NCBI GenBank assembly: GCA_951406725.2
Contig: OX597823.1
Coordinates: 37,200,001-37,264,000, forward strand
Direction: 5' to 3'
Source: Octopus vulgaris
Lineage: Eukaryota
Length of the DNA stretch: 64,000 nucleotides
Shown: positions 1 through 64,000 of the stretch, piece after piece
Numbering within the stretch: position 1 is the first letter of the stretch
Layout: each line of letters starts with the position of its first letter
Made by a program: the position numbers and the translations under genes
The notes under the pieces: model-generated
What the model was told of the DNA's origin: nothing
The model's database searches: none
The model's input: only the letters and a program-made list of their open reading frames with translations

Positions 1-477
1 ACTGTTAAAAGAAATAAGGTTGGTATGACCCCACAGGTGGGTTCTATCGAGGTCTTTGTTTAGTGTCTAGGTTGTGTATGGATGGTACATGGTTAGAAAA
101 GGTTGAAGGAATACACATACAGACGTATATTGGTGTATATTTGTACTATGTATATATATGTACATGTTGCTTCTATTTGTTGCATGGACTTGTGTATATG
201 AAGACTTGTGTATTATGAAGACTTGTGTATTATGAAAACTTGTGTATATGAAGAAGAACAATATTGTAACAACCCTGGTCTAACTGTATGTTTTTTTATA
301 TATATATATATATATACCTGTTTGTATTGATTGTGGTTTTAAAATTTATAAAATTAAATCTACCGTGATAAATTGTTTATATTGTATCGTAATATATGAT
401 ATATTGGAATCTACTATAATATGTACTGTGAAATGAAGATTATTCTAAATCTAATAATATTGTTATTATTGATAAAT

Positions 478-478
<1 letters not shown>

Positions 479-547
<69 letters not shown>
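479..547. repeat. (AAT)n microsatellite
   Basis: Perfect AAT run directly preceding an RLE-LINE 3' fragment. Confidence 0.95.
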
Positions 548-548
<1 letters not shown>

Positions 549-833
549 GAAGGGAACCGAAAATTATATGAGAATGATCCCTGGCTTACCATCCCTGCAA
601 GAAGTGCAAAAGATTGTCTTAACTGGTACATCACACGTATTGAGAAGAGCATTGTCGATGTGAGAACTGTTGCTGCTCATGTATTTTAATTTAACTTAAA
701 AATAAAAAAAAATGAACGAACTATTGAGTTTGGTTTAATGGCCTACCAATGTATACTATGAGTTTCTTTGCCCTAGGAGTCAGGAAGACACTCGGCAAGA
801 AATGGAAGCAAATTTGAAAGAAGAAAAAAAAAG
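548..833 (+). mobile_element. 3' fragment of R4/Dong-like RLE non-LTR retrotransposon
   Basis: Translates as YMRMIPGLPSLQEVQKIVLTGTSHVLRRALSM*, the typical RLE-LINE C-terminus (QKxxLxGTxxILRxxL); followed by a UTR, A-run and (TAA)n. Confidence 0.75.
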
Positions 834-850
834 TAATAATAATAATAATA

Positions 851-1580
851 ATTTATTGTTTCTTGTCCACATATTCTGAAGAAATATAACAAGTAACTGC
901 AGAATATGTGGAGATGGACAAGAAACAATAAATCATATTATCTCTGGCTGCCCAGTCCTGGCTAAGAAGGAATATATTCACAGACATGACAGAGTTGGAA
1001 CCTACATACACTGGAAGCTATGGCAACATTATGGAATAACAACAGAAAAAAGATGGTATAGGCACACACCAGAAAAGGTCACAGAAAATGAGAAAGCAAC
1101 CATACTCTGGGATATGCCGATACACACAACCATACTCTGGGATATGCCGATACACACAGATAGAGAAATTAAGGCCAACAGACCAGATATAGTTGTCAGA
1201 GATAATGAAGAAAAAAAATGCTTTCTAATTGATGTATCAATACCGGCAGATGACAACGTGTCTCTAAAAGAAATGGAGAAACTTTCAAAATACAAAGACC
1301 TGAAAATAGAGGTAACTAGAATGTGGAATCTAAAAACAGGAACAATTTCTATCATAGTAGGTGCATTATGCATGATAAAAAAATATTCAGACAAATGCAT
1401 AACAAAAACACCAGGACTTACAAACACATATAACATACAGAAAATTGCACTACTAGGCACTACACACATCCTACGCAGAACACTTTCAATACAGTAACCA
1501 TCAGAGCATCACAACAAATCACAGCACATACCCAAGGCACACAGAGCTGCGCTCGGTAGTGTAGTGAAAGCACGTTATAA
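851..1580 (+). mobile_element. 5'-truncated R4/Dong-like LINE (CCHC knuckle + PD-(D/E)xK endonuclease)
   Basis: CRICGDGQETINHIISGC knuckle, RHD, ILWD, NRPDIVV...LIDVSIP, EKLSKYKDL, IIVGAL, QKIALLGTTHILRRTL (ORF 1114-1497 is part of it); 30-bp internal tandem duplication at ~1099-1158. Confidence 0.9.
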
Positions 1581-1609
1581 ATATATATATATATATATAT
1601 ATATTAAAT

Positions 1610-1990
1610 TATAAATGTATCGTGTACATGTATTTATATTTTGAAAGTTCTTTATAATCTCTGACGAGGTCTATTGTTATGTATAAGTACCCCACTTTTA
1701 AATGCCTACAACCTCAATATAATTGACAACTATAGGCACTGAAAAACTACTTTTTTCCATAGGCGTTTCAGCCTATGGAAAAAAAAGTTTTCGCTATGAA
1801 AAAGTAGCTGTAAGAGTGAGTTTAATGATTTCAATAATATATATTAAGATTTTTATAATTGTATTCTTATCTTATATGTATTGAAATATAATATATATAT
1901 ATGTATGTTATTAAGGTTCTCGTTTTTGTTAAATAAATAAATAAGTCAACATTCTAATATCCTAAACCAACTAAATTGTTTCTACATTTT
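1610..1990 (+). repeat. Penelope pLTR-like segment with decayed hammerhead core
   Basis: tct-CTGACGA at 1658-1667 and gaaa..agctg-TA-aga near 1798-1815; flanked by (TA)n; internal hairpin at 1751-1784. Confidence 0.35.
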
Positions 1991-1998
1991 CTTATTTG

Positions 1999-2335
<337 letters not shown>

Positions 2336-2345
2336 TATATTTATC

Positions 2346-2399
<54 letters not shown>

Positions 2400-2436
2400 T
2401 ATATTTATATATTATTTATATTATTATGTATATACT

Positions 2437-2467
<31 letters not shown>

Positions 2468-2515
2468 ATGTATGTGTGTGCATATATATATATATGTGTG
2501 TGTGTATATATATAC

Positions 2516-2551
<36 letters not shown>

Positions 2552-2850
2552 AATGAGATGTGGGAAGAGCCGTAAAATGCGACAACCGATGCAGATTTTG
2601 TGGAGTTAACGCTGAAAATGCCACCCATATCATAAGCACTGGTCCGAAAATGTCATCACGGTATAATCTACCGATGAGACGTGACGTTGTAGCTAGGACA
2701 TTCTCTAATGAGATCCATCGGAAGGATAATCCCGAGTACAAAGTGTTATATCGCACTTTCGGATGGCGTGCCTTCGCCAATAACGTACCTCTACTCAACT
2801 ACCGACTATTCGACTCAACAGAACGCGACGTCTAGTCTACCGACGGCTCC

Positions 2851-4550
2851 TGTTTCTTTATTATAACCACAAGTGCTCAAAATACAGGGGGACAAAGAAG
2901 GACAGACAGGACACCACAGAGGGGACAATACATAGAACGAATATGAGTGAAATGGTTATATAATAAGGAAATTATGAACGGCTGCTTGCGCCCCTCATCA
3001 CATGCGGTACCATTAATGTTGTTTACAGTCAATTATTACCGGATATTTAAATAACAATTAACTATCATGTAACATACCATTGCAAGTCACCAATCCGTGT
3101 ATTATCCGGCGTCCACATCGGATTCTTGACGTATTGTCTTTCCAATAAAACAATCTTATGACTCGCTATCCATTGACAGAGGTCTATCTGAAGGATAGTC
3201 CTTTATTAGCGGTATCACGTCATCCCAGTCGATTACTGGTTCCACCTTTTCAAACTCGACTTCAAACTGTACCATTTCCATATCGCACCTTTATTCCAAC
3301 TCCTCATAGCAGTTCGGTTCTATTATTATTGCTTTAGTCCCATCCTTGTCGTAATCCTTTTGGTACTCCACATAATACCATCTCTTCTTCGTCTAGTTTT
3401 CACTCCCTCCTTCATTCCTTTTTTTTTTCACCTCTCATCAACCTCACCTCCGGAGGAAAAACTTTCAAACTTTCCTCTTCTGTTTTTCTTGTCACCATTT
3501 TGTCTCGGTTACTTCCCACTGCCTCTTTTTTTCTTTTTCAACTTCTCCGGTGGAGAACCCCTTCTACCTTTTATTTTTCGCGGTTTCACCTCCACGAATT
3601 CCTCTTCTGTATCCACTGTTTCACTTCCTTCTCCACATCCCACCACGTTTGCCTCTCTATGCGTCGAACTCTCCTTCCTGTTTTTCCTTGCTTTGAGGAC
3701 AGTCCGCTTTTTTGTGTCCTCTTTTGCTACACAAAAAACATTTCAAAGGCCTGCCCTCTACCACCACATTCAGCTTGTATCCTTCGGGCAGTACTATTTC
3801 CTCAATTATGGAATTCAGATCTTCCAGGGTGGCTTGAATTTACATTTCCAGCCCGTATCACCCAGAAGTCTAACTTTTGAGTTCTTGTTGCCATTAATAT
3901 TGTCGGACTCTGTTTCATGTGGAACAAGACTGCCGCCATAATCCACGTCTCGTCGTATTCGGGTGGGATTTTACCCACCCTTACTCTGTCCATTCTTTTC
4001 CCGCAGTAACTCGGTAGGAAAGCCCACTCGTCATTCCTAATCGCGTTTACTGCATGCTCTGCTGCTACTTCTTCGGGTGCGAACCTGACTTCTACCATTT
4101 CGAACTTCTGACTTCTTGTTACAAAAGTCGTCAGGTGTTTAATATTTTTGAGTGTTTTTTCTATACTCGCAGTCGTTGAGGTTTCGATTTTTCCTGTGGA
4201 CAATCTTAAAGTCTTATACAGGACCGTTCTTTTTTGTAAACTTTCCAAAAATTTTTTTGGCGGTGCTGTTCCTTGATTCATTAACAATTTTCCACATTCT
4301 TCAATTCTGCCTGTTTCTACCTTTACTTTCTTCACTGTTAACGAGGCAGTATTGTTACTACCTGTTGCCGTCGCTGCATAGCTCTGGCTCGAGGTATTCA
4401 AATTCTCTATTATACAATTGAATAAAAAAAAACAGAAATATACAGGCACACCCGCTCAGGGAAAGCCTTCAATAATCAATCAGTAATAATTAATTCACAA
4501 TTAATTAACTTGTAACTCACAAAAATTAACTCGAACACTCTCTGACGGCT
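2851..4550 (-). mobile_element. ORF1-only (HAL1-like) Tx1/L1-derived retroelement, copy 1 (1700 bp, frameshifted)
   Basis: 15-bp TSD tctaccgacggctcc (2836-2850, 4551-4565); ORF1-like protein with SYAA, EVRF, LPSYCGKR..RVRVGKIPPE and knuckle CFLCSKRGHKKADC; AATAAA at the 3' end; no endonuclease or RT motifs seen. Confidence 0.8.
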
Positions 4551-4580
4551 TCTACCGACGGCTCCGACTCGCTCTACGCT

Positions 4581-6276
4581 TTCTCTTTATTATAGGCATA
4601 TAGCCTTCTTTATAGAATGGATATTACAAAGACAAACGTGGGGTATATAAAATGTTTAACGAATGAATTATAAAATGTGAAATTATGATAATGAAATGGC
4701 TTTCTACCCCCAAAGTAGAAAGCACCATTTTACTGTTTTTATACTTAATGCTTTTGTTCAGTATGTATTATATTTATATTGGATAAGGTATTAAGTCTGT
4801 ATACATTACCACTGGTGGCAATTCATCATATTGAAACCGCTTTCTTGTAATTTCCGCTCTGCTTCCAAATGTCACTTTTAGTCTTGCTGCTCTTTCGTTC
4901 TCAAGTAGCACTGCTTTCACAATACGGTTCTCTTCATTATCTACTAATTTCACTCTTATTACACCTTTCATTTTTGCTATACGCTTTTCCATTTCCACAC
5001 TTTTCTCGTACACCACAAACATTCGTTCATGTTTTCCTTTGCGTGGCTTTCTCGGCTGTATTTCTTCACTCTCTACTGGTGCTTCCATTTCTATTTGCTG
5101 TTCGTTTTCTTGTCTTTTCTGTCCTTCCTCCTCCTTACTCGTTGAAGGTTCCGGCTCTTGAGTTCGATTCTCCGTTGCTTCCTCATTTCTTCTTTTCTCT
5201 TTTTTCTTTTCCTCCGCCTTACTTTTTTTTTCGGGGGCGATTCGCTATTTCCTTTCTTCTCCACCAATGTGAACTCTATTTCCTTCTCCGATACTATATT
5301 CACTTCTATCTGATGCCCCTCCTCTACCACCTCTTGTTCGTGTTTCTGAGGACACTTTGCCTTCATGTGCCATCCCTACTCCCTATTGGAAGCATTATTG
5401 GTGGTCTACCCTCCACCATGACTCTCAGTCTGGTCTCATCGGGCAGGACTATCTCTTCTATCATTTTGTGGAGGTCAGGCAGCTGATAAGTACCATCACT
5501 TCTAGGCCATACCCCCACCAGTTCCTCCTCCTCCTCACTTCTAGGCCACACCCCCACCAGTTGACCTCCGCTGTCTTTGACATCTTTAACATCTCCGCCT
5601 TCTCCTCTGTATTGTAGAGGATGGCCGCCACAAGCCAGTCTTCGTCAATTTCGGGTGGCATTCTCCCTACCCTCACTCTGGCTGCGCCTCCGCCACAGCA
5701 AGTGGGCAAGAGTACCCACTGTGCCGGCCTCAAGGCTACGGTGGAGCACCTCCCCACTTCGTTCTCATTAACGAAGCGCACCTCCATCGCGCCAAACCCT
5801 CGTCCCCTGCTATAGAAAGTCGTCACTTCCGCAACTTCTCTCAAACACCCCTCCGCCTCCTCAATGCCTGCCACCTCAACCTTTCCCGTGTCTATGTTCA
5901 GCGCTCGGCAAGTGATCACTTTCCTTTCCGACCTCTCTGCTATTTCTTTGGGTGGTGCTAAACTCAAACACCCTCCTTCCCTCCTCAACAGGTCATCAAA
6001 ACTTTCTGCAATCAACATCCCTCACTTCCAGCTCCTGCACTCGCAGTAGCTCCGCTGTCAGGCCCCTGCCCGTCACCGCAGTACAACTGCCCGTCTGGGT
6101 CGCGCGTTCACAATTCTGCCATTCACAGCTTCACCCATAAATGAGGAAGCCAAACAAGACTTTCAATGAATTCAAAAAATTACAAATTCAACAATCACAA
6201 TTTCCACAATTCAGCAGTTCAGTTACACAAAGCAACAACTCACATGTGAGTGAGATCAAGACACAAAAAATCGGCC
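4581..6276 (-). mobile_element. ORF1-only (HAL1-like) Tx1/L1-derived retroelement, copy 2 (1696 bp, frameshifted)
   Basis: 9-bp TSD ctctacgct (4572-4580, 6277-6285); paralogous to copy 1 (EVRF, RVRVGRMPPE, IEEIVLP..VEGRP, ..GHMKAKC); AATAAA at the 3' end; 39-bp internal tandem duplication at ~5497-5562. Confidence 0.8.
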
Positions 6277-7045
6277 CTCTACGCTATGCTTCCCGTCTAG
6301 CTATCACGTCCACTGTTTATACGTATTAGATTAGTCTACTTATCGTCTGGGAGCGTCCATACAACACAAAGAAATAAGAATCCACAATATGGTAGAAGCC
6401 ATAGCCACTCATAATAAAAAAAGGAGCACTGGTGAAATGTACCAGTGAAGACCTCAATAAAATGTAAGCACAACAGGCCTGATATAATGATTTGGGACAG
6501 AGAAGAGAAACTGTGCACAGTTGTGGAAATTAGCTGCCCAGCAGATGTTAATGCAAAGCTGAAGATCAGTGAAAATGAGAATACCTACATTGAACTATTG
6601 AGAAATCCGCAGTCACTCTATCCAGATTACAAGTTCAGTTTTATAGCTGTAATTATTGGGGGCCTGGGATATGTAGAACACACTGCCTAAATACTAATCT
6701 TGAGAAATTAGGCTTCTCAAAACCAGAAAGATGAAAACTAATTCAAAGACTACAGATCCAATCCATTACTGGAACTGTAAAAATCAGTAAAATTTTCCAG
6801 GAGTTTACCATTTAAATATGTATGAGCATGTCTAGATATGCAACTATATGCATGAGAATACATACATAACATAAAACATACAAATCAGCACATACATACA
6901 TTCATACATACATACATACATACATACATACATACATACATACATACATACATACATACACAAACACACATACATACATACATACATACATACATACATA
7001 CATACATACATACATACATACATACATACATACATTAAAAAAAAA

Positions 7046-7362
7046 GGAGCACTCCGTCGGTTACGACGACGAGGGTCCCAGCTGATACGATCAACGGAAC
7101 AGCTTGCTCGTGGAATTAACATGCAAGTGACTGAGCAATCCACAGACACGTGTACCCCTAACGTAGTTCTCAGGGAGATTCATCGTGACACAGAGTGTGA
7201 CAAGGCCGGCCCTTTGAAATACAGGTACAACTCATTTTTGCCAGCTGAGTGGATTGGAGCAACGTGAAATAAAGTGTCTTGCTCAACACAACGCATCGCC
7301 GGGAATCGAACTTACGACCTTACAATCGTCGGTCGAATGCCCTAACCACTAAGCCACGCACC
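7046..7362 (-). mobile_element. tRNA-derived SINE, family A
   Basis: A box TGGCTTAGTGG, B box GTTCGATTC, body ttgagcaagacacttt..; homologous to 18248-18577 and 41452-41712; inserted in (ATAC)n. Confidence 0.9.
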
Positions 7363-7821
7363 ATCACATACATACATACATACATACAAAAATACCCTGT
7401 TGTTGATGTTGAAATTCCAATGAAGGAGCCTTGGATCTAGGTTTGAAACCGGTTCTTTCTCTATTGACAAGAAATCTTGAAATAAACTGAATAATGATAT
7501 GCATACATACATACATACATACATGCATACATACATACATACATACATACATACATACATACATACATACATACATACATACATACATACATACATACAT
7601 ACATACATACATTCTGAAGCACCTTATCCAAGGAGAGATTTGTCTTAATCTCGTTGTGCTATGAAACTAGATTTAAGCACCACCTATCCTTACGGTGCAG
7701 GAAATGTATATTTAAACGTATGTGTGCGTGTGTATTCAGCAGCTTCCGTGCTTGCTCCTTACAAATAAAATACAATATTACGAAAAAACTCTAACAATAA
7801 TCTATACCCTAAACCGCGTAG

Positions 7822-7867
<46 letters not shown>

Positions 7868-8134
7868 GCACACATACACACACACACCTTATACGCTATA
7901 TACGCCGTCGTTATGCTATCTCTGGTGTGTAATCAAAGTAGTTTAACTATAAACAAACCGAGCGACACGCTCTTATTTAATAGGAAATCCTCTGTTTGTA
8001 TACAATAACGTTATAGTTGAAGTAGCTGTTTATGTACGGTTGTGTATAAATTTCTACGAGCATCTTGAATATGTGTATACTCATATATAGGTGTTAGCGT
8101 GTACAACTGGGTAAATATGAATGCACACACACAC

Positions 8135-8173
<39 letters not shown>

Positions 8174-8389
8174 TAATTACATACGATATATATGTGTGTG
8201 TGCGCCATTCTGAGTAAATGTGTGTGTATGTGTTTGTGTATATATATATATATACATACATACATACACATACATATTTACATATTTATATACACATACA
8301 TATGCATACATATACACATCACGTATAATTTAAATAACCATACATATAAAACACATATACATATATACATATGTGTGTATGTATGTTTC

Positions 8390-8426
<37 letters not shown>

Positions 8427-8583
8427 ACAAACATACACACTCACACAGACACACACACACACATATATATATGCAGGCAGATAGGCCTACGTTCATACAT
8501 TCATACACGCGTAAAATTCCACATATGCGTAAACAAATATACCTCACCCCTCTTCTTTGTAAAATGTGTGTGTGTGTGTGCGC

Positions 8584-8620
<37 letters not shown>

Positions 8621-8832
8621 CATACAGTGCAGCGTCTGTGTGCGCGAATTAGAATAATCCTACTTCACAACACATGTTTGTTACAACCGCATCAGCCTAA
8701 CCTAAACAGTTTTGAATGAATTATTTCGGTGTAAAACATTTCAGTACTGCTTAGAACATCCAACCTTCATGGACGAGGCCATCTCAGATCACACCTCTAT
8801 TTCATTATCCGTACCCCTACGTTCTATATATA

Positions 8833-9522
8833 CAAGGTATTCGCACTAAATTTTACAATTTTTATATCTCCTTTTTTTTTTTGTGTGTAACAGCTTGGTA
8901 TATTGGTGAACTTCAACGGCGTTGGAGAGCATAGAGATTAAAGTTGTAGTCCTCACATGGAGGACTGGAAGCCACTGAAATATTGAAAAGAGTTGCCCCT
9001 TGATGATTCACGCCGGGTATCAAAATGATATCATGGCTGATGGTCAATGCTCTGTGAAGGATGTAAAACGCGACATTTCCCAAGTATTATGCAAACCAAG
9101 TACCCTCAAACTTGGATGTATCTCTATTGAGGGTGACGTCATACCGCCCCACGTCTTTGAACAGAGCCTTAGACTCAATTCAGATCGCTATGTGAAGCTG
9201 CTGGAGAATGTGGTCAATCCCTGGGTAGAGAGGTTGTTGCTAGAATCCTATACATGTGGCAGCAACACCAAGGCTGAACTAGTGGTCAAGATTAAGGGGT
9301 ACTCGAAGATCTTCCGAGGGACTCAGTGAGGAACGTATGCGCCTAGTATCGGAGCTGTTTTGAGGCCATGGTGGAAGTGAGGACGGTTACTTCGAGTAAA
9401 CTTATCGCCTAGTCATAATTTAGTTGATATATTTTTTAATCTTTTAAAAACACTTTTAATTTTGGATGGCACATTGTTTTCTCTTCCCTTTATGCAAACA
9501 GTCAAATTTAACCCGAACACTG
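8833..9522 (+). mobile_element. Deleted Tc1/mariner (maT/DD37D-like) transposon
   Basis: GCISIEGDVIPPHVFEQSLRLNSDRYVKLLENVVNPW is homologous to the transposase remnant at 27130-27600; TA-ca..tg ends. Confidence 0.65.
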
Positions 9523-10254
9523 TTTTACACCAATCTTTCATATACACCTATTTCTTACACATTACATATATATGTACAAATATAAGTAATTATTGGGCAT
9601 GTACCTAATAGTCAGCCGGTGCAGCACGTTCATTATTTATGGCTACCTGACGTCATTTACACAATCGTATCTACAAGATTGTCGGTGGATCTGACTCGGG
9701 AATTCCTCAGTGTTCGTTGAGCATATAATAAATGACAAAATCGGAAAATGGGATATACAAGAAACGAAGCGATCGTTGTGAGGAATAAAGTTTCTCGTAT
9801 ATCCCATTTTCCTTCTCTATCATTTGTTATATATATATACACAGACATATGTGTGTATGTGTGTTTGTGTGTGTGAGTGTGTGTGTGTATGTGTGTGCGT
9901 ACAAACGTGTTTACTGGTGAGCACATTTGTCCGTTTGTATGTATTCCTGATGTATATGAGATTTTGTGTATGTGTTCAGCCCAGAACCTCAAGTGGAGAA
10001 TCCCTGGAATGTTTTGTATATTCTCACTTTTCTTCTAACCAATTGTATCTGGTGAATACGAATCCATTTTGTTCTTTTTTACAGAACCCCAGTATTTCCG
10101 GTTTTCTATGCTGATCAATTATTTTGTGGCCATCTGCACCCATAACACTGTGTAACACAATTTTTATCCTTGGATAACATCTGTTGTTTCCTATTTGATT
10201 ATCCCTAGAATATATGAAAAAGGATTAATATTTCCTTCAGACTCCAAAGAATCC

Positions 10255-10400
10255 CACATAACACATGGCTATGATGTTCTCCCACTACTCTTGTTCATGA
10301 TCAGAGAAGCACATATTATCAGCCACTAAGGGAGATACTCAAGTGGTTAAGGTCAAGTAAATGACAAGCAAATCTTTGGTATTGAGCAGAATATTTGCAA
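10255..10400. repeat. Fragment of the ~545-bp noncoding repeat seen at 55999-56541 and 56810-57358 (opposite orientation)
   Basis: Reverse complement matches gcaaatattctgctcaatacca..gatttgcttgtc..ttgaccttaacca. Confidence 0.75.
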
Positions 10401-10795
10401 TAACGATATTTCTGCTCCAGCAACTCAGCATTAAATTTGTCTAATATGCAATGCAAAATAGATCAGTTTCAAAACATTGATGTCCTGATCATAAAGGCAA
10501 AGTTTTGGATTTATGGAGGGTCAAAGTTAGGAACAGAAACAGGACAGTGGAGACATACAGGGAAATCGGACATGGAGGGTCGTTATCCAAAATTTTATTT
10601 TGGTATTTATCGGAGCAACTGTCTTCGGAGACTCATATTATCGTTGATTGCTCGAAATAGGGAGTAGATAGACTGCTGACAACTGATGAAGGGTCATTAC
10701 TTGTCCTTTTTTTCTCTCGTTATTTGCATATTTAACTCATTTGTTTTCTTATTTCATGTTGTTTACTGTTAGTGACGTCCTGTACCCATATATGC

Positions 10796-10830
<35 letters not shown>

Positions 10831-10934
10831 TGTATGTATGTATGTATGTATGTATGCATGCATGCATGTATGTATGTATGTATGCATCTAAGTATGTATG
10901 TATGTATGTATGTATGTATCTATGTATCTATGTA

Positions 10935-11123
10935 ACTGTGTCTTTGTGTCTGTGTTTTCCCCTGATGTTGATGTGTTCACGTTCCCGTAACTTAGAGGTT
11001 CGGCAAAAGAGATCACCAGAATAAGTACTAGGCTTACAAAGAAGTTCTGGGGGCGATTTCTTCGACTAAAACCCCTCAATGCGGTGCCATAGCATGGTCT
11101 AATGACTGAAAAAAGTAAAAGAA
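10935..11123 (+). mobile_element. SINE family B, 3' half
   Basis: ccgtaacttag..ttcggcaaaagaga..gaataagtactaggcttacaaag..cgactaaa..gcggtgcc..agcatgg..atgactgaaa tail. Confidence 0.8.
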
Positions 11124-11703
11124 TCTGCGTGTGTGTGTGTGTGTGTGTATACATGGATATATTCACAAATACGTATATACATACGCACACGCATGCTTCC
11201 TTAAAGGCACAAAATCGGACGTATAGCGTCAGAATGTTAAGTTTTGTAACAGATGTCTCCCGAAAAAGAAAATGGCTGCCGTTGTGCTTGTTAAACCAAC
11301 ACCGAATGTCTTTGTTACAATTGCCATGTTGTATTCTTATCTTCACCATGTTTGTTTACTCAATGGACAAGAGAGACTGTAGCAGCTTTACTAATTCCTT
11401 TATGTATGTGCAGTAGCTTAATTAAAGACTGAAGTGATGATGTCTTTTAAGTAATCATCTTGTGACTTATCTTGGCAGAATATTTGACAAAACAAGTTAC
11501 AATGGTAAAGTCGCTCACAAAAAACTGGTTGTTCTTTCGAGATCTCCATAAAATTCTTGAAGTGATGTCATATTCGCAAAATCAAGAGTTGACTCCTCAT
11601 ATTCCGTAACCTTATTCTTACGAATTTAAATCAAATAAAAGCTTTACTTAATTGGAATCATGTGATATGTATATCAGTGTGTAGCTACGTAGAAACCTAC
11701 ACA

Positions 11704-11771
<68 letters not shown>

Positions 11772-13154
11772 GGCACAGAGAGAGGTGAGTTAAAAGCAGA
11801 TTAATCTTTTCATGTTTTTATTATATTTGAGTCAGATTAGATATGACGATCGATTTGCCTTTTTACTTCGCCAAAAATGAGTAATAGTCATCTAAAAATA
11901 GCAGTCAAGTATCTCTCAAGTTCTATCCTACCGTTTTAGAAAATGATACACTGGATAATATTGTCCTGAATGTATCTTGTCTGGGAAAATATGGAATGGT
12001 ATCAGATAGGATGCGCTCGATGATAGGTTCCTCTATTGGATCAAAACTGACCCAGGGCCAAATATCAACAAATACCAATAATTGATTTGTGTTTAAGATA
12101 AAAGTAGACTTGCATAGAAAATACAGTCGGTTGGTTTGGTGTTCCTCTGGAACTCAATACCTTCAAGTGTAAATAATGGTAAATTTTGGCACAAAACCAA
12201 CAATTTTAGACCAGGAAGAAGAGCGCCAAGCTTGAAACGGAGAACTTGGCTCAATTGCATCATTAAATATTTGTGCTTAAATGTGTGTGTATGTTGCATG
12301 CATGTTTCCACCATTATAAAATAATACATGTCTCATTGAGGAGTGGGTATATTTCATGCACCCTTGAATAAAGTGTATGAGTTTGTTTTTACCTGTGTCA
12401 CTGTGTGTGTATGCAGGAATTTATGTACATATGCGTGTTTATGGATGTATGTATGTACATAATGTATACATGTATACATTTAACACGCAAATATATTAGC
12501 AGACCAGATGCTACTTTTATGTATATCTATATATGAAAGAAAAAAATAATTTTTCTTAGGGTGTATATTTATGGAAAGTTAATTACCAATTATCAAAAGG
12601 TTTGACGGGGAAGTCAAAAGAAAAACGAAACAGCGAAGACAGGAATTATAAATCTTTGATGATATTTCCGTTGGGACTATTTTTCTTCTATCACTAATAA
12701 CTTAGATGTCTTCATCACCAGAACCTTCCCGGAAAATGTAAGACAAGGTTATAGCAATGAGAGTTAATGAATTGATTTAATTTTTACTGATCCACGTCAA
12801 CAATAGTGTGGCTCAAGATCCAATCAGCATGACCCCATGTGTCCATTCAATTTGCAACAACTAGAACGGTTAAATTGTACTCTGTCAACTTTAATAATAG
12901 AAGGATTCGGTAAATAATTTAGTCCTAACTACATTAATCTTGAAAAGAAGAATTCGTGGTTGTGGCATGAAGGATTTTACTCTCGAGCGGGTTTGTTCAG
13001 TCAAGACTGATTCTGGATTTGCAGATATTTTATTCTCGAGGAAATTGGTCGAATGACACATTCATATAGAGACATATTCGTAGAAAAAAATTGGTCGAAG
13101 AAATAAGTATAAGCAATTATAAGTTATATTTCTATATATTATTGCCCGAGTTAA

Positions 13155-13400
13155 CCCCTAGTCAACTCAGATCGAGTAAATCTATGATTAAAGGTAATCC
13201 ATGTGTGACCATCCCAATTTTTTTCACCTCGTTCCCAATTTTTTCAAAGTGTATTTAGTATTACATTATTCATCAAGTCGCTCTTTTCAAATCTGTAAAG
13301 TGTGATGTGGGAGGGGAAATTATTGTTATTTCTAGCAGGTCAAATGACCCCCTAAAACCCTTCTCGATGGTTCGCCAAAAATTCTAGTTGAAATCTTGGC
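13155..13400 (+). repeat. Old interspersed repeat (related pieces ~11880-12060, 23930-24090, 28620-28710, 44270-44330, 44540-44720, 44925-45030)
   Basis: Recurrent degenerate motif gatc..a.cta.gat.aaagg..tcc..ctgtgaccatc and tatttctagcaggtc; similarity judged by eye. Confidence 0.45.
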
Positions 13401-13457
13401 ACTTATTCAGAAAAGTTTGGTATTTGTAAATACCTCACCGCCACTATCTCTAACTTC

Positions 13458-13524
<67 letters not shown>

Positions 13525-14176
13525 AACATCAGAGATTCAGTTTTTCTTTTTTTTTCTTATTTGTCAGAAAAAGATTAGGATTACAGGATTTAAAGCTTTA
13601 TTTTAATGTGTGCGTTTAAGAACATAATTTATTTTTTCATATTTATTTCGTTTGCATTTGCTGTGTATAAGTTTAAATTTTTTTTTTCATCCTTGATAAA
13701 CTCTAACAACAGAATTTCGCATTTTCCTAACATGAAACTGAAGACTAATGCTTTCAACATTGAATTCACTTGGCTTTCGTTATTATGAAAACTAATACAG
13801 CTCTTTACAAGATACTGAAGTTGTGTACCAATGTAATTAATATAGAATAATATAATATACATATATAACATAGAAATAATATAATAATATAGTATAAATA
13901 TAGAAATAATATAAAATGTAATAACATAATAATAATCGTTTTGTGCTAAAAATATTGAATGACATGCAGCAGTATAGAATCACCAAGACTTCGCTTTTAA
14001 GAATATCGACGAAACTTCAATGTGGGACGCAGCACCACGAATGACCGCAGAATCGCCAATGCAAATAAAGTACCATCTTTCTCTAAGACACGACATTGCT
14101 GCACAAATTATTTACGTTACCCGTAGGAAGGCCCAACCAGATGGTTTTATTTCAGGCACATTAGAAGCAGAATGTC

Positions 14177-14415
14177 TTTTTTTTTTCCTTACTACCCAAA
14201 AGGGGCTAAATACAGAGGGGACAAACAAGGACAGACAAAGATATTAAGTTGATTACATCGACCCTAGTGCGTAACTGGTACTTAATTTATCGACCCCGAA
14301 AGGATGAAAGGCAAAGTCGACCTCGGCGGAATTTGAACTCGGAACGTAATGACAGATGAAATACGGCTACGCATTTCGCCCGTCGTGCTAACGTTTCTGC
14401 CAGCTCGCCGCCTTT
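14177..14415 (-). mobile_element. tRNA-derived SINE, family C, with Tx1-like 3' tail
   Basis: Head ggcggcgagctggcagaaacgttagc, B box gagttcaaatt, core ttcatcctttcggggtcgataaattaagtaccag, poly(A); TSD gaagcagaat(g/a)tc at 14164-14176 and 14418-14430. Confidence 0.9.
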
Positions 14416-15203
14416 TGGAAGCAGAATATCATTCACAACTTTAAAAATACGAAATACTAATGGAACCTTCCCCCCAAAAAAAAAACTACAATTTGATGCA
14501 AGCATAAGAGGGATACGAACCAGGACCGATAGACTGTGGTAGAGGACAATAATGTAGTGGATATAAATTTATCGTCTGGTGTTGTTGCGAAAGAATTTAT
14601 GGAATAAACGCGGAAATCATAATTCTTGTTTACCAGATCTAGAGCTTCATAGATCGGCATAAAAGCCTTGAAATGATTGGATTTTTAAAGAAAGAATAAA
14701 GCTAACAGATTTACATCCCTAAATGTGATTGATTTGTGGTAAAGGGAAATTGGTTAAATATTTCAGAGACTATTTTAGTTCGCTTAGAAAGAAATGTGTG
14801 TACACCATGCTATGTGCTTATGGCCTACACATATGCAGCCATATCTTGAAGAGGTACGCACTTCTATATTTCATGAGCACATATACATCCATACACACTC
14901 CTTCATATAAAGACAGGCTAATTCGCATATTCACAAAACTGTCTTGACCCAAAGTAAAACGCCCTGTCACTGTGTTAATGACCGGCTGGAATTCTATGAA
15001 GAATCTAAATATATTTGAAAGAAAAACGTACATAAACAAATACATACTTAGACGTATATACATTTATGTATGACGGTATAACTGCATGAATGTGTGTCTG
15101 TTTGTATATATGTATACACGTATATTTTTGTGAATACGTATCTATGTGTGAGTATAATATATATACATATATGTATATATATATATACATGTATAATACA
15201 TAT

Positions 15204-15256
<53 letters not shown>

Positions 15257-15820
15257 CATGTACACACACACGCACACACGTTTGTATGTATGTATGTATG
15301 TATGTATGTATAAACTTCACATCTGTATGTGTGATATTCAGCTGTGTGTACTTGGGTGTGGGATAATATTCCACAGTGAACAACATCTGTAAAGAAATGT
15401 TCATATCAACATCTTCCCAGAAATATGTCTTGTAATAAATAATATATCGAATGGTGGAGACGCTGTCTTCAGATACCGTATTAGTAACAGGATAGCCTGC
15501 TGGATTTGCACAATTCTAATTATACCTTCTTATGTAAATATGAAACTTATCGCCATAATTAAAGATATATGATATATGTATGTAGTTAAATAGCGTATAT
15601 ATAGATATATATGAGTGTGTATATGCGGTGTGTGTGTGTTTGTGTGTGTGTGTCTGTGTGTGTTTGTGTGTGTGTGTGTGTGTGCGTGCGTGTGAGTGTA
15701 ATTATTATTCTGTTCTTTGTTCCTTCACCGATCTTCATTACTTTTTTCATCTCCATCAACTTCTTTTTCTATATTATTCTTGTTTTACTTCTTGAAAAAA
15801 TATTATTATTATCATCATTA

Positions 15821-15872
<52 letters not shown>

Positions 15873-15907
15873 CATCATTATCATCATCATAATTATTGTT
15901 ATTATTA

Positions 15908-15939
<32 letters not shown>

Positions 15940-16222
15940 GCAGTTGTTATTATTCTTTTTCTTCTTCTTCCTCTTCTTCTTCTCATTATTTTACTATTAT
16001 TAGTGGTGGTAGTAGTAGCAGCAATTATAGTTGTTGCTGTTGTAACATTTTTCTTCTTATGAAGAAAACGAGAAGACATTTCGAATCCTTGGCCTATATC
16101 TTCATAGTAAAATTATGACTTATGTACTTTACACTTCTGTTATATATAATTTTTACGCGTACATAATTATATTAGCATTCTGGCCGGCTACCTAGCAGGC
16201 CAGCCCTGCCAATATACACATA

Positions 16223-16305
<83 letters not shown>

Positions 16306-16334
16306 CATATATATATACATATATATATGTATGC

Positions 16335-16387
<53 letters not shown>

Positions 16388-16424
16388 CATATATATATAT
16401 ACATATATATATATATATGTATGC

Positions 16425-16495
<71 letters not shown>

Positions 16496-16803
16496 CATAT
16501 ATCTATATATACATATAATTAATTAATAAGGGTGAGAGAATTAGATACTAATTTAATAGTATACCCATTCAACACCAAGTGGCCCAGTGCCCCGAGAAAC
16601 CTGGATTATTATAATATTTTATAACATATTATAATATTTTATACAAAAATAAATATAAGAGAGTGGTCACTATGTGGCTCACTCTAGCACTAGTAATAGA
16701 TCCAATAGGTTTCAACCACAAAAATACATGTTTCCCATGAAAGTCAGTACGATTGTTAGCTCACACGAACAGGGCAAATAAAAAATAACAAAAGTACAGA
16801 TTA

Positions 16804-16883
16804 TTTTGGGACAATTGTTTCGCTATTAATGAATTAAATGTAATTTTACTCACAATAACTCACTTGTAGCTCCTCAGCCAAAA
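16804..16883 (-). ncRNA. Type I hammerhead ribozyme (mirror copy)
   Basis: Reverse complement of 17146-17225. Confidence 0.8.
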
Positions 16884-17145
16884 CTATCTGGATGAAATCC
16901 ACTCAATCACACGCCAGATTTTACCATAACGATAAATACACGTGTGGTTCAATTGATTACACCCGACGTTATAATTCAAATGCCCCTACCAACATTCTAA
17001 ATGTAGTATCTGTTTCCGTGAAAGTTTGGCGCGCTGTTGGTAGGGGCATTTGAATTATAACGTCGGGTGTAATCAATTGAACCACACGTGTATTTATCGT
17101 TATGGTAAAATCTGGCGTGTGATTGAGTGGATTTCATCCAGATAG

Positions 17146-17225
17146 TTTTGGCTGAGGAGCTACAAGTGAGTTATTGTGAGTAAAATTACATTTAATTCAT
17201 TAATAGCGAAACAATTGTCCCAAAA
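17146..17225 (+). ncRNA. Type I hammerhead ribozyme, intact core
   Basis: ttttgg-CTGAGGA-gcta...tagc-GAAA-caattg-TC-ccaaaa: 6-bp stem I, 4-bp stem II with a long loop, palindromic minimal stem III, GUC cleavage triplet. Confidence 0.8.
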
Positions 17226-17384
17226 TAATCTGTATTTTTGTTATTTTTTATTTGCCCTGTTCGTGTGAGCTAACAATCGTACTGACTTTCATGGGAAACA
17301 TGTATTTTTGTGGTTGAAACCTATTGGATCTATTACTAGTGCTAGAGTGAGCCACATAGTGACCACTCTCTTATATTTATTTTT

Positions 17385-17960
<576 letters not shown>

Positions 17961-18853
17961 TTAAAATTTAATAAGGGTATAAATTGATATTAATCAATTA
18001 AAACCAGTGGCCCAGCATATTAAAAAAATCCGAAGATTAAAATATTTTTACATACAAAATTTAAAGGACTGAACACTAAAAGTGGACGGTCAACATGCTA
18101 GATATAGACGTCAAATCGCTATTTTCCACAAAGAATATGTTCTCAAATAAAAACTCAGCACAAACCAAAGCATTAAAAATAAGCAAGACAAATGAAAATA
18201 TACGAAATAAAAAATGATTACCCATGTACCGATTAGTTTCGATTGTTGTGAGGGCGCGTGGCTTAGTGGTTAGGGCATTCGGCTCATGATCGTAAGGTTG
18301 TGAGTTCGATTCCCGGCGACGCGTTGTGTCCTTGAGCAAGACACTTTATTTCACGTTGCTCCAGTCCACTCAGCTGGCAAAAATGAGTTGTACTTGTATT
18401 TCAAAGGGTCAGCCTTGTCACTCTCTGTGTCACGCTGATTATCCCCGAGAACTACGTTAAGGGTACACGTGTCTATGGAATGCTCAGCCATTTGCACGTT
18501 AATTTCACGAGCAAGCTGTTCCGTTGATCGTATCAGCTGGGACCCTCGTCGTCGTAACCGGCGGAGTCTTTAAAATAAGTTTCGATTGTTAATATCCGCA
18601 AGGATAAACTGCAATCTCGTCAGCATGGTCTGTCATATAGAAATACAATTTGCAGGACTAGATGCAAAAACGTTTGACCGGAGTCTCGCATGCATGGAGT
18701 CCAACCGATTATATTTTTGTGTATCTTTCAAATGCCTTCACTTCGGCGCGCTGAGATCGGAAAAACTACCCTGCAGCTAATAAGTAGCAGCAGTCAATTT
18801 ACCGGTTAGAGAACATATTTATTTAATTTAAAATTTAATAAGGGTATAAATTG

Positions 18854-18857
<4 letters not shown>
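17961..18857 (-). mobile_element. ~524-bp hammerhead-containing unit with 30-bp terminal redundancy, interrupted by a SINE
   Basis: ttaaaatttaataagggtataaattgatat at 17961-17990 and 18828-18857; with the SINE removed the minus strand reads ccatg-CTGACGA-gattg..caatc-GAAA-ctaatcgg-TA-catgg. Confidence 0.8.
18248..18577 (+). mobile_element. tRNA-derived SINE, family A, full length
   Basis: A and B boxes (tggcttagtgg, gagttcgattccc); 13-bp TSD agtttcgattgtt at 18235-18247 and 18578-18590. Confidence 0.92.
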
Positions 18858-18888
<31 letters not shown>

Positions 18889-18896
18889 CATATAGT

Positions 18897-19215
18897 GAAA
18901 GTGCGTGGCTCAGTGGTTAGAGTTTCGAGGTTGTGAGCTCGAATCCCGGACCGGGCTGCGTGTTGTGTTCTTGAGCAAGACACTTAATTTCCCGTTGCTC
19001 CAGTTCACTCAGCTCTAGAAATGAGTTGCGACGTCACAGGTGCCAAGCTGTATCGGCCTTCACCTTTCACTTGGATAATACTGGTGGCGTGGAGAAGGGA
19101 GGCTGGTATGCATGGACGACTACTGGTCTTCCATAAAATAACCTCGCCCGGACTTATGCCTAGGAAGGTAACTTTCCAGGTGCAATCCCATGGTCAGTCA
19201 TGACCGAAGGTGGAG
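18897..19215 (+). mobile_element. tRNA-derived SINE related to family A, with a different 3' body
   Basis: gcgtggctcagtggttag..ctcgaatccc..ttcttgagcaagacactt..gttgctccagttcactcagc, then divergent sequence. Confidence 0.8.
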
Positions 19216-19234
19216 CTCAGCATATATATATATA

Positions 19235-19396
19235 GGCGCAGGAATGGCTCTGTGGTAAGAAGCTTGCTTCTCAACCACATTATTCCAGGTTCAGTCCCAC
19301 TGCATGGCACCTGGGGCAAGTGTCTTCTACTATAGCCTCGGGCAGACCAAAACCTTTTGAGTAGATTTGATAGACGGAAACTGAAAGAAGACAGTC

Positions 19397-19476
<80 letters not shown>

Positions 19477-19479
19477 ATG

Positions 19480-19513
<34 letters not shown>

Positions 19514-19652
19514 TGTATGTATGTATGTATGTATGTATGTATGTGTGTGTAGCTGTTTGTCCCTCCGCCATCACTAAACTTACAAAGATTTCTTCGACTA
19601 AAGTCGGTGCTCCAGCATAGCCGTAGTCAAATGACTGAAACACATAAAAGAA
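19235..19652 (+). mobile_element. tRNA-derived SINE, family B (internal microsatellite, CR1-type tail)
   Basis: Head ggcgcagga.tggct.tgtggtaagaagcttgcttc, ggttcagtccc; tail ggtgctccagcat.gccg.agtcaaatgactgaaac. Confidence 0.88.
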
Positions 19653-19712
19653 TTAAAAAATTATATATATATATATATATATATGTGCGTGCGTGCGTGC
19701 GTGCGTGCGGGC

Positions 19713-19759
<47 letters not shown>

Positions 19760-19766
19760 TGTGTGT

Positions 19767-22700
19767 GAGGTCGCTCTTGAGCGCTACTGGTAACATGTAA
19801 CTGAATACAACCTGTGGCATGGGCGGGTCGTCGGCGACTAAAGTGACAACATCCAAGTTTGCTGAGGAGGGTGATTGTTGGACAGCCTGCAGGACGAAAA
19901 ATAAGACCTCACAAAGCAAAAACCCAATAGACATTCCCCTTCCCAATCCAAACCGCTCAGACCTTTCGAGTGCTGAGGTCGAGAAGTGATGGCGCACAGT
20001 CGCCACAAAAAAAAAAGATGAAGAAAAACTGCAGAACCATCAAAAGTGGGGAGGCGCAAGCAGGTCGAGCCACCCAACAGCAGTAATACTCACACACACA
20101 CAACAACCAACAACAGCACCAACACCAGCACCACTTTCACCAGCACTACCACCTCAAACACTGACAACAGTATAAACACCAACATACTCCACAAGCACTA
20201 CCAACCTCATAGCCATAGACACTAATAATGCAGAACTAATCACGCGCCTTAAAAATCACACAGACACTACCATGGAAAACTTTGTTTTCTCTATACACAA
20301 CGTACCATCACCATACATATAAATACTAAAAATAAGCGAAAACGTCTACAACACATTAAAAACACAATTCCTAGACGCTGTTATGTCGTTTCAAAAAGTT
20401 TTTTGCAAAAAGCTGTACAAAAGTCTACTCGTAGGAACACCTGCATCAAAGAATGTGGAGGCCATCCCACTACAAAACAGCGGTAAGTAACTCTTTCCTT
20501 AATTGTAATTTTTTTCTCAACATGGTCTTGCTCAAGATTGGTTGTTTAAATGCTCGGGGCCTCGAGTCACCTTGGAAACAAGGTCACCGACCTGAGGTCC
20601 CTTAGTGTAAACGTAGTAGCTATTAGTGAAACCAGACTTTCCGAACCGCAGGCCTTCATGACCCTCTTCGCTGGATACAAAATCTACCTATCTCTGTGTC
20701 TTCCGGGAGGGGGCGGTGATGGTACTGTAGTGCTTTTCCGGAAAGGTCTGGATTTGAAAATAAAAGCAATCTTACTGTATCCAGAAGGTAAGTTGGTGGT
20801 CCTGGATGTGAACAGCTGTGACTGCGCGCCTTCAGACTAGTGGCTGTCTATGGTCCGACTGAGGCAGGACGGCCGGATAACTTCAAGTGTCTGGAGGTTT
20901 TCCTGGGAATATCTCGAATTTTAGTGTTAGTAAGGGATTGGAACACTTAGATGGACGTTTCGATTGCGTGGGACTATCTGATAGGAGAGGGAGTGCAAAA
21001 GCCTCACAAACCTGCTCAGACATTTCCAACTGTCTGACAGGTAAAGACTAGAATACTTGAATGTGCCAATGTGTACTTGCACAAATCGCATCGGGTCATC
21101 TTGTTCGTATTTAGATAGAGTTTTTCCTGTAGGTTAGCGGATAAGGATAGCATAGGTTGTTCACATTTTCACATGGTCGGCAACACAGACCACAAATTCA
21201 TGATCTGTACGGTCAACCTAGATATGCTTCGTAGACAGGGCCCCGGTTACTGGAAGCTCAACATGTCGTTACCGGCGTGCCAAGCTTACAGTAACTGGAT
21301 TAGCGTATTAGTTAAGAGGACGTTGACGGGGGAAATCGGCAACAACAACTGGTGGTTTGTTCTTAAAAGGGCAATTAGAGTAGAATCCATTAGGTTTAGT
21401 AAGGCTTTAGCGGTAGAAAGAAATAGAATAGAGTGAGATTTAGTTAGAAAGTTAGATGAGGCACTTAGGAAAGGCATCGCAACTGACGTATTGGTGGCAA
21501 GGTTGGTCCTCGAACAATTTTTCGGCGCCATACACGAAGGCTCTGTTGTTAGAGCTAAGGCACGTTCACTAAGCGGAAAGGGAACGAAAGCTGCTCGATG
21601 GAACTTAGTGGTGGATGCAAAATGTGGCAACACTGCTACCATTCGGCCTTTGGTAGACAAGAACGGACGCGATATGTTTGAACCGAAGCAGATGTGTGCG
21701 GCTTTTCAACAGCACTTTGCTCGACTGTTCGGGACGAGTGGTAGAACAGGTAAGAGGGCAGATTTCGGTGTCTACCTGGACGGCCTACCGTTACTCTCAG
21801 CGAGCGAGTTGAAGCGCTGCGAAAGGCCGATAACAGCCGCGGAAATATAGGAAGCGATGAAGTGCTGCACGAGAGGCAGATCGTCGGGATTGGATGGTCT
21901 GCGCTACGAACTTTATATTTCGATGCCAGACTTGTTTGGAGGCATCTTAGCAAATATCTACAGAAACTAGCAGCAGAATGGGAGAATTCCCAGTTTTGTC
22001 TATCGAGGGATGGCGGCACTGCTAAGAAAGGACCAAAACAAGGGAGACATTATACAAAATTTCAGGTCCATCACTCTGCTCAATGCAGAGTTGAAGATTT
22101 TGGCCAAGGTGTTAGCCAAGAGGTTGGCGCTTGTTGTGGACAAGCTGATTGACGAGGCGCAACCATGCGCCATCCCGACCAGACTATTCGCGACAACCTC
22201 CACCTCATGCGCTGCATCATAGAGAAGATGGGTAACGAAGCTGGCATGGGTGGGGATCTGATCAATTTAGATCAATCTAAAGCCTTCGATAGGGTCGACC
22301 ACCAATATTTGGCGGCTGTTCTCGCGGCAGCCGGTTCAGTTTTCCGCGTTGGATCACTGTCGAAACAGCGTCGTTGGGCGCTGGACAGACGGTCTAGTTA
22401 AATTACTCGGGGTCTGGTTCGGTCCAGATTTCCAGGTAGAGAAAGACAAAGAGAAGGTGACGAACAGGATAGCCAATCTCACCTAGAAATGGGCCGAGAG
22501 GAAGCTGTCCCTGAAAGGTCGAGCCGAGGTGGCGAATGCGTACGTCACATCCATCTTCTATTACTGCTTGACCGTCGTCTCTAGCTCTTTATTTTAACTG
22601 AATAAGCTAGTCCGCATTATCTTCGGCTTTTTGTGGAGGAGTCATGTTCTGCTGGTAAGGCGCTCCATCTGCTGTCAACAGCCGCTGAATGGGGTCCTAA

Positions 22701-23450
22701 ACATGCTGTGATTGCTGATACGCAGAGATGCGCTCAGGCTACATCTCCAGCGTTTCCTTGACGGTGAGTAGGTGTGGTCACCGTTTGTTAGACTCGCTCT
22801 CCCACAACTCGTCTCTTTGACTGAGCTTCAATCCTGGATTAGGCACAAACCTATGAGGGGCGCTTGTCACCTCGAGTGCCATCAAGCGCTCACAATCCTC
22901 CGCCAGGCGAGCAATGCGGTCGGTGGTAGTTCTACTCTAGCGTTCTATAGAGGGTTAAAGGAGAAAAAGTAAGACGACGTTCTCGGGGAAACTCTGGGTG
23001 TCGATGAAGATGAACTCACCAGCCTGCTCCGGAGGACTTTCGGGACGGAGCCTATGGATAACTTCCAGAAATTCCTCGCCTGGTCGTTCTACCGAGGGGT
23101 GCTGCCCGTTCGGGATAAATTTTACAGGCACGGAAGTGCCGTCAGCCGGAACTACTCGAGATGTACGCAGACGGACGAAACCGTTCTACACGCACTCGTC
23201 CTGTGCCCGAGGATTGCTGACCTGCGGGTTTATGTCGAACACCTGCTGTCGCCTGTGGGGCGTATCCGGCTATCAGCTGAATCCATAGTGAAGGTTTCCC
23301 CGCCATCTTCCTTTGGTCGGGAGGGGCAGGCAAATTTTATTTGTCTAGCGGCTGTAGCAAATGAGGGAGTATGGTGGACATGTTTGAAGGGGCTAAAGAC
23401 AGACACTTTCCTCTTTGGCCAAGGCCTCATAAACGCGGCCATTCTTTTTT
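19767..23450 (+). mobile_element. Decayed Tx1/L1-clade LINE (ORF1 remnant, APE endonuclease, partial RT, C-terminal Cys/His domain)
   Basis: ORF2 starts MVLLKIGCLNARGL at 20522; AISETRL, SYLDRV, TDHK, GPGYWKLN; NFRSITLLNAELKILAKVLAKRL; DQSKAFDRVDH; RCTQTDETVLHALVLCP; many stops and frameshifts; YADD region deleted near 22360. Confidence 0.92.
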
Positions 23451-23689
23451 CTTAAGCAGGATGGGAACGGTTTCGCAATAGCGTGTCGGAAAATAGGAAA
23501 ATTCGAGTTGAATGACGCTAAGGTGCATTTAACAAAGACTGGTAGAACAGCTTTCATTAACACACCGGAAGAAGTGCAAGAAGACACTAAGAAGAAAATC
23601 ATTATATATAAATGTATATAATTAAAGACGAGGAGCATGCACAGGTAACACACCCGAGAAAAAGTAAAACACCTACACCACCGTAATCT

Positions 23690-23915
23690 CGAGAAGTCTC
23701 GCTCACACCACTCTAACAGACCACTTGCCTAGAAAGACTAGCTCATCACTCCATCCAAGTTCTTGTCCACCTGGAGATCTGGAACAAACCAAATCCCGAG
23801 CAATTAAACTCGTTCGTCCGTATAGCGCTCTACGACAGTTGGATTGCATAAACTTGCTTCTCCGGGTGCTGAGCGGCAAGCTAAAGAAATTCTAGTTAAT
23901 TTTGGCTCCTGACTA
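23690..23915 (-). mobile_element. Tx1 ORF2 fragment
   Basis: GAKIN...LLGIWFVPDLQVDKN, homologous to the post-RT region of the other two Tx1 copies. Confidence 0.6.
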
Positions 23916-26174
23916 AATACGCTTGTATATCTCCTACAAAAATAGAATCTCTTTATAGTCTCTAGATTTGTTAGAAATAGCAGCTAAACCTCACTCTCAA
24001 ATCCTGCTGTCTTTAAGAAGTATACATTGGATCATGGGGTTCAGAATGCACTGTGCACGAAGTAAGTCTGGATGGTCACCACTGGAATCCTCTTTCTTAT
24101 ATGTCAACTCAATGAGGATTAAGTAACAATAGCAACGACTTAAATTTTTGCGTAAGCGGAGTATGATGTAATATTTGATGCCGTGGAGATATGATAAATC
24201 TTTCAAGTTTTTAACAAAAGCGCTTGTTGAGGGTTCTTTAAGAATTTAGATTAATTTTGGATAGATAAAAATATTTTGTAATAGAAATGGAATAAGTGTA
24301 TTTAATCCTTGACATTTTGACATTGTGGTATATTGACATAAAGGAATCGTAAATTAGAGAGTTCAAACCCAGAAGAAAAAGAAAAAAGAATTCAAAATGT
24401 TATAAGTAAATGGAACTTCATTTATATAGCATGTTTGGAATAGCTGCCATTTTTGGACGGCATCGAGACTGTCGTAAATGAAACAAACAAAAACAGAACT
24501 AGTATTAGGTTACTTGCAGACATTAGTGGCAGACAAGTTTCAGAGCATTAAAGAATGCTGAACCCTTCTTTCATTTATTTATTTATTTATTTGTTTATTT
24601 ATAAACTGTATCAGAGTATTGCTAGTATCTTTATGATGTTTGAGATACCATTCAGAAGAATGTCAAGATTGAAGGTCCAGACATATTCACGGCTATTTTG
24701 GCATGTGACAGTATGGCCAATCAAACTTGATGTCACATTTCTGACAAGCAAAATTTACGACCAGGTTTCTATTTCCATTTACAACTTTTTCAGACCCTTT
24801 GCATCGCCACTCTCCTTGCAACAGACCGTCATGCATGTCACAAGTTCTCATTCTCCTATCTTCCGATATATGCTCCCATCTTTAAAAAATGGAGAAACTA
24901 TCCAGATATAAAAGTCAAGAAATCGGGAAAGCCAGAACAATACAATTACATTCAGGTCCAATTTTTGTAATGTGAATTAGAGTTAAAATAAAATAAGCCG
25001 ATAAATATATAACCCCGGAACTTATAACCGTCCGCAACATTGATATAGCATAAACATATATCGTATGTCGAATTAGTTTTAGTAAACCAGTAAACACGTA
25101 AAGAAGGAAGGAAACTGTAGGTTCCCAAGACTGGGCTTGGTTGTTCCTATTTGAGAGTAAAATTAGATTAATTGAAATGATGATGATGACGATGACAATG
25201 ACGATGACAATGACGATGACAACGACGACGACAATGATGATGACGATGGTTGTGCCGTCGGAGACGGTGTCAACGTCGTAATCGAAATCCTAAGTGTAGT
25301 AGTAACGTAGTTACAATAACAGCATATACAATGACGGTGATAATGTTAACAATGGTAGTGATGTCGGTGATGGAGATAGTATAAGTATTTTCTGTGTAAC
25401 GTTGGAAATTCTATAAACAAACAGGCTGACGGACAGAGAAAGGAAGGCAGTAGTAAATACGTATAGTTAATGCGGCCATGTGCAGTTAATAATGTGAAAC
25501 TCCCAATCCTGAAACTTGGCGATGTCATCGCTCTCTACAACCTAATAATACTGATATGTAATTTCTTTGGCGTCGTTCAAACGGTTATTATTTTCTCATT
25601 AATGAGAAATAATCTTCTCCATTACACTCACGTATAATATACGCTCGCACGAGCACACATATACAAACATACACGCGCGCACACACACACACACACAACA
25701 CACACACACACACACACACGTGCGTGTATATGTGTGTGCGATTTAGTGGAGAATACATTACCCACCAGTCGCCACGTCACTCAGAAAATATTTTCCACGG
25801 GAGGAAGAAACACAGAATGCAAAGGGTTCCAAGTTGCTCTTTTAGAAGGAAGGAATACAGAGTGCAAGTAGTCATACATTGATACCGAACGGCTGTTGTT
25901 CACTACCAGCGACCTTTTAATTGTGTTCTTGATATGGCTTCGATTATGATAAACGGTTATAGAGCTGATTCCTTTCAGTAATTCAGTAATTCTTAAAATC
26001 CATAACTGTTCCGATTCAATACAGCGCCATCATACATGCTCACACACGCGCACGCACGCACACACACACACACACATACACACACACACATTCAAACATG
26101 TACACAGACGTACATATATCTACACAAACAGAAAACACTATATATTTACACACCTTAATATTTGTCATACATAA

Positions 26175-26275
26175 GGCGGCGAGCTGGCAGAACCGTTAGA
26201 GTCCCGGGGAAAATGTTCTGAGTTTACGTTCTGATCTCAAATTCCGCCGAGGTCGGCTTTGTTTTTCACCACTTT
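26175..26275 (+). mobile_element. SINE family C, 5' part
   Basis: ggcggcgagctggcagaa.cgttag..tcaaattccgccgaggtcggctttg. Confidence 0.8.
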
Positions 26276-26399
26276 GAAGAATTTTTTGTTGACATACATA
26301 CATATACATACACACACACATACACACTACCACCACCACCACTACTACATCACCACACGATCACAAAATGTATGAAAGAAGGTAATTTAAAGTGCAATT

Positions 26400-26810
26400 C
26401 CTTACATTGACTGAGAAGTTTCATCTCGGTGGAAAATCCATTTCGATAATTCTCTGATTCTCTGAGATGCAATTGGTCAATCAATGTGAGAAATTTTATC
26501 GCCAGTTCCCCCCAATAAAAACATAATAGCCAAAGTATCAATGGAATACGATTCATCAGCGAGTGCACGAATCGATTCGTGTGGAGAAAAAGGTCACAAT
26601 TTATGAACTTGTTAAACTGGACTATGCCCACTATGCGTTACCGATTATGTAAAAGATTATGTAAATAGATGTAAAGTAAGTACCTCTGCAGTTGATACCC
26701 GATTTGAAAAAGAGAAAGGTGGAAGTCTGTTCCAATTACCTGGAAGCTTTTGAAACCAATAAAGACAAGTTTTCTTTTTCCAATATGGTGACAGTGGAAG
26801 AAACGCGGGT
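26400..26810 (+). mobile_element. Highly decayed mariner transposase remnant
   Basis: ..NKDKFSFSNMVTVEETRV resembles FLxxIVTGDETWV. Confidence 0.4.
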
Positions 26811-26817
26811 GTGTATG

Positions 26818-26855
<38 letters not shown>

Positions 26856-27856
26856 CAGGGTGCGATGTGTCAATTGTAACCATTTTATATTTTTAATTTC
26901 GCGCATACACATTGTTTTTGATTTTGTCGACTACACAGTATAGTAGGGTCATTTGGGCACCGTCTGTGAGAAAAAACAGCACCATGACGCAATTAACTCT
27001 GCCAGAAATTTTGAAACAACATGCTGTACTGCTTGGCATTCGCGCCGGAAGCTCCAGTACGAACATTTCAGAGTGTTTGGGTGTCAAACTGAGGATAGCA
27101 CAATTTGAGGACATGTACTGAGAGTGATAAATATCAAACATCCAATCAACATCATGGTGTTTGAAGTGATCACTAGTGATGGCAACGTTGTACCTCCATT
27201 CATCTTCTTACGGCATCAGACTCAACACAGAGGCCTACATCAAGTGCCTGGAGGATGTAGTGCTGCCCTGAGTCGGGAGGGTGTCTGCTGGAAGACACTA
27301 TGTCTCACAACAGGACTCTGCACCATGCCACACAAGCAGGAGAACCCAGTCATGGCCGTCAAACAATTTCTGCGACCACATCACCCCTAGCATCTGGCCA
27401 CCTATCTCCCCAAGCTGCAACCCCCTTGATTATTATGTGTAGGGCGCAGTTGAGCGAGAGGCCAACAAAACTTCTTGTAACACCAATGATGAACAGAAGG
27501 CAAGAATTATGGCAATATTCACCAACTTAAACAAGGAGACCGTCCAGAAAAGTTGCAGGAGATTCCGAAGTCGTCTGGAGGCCGTGGTTGAAGCTAATTG
27601 CTATTTTATAGAATGAATTTACTCTTTAGTATTCTTTTATTCTTTTACTTGTTTCAGTCATTTGACTGCGGCCATTATGAAGCACCGCCTTTAGTCGAGC
27701 AAATCGACCCCAGGACTTATTTTTTGTAAGCCTAGTAATTATTCTATCGTTTCTTTTGCCGAACCGCTAAGTTACAGGGATGTACACACACTAGCATCTG
27801 TTGTCAAGCGATGTTGGGGATGGGGGTGCAAACACAGACACACAAACAGATACATG

Positions 27857-27919
<63 letters not shown>

Positions 27920-27930
27920 ATGTATGTATG

Positions 27931-27964
<34 letters not shown>

Positions 27965-28263
27965 TGTATGTATATATATATATATATACGACAGGCTTCT
28001 TTCAGTTTCCGTCTACCAAAACCGCTCACAAAGCTTTGGTCGGTCCGAGTCTATAGTAGAAGACACTTGCTCAAGGTGCCATGCAGTGGGGCTGAACCCG
28101 GAACCATGTGGTTGGAAGCAACTTACCACACACCCACTCCTGCGCCTAACGACCACTTCAATATATGTTTATGTAATTTTGGTAAATATATCAGTTAAAA
28201 TGATATGTCAGTGTCATTTTCATTTTTGCATAATTTCGACGGCAGTTCATTCACCCTACCCTG
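26856..28263 (+). mobile_element. Internally deleted maT/DD37D Tc1-mariner transposon, interrupted by a SINE
   Basis: TA-cagggt...accctg-TA ends; MVFEVITSDGNVVPPFIF, QQDSAPCHTS, WPPISPSCNPLDYYV, RRFRSRLEAVVEA. Confidence 0.85.
27632..28146 (-). mobile_element. SINE family B, full length
   Basis: Same head, internal (TA)/(ATAC) microsatellite and tail as 61344-61797. Confidence 0.9.
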
Positions 28264-28989
28264 TATATAAATATAAACATTGACAACTCCACTTCTTAGA
28301 GTGTACTTCTTCTCCGGATTTATGTTTTCTAAAAACGATATATATATATATATATATATATGTAACGAGATTAGGTAAGTCCACCAGTGTTACAACAATC
28401 ATTTTAATCCTGCAAACTATCCAACTTTGATATTCATTATCCAAAGTGTCAAAGAAAGAGAATTTTGGGGATTAACCCAAACTGTCCGTTCTTCAATAAT
28501 AATTATTTTGATTCAACGAGATAGAGCCATTATGTGGTCAATTTGCACCCAATTTGCCCTCACGCTACTCACATTGCCGTTTTATCATAGAGAAACGATG
28601 CATTGATTAGTCTTTCATACGCTACCTGAGAGGATGAGAATCAGATGGAATAGTCACAGCTGGAATTCCAAGGTACAGAAATCTTGCTCGTCAGGGCAGA
28701 CTTGGAATTAGACATGAAGAATTAATATAATATTTAAATTAAAGAAAACATTATTAATCAATAAAATATGTCGAAGCGGCTGAATATTTCTCTCAATACG
28801 TTGTACCCCTGGGCCGTCTTAAATCATTACTTAAGGAGTTCCAGTCATGCCACTCCATCTTTCGGTCACATTGCATATTATTAAAAGTGTCCTTCCTTCG
28901 TCGATTCGGCAGAGCATGGTTTGAAGGAAATTTGGTTGTTATTTCTTTCACGTAAATGTTTCGTGTTCAACACTAGGCCACAAATATCA

Positions 28990-29150
28990 GGAGGATAAGA
29001 ATGTAGTTGATTTAATAACTCGATTTCATTACTGGTACTTATCGATCCTGACGGGAAGTATGACGAAGTCGATCTCCATCAAGATTCCAATTTAAAAATA
29101 AATAACAAAAATAAACTACCTCAACACATTTAGTCCGGCGCTCTAACGAT
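28990..29150 (-). mobile_element. Degenerate SINE family C-like copy
   Basis: Minus strand gacagaatcgttagagcgccggac..tcgacttcgtc..gatcgataagtaccag. Confidence 0.5.
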
Positions 29151-30019
29151 TCTGTCACTCAACGTAATTATAATATGCTCATATGTATACGTTTGTGCAC
29201 GGTGTGTCTGTATGTGTGCGCGATGTGTTTGTGTGTGTATGCAGATCTGTGCATGTGTGCAGGCGTGTGTTTGTGTGTATGTGTATGTGGTGTGTATGTG
29301 TATGTATATGTGCAGGTATATGTGTATGCAGACGTGTGTGTGTGCGCAGGTGTGCACGGGCTGTGACGTGCGCATGCGTGTGATTGTCTGTGCCTAGATA
29401 AGGACAGATATGTATGTTAGCAACCACTTAGAATAATATTTGATTAAAGGTTATTGAAAGGAGATGAAATAAAAACTAAATGTAATTGGAGAAGACAAAA
29501 TGAAACGTAACTACTTCAATCATATCTTTGAGAAATGAAGGTATCTTTAAATTCCGTCAGCTTATTTTATTGAATTATCTGATCTTGTATGAAGAGGATA
29601 TGTTTAAAGATTGTATAGAGTAACATCCAACGTTTTGCTTAACCTTAAAGAGCCTACATAGTTAATGAGAGCACCAGCAAGATCTTGGTGGAGACAGGTG
29701 ATGTGTGGATGTGTACTTGCTGAGGCGCAACAACTGATGTAAGTTGGTTTTCTGTTGAAACTACATAACAGTACGACATAACGCCCCTTGGTGAGTTATG
29801 ACCTCGAGTTATGTTTTTTTGTAGTATGACATTTATCTTATATAATTTACTTGTTTCAGCCTTTAGACTGCGGCCATGCTGGGGTAACACCTAGAAGAAT
29901 TTTTACCTGAATCAATCGACTTCAGTACTTATTCTATCGGTAGCCCGTAGTATCCGTGGGTATTGGGTTGATCATATTCATGGATTTATTTCTTCAGGCG
30001 ATATAACATTAATGAATAC

Positions 30020-30510
30020 TCACCAGTGCGAAAGTTGGTTGTGTTTATGGTAATGTTGATAGTGCTTTGTGAAGGACCATGTTCTGCCGACAATGTGCGT
30101 ATGCTTGTGCTTGGTTGTAGTTCAACCATTTCAAGCAAGGTTTCATCTTCCATAACAGAATATCTCCATGATTTTCATTTGTTTTCAAAGGTGGTATCAT
30201 CTACCTTGAAACACCTCAACCAGTTTTGCGACATATGTTCATTGATAGTTCCTAGCCCTTCCACGTGATTAATTTCTTTTGCCGCTGTCCTTGCCCTCAC
30301 TCCTTACTTTCACGGGTAGCGTAAAATGCTTTTAATTGAGATTTTTTCACCACTCATTATTTAAGCTGTAAATAAAGAATAAACAATTAATGTTTATATG
30401 CTAGATATGAAATAGAATAAAGAATTCAGTAACGATTGGACAGGTTGCATTAAATCAATAATATAAAACGGTGAGACAAGTTGCCTAATTTCATCAGTGA
30501 AAATCCCCCA
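30020..30510 (-). mobile_element. Mariner N-terminal (HTH) remnant
   Basis: WLRCFKVDDTTFEN..S.R...DETLLEMVELQPSTSIRTLSAEHGPSQSTI resembles WFxRFxxGDxxLED..RSGRP plus HTH2. Confidence 0.55.
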
Positions 30511-30710
30511 AAAACTTAACCTGATATATATATATATATATCACGTTGAGTAAAGTTTTAGAGATGGCGGCGTGATTTTCCGCCCCGACATCCGAAACTC
30601 GGGGTTTTATCATGGCTACCGAATAATTGTCACATATTATATTTACAGATAAATTCCTCTATTTACATAATATCAAGGCCTCTTTCATTCTTTTGTTGTC
30701 TTACCATTTT

Positions 30711-30761
<51 letters not shown>

Positions 30762-30856
30762 TAAACAGTATACATACATACATACACGCATGTATACATA
30801 CATATATGTATATATATATATATATGTGTATGTGTGTATATATATATGTATGTATG

Positions 30857-30906
<50 letters not shown>

Positions 30907-31793
30907 TGTATGTATGTATGTATATACATACATATAATGTGTGCCTCTGTGTGTGTGTCTTATTTCTAGTAATGTAGGTGTTTTTAACACCCTACCCGCA
31001 TTTAGTTACAATTATAGTTTTCTTTTTGGTGAAACATTGCAAACTGTTGTCTATTTTAATTTTATGTATACACATTAGTAATCAGCATACATACATATAT
31101 ACACATATATACATAAATACATACATATATATATATATATAATCATAAATGCATACACATGAATATATTCACATATAAAACTATGTTATGTGTGTGTGTG
31201 TAAATAAGATATTTATGTATATATTTTATATATACGTATATATATATATATACACACATTCATGTATGTATGCCTGTATATATATATGCAATAATATCCC
31301 CACATGCGAATGACAGAACACTTGTCTTGCTAAAGCTGGTCACGGCTAGAGACAAACACGTAAACCAAAGTCAGCAGGTATGATACGAAAAATAAAGAAC
31401 ACAACGACATATTGAATCATATAAGTTTACACTTCAAACGTGGAAACACCGGGGGTTAATGTAATTTTGTGCAATGATTCACATATCTTACACATACACG
31501 ATTCATTTCACCAACGACTTTTAATGTTTATAACACAGAATATCATAATTGTTTTCATTTGTTTATGTGTTGTTTGTTTCTTATATTATTTTATTTTAGA
31601 AGGAAATTTTATTTGTATCTTTGTTGTTGGAAGGAAATAGGAAGTTCCTGTGGGTCTGAATCGTGTTGATCTAGTCGTTATGGAATAGCCAAGACCTCAA
31701 AACGTCATTAGTACGGTATCCCTTTCATAACAGGCCAAATCGGCCAGCACCTGTCCCCATAAATTTTCTTGCTGCTGCCACTCTTAAGTTAAA

Positions 31794-32130
31794 GGCGCAG
31801 GTGTGGATGTGTGGTAAGAAGCTTGCTTCCCAACCACATTGTTCGGGTTCCTGTCCGACTGTTGGGAACCTTGGGTCAATGTATTCTACTACAGCCTCGG
31901 TGCTACAGGATTTCGTTGACGGAAACTGAAATATATATATAACACCTATAAGCTGCGGTTCACTACAGCTATTTTAAACGTGTTCTTTATTAGTGAACAA
32001 AAGTGCTACATCATGCAAAAGAAAAACGTTTTCATCAGGTGAATACAGGTAAGAATTAACAATAAGATGTTCTTCCAAAACAGGACATTGTGCCAGATGA
32101 TTCACCCGACCTGATTTTGGGAAGAGAGTG

Positions 32131-32194
<64 letters not shown>

Positions 32195-32395
32195 TGCCCC
32201 CACCCATCCTTAACAACCGGTATTGGTGTGTTTAAATCCCCGTAACTTGGCTGATCGGCAAAGTAGAGCGGTTGAATAAGTACCGGATATTAAAACAAGA
32301 TAAGCACTGGAATCGATACATTCGACTAAAAATTCTTGAAGGCGGTGCCCCAACACACCCATAGTCTAATGACTGAAACAAGTAAAAGATAGAAG
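31794..32395 (+). mobile_element. SINE family B (head 31794-~31935, tail ~32200-32395, insert between)
   Basis: Head ggcgcagg.gtgg.tgtgtggtaagaagcttgcttccc; tail cgactaaaa..ggcggtgcccc..atgactgaaacaagtaaaaga. Confidence 0.75.
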
Positions 32396-32413
32396 ATATA
32401 GTAATTTTTTGTT

Positions 32414-32497
<84 letters not shown>

Positions 32498-32789
32498 CAT
32501 ACAATACATACGTGTGTATATATATATTGTTTAACGTAAACGGTATATAGTTATGAGCAACTAATAGTGTCATACATTGGAGATATTGTATAGGCAAGTT
32601 TTAATAACACGCTTAATGTCCCTAAGCAGTCATCGGGTTCTGAGCACATGGCCTATGCAAGTTACAAATCAGGGAAATAGAACAAGAGAAATCACTAGAA
32701 AAATGAGAGGAAGGTGGATGCAAAATGTGGAAGGGTGAACAAAACGGGGGGAAATGGAAAAAAGAAACGAATTAAAGTTATGTCTCCTT

Positions 32790-33300
32790 TGACCGTAAAG
32801 CCATAAACTAGTTGTGTAGGACCAACTGAAGGGGTCTAAAGTCTGCGGTACAGGTGCTCAATTCAGAGAGGGTGGTGTTCTCTAATTCGCCAAGAAACTT
32901 GTTGAAAATTTTTGATCTGGAATTGGTGGGATTCTTAGATTTAAAAAGGATATGCGATCTTTCAGCTATGCATAACTTGGATTTTTTTATCAATTAATAT
33001 ATGGCTCGGATTTTACTACGCTTTTCCACTTGATTTTATGTGGCGGGGAGTTGGTCTTCAAATTCCATAAGTAGCTTGCTAACTTAGAGGCTTTACTTTT
33101 GTCCATGTGTGGGAAAGATAGATGGTTAGCATAGCATCTTTCGAAGTCGCATTTGAATAACACGATGTAATTCTTCTTTTCGGTCAGATTATGATACAGC
33201 GTAGCTGTGAGTTCAGCCTCATATACGACGGATTTTATCATGCACGTCTGGTCAAGTGGGCAAGCTCTAGAGTCTCGACAGTTGCTTATCTAAGAGAGAC
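32790..33300 (-). pseudogene. Penelope-like element GIY-YIG endonuclease remnant
   Basis: CRDSRACPLDQTCMIKSVVYEA..NYIV..FERCYANH.SF..SKLASYLWNLK..IKWK..Y..KLCIAERSHI..NSRSKI. Confidence 0.8.
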
Positions 33301-33521
33301 AAGAATCATTTACCTACGTTAGTTTTAACATTTAAGGAGACGCGGAACGAACCAAATTATAAGTGTATTATTAAAACATGTCAAGACAACATCTCCAGCC
33401 TATGAAACTATTAGTAACTTATAACTAAATACTGTATACATTACACAATATTTATCTGTCACCAGATGGAGTACTTTTTGTTTATCTTACCTTAATGGAA
33501 AAGTAAACTATACACACACAT

Positions 33522-33604
<83 letters not shown>

Positions 33605-34322
33605 CACACATACATACATAAATACATACATACACACACACGTATATACATTTATATATATATATATGTGTGTGTGTAAACCAATAGACATTGCCGCTTA
33701 AGAATCTCTAATATATTTAAAATACGAAAACAAGTAGAACGAACCTATATATGAGGATTGTAATTTCTATTAAAATCATTGCTAACGTTATAACTACTAT
33801 TAATTGTATAGTTGGATTTATTATAGTTACTAATGCCATGAGGAGCATTGATAAAGATAGTTTGTTAGCACCCGAGTCATATTTTTGATGCTGCATATAA
33901 TTAACAATATTAAAGTTTTTATATAGTAAAAGCAATCATTGATAGAGTTAACAAGAGACGCTTTTTTCTTTGTGCTAACTACACTGGGAATGTTTCGATG
34001 TTCTAACATATCTACCTACCTAATGATATTCAATATTCTGCTATAGGAGCAAAACATAAGAGAAGAAATAGGGTCTTTATTCATGTATGTATCCACGTTG
34101 CACTTATTTTGGAACAAGTTTCTCAGTTTATACTGGCTAATAGGATCATTGTTAGCAGCCAATTAAGCGTGGTTGAATACGAATGTTTCATAGTGCAATT
34201 ATTAATTTTTTTTTTTTACTTGCAAGAGGGAATGGGGAAATTGCGCTCCCAAGTTTTGAAGAAATTTTTAGCTGAGTACTAAATTTTACAACAGGATGAT
34301 TATATCACAGGATCTCTTTCTT

Positions 34323-34413
<91 letters not shown>

Positions 34414-35599
34414 CTTACGTTATCGACTGTTACTATTAGAGGTTGGATATGGGGGTGCCCACGACATTATATATGGTGTGCTTATAATGTCTGACTATAG
34501 GATATTTCCCCTCTTCCTGCGTGGAAGCTTTAATAGAATATTTATCATTAGAATACTTAAATATGCCTCAAGTGTGGTACTTTTTTAAAATCTTACCTGT
34601 TGTGTGATTTTTAGACATAGGTGCACGGACCTCGGTACTTAACTGACATGTTTTTATAATCAGTATTGGAATAGGAAGTAGAGCGATCATTAACCATATC
34701 CTGCATCTTATTTTAATGCTTATCAACTTGGTGAAGTGATTTGAATTGTCTATTTTCATGTATTTTTGCCGTAGTGGCTGAGTTATTCAATTCTAGAAAA
34801 GATATATTTTCCCTTTATATCCGGTTCTGCTTATATCCTCGTTAAAGTAATTAGTGCTGCTTAAAAATTTCTTCGTTGGCAGATAATTTTGTTATTCTAT
34901 TAGATACAACTTTAATTATAGAATTAATTACGCATTCTGTATTATTAGAATATCTATTTACGTAATTTAAATTCTTATCATATTGATGGAAAGGAGAGAA
35001 AAGACCAGTATTTAACTCCAATGTAACATAAAAAAATTTGCTACCTTGAGGTAATATTCTCTAGAGATATTTCAAGAGCGAAAGTTTCTTAATTTCTTCC
35101 TTAGTCTTTCTTGACCCTGTTCGATTTGCGAATTGACAAAAGTGCGTCGTCGCGAAAGAGACAACCTGAAAGGTTCGGGAGATGATCATAAAGGGAATGC
35201 AAAATGTAAATTCCTTCTAAATCAATTACGTGCGCCGAGTCACTAGACCCCGTATGTCGAAATCGCTTACCCTATTTTTCCCCCGTCCAGAGTTTGTCAT
35301 CAAATTCAATCACTCTGTACGTGGAGCTAAGAATGACGTCCACTTTCATTTCTAGATAAAGATGAACTCGTTATAGCGAAGATTTAAGATTTATTTGCTA
35401 GTATAGCAAAATACTAGAAACATAACTATCAATATCAACTTGTATAAAATTACACTAATGTTTACTCTGAGTCTGCATGAATCAATCTATTACATCAACA
35501 CTATTAGACGACGAGTTAAATTAAAGTATAGAACAAAGAATAGGTATAATACATCAAGGATTTATTTATTCGTATTTGCTTATATTTCCTATGTCGGAC

Positions 35600-36410
35600 T
35601 TTGAGAAGGCAGATGGGTCTTACGAAAGGATTTTCAGTGAATTTACTCTTAAAGTCCTTAAGGTTGAGTTTAGTGGGTGTTCACTTGGAAAGATTCTGTT
35701 TTGTCTTCAAGATCTAACTTCCAAGTTGATTTGACCAAATGCTGTTCTAGAAGTAGTTTTATAGCTCCTGTGTAGTTCTTTCAGTACTAATTTCCAACCT
35801 TCCTCTGCTTTTAAGTTATAGGGATTGCCGGTGTTTCCAGCGTGGATGAGAAGTTCAGAGAACTTTTTAGTTATTTGATTAAATAAGTAAGTTACTTTAA
35901 TTGTGTTTTATGCCTGAACGGATTCTTCCTGGATTTAATCTTTTAATCATGAATAAATAAATATGGATAGATGTGTTTTGCAACTTTTGTTAAGCACACA
36001 GTAATTCTACAGCCACCTTATAGAGGATAAATATTGGATACATTAGTTATACTTAGTTACATGTCCCTATTCATGAACAATCTGCAGTTGGAGCCGTCTG
36101 GGGGAGCAAATATCTATACTATCATTTTTATCAGTGTTTGTCGTATATTGCTTCGTTATCGTCTGGTTTGTACTGCATACTAGATGGTGATCTACAGATT
36201 TCTGGTTTCGTGATTGTTTACACTCAATTAAATTTATTAGTTCTGTTTAGATTAGCTAGGAAGTAATAGTTTTCATGGCCGCACTTTGAAATTAACTCTG
36301 TCTCACTTAATAAGATGTCTAGTATTCTGATAAGGATAAAGCACTTCTCGTCATCGTAGATGCCATTGTGAGTTGCAAAAAATGTGTATCTGTGACTGAA
36401 GCTCAATAAA
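35600..36410 (-). mobile_element. Penelope-like element 3' end (endonuclease C-terminus + probable pLTR)
   Basis: DEKCFIL..LLSETELISKCGHENYYFLAN matches the EKxxI..LNxRxELxSKCRHxNK motif; left boundary uncertain. Confidence 0.55.
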
Positions 36411-36804
36411 ACCAGTTAATATATACATACCATTCGTGGTAAACTCTTGAGCTGGTCCGTGATACTCATCTTCGATGTATCTTAGACTGTCATTGATCAC
36501 ATCTTAGGTTTTCAATGAAATATATGGACGATAGTATTAACACCAGTAACAAACAAATGTTAATACAATAATTAATTGGTTTCTATGTTTAATGTGACTC
36601 ATCTATGTTCTATCCTTTTTAGATTCTATGATTAAGTTCCTGGCAAAACAAGTAGTATACATGAATATATGAATATATATATGTATGTATGTATATGTCC
36701 GCAGGTATGCATATATTTGTATATGTGTGTGTGTTTATGAGCGTATGTGTTTCTAAACATTCATGAATATCTGTGTGTTCATAAATGTGTGTGTGGGGTG
36801 GGGT

Positions 36805-37147
36805 AATAATAACAATAATCCTTGGATGGCACCTATAAGCATTTAATGCATCGCTACGCGTGTTTTCACAAATCACATGCCTCTTAAGATCACAGTCCGT
36901 ATTCCTGGGATAATTATAGTGTTGTCCGTATATCCGTGGGCATTGGGTAGATCATCTTCATGGATTCATTCCTTCAAGCGATATAACATTGAAGATGATC
37001 GACCCGATGCCCACGGATACTACGGACTACATTGTAATCATCTGAAGAATACGGACTGTGATCTTAAGAGACATGTGATTTGTGGAAACACGCGAAGCGA
37101 TGCAGAAAATGCTTATAAATTTCATCGAAAGATTATCTTTATTATTA
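36805..37147. mobile_element. Fold-back MITE (~155-bp imperfect arms, ~29-bp spacer)
   Basis: cacaaatcacatgcctcttaagatcacagtccgtattc vs gaatacggactgtgatcttaagagacatgtgatttgtg; central fragment also at ~29940-30025. Confidence 0.85.
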
Positions 37148-37290
37148 TTTTATTTACCCTACATTATATCAGTACAGCTCGATGCAACTAAAAAACTGGT
37201 TCCCCACTCAACATCATTAAACTGTGGTCGGCATAATGGAATAGGGTCTTTATTTGCATATTCTAAACGTTTACCGTAAACAAATTCAAA

Positions 37291-37354
<64 letters not shown>

Positions 37355-37500
37355 TGTGTTCGCTAAAATAAATGCCTAACTTTTTAAAAAAATAAATACT
37401 GGGATCGATTCATTTGACCAAAATTCTTGAAGGTGATGCCCCTGCAAGGCCGCAACATAATGACTGAAACAAATAAAAATAAAAGATGCATTCATACAAC

Positions 37501-37538
<38 letters not shown>

Positions 37539-37690
37539 GCACACACACATACACACACACACACATACATACATTATTTTAAAAAACAAACACACACATA
37601 CACACACGTACATACATACATACATACATACATACATACATACATACATACATACATACATACATACATACATACATACATACATACATA

Positions 37691-38312
37691 AAAAGGAGTA
37701 CAGATAGAATGTTCCAGTGAAGACCTCAATAAAATGTAAGCACAACAGACTTGATGTAATGATTTGGAAGAGAGAAAATTCGCTGCTCAGCGGATGTTAA
37801 CATAAGGTTGAAGATCAGTGAAAAAGAGAACACCTATGCTGAACTATTGAGAAATTTGCAGTTACTCTATCCAAATTACAAGTTCGGGTTTATACCTGTA
37901 ATTATTGGGCCCTCGAATATGTAACACACTGCCTTAATACTAATCTTGAGAAATTAGGCTTCTGAAAGCCAGAAAGGAGAAAGCTAATTCGAAGACTACA
38001 GATCCAATCCATCACTGGAACTGTAAAAGTCTGTAAAACTTTCGAGAGGTTTATCATTTAAATATATATGAACATGTCTAGATATGTAACAATATGCGTG
38101 AGAATACATACATAAAGCAAAACATACAAATCTGCATGCATACATACATACATACATACATACATACATACATACATACATACATACATACATACATACA
38201 TACATACATACTCTGTTGATGTTGAAATTCCAATGAAAGAACCTTGGATCTAGGTTAGAAACCGGCTCTTTCTCTATTGGCAAGAAATCTTGATATGAAA
38301 CTGAATAATGTC
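37691..38312 (+). mobile_element. 5'-truncated RLE-LINE, same family as 2548-7500
   Basis: ccagtgaagacctcaataaaatgtaagcacaacag.., shared 3' end, internal (ATAC)n and identical-type 3'UTR; flanked by (ATAC)n. Confidence 0.88.
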
Positions 38313-38660
38313 ATACATACATGATGGATGAATAAAGAAGAAGAAGAAGAAGAAGAAGAAGAAGAAGAAGAAGAAGAAGAAGAAGAAGAAGAAGAAGAAG
38401 AAGAAGAAGATCATCATCATCATCGTCGTAAAGACGAGTAAATTGTAGTAGTGGAAATATAATCAATGGGGTGAGATTTGTGACATTACAGTTGGTAATG
38501 GCTGTGATATAGACATAATAAATAAGGTAATAGTGGTGGTGGTGGTGGTGGTGGTGGTTTTTGTTGCGGATATACGACGATTGTGGTTAATTACTTATGC
38601 TTTGATGATGATGGAATGATGGTTTGGCAGTATACATATATACATACATACATACATACA

Positions 38661-38696
<36 letters not shown>

Positions 38697-38719
38697 TATA
38701 TACATACGAGGGGTACATA

Positions 38720-39103
38720 CGAGGGGTGTATGATAAGTCTTGAGTCTCAAAAAAAAACAGTACAAGACTTTTGATTATTTATTTTTCAACCTAGTCCCCC
38801 TTGATGGCTGAACACTTTCTCCAGCGGTGATGAAGTGCCATTATCCCGGCGAAGAGGAACTCTTTTGTTTGAGACTCCAAGAAACTTCCTACAGCGTCTA
38901 TGATGTCATTGTCACTGGCAAAATGGCGACCAGCCAGGGCTTTTTTCATTTTGGGGAATAGATGAAAGTCAGAGGGGGCTAAGTCTGGCGAATAAGGCGG
39001 ATGGGGAACAAATTTGTATCCACAGTCACCAATTGTTGCCATGGCAACGACTGAGGTGTGGGCTGGAGCATTGTCGTGATGAAAAAGGACTCCTCTGGTG
39101 AGC
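38720..39103 (-). mobile_element. Mariner (DD34D) 3' fragment with TIR
   Basis: GVLFHHDNAPAH..PHPPYSPDLAPSDFHLFPKMKKAL; TA-cgaggggtg terminus. Confidence 0.92.
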
Positions 39104-39115
39104 ATATATATAAAG

Positions 39116-40065
39116 CAATTAAGTAACAAGGATTTCCAGGTATCAATGCATTAGGGCCGTTTCAAGCGGCTCCGTTTAATCGATCAATGCAAACATTACA
39201 TCAGTTTGAAAGAAACTGCGTTCCTCAGTTGCAGACGACCATATAGATTTCCAATATAAACGATAAACTATTTTTAAGCCCAATTTACATCAGTACTAGA
39301 AACCAAAACACTTACGTTGCTTCCCTTTGCTATGCTTGTGGTAAAATGAATTTAGGAGAAAATGTATTTCTAAAGCCTACTATAATTTAGAGAGTAGCAG
39401 AAGAGAATAGTGGGTGTCAAGAAAAAGGAATGCTGAGATTGTTAATTTATCTTTATCTTTATTTTATTTATAAGAATTTATGCAGCATATAGTCTACAAC
39501 CCTTTAGAGTTAAATCCATTTTGAGTTGACAGTTAAGTTCCAGCTTATGGTGATTAATTAATGTCAGATACTCTCCCTGACCCTTATTTTACTGGGACCA
39601 TGTATCTAGCTTTATCTGCATAAAAGGATATGTCTCAGAGCTGCTAGTAAAAGAATGACGAATGGAGAAGAGGTAATAAGTGGAAGGAAGAAGGGCTGGG
39701 ATGGCTAGTACATACCTCGATTATCAGATAAAAGGGGAATAAAGTGGAAAACAAAAGAGATCAAAATAAGTTCTAAGGGTGTTAATTAGAACCGAGGGTT
39801 ATGAGGTTTGTTATAACTTAGCCAATTTATCATATTAAAAATTTAGAAAAGAATTTTAGAACAATATAAAGAAAAAAAGATAGATTATTAAACTTAAAAC
39901 CTTAAATTTTAATTTCATCCTTTATATTAGAAATCTATATGGTCGTCTGCAATTGAGAAGAGCGGTTTCTTTCAAATTGGTGTAATCTTTGCATTGATAG
40001 ATTAAATGGAGCCGCTTGAAACGGACGTTATGCATTGATACCTGGACATCCTTGTTACTTATTTG
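39116..40065. mobile_element. Non-autonomous DNA transposon/MITE with long (~160-bp) imperfect TIRs
   Basis: aagtaacaagga.ttccaggtatcaatgcat..ccgtttcaagcggctcc..gcagacgaccatatagattt is inverted at ~39915-40065. Confidence 0.8.
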
Positions 40066-40153
40066 TTTTTTATTCCCCTAACTTTGAGCTGCGCGGACTA
40101 TACAGAACTGGCTTTGTGCCTCAATCTAAGTACTTAATTCAACTGAATGTTAA

Positions 40154-40256
<103 letters not shown>

Positions 40257-40539
40257 CAGGGGGGTAGAATTCACCAAAAATCAAAAGACAAAGGCAGGTG
40301 GTGTAGACAACAAATAGATGTATTAGTATAATCCTCGGGAAGTGAAAACGTCTTTAATGTTTCGAGCCTACGCTTTTCCACAGAAAGGAACACAGAAAGA
40401 AACAAAGAGAGAAAATAAAGAATGTGTAGTGGCTAGCGATCTATCATGGTGATATATATATACGCTCGTAATATACATTCAAACACACATACATATATGC
40501 ACATACAAACACGAAGATACATACACGTACGGACATACA

Positions 40540-41140
40540 CGCCTTTGCTCTCCAAGAATAGAAGATGTCAACTAATTATCTGATCAAAAACAGAGATAAG
40601 GATGCCTTTACATCGTCATGTTGTAATAGAAATTTGCGCATAGAAGGTATCACCCATATAATTAACAGCTATCTAAAACTTTCAGCAAAATGTTATCTTC
40701 CCATGAGACATAACATCGTCACTAAGGCTAAAGGACGGCCATACCAAAGACACATTATAGAGTAGCCACACCTTTAAACGTAATAGGTACTGGTGGAACA
40801 TTCCAATAAAAGCAGCTACCTGATGTAAGCCATAGTTATATGGGACAGGGAGCAAAAGTCTTGTACCGTTGAAGAGATCAGCTACACGGTCGACGTAAAT
40901 GCCACGTGAGAAATAGAAAAAAGTGCGGAACATCTGTGGTGAAGTAATGAGAAGCATACACCTGTTATATCCAGGCTACAGATTGTACCTATTATCATAG
41001 GTTCGTTTGGCTATGTAACAACAGACTGCCATAGAAACCTACAAATGTTCGGATTCTCAAAAGCAGGAGAGAACAAATTAGATATACATTGCAAAATGTG
41101 TAAAACATTTCCGAGATTCTCCATTTGAGATTGCTAGATG
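40540..41140 (+). mobile_element. Older RLE-LINE fragment related to the 2548-7500 family
   Basis: FALQE..TNYL, ITHIINS..CYLPMRHNIV, YWWNIPIK, WDREQKSCTV.EIS, VPIIIGSFGYV. Confidence 0.75.
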
Positions 41141-41451
41141 AATATATATATACACAATCGCATATACATACGGAATATATATGCCCGTACGCATATTTAC
41201 AGTAACGAAGCGTACATATAGCTGTGTTTATATGTATGCACAACCACGAGACACGCACAACCACGAGACATGAGTTTATCCCCAGGCACACGGACACACA
41301 TATGCACAACATACGCTCACAAATATGCATACATTAAGCAATTCCGGTAACCACAACTCCCAGAGTTGTCTTGATTTAACAAAAGAGCTTTGCCGCTTTG
41401 TATGGGACTGGCTTGAGATCTGTAAAAAAAGAACTTGAAATAATCCCCAAG

Positions 41452-41712
41452 AAACCGACAATCCATCGGTTACGACCACGTGGGTTCCAGTTGGTCGGAT
41501 CAACGGAACAGTCTACCCGTGAAATGAACGTGCAAGTGGCTGAGCACTCCACAAACACATGTACCCTTAACGTAGTACTCATTTTTCCCAGCTGACTGGA
41601 CTAGAGCAACGTGAAATAAAGTGTCTTGCTCAAGGACACAAGGCGTTGCTGAGAATTGAGCTTGCGATCTTATGATCGTGAGCCGAATGCCCTAAACATT
41701 AAGCTACGCGCC
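41452..41712 (-). mobile_element. SINE family A, internally deleted
   Basis: Homologous to 18248-18577. Confidence 0.85.
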
Positions 41713-42039
41713 TCCACCCCCAAGAAGCATACGTATACATGCATACATGCACACGCATACTGATATATGTAGACGTGTGTGTGCGTAGAGAGAGAGAGAG
41801 AGAGAGAGAGAGATACACATAGCGACACGGAGAAGTAATGTGTGTGTCTGATAACGAAAGGGCTGGAGAGGTAAAGTCACGTTTACAAGCAACACGTGAA
41901 CTGTCACACCTGGTTTCAACAACATACGTTAGCCAACTGGGTAAGCAACCACAGGTGAGATGGTCATTTTAGGAATTGAAATATGTGTGTGTTTGTATGT
42001 GTACACATATGCGTACGTGTGTTTACATATGCGTATATA

Positions 42040-42140
<101 letters not shown>

Positions 42141-42370
42141 CTTTGTATGTATGAATACATATATATATATACACACACGCTCATATATATACATATATAT
42201 ATATATGTATATACATACATACATTTATATAGCATAATTATGTAAATACATATTCACTGTAAATACATATTCACGCGCACATACACAATACATGCATACA
42301 AACATACATATGCACATGCACAAATATATACACTCATACATACATATGCATACACACACATATATATAGG

Positions 42371-42414
<44 letters not shown>

Positions 42415-42452
42415 CACACATACATATGCATGCACACATACACATATGTTTA

Positions 42453-42488
<36 letters not shown>

Positions 42489-42504
42489 TGTATGTATGTG
42501 TGTG

Positions 42505-42551
<47 letters not shown>

Positions 42552-43064
42552 CACACATATATACAAATAGATATGCACACGCATGCATATCCACATATCC
42601 ATCCATACACATGTGTGTGAGTGTGTGTGTAAATATTATTACAGATCCAAAACAGCCTCTCCTTTTTCTTTCCCGTTTAATTACCTCTCTTTTTCTTTGT
42701 TGCTTTTTCTCTTCTTCTGTGTTTTCTTTTCATTTTTCTTTCCCCGTCTCTTGACAGTTATCGCGTGATTTTTTTTTTTTATCTAGTAATTTTAGTTTTA
42801 TATTTATTTCGTTGTTAACTACAACACCTATTAACTTTTCCTCAGTCACACGTTCTCTGTCTATCAATTTATTTGTCTATCTGTCAGTGCCTATCTATCA
42901 ATCTATCTGTTTTCTGTCTGTCTGTTACTCTGTCTGTATGTCTCCCTGTCTGTCTATCTCTCTTTCTATCTCTTTGTCTGTCCATTTAGCTAAGTATCTT
43001 TAAGTCTGTCTATCCAGTTTTCTATATTTCTCTCTCACTCTCTTTCTCTCTCTCTATCTCTCTT

Positions 43065-43134
<70 letters not shown>

Positions 43135-43209
43135 GAAATGAAGAAAATGCTGACATTTTCTTCATTTCCTTTTTTATATATCACAACTCGTGTTCCACAT
43201 CTCCTTTTT

Positions 43210-43255
<46 letters not shown>

Positions 43256-43260
<5 letters not shown>

Positions 43261-43562
43261 TTATACTTGCTTCAGTCATGTGGCTGCGGTCATGCTGGAG
43301 CAGCACCGTGGTCTTTTTGATTTCCTCAGTGTGGGTGTTTCGCATCACCACTGTTGTATGTGCCTTTGTCCTAGCTGTTGGCCCATTCGGTGTATAGGGG
43401 AGTTTGATTCCGCCGTCCTCGTCTGTGCCTTATGTCGGGCTGTTGGTTCATTCGGTATTGCGGAGAGGAGGGTGTCTAGTTCCTTTTTGAAGACATCTAC
43501 TTCCGCCTTATGCAGATTTGATTTTTGTGGCGGTGCGTTGAAGAGCTGTGGGCCTTTGGACC
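43256..43562 (-). mobile_element. CR1-clade LINE 3' fragment ending in the family-B SINE tail
   Basis: KGPQLFNA..VDVFKKELDTLLSAIPNEP homologous to 63615-63827; ends gctgctccagcatgaccgcagccacatgactgaagcaagtataagaa. Confidence 0.8.
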
Positions 43563-43667
43563 TATATTATATATATCAATTTGTCTGTTAGTATGTTTGT
43601 TTATCAGACTGTTTCTCTGTACATATATGTATTTATTCATCTTTGTATCTCTCTATCTATCTATTTC

Positions 43668-43769
<102 letters not shown>

Positions 43770-45063
43770 TATCTATCTGTCTATCTCTCTGTCTATCTAC
43801 CTATCTGTCTGTCTATCTAATTCATCTATCTATTTGTCTGCCTGTCAGTGTAAGCTTTTTTAAGTGCAGTTCTCTTCAGGCTCTCCCCAACAGCTCATCA
43901 CATCATTAAATGCTACGCGATGCTGAATGTTGCAAGTAATTACAGGAATAACAATAACAACAACGGCAACAAGAACAACAATAGCAACCACACTAACGAT
44001 TAAACAACTGCAGAGAAAGACCAAACAGAAACTAAAACAACAATGATAACAATAAAAGGTTTCCGTGTCCATTCCTCCCCCAATTAGCTTTAAATTGAGA
44101 CATGCAGAAAAAAAAAAAGAAACAAAAAATATTAGTTTAATTGGAGAAGAGAGAACATCTGGAGGTAGAAGCAACAGACTGGCCCAGGTGGAGAGGTAGA
44201 AGAAATATTTCGATAATAGTAGCAGCTAGGTTTGACTAGACGGAGGACTTTATAAATTGTTGTTGCTTGGGTTCAGATCAGACATGATTACTAAATCAAA
44301 AGATTTCCATCTGTGACCATCTTGTCTATATAATGCAATCTAAACTTCCTTGTTTTAGACAGCTACTTCTTGCAGACCTTCTTCATTGATTCATCAGGCC
44401 CTACATTTTATCGTACTTTGTCCTCTTGGATTTCAAGATCCTTCGAAGGCTCCAAAACCCCCATATTTTAAGAAAGAATTATAAGACAGCCATATATTTT
44501 ATGAAGTGGTGTAACTGAGGTCTACAAAAGGTGTTGTTGTGGTTTTGATGGAACGAACCTACGATCAAAGATATCCGCGCCTAAATCCTTTCGCTTTCTA
44601 TTTCCCGACAACTGTATCTAGGACTACATCATCCAATGTGTACTCCCTTTTTGATAAGCAGGTAGATTAGAATTTGAACGAGATTTGACTGGTATTTCTG
44701 GCAAGTCGAATTACCACACTATAAAAGAAAGTGATTGGCTTCAACTACAAATCACAACTGGATTTGCGAGTTCGTCTCGCCAGGAACAGAATTGTTACTC
44801 TACAACAGACGTTGATCATCTTGTGAACATAAGCGGTGCTCCAGCATGGTCACAATCAAATGATTGGAACAAGTAATAGAGTAAATGAATAAAAGAATAG
44901 ATTGTGGCTCAGCTTATAATTTTAAATCAGTCAACTCTGATCAAACAGATGTATAACCGAAGCATCTTCAATCCTATCATATTTTCAGACATTGCCTAGC
45001 ATACCCATTACTTTCTAAGGTTGTAAGGTAAAAGAAAGAGTATAATAAATACTTCTTAGGATG

Positions 45064-45785
45064 AACAGACGAAACCATGGTACGTAGGTAATCGTTTTAT
45101 TTTGTATATTTTCATTTGTCTTGCTCATTTTTACATTCTGGCGGTTACCGAAAATTTCTTGAGAACACACTCTCCGTGGCAAGGCGATTTGATGTCTATT
45201 TTTAGCATATTAGCAATCCACTTTAGTGGTCAGTCCTCTTATATTTTGTATATAATAAAATTTTTCATCTTCGGATTTTTTAAAATATGTTAAGTCGTTG
45301 GTTTAAATTGATGTTAATTGATTAATATCAATTTCTCCCCTCATTATTGAAGTTCTAAATTAACAATTGTTGTCTAACCGGTAAATTAGATACAGGAATT
45401 TATTAACTGCAGTGTTGTTTCCGGCCTCAGCGCGCCCAAATGAAGACATTTGAAAGATACCCCCAAATATAATTTGCAAAACTTTATACATGTTCTCTTT
45501 CGAGTGAACGATCGGTGACTAGTTTTCAAAATTATGTTTTGTAAGCGACATACTACACTTATGAATTTGCAGATACTTACATTCGTAAATATTAACAGAC
45601 GAAACCATGGTACGTAGGTAATCGTTTTATTTTGTATATTTTCATCTGTCTTGCTCATTTTTACATTCTGGCGGTTGCTGAAATTTTCTTGAGAACACAC
45701 TCTCCGTGTTAAGGAGATTTGACGTCTATTTTTAGCATATTAGGAATCCACTTTAGTGGTCATTCCTCTTATATTTTATATATAC
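45064..45785 (+). mobile_element. 530-bp hammerhead-containing unit, ~1.36 tandem copies
   Basis: 45064-~45255 repeats at 45594-~45785; homologous over its length to the reverse complement of 17961-18857; decayed hammerhead ctaca-CTTATGA-atttg..cagac-GAAA-ccatgg-TA-cgtag at 45553-45617. Confidence 0.82.
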
Positions 45786-45899
45786 ACGTATTTATATATA
45801 TGTATCTGTATATAAATGTATATATCTATATATATATGTATGTACATATATATAAAGAGATGACGCTAGATAAATAGATAGATATACATACCTACACAT

Positions 45900-45980
<81 letters not shown>

Positions 45981-47269
45981 CATATATATATGCATATATA
46001 TATATACATGCATAATTATATATGTATATACATCCGTACATATAAGTGAGAGGGGGGAGTTGGGGGAAGCATGTAGTTGATAAATATGAAGACTTTATAA
46101 TGTTATAGTTTTGTACTAATTTGTTTGTTCTCACTCATACTCACAGTACGAATGGAAATGGACGATTTTTCAAGTTTAACTGAGATTAGGAATAAATTTC
46201 TCATAACTTTTGTTGGTTTCTTCTTTTTATTTTCGTTTAATATTTGCTTTTCGTTGTTTTTTTCAGTGACAAATTTCTCTGGTTATAGAATTATAATTAT
46301 ACAAAAATTATAGAATTATTATTATAATGATAGAAAGCTATGGTTTAGAATGTTTAGAGAACTAAATTTGATAACATATAGGATAGAGTTGTTCCTGTTG
46401 CTGATCTTCAGGTTAGTTTTCTCTAAGCCGATGTTACTGACGTGACATTTGTGCCTGTAGTTTCAGACGAAATGTATCTAATGCGTCCTTCATTTCCCAA
46501 AGTTGTTAGAATGCGATTCAGTAGAACTCGGTGACCGTGGAGAAGCCTCACTGTTGACTCTTATAATTTGTACTTGAGATAAACAAGCCTTTAAAGAATT
46601 TCTTGTTGGTATGACACGAATATTAGTCATTTTCATTTAAACGATATATTTATAAAACAATTAGACAGTGGATATCTTAGATAAGAATTTCTAGGAGTCA
46701 AACAGGGCCAGATATTTTGAACAAATTCAGTCTGAATATTGACCTCGTTAGGATGAAAGACAAGTTTAAGCCTGCTAGATTTGAACGTGAAGAGACGTAA
46801 ACTGAATCCCGCTTAACATTTTCTTCACTTTTCTACCGATTGTATTCAAAAGTACTGTTTCTATATTTCAGATTATAAACGAAATGAGGTTGAAATTCTA
46901 GATATATATACAATGGTTAGTTGATACGGTAGACCAATCTGTGACTGATAATATCGACGTGAACAGAACGTAAACCATGAAGTTTTGATAATGCTGAGTT
47001 AAGATAAACACTGATACAAACATTAGATCTAGCTGGGTTAGGGTAGGCTGAAATTTACGCTCGGGAACAAAAAACGTTTTAAAAACAAATTTTGCCAGTC
47101 CGATTCATTTTGGGTTTTGCGCATGCGCTAAAGATGTAGGTCATTCGCACGTTCAAAGAAATTTGGCCACAACGACAGCTTTTAATCTGTAGCTTTCCTG
47201 TTTTTATTTTTGTGAGGAATTTTTTGTAAGGAAATTTATCAAATTAGTCTCAATGAATGAACTCCAACT

Positions 47270-47460
47270 ATGACCAACCTTAACATTAAAAATAACTCTA
47301 GTCCTGAACTCCGACCCTAAACCGTAATTCCCAGTCCTAAACCGTAACCGTAAATCTAAACCCTAAACCCTGATGCTTATCTCAAAAACTAAGCACTAAA
47401 CCTGGCCTTAATCCCAGTCCTAGCCTTAAACCCTAAAACCATAAATGTTAACCATAACCA
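47270..47460. repeat. Degenerate CCCTAA-like tandem array (counterpart TTAGGG-like at ~59520-59730)
   Basis: ccctaaaccgtaa..cctaaaccgtaaccgtaaatctaaaccctaaaccc. Confidence 0.6.
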
Positions 47461-47524
47461 ATAATATCTATGACATCATATGAAATTTTATAGAATATTG
47501 TTCTTTAATATTAGCTATGAGGAA

Positions 47525-47730
47525 GGCGGTGAGCAGGCAGAATCGTTAGCACGATGGGCAGAATACCTAGCGGCATTTTGTCCGACTTTATGTTCTGAGT
47601 TCAAATTCAACTGGTGTCGGTTTTGCCTTTCATGCCAATAAAAGAAGTACCAGTTAAACACTGGGGTCGATATAATCGACTTACCCCTCCCCTAAAATTG
47701 CGGACCTTGTATCGAAATGTCAAACCAATA
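47525..47730 (+). mobile_element. SINE family C with alternative 3' tail
   Basis: ggcggtgagcaggcagaatcgttagc..gagttcaaatt..aagtaccagtt..ctggggtcgatataatcgactta, then cccctcccctaaaattg.. Confidence 0.85.
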
Positions 47731-49057
47731 TTAGCATATGAGGGCTCTCAAGTATTTCTTTTGAAAATTTTCTGTTTTGGACCGTAAAGTCCGAAATTAT
47801 CCTGGATTGTTTTCAGATCCTACTTCACCACTTTCCGTTTATACGTTCAAATACTACTGAGGTCTGTTTTCTTGTTAATCACTCTCGTCTAATTAAATAA
47901 TAAAATAATTGCCGCTAGTCTGGCTTTGTGTTGATATTTGGGATGAAAAATCTCACTGGGTAGACAGACAATATATTGCTTCTGGGAGAGATTTTATTCA
48001 GTAATAAAAGCTGCCAAAAGTCGCCAGTTCTTTCACACGAAAACGTCAATCAAACCAAAGAAATTTTAGTTTTCTTCGCTGGAATAAAATTCATCCCTTC
48101 ATTTGGGACTACACTTTGAAACCTTTCAATGAAATAGTCGCCATCTTAACGACTAGATATGCTGTCACTGTTGGAAGTGATTCAGGACGTCTCTGAGCAG
48201 AAATCGAAACCGTATTACAGAATCAACTGGCCTTGAATTAATAGATGATTAAACAAAGTTCATTAATATTTAATTAATCTGAAATCAATGTGTCAAACTT
48301 ACAGGCGGAGAGGAACACAAGTATAAATGAAATGAAAATAACTATGACCGGGAATTGAAACCGGATTTTAGTCTCGACTGATATGAATCCTACCTCAATC
48401 ATGATAGGGTACATCACCTGCTTTAACATCACTACCTGGTATTTGTAGTATATTTTAGCGATGTCTATTTTGTCATAAACAGTCGTGTCTGGTCTGAAGA
48501 TGGTTTCGCATTAGGTACCAGTAAAATACTAGGGTATGGTTTTATATCAACTTTCTATACAAAATTGGCGCTTGGCCAAGACAAAAAAAATCTTTATTAC
48601 TCTCACTTCAGGTTAAAGTTTGTTACTTATTTTGTTTTTCTTTACTTTTTGCTTTGTTTATGTTGTTTTTCTTTTTCTTTTTTTCTATTTTCCATCTCAT
48701 CAACATACTTGCTAACGTTATGTAAAACATTCTCGTACATTCTTCTCTTGCATGCGATGGGGATTGTTTGTTTTGTTTTGTTGTTTTATCATTAATATTT
48801 TTATTTTTGTTGTTATTTTTATTATTATTGTTTATTGCTGCTACCATTGTTGTTGTGATTCCTTTTCTTTTTAATTATTTTCTCTTCTATTTCTTCTCTT
48901 TGCTTCTCTTGCTATTGCTGATGTGATTGTTGTTGTTCTTTTCTGGTCTTTTTTATCAATTTATTGCTCATTTGTTTTTATGTTTTTGAGTTTTATTGTT
49001 TTTTTCTCTCAGTCGAACATTATGTCAATGTGTTTGTATGTTCATGTGCTGTATGTA

Positions 49058-49094
<37 letters not shown>

Positions 49095-49145
49095 AGAGGG
49101 AGAAAGATACGTACATACACACATACATGTATATTCGTGTGTATA

Positions 49146-49222
<77 letters not shown>

Positions 49223-49223
49223 G

Positions 49224-49271
<48 letters not shown>

Positions 49272-49365
49272 TATATATATATATGTATGTATATATATAT
49301 GTATGTATATATATATATATATGTATGTATATATATATATGTATATATATATATGTATATGTATG

Positions 49366-49436
<71 letters not shown>

Positions 49437-49439
49437 ATA

Positions 49440-49546
<107 letters not shown>

Positions 49547-49552
49547 ACTATC

Positions 49553-49624
49553 GGTCTCATGGTGTAAAGGTTAGCACTCTGGACTTTGAACCCAGCTATC
49601 CGAGTTCATATTTCGGTGAGACCT
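49553..49624 (+). tRNA. tRNA-Gln(TTG), slightly degenerate (possible pseudogene)
   Basis: Cloverleaf with 7-bp acceptor stem ggtctca/tgagacc, anticodon loop cTTTGaa and T-loop ttcatat; A.C mismatch in the anticodon stem; T5 run at 49628-49632. Confidence 0.85.
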
Positions 49625-49632
49625 TACTTTTT

Positions 49633-49688
49633 AAAAGGCGGTGCTCCAGTATGGCCGCAGTCATATGACTGAAACAAGCAAAAGAATA
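49633..49688 (+). mobile_element. Isolated CR1/SINE-B 3' tail
   Basis: ggcggtgctccagtatggccgcagtcatatgactgaaacaagcaaaagaata. Confidence 0.85.
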
Positions 49689-49902
49689 TATATGTATATA
49701 TATGTACGTATGTTCGTATGTACGCATATTTGTTTGTATATGTGCATCTATCTACCTATTTATCTATCAATATTTGTGTATGTATGTGTGAATGTGTGTG
49801 CGCGCACGTATCTAGCAAGAGTATATATATATTTGCCTTTCTCCAATTTGCATGTGATTCTTTATGTATCTATCTGCTTCTCCCTCTTTCATTCCCTCCC
49901 TC

Positions 49903-49941
<39 letters not shown>

Positions 49942-50027
49942 CCTTCACTCACAAATTCTTCCTCTTTTATCTTCCACTTTTTCGTCAACTTTGTCATTAA
50001 TCTTTCATCCCCTGCTCCATACCTCTC

Positions 50028-50061
<34 letters not shown>

Positions 50062-50092
50062 TCATGCACACGCGCACACATTTCTTCTCTCA

Positions 50093-50153
<61 letters not shown>

Positions 50154-51519
50154 TCTCATTTCTCAGTCAATCTCAATAACTTTCTAGCTATCCCTCTTCC
50201 CCCATCTTCTCTGACAATCTGTCTTCTCCCCACCTCCACGCACCCTTCTCACTAATTTCTCGAACACGCCATTTACCTCTTCCACCTTCACCCATTCTTC
50301 ATTCTACTCCATTTCCACACCCTCTCACTCTTCTTCTCTTTCTCTCTGTCTTTCTCTTTTGTAGTGTGTATGTGTGTGTATATGTCTGTGTGTGTATGTG
50401 TATCTGTGTGAATATATGTGTGTATATGTGTGTATATATGTCTGTGTGTGTATGTGTATCTGTGTGAATATATGTGTGTATATGTGTGTGTGTGTGTGCA
50501 AATATGTACATATGTGTGTTGTCTATAATATATGTATATATGTATGTGTGCATGTGTTTCTTTATAGATGTATGTATATATATTGTGAGCATGTATGTAT
50601 ATGTGTGTGAGCATGTATGTATGCATATCTATATGTATGCACATATGTATGTATGAGTGTATGTGTCTATATATATGTGCACATGTGTGTGGTGTCATAT
50701 ATCCATTGCCGAAATTACCGTCACATCCACTATTTCATGATGCGACAACAACCTTGAGATTTTCAAGACTCCTTTCATCCTTCCTTTCTCTCTTTCTTCC
50801 TCTCTCTCTCTCTTTTTTTTTTTTCCTTTTCGATATGATTTGTCATTCTTTTAATTGTTGTTCTTCTTGTTGCTGATGCCTTTCTTAAGCATTTTTGTAT
50901 TTTATATTTCCATTTTGTTTTCTTAGTTTTCGTTTTCCAGATGTTTGCTAGGTTACAAAATTCTCGCCCACCTCTCCACACACACACACACACACACACA
51001 TACATCTTTGTATACATAGAATCACATGCATGTACATGTACACATACTCGTAAACACACACACACACACACACACACTGTGAGGAAGGGATGCAAATACA
51101 TGTTATCACACAACGCCCAGCCTTATACGCATGCACACACACACACATACACACACACACACACACGTACATACGTACGCACAAGCATGCACGCATACAC
51201 ATTACACTTATGCACACACGTACACAAACACATAGATATGCATATATCATGACACGCACATGTACTCATACAAGTACACACACACACAGAGATACACACA
51301 GGTACACGCTATCAAATACGCCTGCATACACACTCATTTGCATGCCCACTTACATATAGATTCAAATACGTGTTCACCATCACGTACAGATACCTACAAG
51401 CGCAGTTACAGAGGTTCTCATACAGCATAGATTGAAGCACACACATACAAATATACAAACACAGAAACATCGCACATCAACGAATCACTTCAAAGCACAT
51501 ACCAAGATCAGCTGACTAA

Positions 51520-51603
<84 letters not shown>

Positions 51604-54600
51604 TCTTGCTTTAACTGGCCACAAGGGCCGAACACAAAAACATATAGGGACGATATAAAACAAGGGACAAGCGAGGTGTAAAACAGAAATCGTGTAGACA
51701 ATAAAAAGCAAAAATAGTTAACAAAAAATCTAACACCAAAATTCCTCAATCGGGGAGGGGTTCCACCCAGGACCAACCAGGGCATCCCACACATCCTGGT
51801 CACCCCGACTGCCAATGGCACGCCAAGTAGGCACTCCTCTTCCCTTCAACTGCCCCGGGTTACAGGCGAACATTCAGAATAACCCCTTTCAGACGAGCCA
51901 TTTTCGCAACATTCACCCACTTTTCAACAAAATTACTGGAGGAGCAGTACTTCTCTCTCTACTCTCACTTTCCTTTTCAAGTTCCACTTAAAAAAGCCGA
52001 TGAGGACTCGACCGAATATGAAAGTGTCTGTCTTCAGTTCTTTCAGCCACACTACCTCTTTCGCTATAGCCACCAGACAGAGAAAAACTGCCTTTCCCTC
52101 CCGGCTAAAAGAAAGCGGCGGGGCAATCCTCCAGATGGACTCAATTAAGAACCGGATCCGTTCTACACGAGACATCAGGTGTTAGACAAAGCTCCACAAG
52201 TCAGTAATGGACGAGTGCACGCAGAACAGTTTTATCACCCTGCGCACACCTCGGACAGGTCTGTCTAACAGCACTTCTGTGTCTGTACAGCTTTCTCGAA
52301 ACCGACAGAGCTCCCCAGAGATTTCTGGAAATTGTCCAAAGCCCGAGATTTCTGGAAATTGTCCAAAGCCCGAGCCCGAAAGTCCTCCCGAAAAGAGCAA
52401 TTAACTGATCCCTCCCGACGCCCAGACTTTCCCTGAAAATGTCGTCGTTCTTGTCTGCCACTAATCCCTAATAGAACTCTATAGCGGAACATCTACCGAC
52501 CGCGTTGCCCGACTGGTAGAAAGCTATGAGCGCTTGCCTATACTCCAGGTACCAAGTGCCCTTTCTTTGTCTACGTTTGACCCAGGTCTGTAGCTCCATC
52601 AATGAGACGAGCTGTGGAAAATCCCGTTTGATGAACGGTGACCACACCTGCCCACCGCTAAGAAAAAAGCTAGAGATGTCGCAGCCTCAACATAAGTCTG
52701 TGCATCGTTTGCCACGACATGCCCAGTCCTCCACTTAGCAAATGGACCGTCTGACGAAGAGAATACACCCGTTCCACAGAAATTGAACGAGTAAGCACAC
52801 CAGCTTGATCAGCCACAAAGTGGAGCAAAGGACGACAGCCAGGTGGTAGTAGATGACAGAAGCGATGTACGCACTTGCCACCTCTGCCCGACCCTTCAAG
52901 GACAGCTTCTTCTCTGCCCATTTCTGGATGAGATTGGTTACCCTGCTCGTCACCTACTCTCAGTACTTGTCCACCTGGGGGCCGGGGCCAAACCGGACCT
53001 CGAGCAATTTAACCGGTCCTTCTGTCCGACGCCCGACAACGTTGTTGGTTGGCATGGACTTGCCTCTCCAGGTGCCAAGCTGCAGGCCTAGCGACTTCTG
53101 GTTAATCTTTGCTCCTGTCACTGCTTCGTACTCCCTTAGGGCAGTACCGACCACCTCGATTTCCGAGATGTCTAACACTATTACAGTAACCTCGTCCGCA
53201 TAAGCCGACACGAACTGTCCTAGATGCCCCTCGAAACATCCAGCTTCCGCAGCAATGGCTCTAGAGCCAGTGCGTACAGAAGAGGTGAGAGTGGACATCT
53301 TTCTCAACAGCACCACCTCTCCAAGACTCACAGCACTGGGAATTCCCCCGTTCTGCTGCCAGTTTTGGTAGAGATCTGTCAAGAGATCACCGAACAAGCC
53401 TAGCATATGAAGATAAAGCTCGAAGGGCTGACCATCCCGACCCAGAGACTTCTCTCTTGCGCAGCTCGTCATCGCGTCCCGTATATCTTCGGCTGTTATT
53501 GACATTTCGCAGAACTCTGTATCCCTGGCTGAGAGGTTCGGCGTGCCACGGAGATAAAATCCATCTCCATCCCAGGACCACCGCACGCCCCATACAGTTC
53601 GGTGAAGTGTCGCTGAAATTCCGCACACATGTCGGAATAACTCGGTTATCATGCACTTCTCACAGCTTTTCAGGTGTTGGTGTAGGTTCATTTGTTTACT
53701 TTTTCTTTTGTTACGTTTTTGTTTTTGCTTTGTAAGGTTCGTCCTCATCTTCACTACAAGTTGAGGAGGGACTAGTGTCTGTAAGATCTGTCTTGGGGAG
53801 TGTGAGTGTGTTTGTGATAGTGTAAGAGTGTTTGTGTGAGTGTATGCTTGAGAGGAGGTGAGGGAGCTGGTTTGAGAGACACCCTGGGTGGTTTGTTCCA
53901 TTGTATGGGGCTCACGTGCCTCTGTCGTTGTTAGAGATGAGGCTACAGTTTTGTTAAAAATCTCTGTTGTTGCTGTTGTTGGGGATGTAATGTAGGCTGC
54001 ACGTGCAGCCATGCACCTCCCAACTTTTGTGGAGCAGAGGGCTCTCAAGTGACTTGTGGCCCTACAGATATCGCATCTGGGCTTCCAGCCGTTCACAACG
54101 AACTGCAGTTCCACCTCTTTGGAGCAGCTGGATCAGGTCCGGGGTGTTCTTGATATTTTCTGGTCTTACATGGATTAATATTTCCATATTTATCCCAAAC
54201 GCGTCTCCCTGCTGCTCCTTTTTACCTCCAAGAATTACTCTGGATCTTGCACACAAGCTACAATCCACCAGACGTTATCCTAACCTTAATCGTTCTCTTT
54301 GAGAGGTAGGTGGGATACAGGACCCACTCTTCAGTCCACCGGGGTGACATTGCGTGTCTTCGCGTGAGGTCCTTACTTTTAACGAGGACCTTGATGCTGG
54401 CGAACTGCGTCCCTCTCTGTATATGGGACCACATCTATTAAAATTACTTTTAGGGCTTTCTCAACGTGACTGATGGAGGTGATTTCTGCTTGATAGGCAT
54501 CTAAAAATAGACGGTCTTTTTTTCTGTTGTCGCTATTATTTCGGGAGGTATGAGCACTGCTGCTGTCACTGCTACTACTGCTGTCACTGCTACTACTGCT

Positions 54601-55033
54601 GTTGTCGATGCTACCACTGCTGCTGCTACTGCTACCGCCTTCATTGTTGCTGATGCGAGGTGAACTTTGTACATTTTCCCCCTGTTTTCTCCACTCCTTC
54701 TCCTGTATTATTGTTGTCAGTAAAAGAGGAAAGAGGATGGAAAGCTTCGGCAGTCAATAGACCTGCAGGAGGGGCAGTTTTCTTTCGTAACTCTTTCAAG
54801 ATAGGCGCCACCATCTTGTTGAATTTTATATGATTAAACGCCGAATGACTTATTTGTGTGGGGCGGGGGACGACTATAGCTCTGCGTGGGGCCAAATAAA
54901 CATAGAAACCTAGTGACAGGTTCCTGTTGTTTCTATTGATAACTTTGAACAAAATTATAACAGAAAAAAGCGGCACCAAACGGGTGTGCCTTACTTCGAG
55001 CGTTTGAAAACACGTCCGATGTACTCCGCAGCA
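51604..55033 (-). mobile_element. Internally deleted Tx1/L1-clade LINE with both ends, inserted in (AAT)n
   Basis: ORF1: EEWVLYPTYLSKRTIKVRI and knuckle CDICRATSHLRALC; ORF2 pieces KSLGRDGQPFELY, SAYADEVTV, TGAKIN, WAEKKLSLKGRAEVA, CPRCAQGDKTVLRAL; (AAT)n at 51521-51603 and from 55034. Confidence 0.9.
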
Positions 55034-55066
<33 letters not shown>

Positions 55067-55085
55067 TATAATAATAATAATAATA

Positions 55086-55132
<47 letters not shown>

Positions 55133-55142
55133 GTCTGGAACA

Positions 55143-55181
<39 letters not shown>

Positions 55182-55191
55182 GTCTGGAACA

Positions 55192-55232
<41 letters not shown>

Positions 55233-55269
55233 CATCATCATCATCATCATCGTCATCATTATTATTATA

Positions 55270-55308
<39 letters not shown>

Positions 55309-55929
55309 AATGGTGAAACCGTATGGCATATTGGCATATTACCATTCAATGTACGCCACGAGCCCAGAAAAAATATAAGAGACGTCATGACAAAATAGCA
55401 AGGATTGTCCACTGAACACTTTGCAACAAGTATAGACTTGACAGAGCAAAAAAGTGGTACGAACATAAACCCGAAGGCATCATCGAAAACGATAACGCAA
55501 AGATCCTATGGGATTTTTATGATTCAGTGTGACCGTGAGATAGAGAATAGGAAACAAGAGAAAGAAAGAAAACGATGCTGGCTCATAGATATAGCATTCC
55601 CAGCTGACAAGGTATACGATAAGTAAGAAAGAAAAGTCGATAGATATAACAGGTTAGCTTGGGAGGTTAAGCAGTTGAGGTCGCTGAAAAAGGTGGTAGT
55701 AGTACCAATAATTGTGGGAGCCCTGGGAACAGTGATTAAAAATCTTGAGAAGTACATGGAACAAACAGGGGCTGCAATAAGGGTGAGACACTTGCAGAAA
55801 ACAGCACTGCAGAAAACAGCTCGAATACTTCGGATGGTGCTCGAAAAATAAGGGGGTGTAACTTTAGTTCACTGGTAGTGAACAGCTGACACCGTGGTAC
55901 ATCTCCAGCGTTAGAAGCTGTGCAAAGAC

Positions 55930-55930
<1 letters not shown>
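55309..55930 (+). mobile_element. R4/Dong-like RLE LINE 3' fragment
   Basis: GETVWHI..RRHDKIARIVH..KILWDFM..CWLIDIAFP..RKVDRYNRLAWEV..VVPIIVGALG..LQKTA. Confidence 0.85.
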
Positions 55931-55998
<68 letters not shown>

Positions 55999-55999
<1 letters not shown>

Positions 56000-56541
56000 G
56001 TACCAGGCAGTGGCTCTCATGGCTTCTGTTCTTAACTGATTGGAAATGTTATCATGTACATTGTTTTGTCTTGGTATAAAAGATGGGCTACAGCAAATAT
56101 TCTGCTCAATACCACAGATTTGCTTGTCAGTTGTTTGACCTTAACCAGTTGAGCATGCCCCTTAGTGTCTGACGATATGTGCATCTCTGATCACAAGCAG
56201 AAGTAGTGGGGGAGCATCATAGCCGTGTGTTGAGAGGAATTCTTGGAGGTTTGGATAATTCACCTTTGGAAACATGGGTGGTTCGTTCAACATCCTTAAA
56301 CAATCCTTATTCAGGGACCTTTTGAGCGGTATGGGTTACTCGACCAGAAAAAATTCTAACTGGGCCCCACCTGCAAGGTCATGCGCTGTTTATCTTGATA
56401 TGAGATTACCATATCGCGCACATATGGTTGTGATGCATGTGCCTGGTGTACTCTTATTAGACGGGTAATCGTGATGGGTATACTGGGCTTCGTATATTTT
56501 ACTCCAGTGTCACTTTGATGGCATGAACTGCTCTCTCACTC
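55999..56541. mobile_element. ~545-bp noncoding interspersed element between (AAT)n tracts, copy 1
   Basis: Colinear with 56810-57358; fragment at 10255-10400. Confidence 0.8.
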
Positions 56542-56574
<33 letters not shown>

Positions 56575-56737
56575 AAGGGGCTGCAATAAGGGTGGAGCAC
56601 TTGCAGAAAACAGCACTGCTTGGAACCGCTCGAATACTCCGGAAGGTGTTCGAAAATAAGAAGTGTTACCTTAGTTCACTGGTAGCGAACAGCTAACACT
56701 GTAGTACATCTTCATCGTTAGAAGTTGTGCAAAGGCA
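56575..56737 (+). mobile_element. R4/Dong-like 3' terminal fragment
   Basis: GAAIRVEHLQKTALLGTARILRKVFEK* plus UTR, same as ~55768-55930. Confidence 0.8.
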
Positions 56738-56751
56738 ATAATAATAATAAT

Positions 56752-56806
<55 letters not shown>

Positions 56807-56809
56807 GTA

Positions 56810-57357
56810 AATGTCCTGATGAAGTACCAATCATTGGCTCCCATGACTTCTCATTTTAACTAATTGGAAGTGTTATCATGTACAAAATGGTATACAAGAT
56901 GGGCTACAGCAAATATTCTGCTCATTACCACAGATTTGCTTGTCAGTTGTTTGACCTTAACCAGTTGAGTATGTCCCTAAGTGACTGACGATATGTGCAT
57001 CTCTGATCCCGAGCAGAAGTAGTGGCGGAGCATCATAGCCATGTGGCGAAAGGAATTCTTTGGGGTTTGAATAATTCACCTCTGGAAACATGGGTGTTTC
57101 GTTCAGCATCCTTAAACAACCCTTATTCAGGAACCTTTTGAACGAGATGGGCTACTCGACCAGCAAAAAATTCTAACTGGGCCCCCACTTGCAAGATCAT
57201 GTGCTGTTTATCTTAATATGAGATCACCATGTCACGCACATATGGTTATGATGCATATGCCTGGTGTACCCTTATCAGGCTGGTAGTCATGATCGGTATA
57301 TTGGGCTTCGTATATTTTACCCCAGTGTCACTTTGATGGCATGAACTGCTCTTTCAC

Positions 57358-57358
<1 letters not shown>
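56810..57358. mobile_element. ~545-bp noncoding interspersed element between (AAT)n tracts, copy 2
   Basis: Colinear with 55999-56541. Confidence 0.8.
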
Positions 57359-57409
<51 letters not shown>

Positions 57410-57411
<2 letters not shown>

Positions 57412-57565
57412 GCTTCTGTCTCTATTTTCGGGTCACTCCTCCTCACCCATAACCACCGGTCTTCTGTATCTCTCTTGGCGTTCGTATCTCTTGCAAACTG
57501 ACCGTACGTTTTTGTTTTTTTTTTCTCCTTCCATGCCGCTCTAACTCCTGCAGTATTTGCTCTTC
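57410..57565 (-). mobile_element. R4/Dong-like LINE internal fragment
   Basis: AWKEKK..YGQFAR..WLWVRRSDPKIETEAF matches WxxKxxHGQF..WxWLxxGxLKxETE. Confidence 0.65.
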
Positions 57566-60210
57566 GGTTAGCATGTACAGAAAGGAAAAAAGGGGAACCT
57601 TTGACAGATCGAACGCATGATACTGAACGGTTCCGAGAGATTACCATCTACTCTGACCAAAAAAAAACTGTACATTGCAGCGATCCAGCTTTTAAAGATA
57701 GGCTCGAAACCATCCGGTCTCAGGGAGGTCGCCAAGTATTAATGATCGATCCGAATGAAAGCTTTCGGCCGATATAAATTGATCGTGGCCCCATCGTGAA
57801 AACGCAAAAAAAACCTACGCCTATTTATACTGGAGATGCTAACCCTGGTGTTGATGTTTTCTACACGCTATCAGTTGTTTCATTAGTCGTTCAGGACAAA
57901 TACATCTACTATGTCAGTATTTATATTTGTATTTATGATTGTACAATTGCTATAAGTATACCAGCTAGACTCAGTGAACCGTACAACAGAATCTGATTCC
58001 TCACCAAGCAGAGTCTATCACAAGCAAATAATAGGCAATGACTTAATTAACGTGCCAAACTACGCGTATGTGTGTGTTTGTATGTGCGTGGGTTTGTACG
58101 AAGGAGTGTCTGTGCGCCAGACTACGTATGTGTAGGCGTTTATATATCCATATCTACTAACGGTTATATCTTACACTTTTTCGCTGTATTGTGTATTTGT
58201 TTCCTTTTGTATATGATATTTGTTATGGATCTTCTATAAGTATGAAGTTGTATACCATAATTAGCCATTTATATATACGAAGATCAAGAAGAAATCTTGA
58301 AAAACGAGTTTGTATTAACGAAATACCTCTTGAAATCACATGAGGAGATACATCTACACCAACGGATACACCTAAACCAGATGTTCAGTATCCCACCGAC
58401 GAGGGATCGATGCTAGATGGGCCGAAACAATTGTAGTCAGCATCAAAGATTCTCGAATCTTCCATCTTCCGTCTCTCTCATTTATCAAATAAATGTATGT
58501 GTATGTGTGTGTATGTGCGTGTGGGTATATATGTGTATATATAGGCAAACATACATATATATCATATTATATTATACATAAATGGTAATTTCTGTCCATA
58601 GATCTGTCTGCTACCATCTTGCTGTCTACACAAGTGAAGCAATCTTGACGAAACTTTTGCATACATGTTAAACTAACATCTAGTTGAATTATAGGCTAAT
58701 TGGATTTCAATAAAAATCTATAACCTAAAGGTTGGGCTATTATTTGATAAAAGGAGAAGCGTGCAAGAGTGGTAGTGTGAGGGAAATGTGGTGGCATAGT
58801 GAGGGTGAGTGATATTAGGGAAGGGGAGAGCAGAGTTGTGTAAACGATAAATATGTAGTGGCAGTGGGATGATAACGTTAATACAGCAATAATTCAAGGG
58901 TACACCAATCTGTCTTTTTCTCTCTCTCCTTCTCTTACACACCTTCTCTTGGTCTGTCTCTCGCTCTCTCTTTCTCTCTCTCTCTTTCTTTCTCTCTGTC
59001 TCTCACTTTCTCTCTTTCTTTCTCTCTCTTTCTCTCCCTCTCTCTTTAACATACTCATACGCACACTCACAAATCTATAGACAGGTATTTGACAACGTTT
59101 AAACCGAAATCATCCGGAAATAACGTAAGTATTCCTTTTTTCCATTTATGAGCAGACGATAAATAAATCATAATCTGCTAAATACTTAGTCAGATCACTT
59201 TCCTTTTCACAAACATAACGTTTCAAGTCAACATTGAAGTAACTTATTAATTTCTTTTTTATTATTTCCAAAATTATAATCACTCATTCATCAATCACAA
59301 AGTTAGAAAGACAGATTTCTAAAGTGGAAATTGCTATCACTTAGTATCTTGGTGTTGTAACCAGACATTACAATTCTGCGAACAAAAGTTTTTAAAAACT
59401 GTAATTACTTATCTTCCTGCTTAATTTTAAAGTAATGTACAGTAACCATTTTAACGTTCCGGTTTTTTTCTAGAAGTAAATGCGTCAAACATTGGAGATT
59501 GTGATTCCACACAATCATTTGGGCTAGCGTTAGGGGTTGGGTTTAGGATTTAATATTAGGGTTAGTATTGTATTGTAATAGTTTAGTATTGTAATAGTTT
59601 AGATTTGAGGGATAAAATTAGGATTAGAATCTTGAGATAAGTTTTAAGGTAAGAGATGGGGGTTAGCATTTAACGTTAGGGTTTCGTGTTAGCACTTAGG
59701 ATTACAATTTTGAGTTAGGGTAAGGATTACGTTTCAGCAGAAATTGAAAAGGGATTCAAAAGATTTGAATTTGTGTACAAATTTTTACAGAATTGAACTT
59801 GCATATGTTTGGAATTTAGATATCAAACAAAAATATATATATACTTAACAGAAGAAAAATAAAAAGGTGTACAAAGTGTTCTTAGTCCGAAATTTCGTTG
59901 AGTGTTTTTCGAAAAGATTTACTATAAGTTGGATAAAGAGCTTCGTGATGTTACTGTTAATTCTCTGAGTCATTAATTCAGGCAACGCCGAGTAATTCAG
60001 CTAGTATTATATATTTGAGTTCATATGTGTATGTATGTGTTTGCGAAACACCAGCATTATTGTTATCCAAGAAAAAATTCCATCCTGCAGCTACGGATGT
60101 GTGAGTGTTTGTATACGCGCGCGCGCGTGTATAAATATATATCTCTATATATATATGTGTGTGTGTATGTGTGTTTGTGTGTGTGCGCCTGTGTGTGTAT
60201 AAATATATAT

Positions 60211-60283
<73 letters not shown>

Positions 60284-60456
60284 CGTGCGTGTGTGCATAC
60301 ATGCATTTAGGAATGCTTGTTTCATTTTAACACAATTGTAAATCTGATGGTGTTTTCTCTAACCAGAAGCTTCGCAATAGTGTATCACATTCAGCGGCAA
60401 TGTTTTTAACTGGCTTTCGCAACATTAAAACCATGAAAATCCTTCAAAATACAAAC

Positions 60457-60501
<45 letters not shown>

Positions 60502-61343
60502 TCCCTCATTCTTTTTCTCTCTCTCTCTTATCCCTCATTCTCCCTTTCTCCCTCATTCACACTCTCGCTCTCTTTCACACTCTTTTTCTCTCTCTCTCTC
60601 TCGCGCCGTCTCCCTCTCCCTCTCTGTCTCTCTCTTATACCAACTAAACCTTGCTGTAAAGACATTGATTCGCAACTCTGTTTGAAGGTCGCTTCAAGAA
60701 AATTTATTTCATCTGTTTTGCGAATTAACTTCTGTTGTCATTTGCTTTACTGTATGGCCGTCTTCCCAATTCTTCAACCATCAACAGCTGGTGGCCTCGT
60801 AACCTCGCAGTGACTCTCACAGTTGTTCTGCTGTTAAGGAGAATTTTATAGACCTTAAGAATTGAAAACAAAACAGCAATGGAAGAGGATGCAGAGAAAA
60901 TGGTTTCCCCATATTACAAGCTGACGAGGCTAGAATTTCTTAGGTTAAGACTCAAAGGAAATATACGAGAATAACATAACTTTCTGGATTCGTTGCTAGT
61001 TCTTTTTTTTAATTATATTCTGTTTTCTATTCAGGGGAATGCTCTCCTCGATCTCTTCTCTTTCCTTTTCTCATGTTTATATTTTTTTTATTTGCTTTCG
61101 CCTTTCGCAACTTCACACTCAAGCTCTCGTCTTGCTCTTTCTGTCAAACTCTGCTATCCAAACTATTTGCATATTACTGATCTGTTTATTTATGCATCGG
61201 TATGCACAATAGTAGCTCCAGTTTTCTGTAGCTTCTGTAATTGTTGATATATAAACAGACTGGTAGCTCGTTTCTCTGAGATTTTTCAAAGTGACGTAGA
61301 CGCTTCTGATGAGAATCCAATATGATTCGAAAATCGATAAAGG

Positions 61344-61570
61344 TTACTCTTTTACTCTTTTACTTGTTTCAGTCATTTGACTGCGGCCATGCTGGAGCAC
61401 CGCCTTTAGTCGAGCAAATCGACCCCGGGACTTATTCTTTGTAAGCCCAGTACTTATTCTATCGGTCTGTTTTGCCGAACCGCTAAGTGACGGGGACGTA
61501 AACACACCAGCATCGGTTGTCAAGCAATACTAGGGGGACACACACAGACACACAAACATATACACACACA

Positions 61571-61636
<66 letters not shown>

Positions 61637-61797
61637 TACGACAGGCTTCTTTCAGTTTCCGTCTACCAAATCCACTCACAAGGCATTGGTCGGCCTGGGG
61701 CTATAGCAGAAGACACTTGCCCAAGATGCCATGCAGTGTGACTGAACCCGGAACCATGTGGTTGGTAAGCAAGCTACTTACCACACAGCCACTCCTG
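61344..61797 (-). mobile_element. SINE family B, near-intact
   Basis: caggagtggctgtgtggtaag..gggttcagtc..; tail ggcggtgctccagcatggccgcagtcaaatgactgaaacaagtaaaagagtaaaagag. Confidence 0.92.
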
Positions 61798-61974
61798 TTC
61801 ATATTGTTTTCAGACTACAGATAAATATTAAAATTATCCGTTTATATATCTATTATATAGGTTACATATGCATAAATCTACATGTGTGTGTGTGCGCGCG
61901 CATATCTGACAAACAAGAAAGCGAGTAATAAACACCCCATTGGTGGATGAATAATTCTAATAAAATTAATAGCG

Positions 61975-62222
61975 TTCAAGTGGTACTTTTGAGTGGGCTG
62001 GTTATGCGACACTGGTGTAGATTACTGCTGTGAACTCACTTTATTTGCCGGGTCTTCTCAGTCACAGCATACCTCCAGAGGTCTCAGTTTTTTGTCATTG
62101 CCTCTGTGAGGCCCAACGTTCGAAGGTCATGCTTCACAACCTCATTCCATGTCTTCCTGGGTCTCCCTCTCTCCCAGATTCCTTCCACTGTTTGGGAGTG
62201 GCACTTCTTCACACAGCTTCAC
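61975..62222 (-). mobile_element. RTE-clade LINE 3' fragment
   Basis: SCVKKC..VEG..RGRPRKTWNEVVKHDLRTLGL..DLWR. Confidence 0.75.
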
Positions 62223-62239
62223 AGCTCTACACAACGAAA

Positions 62240-63915
62240 TGGCAATTATCGATAGCATCAAAACAGAAGAAATATGCGATGTCAGCCATAGATGAAATGA
62301 GCTCAAAGTCAGCAACAGGCTCTGATGGATTCCCAGCAATCCACCTAAAGAAATGCAAAGGGGCTCTAGCAAGACCACTTCAGATTCTCTTCCAGAGCTT
62401 CCTCACAACTGGGAGACTTCCCAAAAAGTTAAAGGAAAGCATAATAAGGGAGGTAGCAGCGCAGATGCTAGAAATTATAGACCTGTCTCTCTAGCTTTTC
62501 ATGTCAGCAAAGACATGGAGCGCATTGTCGGGAAGAAACTAATTGCGTTCCTTGAAGATAATGACTTGCTTCCTGACACCTAGCATGGTTTTCGCTCAGC
62601 AAGAAACTGCCTTACACAGCTTTTGCAACACTTTGACTGGGTGTTGAAATAATTAATGAATCACTCAAGCGTGGATGTGATAAATCTTGACTTTGCAAAG
62701 GCCCTTGATAAGGTTGATCATGGAATGGTATGTCACGAACTACGGAGACTCGGCATAACTGGGAAAGTTGGAGAGTGGTTGCATGACTTCTTAAAAGACA
62801 GAATCCAGGTTGTAACAGCCAACGGAGCCCTTTCCACGGAGACAGCAATAGAAAGTGGAATGCCCCAGGGAACTGTATTAGGACTGCTGATGTTACATAG
62901 ACAGTTAGACAGACAGTCACACTTACTAGCTATGCCAACGACACAAAAGTAGTACAATCAGTCAAGGAACCTTCTGATGCTAATCTTCTACAGAAAGACC
63001 TAGATGCCATACATAAATGGGCTGAGGACAACATGCAATTTAATACAGGCAAATTCCAAGCCCTCCGCTACCAGCTAACTTGTGCTCAGAAGTCACAACA
63101 ACGATACGCTGGACCAAAAGGAACGGCAATCCTAGAATTACATACGATGCGTGATCTTGGGAATGATATGAGCAACGATGCCTCGTTTCACATACATATC
63201 ACCAAGATGGTGGCAGTGTGCAGGCGAATGTCCAGATGGATTCTGAGAACCTTCAGAACAAGAGACCAGGAAACTATGCTGGTCCTATGAATGACGCTTT
63301 TCCTGAGCCGTCTGGACTAGTGCTCTCAACTCTGGCCAACTTACTGTATAGGATTAATAGCAGAACTTAAGGCGGTTCAGCGATGCTACACGAGGAAGAT
63401 TGCATCAATGGAACAGCTGAGCTACTGGGAGAGACTGAAAGAGCTACAACTCTACTCCCTGGAGCGAAGATGGGAGAGGTATGGAGTGATATATGTGTGG
63501 AAGATACTGGAGGGGCTGACACCTCATTTTAGAATTGAGAGTTATACCAGACCTTGAATTGGACGTCACTGCACTGTTCCAAAAGTTCCAGCTGTCTCAT
63601 CTAAGGCGAGAACCATGTACTGCAATAGCTTGGGATTCAAGGGCCCGCAGCTATTCAGCGTCTTGCCAAAGCATCTGAGGGATCTCCATGGAATGGGGGT
63701 AGATGTTTTCAAGAAGCAACTTAACCTCTTACTATCCACGATCCCAGATGAACCAATATTAAGACAGGAAGCTAATAAGAGGGTCGTGGTTTTGAACTCC
63801 CGCCTTCACCAAAAGCCAATCACATAGAATTGGTCAATTAAAAGGTGTTTACATTGGCAGTGCCTCATCATGCCACAGCCTCAGAGATAAAACATATAAA
63901 AGAATAAAAGAATAC
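62240..63915 (+). mobile_element. 5'-truncated, decayed CR1-clade LINE (RT domain to 3' end)
   Basis: SATGSDGFP, KGG..NYRPVSL, HGFRSARNCLTQL, VDVINLDFAKALDKVDH, SGMPQGTVLG, SYANDTK, LQKDL, MQFNTGK; tail repeat taaaagaa. Confidence 0.92.
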
Positions 63916-64000
63916 ATACATATATAAACACACACACAAACATATATATGCGTGTGTGTGTATATGTATATATATATACATACATATATTCACGTATATA

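Follow-up and report, generated by a model that had tools for sequence, protein, structure and literature searches.

Two ORF1-only LINE derivatives nested in a likely solo LTR of Octopus vulgaris, and the case for a preferred insertion site

The DNA studied here (the window) is a 64,000-nucleotide stretch of the Octopus vulgaris genome, and it contains a nest of mobile elements at 2557-6830. The outermost of these is an RLE-type LINE on the plus strand that has been split in two. Its left piece (2557..2743), found at very high contig depth, has a CxxC/RHD-like region (zf-RVT, E 0.037) and closes with ...DNPEYK, and its right piece (6367..6830) resumes with EIRIHNMVEA at 6371 and runs into a (CATA)n tail. 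The right piece includes RPDI...CTVVEISCP, which we take to be an RLE-type motif. Further 3' fragments of RLE-type LINEs occur at 880-1497, 37690-38076, and 55300-55940, the second of which shows 81% identity with this right piece.

Comparison of the junctions resolves the interruption into two further layers. An exact 5-bp direct repeat, CAAAG (TSD0), ends the left piece of the host LINE at 2739-2743 and opens the right piece at 6367-6371. Inside it lie three parts of a short element, namely a 107-bp left piece (2744..2850), a 30-bp target stretch (4551..4580), and a right piece (6277..6366). These are separated by two inserts, E1 (2851..4550; 1700 bp) and E2 (4581..6276; 1696 bp), both on the minus strand. 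E1 is flanked by an exact 15-bp repeat (TSD1; 2836-2850 and 4551-4565) and E2 by an exact 9-bp repeat (TSD2; 4572-4580 and 6277-6285), which extends to 11 bp if one mismatch is tolerated. The target stretch thus consists of the second copy of TSD1, a 6-bp gap (4566-4571), and the first copy of TSD2. Once E1 and E2 are removed, 107+15+81 = 203 bp remain. The preliminary description had stated that excising the ORF1-only inserts restores a TGTTA..CAACA element of ~203 bp with a CAAAG duplication, that excising this element in turn restores the host LINE frame (DNPEYK/EIRIHNMVEA), and that E1 and E2 share an orientation with duplications 6 bp apart. All of this is borne out by the coordinates above, and host LINE copies without the insert are also seen in contigs of public runs.

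Those contigs came from 4 of 24 public runs, carrying three species labels, and were aligned to 2560-6830; the alignment rows listed comprise 15 of 398 joints, 12 of 236 rows with letters between the aligned parts, and 24 of 2888 loose ends. A joint from 2737 to 6366, which represents the host LINE without any insert and skips 3628 positions (the insert plus one TSD), is present in all four runs (8, 4, 6, and 9 contigs). The 203-bp element without E1 and E2, seen as a joint from 2850 to 6277, is likewise present in all four (2, 1, 1, and 1 contigs), and run X1 has an additional, diverged empty element with a joint from 2845 to 6297. The junction from the E1 5' end across the middle stretch to the E2 3' end is crossed by a contig in three of the four runs among the rows listed (X1, X4, and X5, with 0-2 other letters). 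Because junction contigs and empty copies both occur in public runs, we conclude that the locus is real; an assembly artefact is rejected, as the junction contigs come from three runs and the runs from three species labels, although X1 is possibly the source sample. The order of insertion, read from the duplications, is the host LINE, then the 203-bp element, then E1 and E2.

The 203-bp element is most likely a solo LTR, judging by its ends and its duplication. Target site duplications of LTR retrotransposons are 4-6 bp long, and the 5-bp CAAAG repeat is within this range. The AATAAA signal is well conserved in the LTRs of animal Metaviridae; no AATAAA or ATTAAA was found on either strand of the three element pieces (one copy examined), and the single TATAAA (minus strand, 6316-6321) precedes TSD2 by 36 bp. 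The element begins with TGTTATA and ends with TACAACA, matching at 7 of 8 positions as an inverted repeat with little further match. These ends agree with the consensus TGTTRNR...YNYAACA given for the short inverted LTR ends that integrase recognizes and, in either orientation, with the start (TGTTRKR) and end (MYAYAACA) given for the Mag A type (PMC3601003). A DNA transposon or MITE of the Ginger1/Ginger2 type was rejected, as the inverted match stops after ~8-10 bp, there is no long TIR, and the TSD is 5 bp, whereas Ginger elements are described with TIRs of ~40-270 bp and mostly a 4-bp TSD, 5 bp being given only for TDD-4/5 (PMC2836005). A TRIM or SINE head derived from a small RNA is not supported either: across 2500-7400, where the element was scanned in its interrupted form, there was no tRNA-, 5S-, or snRNA-type Rfam match and no tRNA according to ARAGORN.

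The element is clearly not single-copy; the preliminary description had stated that a single-copy sequence would refute targeting. Summed contig depth at 6335 is ~29-44x that of single-copy-like near-exact contigs, a rough ratio rather than a true copy number, and suggests ~30-45 copies. The window holds no second copy of the element or of E1 or E2. An 18-mer from the element had no match in viral contigs, and a 17-mer occurred at 18 metagenomic loci, each of which matched the 17-mer alone and so reflects chance. Scans for related loci returned no relative in metagenomes or viral contigs.

E1 and E2 derive from L1-group LINEs but have ORF1 alone, a HAL1-like design. Both have decayed, broken, ORF1-like reading frames and an AATAAA close to the 3' end, with no poly(A). 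The CCHC knuckle is intact in E1 (CX2CX4HX4C) and frameshifted in E2, which also has a small C-terminal domain. Across the aligned piece the two proteins share 32% amino acid identity, and we therefore treat them as separate families; the similarity of their tails is weak (44 of 1000 shuffles reach it). Among representatives clustered at 50% identity, 196 relatives of the E1 piece reach E<=0.001, with E values down to 2e-30. Reverse transcriptase (RT) or endonuclease domains were found in none of the 21 relatives scanned (from 150 listed, picked mostly by length and score) and knuckle-type Pfam matches in 4. The predicted fold of the E1 ORF1 (pLDDT 79.5) retrieved mostly RRMs with Foldseek, including human L1 ORF1p, none of them at E<=0.001. 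A tblastn search with four ORF2 proteins (E<=10) gave 51 HSPs, none starting within 2700-6400. Limited word-index protein searches, one using the E1 piece and one comparing its alignment with longer proteins, gave no match, and a protein atlas returned eukaryotic clusters at 0.90-0.91, which we regard as a lead only.

Depth at the positions checked suggests ~7-26 copies, or some 10-25 for each insert family; site-preferring elements commonly have few copies. Part of the E1 3' UTR (2846-3131) has very high contig depth (16806 at 2979 in X1), and this sequence is also present in some high-copy repeat. One contig in each of the four runs skips 4608-4680, 73 bp of the E2 3' UTR, and defines an E2 subfamily; in X1 this contig has the same depth as the E2-E2 tandem-junction contig described below. 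Pieces of the ORF1 family are also fused to predicted host proteins in four gene models (P0005, P0021, P0089, and P0093, with WD40, LDL-receptor A, astacin, and in one case no Pfam match), most likely because these elements have contaminated the gene models.

Two autonomous LINEs of the window carry this ORF1 family as well, in each case ahead of RT remnants. The first is a decayed, near full-length L1/Tx1-type LINE on the plus strand (19800-23450), in which the end of ORF1 is followed by endonuclease, RT, and zf-RVT remnants; the family match, with protein P0009, is at 20.2-20.5 kb (E 1e-12), with the endonuclease/RT remnants falling within 19.8-23.4 kb. The start of another ORF1 of this family follows directly (23433-23618). 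The second, on the minus strand at 51600-55030, is internally deleted and has (AAT)n on both sides, so it possibly belongs to a microsatellite-preferring family; here the family profile matches at 54.3-54.4 kb (E 1.3e-13), upstream of RT remnants within 51.6-55 kb. Both of these relatives sit outside any 203-bp element. P0154, a 69%-identical relative of the first ORF2, matched human L1 ORF2p at E 4e-50, versus E 4e-24 for R2, in a PDB search. Tx1 is a plausible clade name for the LINE group of E1 and E2, given the 80 L1-Tx1 families that a supplementary table of the 2026 O. vulgaris repeat paper lists for this species. A SINE at 14174-14417, with a 10-bp TSD (14164-14173 and 14418-14427) unrelated to the target of E1 and E2, has in its 3' tail a 30-bp motif in common with the E1 3' UTR (2880-2908; 93%), and this score was reached in 0 of 1000 shuffles. 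The very high depth noted above for part of the E1 3' UTR falls outside this motif. The shared tail suggests that the SINE may depend on the same LINE group as E1.

In favor of targeting, two unrelated low-copy families have inserted with the same orientation into one 30-bp stretch of a repeat that has a few dozen copies. A chance pile-up that the scan happened to single out has to be considered, as nested LINEs and SINEs crowd the window. With O. vulgaris figures, a crude model of random insertion predicts 0.014-0.5 same-strand pairs of L1-Tx1 insertions <=30 bp apart inside any LTR element genome-wide, all L1-Tx1 fragments counted, and with such an expectation the single locus would be insufficient evidence without a second E2 junction. 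Restricting the expectation to 40 x 203 bp lowers it to <2e-4, a post hoc figure that argues against chance. The preliminary description had also pointed to the sequence TCTAC in both duplications. It is indeed present in both, but it occurs four times in the 203-bp element, and of 17321 random draws of a 15-mer and a 9-mer from the element, 1457 (8%) have a 5-mer in common; at that chance level we reject the shared TCTAC as stand-alone evidence of targeting.

More telling is a second E2 junction. One X1 contig (depth 253.6, ~3.8x the single-copy level) runs from the 5' end of E2 (6274) through 21 unaligned letters to the 3' end of E2 (4582). The spacer has 9 contiguous bases in common with the TSD2 site and the same terminal ACGCT before the E2 tail. 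A 9-mer in common with the insertion-site stretch occurs in only 105 of 120556 21-mers of the window (chance ~0.001), which further weighs against a chance pile-up, an explanation that we judge very improbable. The spacer letters were reported as aligning to neither side and were thus not selected for likeness to the element. The spacer exceeds TSD2 in length and so does not simply copy the present locus; its extra bases make it resemble TSD1 more. The head-to-tail contig points to a second E2 insertion at the same target sequence, and, given the TSD1-like extra bases, E1 and E2 insertions both appear to occur where one shared degenerate motif ends. The tandem junction was seen in one run (X1) among the rows listed, where the loose ends are all those of the host LINE. 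By the criterion of Kojima (PMC4494074), a Tx1 family counts as target specific when >20% of its flanks are one repeat type. Here, both readable E2 3' junctions and the sole readable E1 junction are at this site, about three junctions among the rows listed. The flanks of other ORF1-only copies, whose inspection had been suggested at the outset, could thus be read for one further junction, the E2-E2 junction of X1, and it fits targeting.

The preliminary description had proposed that the two families target this LTR. The multi-copy nature of the repeat and the X1 junction agree with that proposal, but any targeting would belong to the ORF2 of a helper, as the inserts have no endonuclease. Target choice by non-LTR elements is set mainly by the endonuclease (PMC4494074), and since E1 and E2 are ORF1-only, targeting must come from such a helper. 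With this amendment, we lean toward targeting of the 203-bp element by E1 and E2. Counting against it are the small number of readable junctions, the weak tail similarity of E1 and E2, and the positions of the two autonomous relatives and the tail-sharing SINE, which all lie elsewhere. We propose that both inserts were likely placed in the likely solo LTR by target-primed reverse transcription, with an L1/Tx1-type ORF2 protein borrowed from a helper whose endonuclease likely favors a short motif there, and we give this reading a probability of about 0.6. The 15- and 9-bp duplications are of a size typical of target-primed reverse transcription. The 30-bp stretch holds a degenerate TCTAC..GAC..GCT motif twice, at whose end the helper would nick, and each new insertion would regenerate the site, allowing tandem insertions such as the head-to-tail E2 of X1. 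The site preference is probably partial rather than absolute.

The helper endonuclease might instead favor a short GC-rich motif anywhere in the genome, of which the element merely carries two, so that the LTR as such would not be the target. The likeness between the TSD1 and TSD2 sites is short and degenerate, and a common SINE of the window has the core 8-mer of TSD1 at its end as well (7054, minus strand). However, we estimate this 8-mer match to be near chance level, and the tandem spacer agrees with precisely this site over 9 contiguous letters and again in the terminal ACGCT; we consider preference for the motif alone rather unlikely.

E1 begins with 10 nt (4541-4550) that duplicate part of its own target sequence, a point in favor of a founder or hitchhiking effect. 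If a master copy residing in the element was transcribed with a few 5' target bases, later copies and dimers could carry those bases or pair with them, and no specific endonuclease would be needed. The tandem spacer could then be a 5' extension rather than a TSD, and 5' extensions of this kind are described for SINEU-2 (PMC4494074). Such hitchhiking would nevertheless require two unrelated founders (32% protein identity) to have hit the same 30 bp, and the junctions differ between the two E2 loci, so we regard it as decidedly unlikely. Under the preferred reading, in which a helper endonuclease chooses the site, E1 could, more speculatively, still be transcribed from the host repeat, as has been suggested for SINEU-2: its first 10 nt are target-like, and a TATAAA with the same orientation is found upstream. 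These 10 nt are accounted for equally well by an artefact that second-strand synthesis left at the junction. A bolder version would see layered hyperparasites of cephalopods, in which several anciently diverged ORF1-only families share an LTR-targeting Tx1/L1 helper, insert just downstream of the LTR TATA box in its direction, use the LTR promoter (which would account for the 10 nt of E1), and accumulate as tandem arrays within LTRs; we think this unlikely.

The arrangement of E1 and E2 is no new kind of system. In crocodilians, Tx1-8_Crp and Tx1-4_AMi are described as preferring specific LTR retrotransposons (Kojima 2015, PMC4494074); they resemble E1 and E2 in their L1/Tx1-group machinery and their preference for specific LTRs, but they are reptile Tx1 families placed by RT phylogeny, whereas E1 and E2 have no RT, come from an invertebrate, and are known from few readable junctions. 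The same paper describes a non-autonomous SINEU that rides Tx1-Mar into a Mariner element and tandem SINEU-3 copies that sandwich a TSD in the target transposon (PMC4494074). The SINEU-3/Tx1-Mar pair in Mariner-N4_AMi resembles our locus in that a passenger inherits the target of its helper inside another transposon, with TSD-sandwiching tandems, a TSD of ~16 bp, and possible transcription from the host repeat; SINEU-3, however, is an snRNA-derived, non-coding passenger with a DNA-transposon target, whereas E1 and E2 code for ORF1 and have an LTR-like target. The HAL1 (half-L1) elements of mammals are non-autonomous LINE derivatives that, like E1 and E2, encode only ORF1p (PMC5753468), but they derive from mammalian L1 and are described there with no sequence-specific target, whereas E1 and E2 have a CCHC-type ORF1 of a different family and no poly(A). 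Tx1 of Xenopus laevis, which inserts into Tx1D (PMC4494074), is also a LINE living inside another transposon; unlike E1 and E2, it is autonomous, and its target is a piggyBac-type DNA transposon.

LTR-preferring Tx1 families and ORF1-only LINEs are thus each already known, and in the sources consulted we did not find their combination in print. The open-licence literature yielded no report of cephalopod elements that are ORF1-only and prefer LTRs. The 2026 O. vulgaris repeat paper makes no mention of "nested" in its main text or supplement, nor of "target" or "solo" in its main text. If the preference holds, it would extend LTR-preferring Tx1/L1 machinery from crocodilians to an invertebrate, and protein-coding half-LINEs would be able to ride such machinery. 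It would also lengthen the short list of natural endonuclease specificities and account for low-copy repeats that are probably broken up by automatic annotation. Finally, these elements would offer a test case for why an element should retain ORF1 in cis but borrow ORF2.

Follow-up and report, generated by a model that had tools for sequence, protein, structure and literature searches.

Non-LTR retrotransposons that carry ORF1 alone are established in several clades, HAL1 having arisen from L1, HeT-A from Jockey and Ag-Sponge from CR1, according to the consulted parts of two sources (PMC5786205, PMC5753468). Target-specific Tx1 elements have been described separately, with Tx1L residing in Tx1D, Keno in U2, Kibi and Koshi in microsatellites and the crocodilian Tx1-8_Crp and Tx1-4_AMi in LTR elements, and transcription driven from the flank has been proposed for SINEU (PMC4494074, in the sections consulted). 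Excerpts of three further papers report that the Gag of HeT-A does the targeting (PMC5537684), that TRE5-A ORF1p interacts with TBP, Brf1 and Bdp1 (PMC5911963) and that L1-Tx1 is expanded in coleoids (PMC8967140). Here we analysed a stretch of 64,000 nucleotides from Octopus vulgaris (the window, to which all coordinates refer) holding two elements, E1 and E2. These are, with good probability, decayed full-length copies of two families from an old octopod ORF1-only lineage, which likely borrows endonuclease and reverse transcriptase and likely homes to start sites. The architecture of ORF1-only LINEs is already known; the targeting pattern would be the new part.

Nested insertions in a solo LTR

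The outer host of the locus is a plus-strand fragment of what we take to be a LINE with a restriction-like endonuclease, judging by eye from its motifs (CxxC...H..S and PD...D/ExK-like regions). Its left part occupies positions 2560-2743 (frame 2557-2835) and its right part 6367-6690, where a copy of the LTR target site duplication (TSD) is followed by this LINE's PD...D/ExK-like endonuclease region (frame 6436-6690). The fragment is interrupted by a minus-strand solo LTR of about 218 bp, which spans 2744-6366 with both E1 and E2 inside it. The 5' part of this LTR, starting with TGTTGT, lies at 6277-6366 and the 3' part, ending in ATAACA, at 2744-2850, flanked by a 5-bp TSD, CAAAG, read from the sequence at 2739-2743 (plus strand) and 6367-6371. 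A TATAAA box at 6316-6321 on the minus strand is kept in empty copies of the LTR and would serve as its promoter. Neither the solo LTR nor the insertion-site pattern figured in the initial annotation of this DNA.

That annotation had placed here two minus-strand elements of 1700 and 1696 bp, each with its own TSD, a closing AATAAA and one ORF1-like reading frame. Coordinates, strand and lengths all proved to be as it gave them, E1 extending over 2851-4550 and E2 over 4581-6276. The 15-bp TSD of E1, TCTACCGACGGCTCC, matches exactly between its 3' copy (2836-2850) and its 5' copy (4551-4565), as does the 9-bp TSD of E2, CTCTACGCT (3' copy 4572-4580, 5' copy 6277-6285), and AATAAA closes the tails at 2857-2862 and 4586-4591, respectively, all on the minus strand. 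The 30 bp of LTR between the elements (4551-4580, minus strand) contain the 5' copy of the E1 TSD and the 3' copy of the E2 TSD. Regarding the reading frames, the homology to ORF1 held but the single open frame did not, both elements being frameshifted into at least four pieces when compared with intact relatives. Within E1, the N-terminal part and RRM-like core of ORF1 are located at 3862-4392 (fold predicted by modelling an intact relative), a CCHC zinc knuckle at 3699-3740 (PF00098 in relatives) and a C-terminal domain, broken in this copy, at 3162-3422 (alignment, and tblastn with the natural frame of copy L002). The ORF1 of E2 covers 4777-6118, its C-terminal domain roughly 4795-5078. E1 has an intact CX2CX4HX4C knuckle and that of E2 is frameshifted, in line with the decay that had been ascribed to the second copy. 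The proposed homology to a Tx1-like ORF1 elsewhere in the window (54276-54422) is real but short, with 27% identity over 49 aa and an E value of 2e-6 against a 1.4-kb stretch, and the two elements are strongly diverged, as had been claimed, their ORF1s being 34% identical over 135 aa.

At least 40 loci of the LTR family are present in the genome. Thirty were fetched, comprising 23 whole, 6 interrupted and 1 unclassed; among the whole loci, 9 have a 5-6-bp TSD, 3 a PBS and 5 a polypurine tract. The interruptions (6/30) occur at LTR positions 77-99 and consist of a same-sense AATAAA tail. Since the TATA box is at LTR position 47, the two insertion hot spots correspond to +30 and +51. E1 entered at LTR position 98, which is 51 nt downstream of the box's initial T, and uses +51 rather than +30 at three loci of this LTR; the TSD of E2 starts 36 nt below that T in the window copy, the family site lying near LTR position 77-84. 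The identity as an LTR is shown for this family alone and was recognised by eye for a few other targets (L038 with a PBS, L155 beside a protease-RT ORF). The proposal that all targets are LTRs was rejected, an automatic border test giving 1/40 versus 1-6 in mismatched pairs.

Families, ORF1 protein and autonomous relatives

Using a DNA search of the genome we found both ends of E1 at 10 other loci and of E2 at 8, with approximately 70-87% identity; only 40 of 306 candidates for E1 and 40 of 277 for E2 were scored, hence these are lower bounds (at least 10 and at least 8). Multiple copies of about 1.7 kb with the same ends, which the initial annotation had named as support for its reading, thus exist. 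The window copy of E1 misses some 55-65 bp at element position 1192 that are present in most other copies, and a third family has the last 237 bp of E1 in common, with the same kind of ORF1 upstream. A protein search gave 42,284 first-look candidates, 149 of which were scored. Young copies among these loci carry an intact ORF1 of 443-463 aa, counted from the first Met, which stops 150-320 nt ahead of the 3' tail, and they often form head-to-tail arrays of ~1.8-kb units. The 219 hits to the ORF1 core, from fetched and partly overlapping loci, comprise 101 ORF1-only, 58 autonomous, 3 mixed and 57 undecided cases; one of these labels, that of L190, was in error and was put right for the ORF1 tree. 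ORF2 remnants without endonuclease lie downstream on the same strand at two loci (L123/L192 and L044), neither of them a complete element, and L123/L192 is a chimera of this clade's ORF1 with the 3' half of an ORF2. A full HMMER search with an intact ORF1 as query returned 413 protein relatives at E 0.001 or lower, the 8 that carry names among 10 looked up being from Octopus bimaculoides, O. sinensis, O. vulgaris and Argonauta hians; a word-index protein search with an intact ORF1 gave zero matches. Contigs from four runs, presumed to be RNA, cover a young relative and show neither transcript start nor level, and none of the RNA datasets was listed as containing the window stretch.

A tree of ORF1 was built from 36 rows chosen from 83, long branches being left out. 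In it E1, E2 and the young families fall among 24 rows that stand apart from all 9 autonomous rows with support of 100/99; 22 of the 24 are ORF1-only, one is a chimera and one is unlabelled. The two separate ORF1-only families sharing one architecture, as initially proposed, accordingly form one ORF1 clade with no autonomous member among those sampled. A second ORF1-only group is placed among the autonomous elements, which implies at least two ORF1-only origins. That E1 and E2 belong to ORF1-only families is highly probable, and all of the checks suggested in the initial annotation that were run favoured that reading.

The E1 segment 3862-4392 shares 31-33% identity with intact young ORF1s (E no higher than 1e-34), and ORF1 is 28-35% identical to an autonomous ORF1 (E 1e-23 or lower for RRM-core pieces). 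Structure prediction, which the initial annotation had suggested for ORF1, yielded two RRM-like domains, a CCHC knuckle and a folded C-terminal domain. The model of an intact relative (pLDDT 79.6, from a 58-row alignment; single-sequence folding, with pLDDT 37, was discarded) has predicted RRM-like domains at residues 48-137 and 136-220, the knuckle at 222-237, a disordered charged linker and a predicted folded domain at ~326-440. The best structural match of the RRM-like fold (Z 8.9, rmsd 3.0, 82 aligned) is near the level common for such folds. ORF1 is a predicted RNA-binding protein. Its C-terminal domain can be aligned between E1, E2 and the young families, where six residues never vary, and was undetected in the C-termini of three autonomous ORF1s and of the second ORF1-only group; no convincing match was found in Pfam, PDB sequences or the ESM Atlas. 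A complex prediction of intact ORF1 with a TBP core (98% identical to the TBP exon of the genome) was uninformative, with a score of 0.00.

ORF1 is kept under purifying selection, as had been anticipated. For variants common to at least 3 copies, the N/S ratio is 0.23-0.24 in E1 (16-18 copies) and 0.18-0.20 in E2 and its close relatives (29-52 copies), that of singleton variants being 0.64-1.33. A stop is the commonest codon in no column of the ORF1 alignments, and pairs of intact young copies show a core dN/dS of 0.08-0.25 in the 13 of 15 pairs whose dS could be measured.

Considering the possible donors, family A is the commonest young autonomous family, with a 1145-aa ORF2 containing APE, RT and zf-RVT (PF03372, PF00078 and PF13966 above cut-off); it sits in (TTA)n microsatellites and has a tail close to that of E1. 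Family B is also autonomous, its ORF1 matching PF00098 just below cut-off, and targets one repeat family and U2. The layout of the donors, APE, RT and zf-RVT together with a CCHC-type ORF1, is also common to other L1-group elements, and the best 120 RT relatives listed include none with a clade name. Compared by eye, the 3' tails of ORF1-only elements resemble autonomous ones, and the E1 tail also resembles that of an abundant SINE; a structured 3' tail was unsupported in all five cases (z -1.2 to +0.7). No specific autonomous partner is pinned to E1 or to E2. Targets of ORF1-only elements distinct from those of all autonomous partners would place targeting in ORF1, an idea that was rejected when the autonomous families B and C were found in the same insertion nests as ORF1-only copies.

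Insertion sites and competing explanations

To assess the lineage as a whole, each set of related targets was counted once, as one cluster; the motif sets and windows were picked after data inspection and mis-called TSDs are present in both automatic passes. On this basis TATAWA starts 20-40 nt upstream of the TSD in 8/23 target clusters (shuffles with mean 0.8 and a maximum of 5 in 2000; control windows 0-4), the enrichment lying some 25-35 nt from the TSD. A second pass including autonomous copies gave 6/18 clusters, one of the six strict hits being a TA microsatellite, and 0/17 on the opposite strand. Within one young family the outermost full-length copies have a TATA-like box above them in 5 of the 6 unrelated clusters (shuffles 0.4, maximum 3 in 3000); by site, 19/22 lie below such a box, two target families contributing 17 of the 22. 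Some sites depart from a distance of 30 nt, E1 using +51 in the window LTR and the nest at L157 beginning ~17 nt below its TATA, and the preference of family A for (TTA)n also speaks against homing. Taken by themselves, E1 and E2 show a weak TATA signal, with 3/14 clusters under the strict definition (shuffles mean 0.64, maximum 5; next window upstream also 3/14) and 6/14 under the relaxed one (shuffles mean 2.4, maximum 8; next window upstream 5/14). At a snRNA gene, the TSD of family B starts 3 nt before +1 of U2 (Rfam 184 bits, +1 by the Rfam model); an element lies directly at U2 +1 in 1 of 30 U2 loci, and it is an autonomous one. At the 5' ends of two copies, L209 and L008, stands a fragment of target site from a different locus, as would be the case had the parent RNA been started in flanking DNA. 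One target repeat has motifs that look hammerhead-like to the eye; Rfam detected none.

Taken together, these sites indicate that insertion likely takes place in sense orientation, at or just below the transcription start sites of other repeats, the TATA-like boxes being putative working promoters. Homing of the lineage to start sites is, in our estimation, the probable reading.

The main rival accepts the same ORF1-only families and leaves the choice of site to ordinary sequence-specific Tx1 endonucleases, each partner recognising a short motif specific to it within a multicopy repeat; such motifs would lie near starts through initiator-like sequence or favoured promoter capture, with no tethering involved. 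Tx1 families are indeed known as specific for transposons, LTR elements and U2 (PMC4494074, in the parts consulted). Some sequence preference at the nick is present in each family; family B has TT(C/T)ATCG there in both U2 and its main target, and E1 reuses GGAGCCGTCGG at +51. The weak signal in E1 and E2 points the same way. Against a motif-based choice, the one young family uses six unrelated targets, five of them with TATA at a similar distance, and a seventh site, where a truncated copy sits 30 nt below TATAAA, is apparently single-copy, with one genomic match; one target is a TATA-like run within the ORF1 coding region of another element. We regard sequence choice by the endonuclease as a serious but rather improbable account. 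That a few insertions were amplified as passengers of the LTR elements or tandem repeats hosting them, and so inflated the TATA clustering, is far less plausible: the E2-then-E1 order does recur in the same LTR family at C12:46.70 Mb and two target families dominate the young-family sites, but the counts are collapsed to unrelated clusters, nests at the same target vary in order and content, and 23 of the 30 LTR loci are whole and empty. The case which the initial annotation had named against its own reading, isolated internal deletions in autonomous Tx1 copies without any spread as ORF1-only units, can be practically set aside, for although internally deleted autonomous copies occur (window 51590-54830 is one, without endonuclease) and L123/L192 joins a clade ORF1 to the 3' half of an ORF2, many copies share both ends and have TSDs, the ORF1 clade has zero autonomous rows and its common C-terminal domain went undetected in four other ORF1 C-termini, so that the copy set already refutes deletion, barring an autonomous family outside the sample that has this ORF1 and C-terminal domain and gave rise to each copy.

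Under start-site homing, the RNA of an ORF1-only element would be transcribed by read-in from a flanking promoter and coated by its own ORF1p. It may then be recognised, via the shared 3' tail, by the ORF2p of a complete Tx1-type relative, and trans-mobilised by target-primed reverse transcription into DNA nicked at another start site or close to it; the nests shared with autonomous families lend indirect support to such mobilisation. The site would be picked by position rather than by sequence alone, either through tethering to the pre-initiation complex or through nicking of the opened promoter, and later insertions at the 5' end of earlier ones would produce the head-to-tail arrays. A broader version, which we consider possible but doubtful, holds that the whole octopod lineage homes by position to start sites through the TBP-containing pre-initiation complex, and that the ORF1-only members, which lasted long enough to diverge to ~30% identity, borrow RT and promoter and keep ORF1, with a C-terminal domain peculiar to the lineage, for homing or packaging.

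On the broader version, these would be non-LTR elements whose targets are Pol II and snRNA start sites, belonging now and then to host genes, and if the distance from the promoter sets insertion, this would be a new targeting rule besides endonuclease specificity and tRNA-gene tethering. LTR elements and U2 copies would be disabled and their promoters taken over, which would amount to hyperparasitism within a cephalopod genome rich in repeats. Why half-LINEs retain ORF1 when SINEs dispense with it becomes testable with young intact copies and candidate partners in one genome.

Comparison with known systems

The ORF1p of mammalian L1 is laid out as a coiled coil, one RRM and a CTD, and the predicted layout of the octopus ORF1 differs, consisting of two predicted RRM-like domains, a CCHC knuckle and a C-terminal domain of its own. 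Like HAL1, the octopus elements are non-autonomous and encode only ORF1p, and HAL1 arose more than once, with two origins here too; the octopus insertions, however, are site-biased, whereas the consulted parts of the sources report no target preference for HAL1 (PMC5753468, PMC5786205). HAL1 derives from the L1 clade and the octopus donors are Tx1-like. The octopus elements are HAL1-like in kind and are not filed as HAL1 proper.

Keno inserts inside U2, unlike the octopus family, whose U2 site is at +1. As with Tx1 and SINEU, insertion is into transposons, LTR elements, U2 and microsatellites, and non-autonomous riders share the target (PMC4494074, consulted in part). The octopus riders differ in encoding a protein under purifying selection, and one octopus family uses several unrelated targets at a similar TATA distance. 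The full-text literature covered describes neither an ORF1-only family of Tx1 origin in cephalopods nor a non-LTR element, Tx1-type ORF1-only elements included, that homes below TATA boxes or to transcription starts; subscription papers, supplements, Repbase and Dfam are outside that scope and may contain these families.

HeT-A and TART resemble the octopus system in pairing a Gag-only element with an RT-bearing partner, in their same-direction head-to-tail arrays and in a promoter supplied from upstream (PMC5537684, in part). They belong to the Jockey clade, are telomeric and have the promoter in the neighbour's 3' UTR, whereas the octopus arrays are internal and lie below a foreign TATA box; a role of ORF1 in targeting is only putative in the octopus lineage. 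TRE5-A of Dictyostelium and Ty3 of yeast offer a likeness in that the transcription machinery sets the position of integration; their targets are Pol III genes, and TRE5-A inserts 44-54 bp upstream and antisense (PMC5911963, in the sections consulted). The octopus elements, by contrast, insert in the sense direction, either at the start of TATA or snRNA-type promoters or below it, where a comparable tethering may operate.

Other LINE copies in the window

Two further Tx1-like copies lie in the window. The first, at 51590-54830 on the minus strand, is devoid of the endonuclease region, is flanked by (TTA)n-type repeats and carries a tail close to that of E1, the decayed ORF1-only element. The second, at 20206-23839 on the plus strand, is a decayed autonomous element whose ORF2 is approximately 62-67% identical to that of the young family A. 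At 880-1497 (plus strand) lies another LINE fragment of the restriction-like endonuclease type, the second of its kind, with the class assigned by eye.

Arrays of family A and of mixed composition

The autonomous family A is very young, with an intact ORF2 of 1145 aa, and was observed at G000:C4:93.80-93.84 Mb and at many further loci, its copies forming 5.87-kb tandem arrays inside (TTA)n. Arrays of 10-20 kb mixing ORF1-only and autonomous copies (L141/L142/L312, L148-L150 and L303-L317) start around 30 nt below a TATAAAG, which lies within the ORF1 coding region of a different Tx1-like element. L192:5705-8020 is a chimera: its ORF1, which belongs to the ORF1-only clade, is fused within the C-terminal domain to the 3' half of an ORF2.

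A shared tail and an apparently single-copy target

An abundant SINE-like repeat, present at L157:2791-3229 (minus strand) and downstream of the insertion at L305, ends in a 3' tail almost the same as that of E1 (GTCTGTCCTTG...GCCCCTTGTGG..AATAAAGAAA); given this near identity, the repeat may use the same machinery as E1. At L305 (G000:C2:182.998-183.000 Mb) a TATAAA is located 30 nt above a young truncated copy, in an apparently single-copy target site, and 43 nt of further target are followed by a donor-like GTATGT. This target is possibly the first exon of a host gene.

Targets of family B

The autonomous family B is inserted at the extreme 5' end of U2 snRNA genes (L246:6664-6857; G000:C3:20.80-20.83 Mb). 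Its main target, which is also that of several ORF1-only families, is a tandem repeat found at L144, L152, L156, L159 and L231-L250. Hammerhead-like motifs were seen in this repeat by eye, and an Rfam search returned zero matches for them. Upstream, the repeat displays a CAGTG...TCACTG that resembles the motif upstream of U2 genes.

Follow-up and report, generated by a model that had tools for sequence, protein, structure and literature searches.

Strand-specific A-to-G tracts in ORF1-only retroposons of Octopus vulgaris, a probable inherited record of ADAR hyperediting

The window, by which we mean the whole 64-kb stretch of DNA analysed here (C10:37200001-37264000 of the 2.8-Gb Octopus vulgaris genome), contains two short retroposons, nested head to tail in one solo LTR directly after its TATA box, all on the minus strand. 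The first, unit A (4581..6276), is a copy of an ORF1-only non-LTR retroposon ~1.7 kb in length. It begins with a U-rich 5' leader, followed by an ATG at 6138, a frameshifted ORF1 that runs to about 4774, and a 3' UTR with the signal AATAAA (4591-4586); this is its one ORF, and there is no ORF2. Nine exact bases are duplicated at its two ends (5' copy, 6277..6285; 3' copy, 4572..4580, the same 9-mer read as 4580-4572). Unit B (2851..4550) is an ORF1-only copy of another subfamily that is not hypermutated (28 A>G changes vs 29 G>A), and is flanked by a 15-bp target-site duplication in direct repeat (4565-4551 and 2850-2836). The host LTR is represented by a 5' part (6286..6366), which starts with TGT, has a TATA-like box at about 6321-6314 and matches uninterrupted LTRs of ~205 bp elsewhere in the genome, and by a 3' part (2744..2835), which ends with ACA. 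Because a 5-bp duplication (6371-6367 and 2743-2739) flanks it, this is a solo LTR. The uninterrupted ~205-bp LTR elsewhere in the genome has a primer-binding site and a polypurine tract, and these, with TG..CA ends, a target duplication in the 4-6 bp range and an integrase upstream, are the hallmarks of Ty3/Gypsy elements, all of which the host element displays. The host integrase fragment matches rve/rve_3 below the curated cut-off, and from the resemblance of its gag/pol we take the host element to be Gypsy. Elsewhere in the window, 880-1497 (+) holds a C-terminal piece of another LINE ORF with a weak zf-RVT match, and 7051-7368 and 18247-18567 form an inverted pair of short repeats, 91% alike and 11 kb apart, presumably SINE-like.

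Over 143 aa, the ORF of the unit A family shares 38% identity (E 1.6e-33) with ORF1 of a LINE found in this genome, and the ORF2 of that LINE contains Exo_endo_phos, RVT_1 and zf-RVT domains (endonuclease and reverse transcriptase, RT). The poly(A) tails of young relatives of the units differ in length, the tails of old copies are short and A-rich, and the direct repeats on either side of the units also vary in length. Such tails and target-site duplications identify non-LTR insertions and, together with the ORF1 homology, indicate that the element works like a HAL1-like ORF1-only retroposon; we assume that it is Tx1/L1-like. No relatives of the unit ORF turned up in protein searches, which is weak evidence of anything. 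Like HAL1 (half-L1), the units are non-autonomous, ORF1-only LINE derivatives (PMC5753468), but HAL1 is described from mammalian L1, whereas the octopus units encode a zinc-knuckle ORF1, lie just behind an LTR TATA box and often form head-to-tail arrays. An 11-pair hairpin occurs in the 3' UTR of unit A (4699-4723, minus strand), and could be a recognition signal for the partner RT. ORF1-only units are found ~30-50 bases behind the TATA box of several LTR families, and are then stacked head to tail (2744-6366 (-) in the window; L043, L045, L046, L049, L050, L235, L237 and L239 elsewhere). This placement suggests that the units prefer LTR transcription starts as targets and borrow the promoter of the LTR. 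Entry into LTRs by strong-stop jumps can be discarded, since the start of the duplications varies, their sequence agrees with that of each host LTR, and young copies carry poly(A) tails. In the mostly non-subscription literature searched, we found no report of ORF1-only elements that target LTRs.

What sets unit A apart is the composition of its sense (minus) strand. Per 100 bases, positions 5501-6100 contain 34-45 G and 18-30 A, and positions 4801-5400, downstream, 26-33 G and 36-50 A, in agreement with the initial annotation, which had drawn attention to a G-rich, A-poor stretch with an A-rich one beyond it and had proposed hyperediting of the RNA by ADAR. Compared in the sense direction with its nearest paralogue, L002, the copy differs in 5480-6110 by 73 A>G (of 216 A), 8 G>A (of 157 G), 15 T>C and 4 C>T changes; in 4700-5479, downstream, the two purine transitions are level, at 20 A>G and 20 G>A. 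Measured in 5560-6200 against the majority base in each column of 22 copies that show no visible tract, the changes are A>G at 60/198 sites, G>A at 14/149, T>C at 9/129 and C>T at 4/96. The A>G excess in this interval, which was picked after the data had been seen, has a Fisher p of 1.6e-7 against T>C and 1.5e-6 against G>A. The best-fit core of the tract is 5584..6120 (-), with A>G at 59/172 sites inside and 13/357 outside, and it may extend to 5549. Within it, A>G changes are spread evenly over the three codon positions (18/63, 17/55 and 20/54), and so were not filtered by selection. Clusters of sense G>A changes, the APOBEC-type pattern, are absent from this copy and from the young copy on C4 described below.

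Most of the residue changes that had been singled out as reachable by A>G hold up in the alignment (TAT to TGT; TAC to TGC and ACG to GCG; AAA to GGG; TAC to TGC and AGA to GGA). The exception is VGKIP to VGRMP, an error that stemmed from comparison with a distant paralogue: the unit's own family already has R, and the M results from G>A. A GGC codon opposite R, noted from the start as a misfit, is indeed one, the change being C>G. Two outcomes that would have spoken against editing, a family consensus with the same G or Cys residues and a balance among substitutions, do not occur; the family carries A at these sites, and the changes are skewed towards A>G. At the 3' edge of the tract lies what had been described as a 39-bp internal duplication. 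It is, rather, a 28-bp direct repeat with a 39-base period (5496..5562 (-); copies 5562-5535 and 5523-5496, with 11 bases of filler between), which does contain both codon states as claimed: TGT in the upstream copy (G at 5549) and TAT, the family state, in the downstream copy. Among four alignment rows compared, the repeat is present only in the window copy. A template switch from unedited to edited RNA would explain both the TGT/TAT difference, which comes down to one base, and the location of the repeat at the tract edge.

Runs of a single mismatch type can be sequencing errors (PMC2873906), and an artefact of sequencing or assembly must be considered here too. Contigs of four runs from four studies (organisms A, B, C and D) match the tract, however, with differences at 0/637 bases (X2), 7/659 (X3, organism B), 8/304 (X6, organism C) and 8/268 (X7, organism D). 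Among the differences listed, one puts A back at an edited site, 5806 (organism C). The TGT and TAT states of the repeat are spanned, unchanged at both sites, by contigs of runs X1 and X5. Presence of the tract in contigs of other samples, and under three other organism labels, means that it is inherited and not an assembly error; for the window copy the artefact is refuted, and its overall probability is negligible.

The window copy is not alone in bearing such a tract. With 5400-6200 as the query, a DNA search yielded 58 matches among the best 40 of 147 candidates, and from these 30 loci were taken. Sense A>G tracts occur in 7 of these 30 unit-A copies, a frequency biased upward because the query was itself an edited copy, in 2 of 19 copies of the unit-B subfamily, and in 2 of 44 units of a young subfamily, one of them found with an edited query. 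Further A>G-clustered retrocopies, the existence of which had been put forward as a check, are thus present in the genome, and no comparable T>C tract was seen in any copy examined. An automatic scan also flagged 7 of the 30 unit-A copies, but with L015 swapped for L027, and flagged two G>A windows in addition; it caught one of the two edited unit-B copies, and thresholds matter in old copies. The host Gypsy integrase and LTR have tracts in 0/30 copies. A related autonomous LINE has none in 33 non-self alignments to a full-length unit; the scan flagged five of 30 copies, of which two owed this to a microsatellite tail, two more lacked a body tract when itemised and one (L162) was not itemised, and none were counted. 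These results suggest that hyperedited tracts are specific to the ORF1-only family, although the controls are top-scoring matches of unedited queries and so biased against edited copies. Young autonomous endonuclease-RT LINEs, homologous to 21437-23455 and 52000-54132 of the window, occur as 5.87-kb head-to-tail arrays, 99% alike, with (ATT)n-type tails (L188-L191, L196-L197, L200 and L204).

The bases that neighbour the changed adenines are far from random. By 5' neighbour, A>G in the window copy affects T 14/25, A 29/65, C 8/30 and G 4/55, and in seven old edited copies pooled T 104/162, A 195/444, C 59/213 and G 46/413, so that the depletion of 5' G predicted at the outset is found; in the 22 control copies the 5' context is flat, at 0.04-0.07. 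Metazoan ADAR prefers U or A on the 5' side of its target and mostly G on the 3' side, with 5' G disfavoured (PMC9989829); the 5' order in edited copies, U>A>C>>G, is that of ADAR. The 3' neighbours of the old edited copies (T.41, 81/196; G.38, 145/382; C.30; A.25) depart from the usual motif, in that T is as common as G, and this counts against ADAR.

Two young copies are better preserved, and the figures given for each against a near relative come from the assembly alone. The cleanest is on C4 (L239:6994-8865 (-), C4:~97907994-97909865), which differs from its tandem neighbour by 178 A>G (of 667 A), 0 G>A, 4 T>C and 1 C>T. The second, of another sub-lineage, is on C7 (L315:2065-3944 (-), C7:~29256064-29257943), and differs from its sibling L323 by 169 A>G and 1 G>A. 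The C4 changes follow T at.36 (45/126), A at.38 (102/267), C at.22 and G at.07 (13/189), and precede G at.41 (74/179), C at.29, A at.20 and T at.20; in the C7 copy 3' G is 73/182. Both have a 5' G rate of 0.05-0.07, and both have the 3' G preference of ADAR, at ~0.40. L235 and its relatives (C4:70.043-70.051 Mb and others) have open frames of up to 457 codons and occur as near-identical copies in 1.8-kb tandem arrays; this young subfamily was probably mobile recently, and its protein had no match in protein searches. The 3' UTR of edited copies is spared. Among the three with a 3' UTR and a tract that reaches there, changes affect 5/133 sites in the 3' UTR vs 165/517 in the ORF of the first, and 0/40 vs 71/220 in the second; the third has 2 changes in its last five 100-base bins.

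Could the RT itself have misincorporated dCMP opposite A, owing to an unbalanced nucleotide pool or to slippage, a mechanism by which RTs are known to err? Strand-specific bursts of A>G, copy by copy, are what such errors predict, and the 3' G enrichment of the C4 copy could fit slippage. Neither the five- to sixfold depletion of 5' G in that copy nor the sparing of an A-rich 3' UTR is predicted by RT error, which the neighbour context already disfavours and to which we allow a very small chance of being correct. Deamination of DNA is a different matter, as it too would give one-off, copy-specific tracts: another adenine deaminase, or ADAR acting on the DNA of an RNA:DNA hybrid, as ADARs can in vitro (PMC12925331), might have changed the sense DNA during or after integration. 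The DNA of the hybrid is the antisense strand, however, and its editing predicts T>C in the sense direction, of which the young copies have 1-4 vs 169-178 A>G; with A>G confined to the sense strand, the first cDNA strand cannot have been the one edited. Tracts, moreover, end within the unit and spare the tandem neighbours. We therefore judge DNA deamination to be very improbable.

There is also the question of whether the G-rich copies simply form a subfamily that diverged, or result from GC-biased conversion, or whether it is the other copies that have lost G. Old edited copies, taken in pairs, have more G sites in common than simple independence predicts, and two of them, L005 and L017, belong to one clade, which speaks for this explanation. 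Yet a purine-recoded tree (30 rows, 1572 columns) places edited copies beside unedited sisters in distinct supported clades, which points to independent origins. The T>C counterpart is missing, there is no codon-position bias, and searches with two edited copies as queries yielded no close descendants, the best other matches being 78% and 87%. The young copies largely refute this explanation, since their siblings are otherwise >99% alike, and overall we find it extremely unlikely. That the C4 and C7 copies belong to different sub-lineages is shown by their non-A/G differences from a common reference (9/1673 vs 91/1583). They share 79 edits, vs 58 expected from trinucleotide context, with 72 and 67 private; we assume that site preference accounts for this excess and for that among the old pairs.

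ADAR hyperediting of the element's RNA before retrotransposition is the account we favour, with a probability of about 0.88, the one-stranded A>G tract being its record in DNA. The initial proposal of RNA editing ahead of integration is supported to that extent, with the mutational signature pointing to ADAR as the probable enzyme and to editing as the probable first step. Element RNA would enter a long duplex, presumably with antisense RNA, and its adenosines would be hyperedited by ADAR. The RT of the partner LINE would read inosine as G, and the edited copy would be inserted into the germline genome in trans, probably by target-primed reverse transcription. Octopus is an animal with very high ADAR activity, and ADAR deaminase domains occur at four loci in this genome, one deaminase exon being 100% identical over 160 aa to an Octopus ADAR2, which bears out the coleoid origin assumed at the outset. 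Editing is confined to single units in arrays: unit B, beside the edited window copy, is unedited, and only one unit of the three-unit array that holds the C4 copy is edited. The substrate was thus most likely the unit's own RNA, and not an LTR or array transcript. There is no inverted copy near the window copy or the C4 copy, and the predicted folds of an unedited sibling are short helices only, which makes a duplex between separate sense and antisense RNAs the likely substrate; such pairing is a documented substrate of ADAR in other animals (PMC9989829, section 11). An inverted, 95%-identical fragment at the 3' end of L005 (L052:6936-7229) was rejected as a source of duplex, as it does not overlap the L005 tract. 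Sparing of the 3' UTR fits an antisense partner that ends there, a protein that shields it, or an RT that can be primed only from an intact 3' end. Against ADAR hyperediting count the missing inverted partner, the surplus of shared edits and the finding that ADAR1 did not edit ectopic human L1 RNA (PMC5224506).

Several known systems resemble this one in part. Proviruses hypermutated from A to G have been described for Rous-associated virus, avian leukosis virus, HTLV-2/STLV-3 and BLV (PMC12925331, PMC8025556), three BLV proviruses having at least 7 A>G changes in a ~70-bp LTR window (PMC8025556). As proposed for the octopus copies, reverse transcription of edited RNA has left clusters of A>G in their DNA, but these are exogenous retroviruses in somatic or cultured cells, and their tracts are short; the octopus copies, in contrast, are non-LTR and germline-inherited, with tracts of 0.4-1.5 kb and up to 178 changes, and make up several percent of the copies sampled. 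Endogenous LTR retrotransposons edited by APOBEC (Knisbacher and Levanon, PMC4866542; see also PMC2873906) likewise bear strand-specific deaminase scars found by comparison of paralogues. Those fossils are G>A, from cytidine deamination of cDNA in vertebrate LTR elements, whereas ours are A>G, probably made at the RNA level, in an invertebrate non-LTR element; the main text of PMC4866542 describes a screen filtered for G>A over A>G, with invertebrates as negative controls. Dense A>G clusters, 5' G depletion and 3' G preference also characterize ADAR hyperediting of repeat dsRNA in transcriptomes (PMC9989829), but that is normally transient in RNA, and the octopus tracts are written into the genome. 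The available portion of PMC5974252 contains no case of an inherited ADAR-type A>G tract, and we found no report of such tracts in non-LTR copies in a literature that was mostly non-subscription and without supplements (those of PMC4866542 may tabulate A>G clusters).

A broader proposal, which we offer tentatively and at somewhat less than even odds, is that antisense RNA in the octopus germline forms duplexes with the leader and ORF of promoter-borrowing units, and that ADAR ruins several percent of new insertions. This would be an APOBEC-like, editing-dependent defence, older than the split of several octopus lineages and active until the recent past, and its scars would reveal past ADAR specificity from DNA alone. 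Restriction of human L1 by ADAR reportedly needs no editing, and ADAR editing is in general regarded as transient. If the ADAR reading is true, the tract in the window is an inherited record of RNA editing. The copies point to an appreciable rate at which hyperedited retroposon RNA is reverse-transcribed and passed on, which would allow the action of ADAR on transposons in the germline to be assayed from DNA alone. One such event adds about 10% divergence and so mimics an old copy or a new subfamily, a warning for the annotation and dating of repeats. For the octopus, it would amount to a route from RNA editing to heritable mutation.
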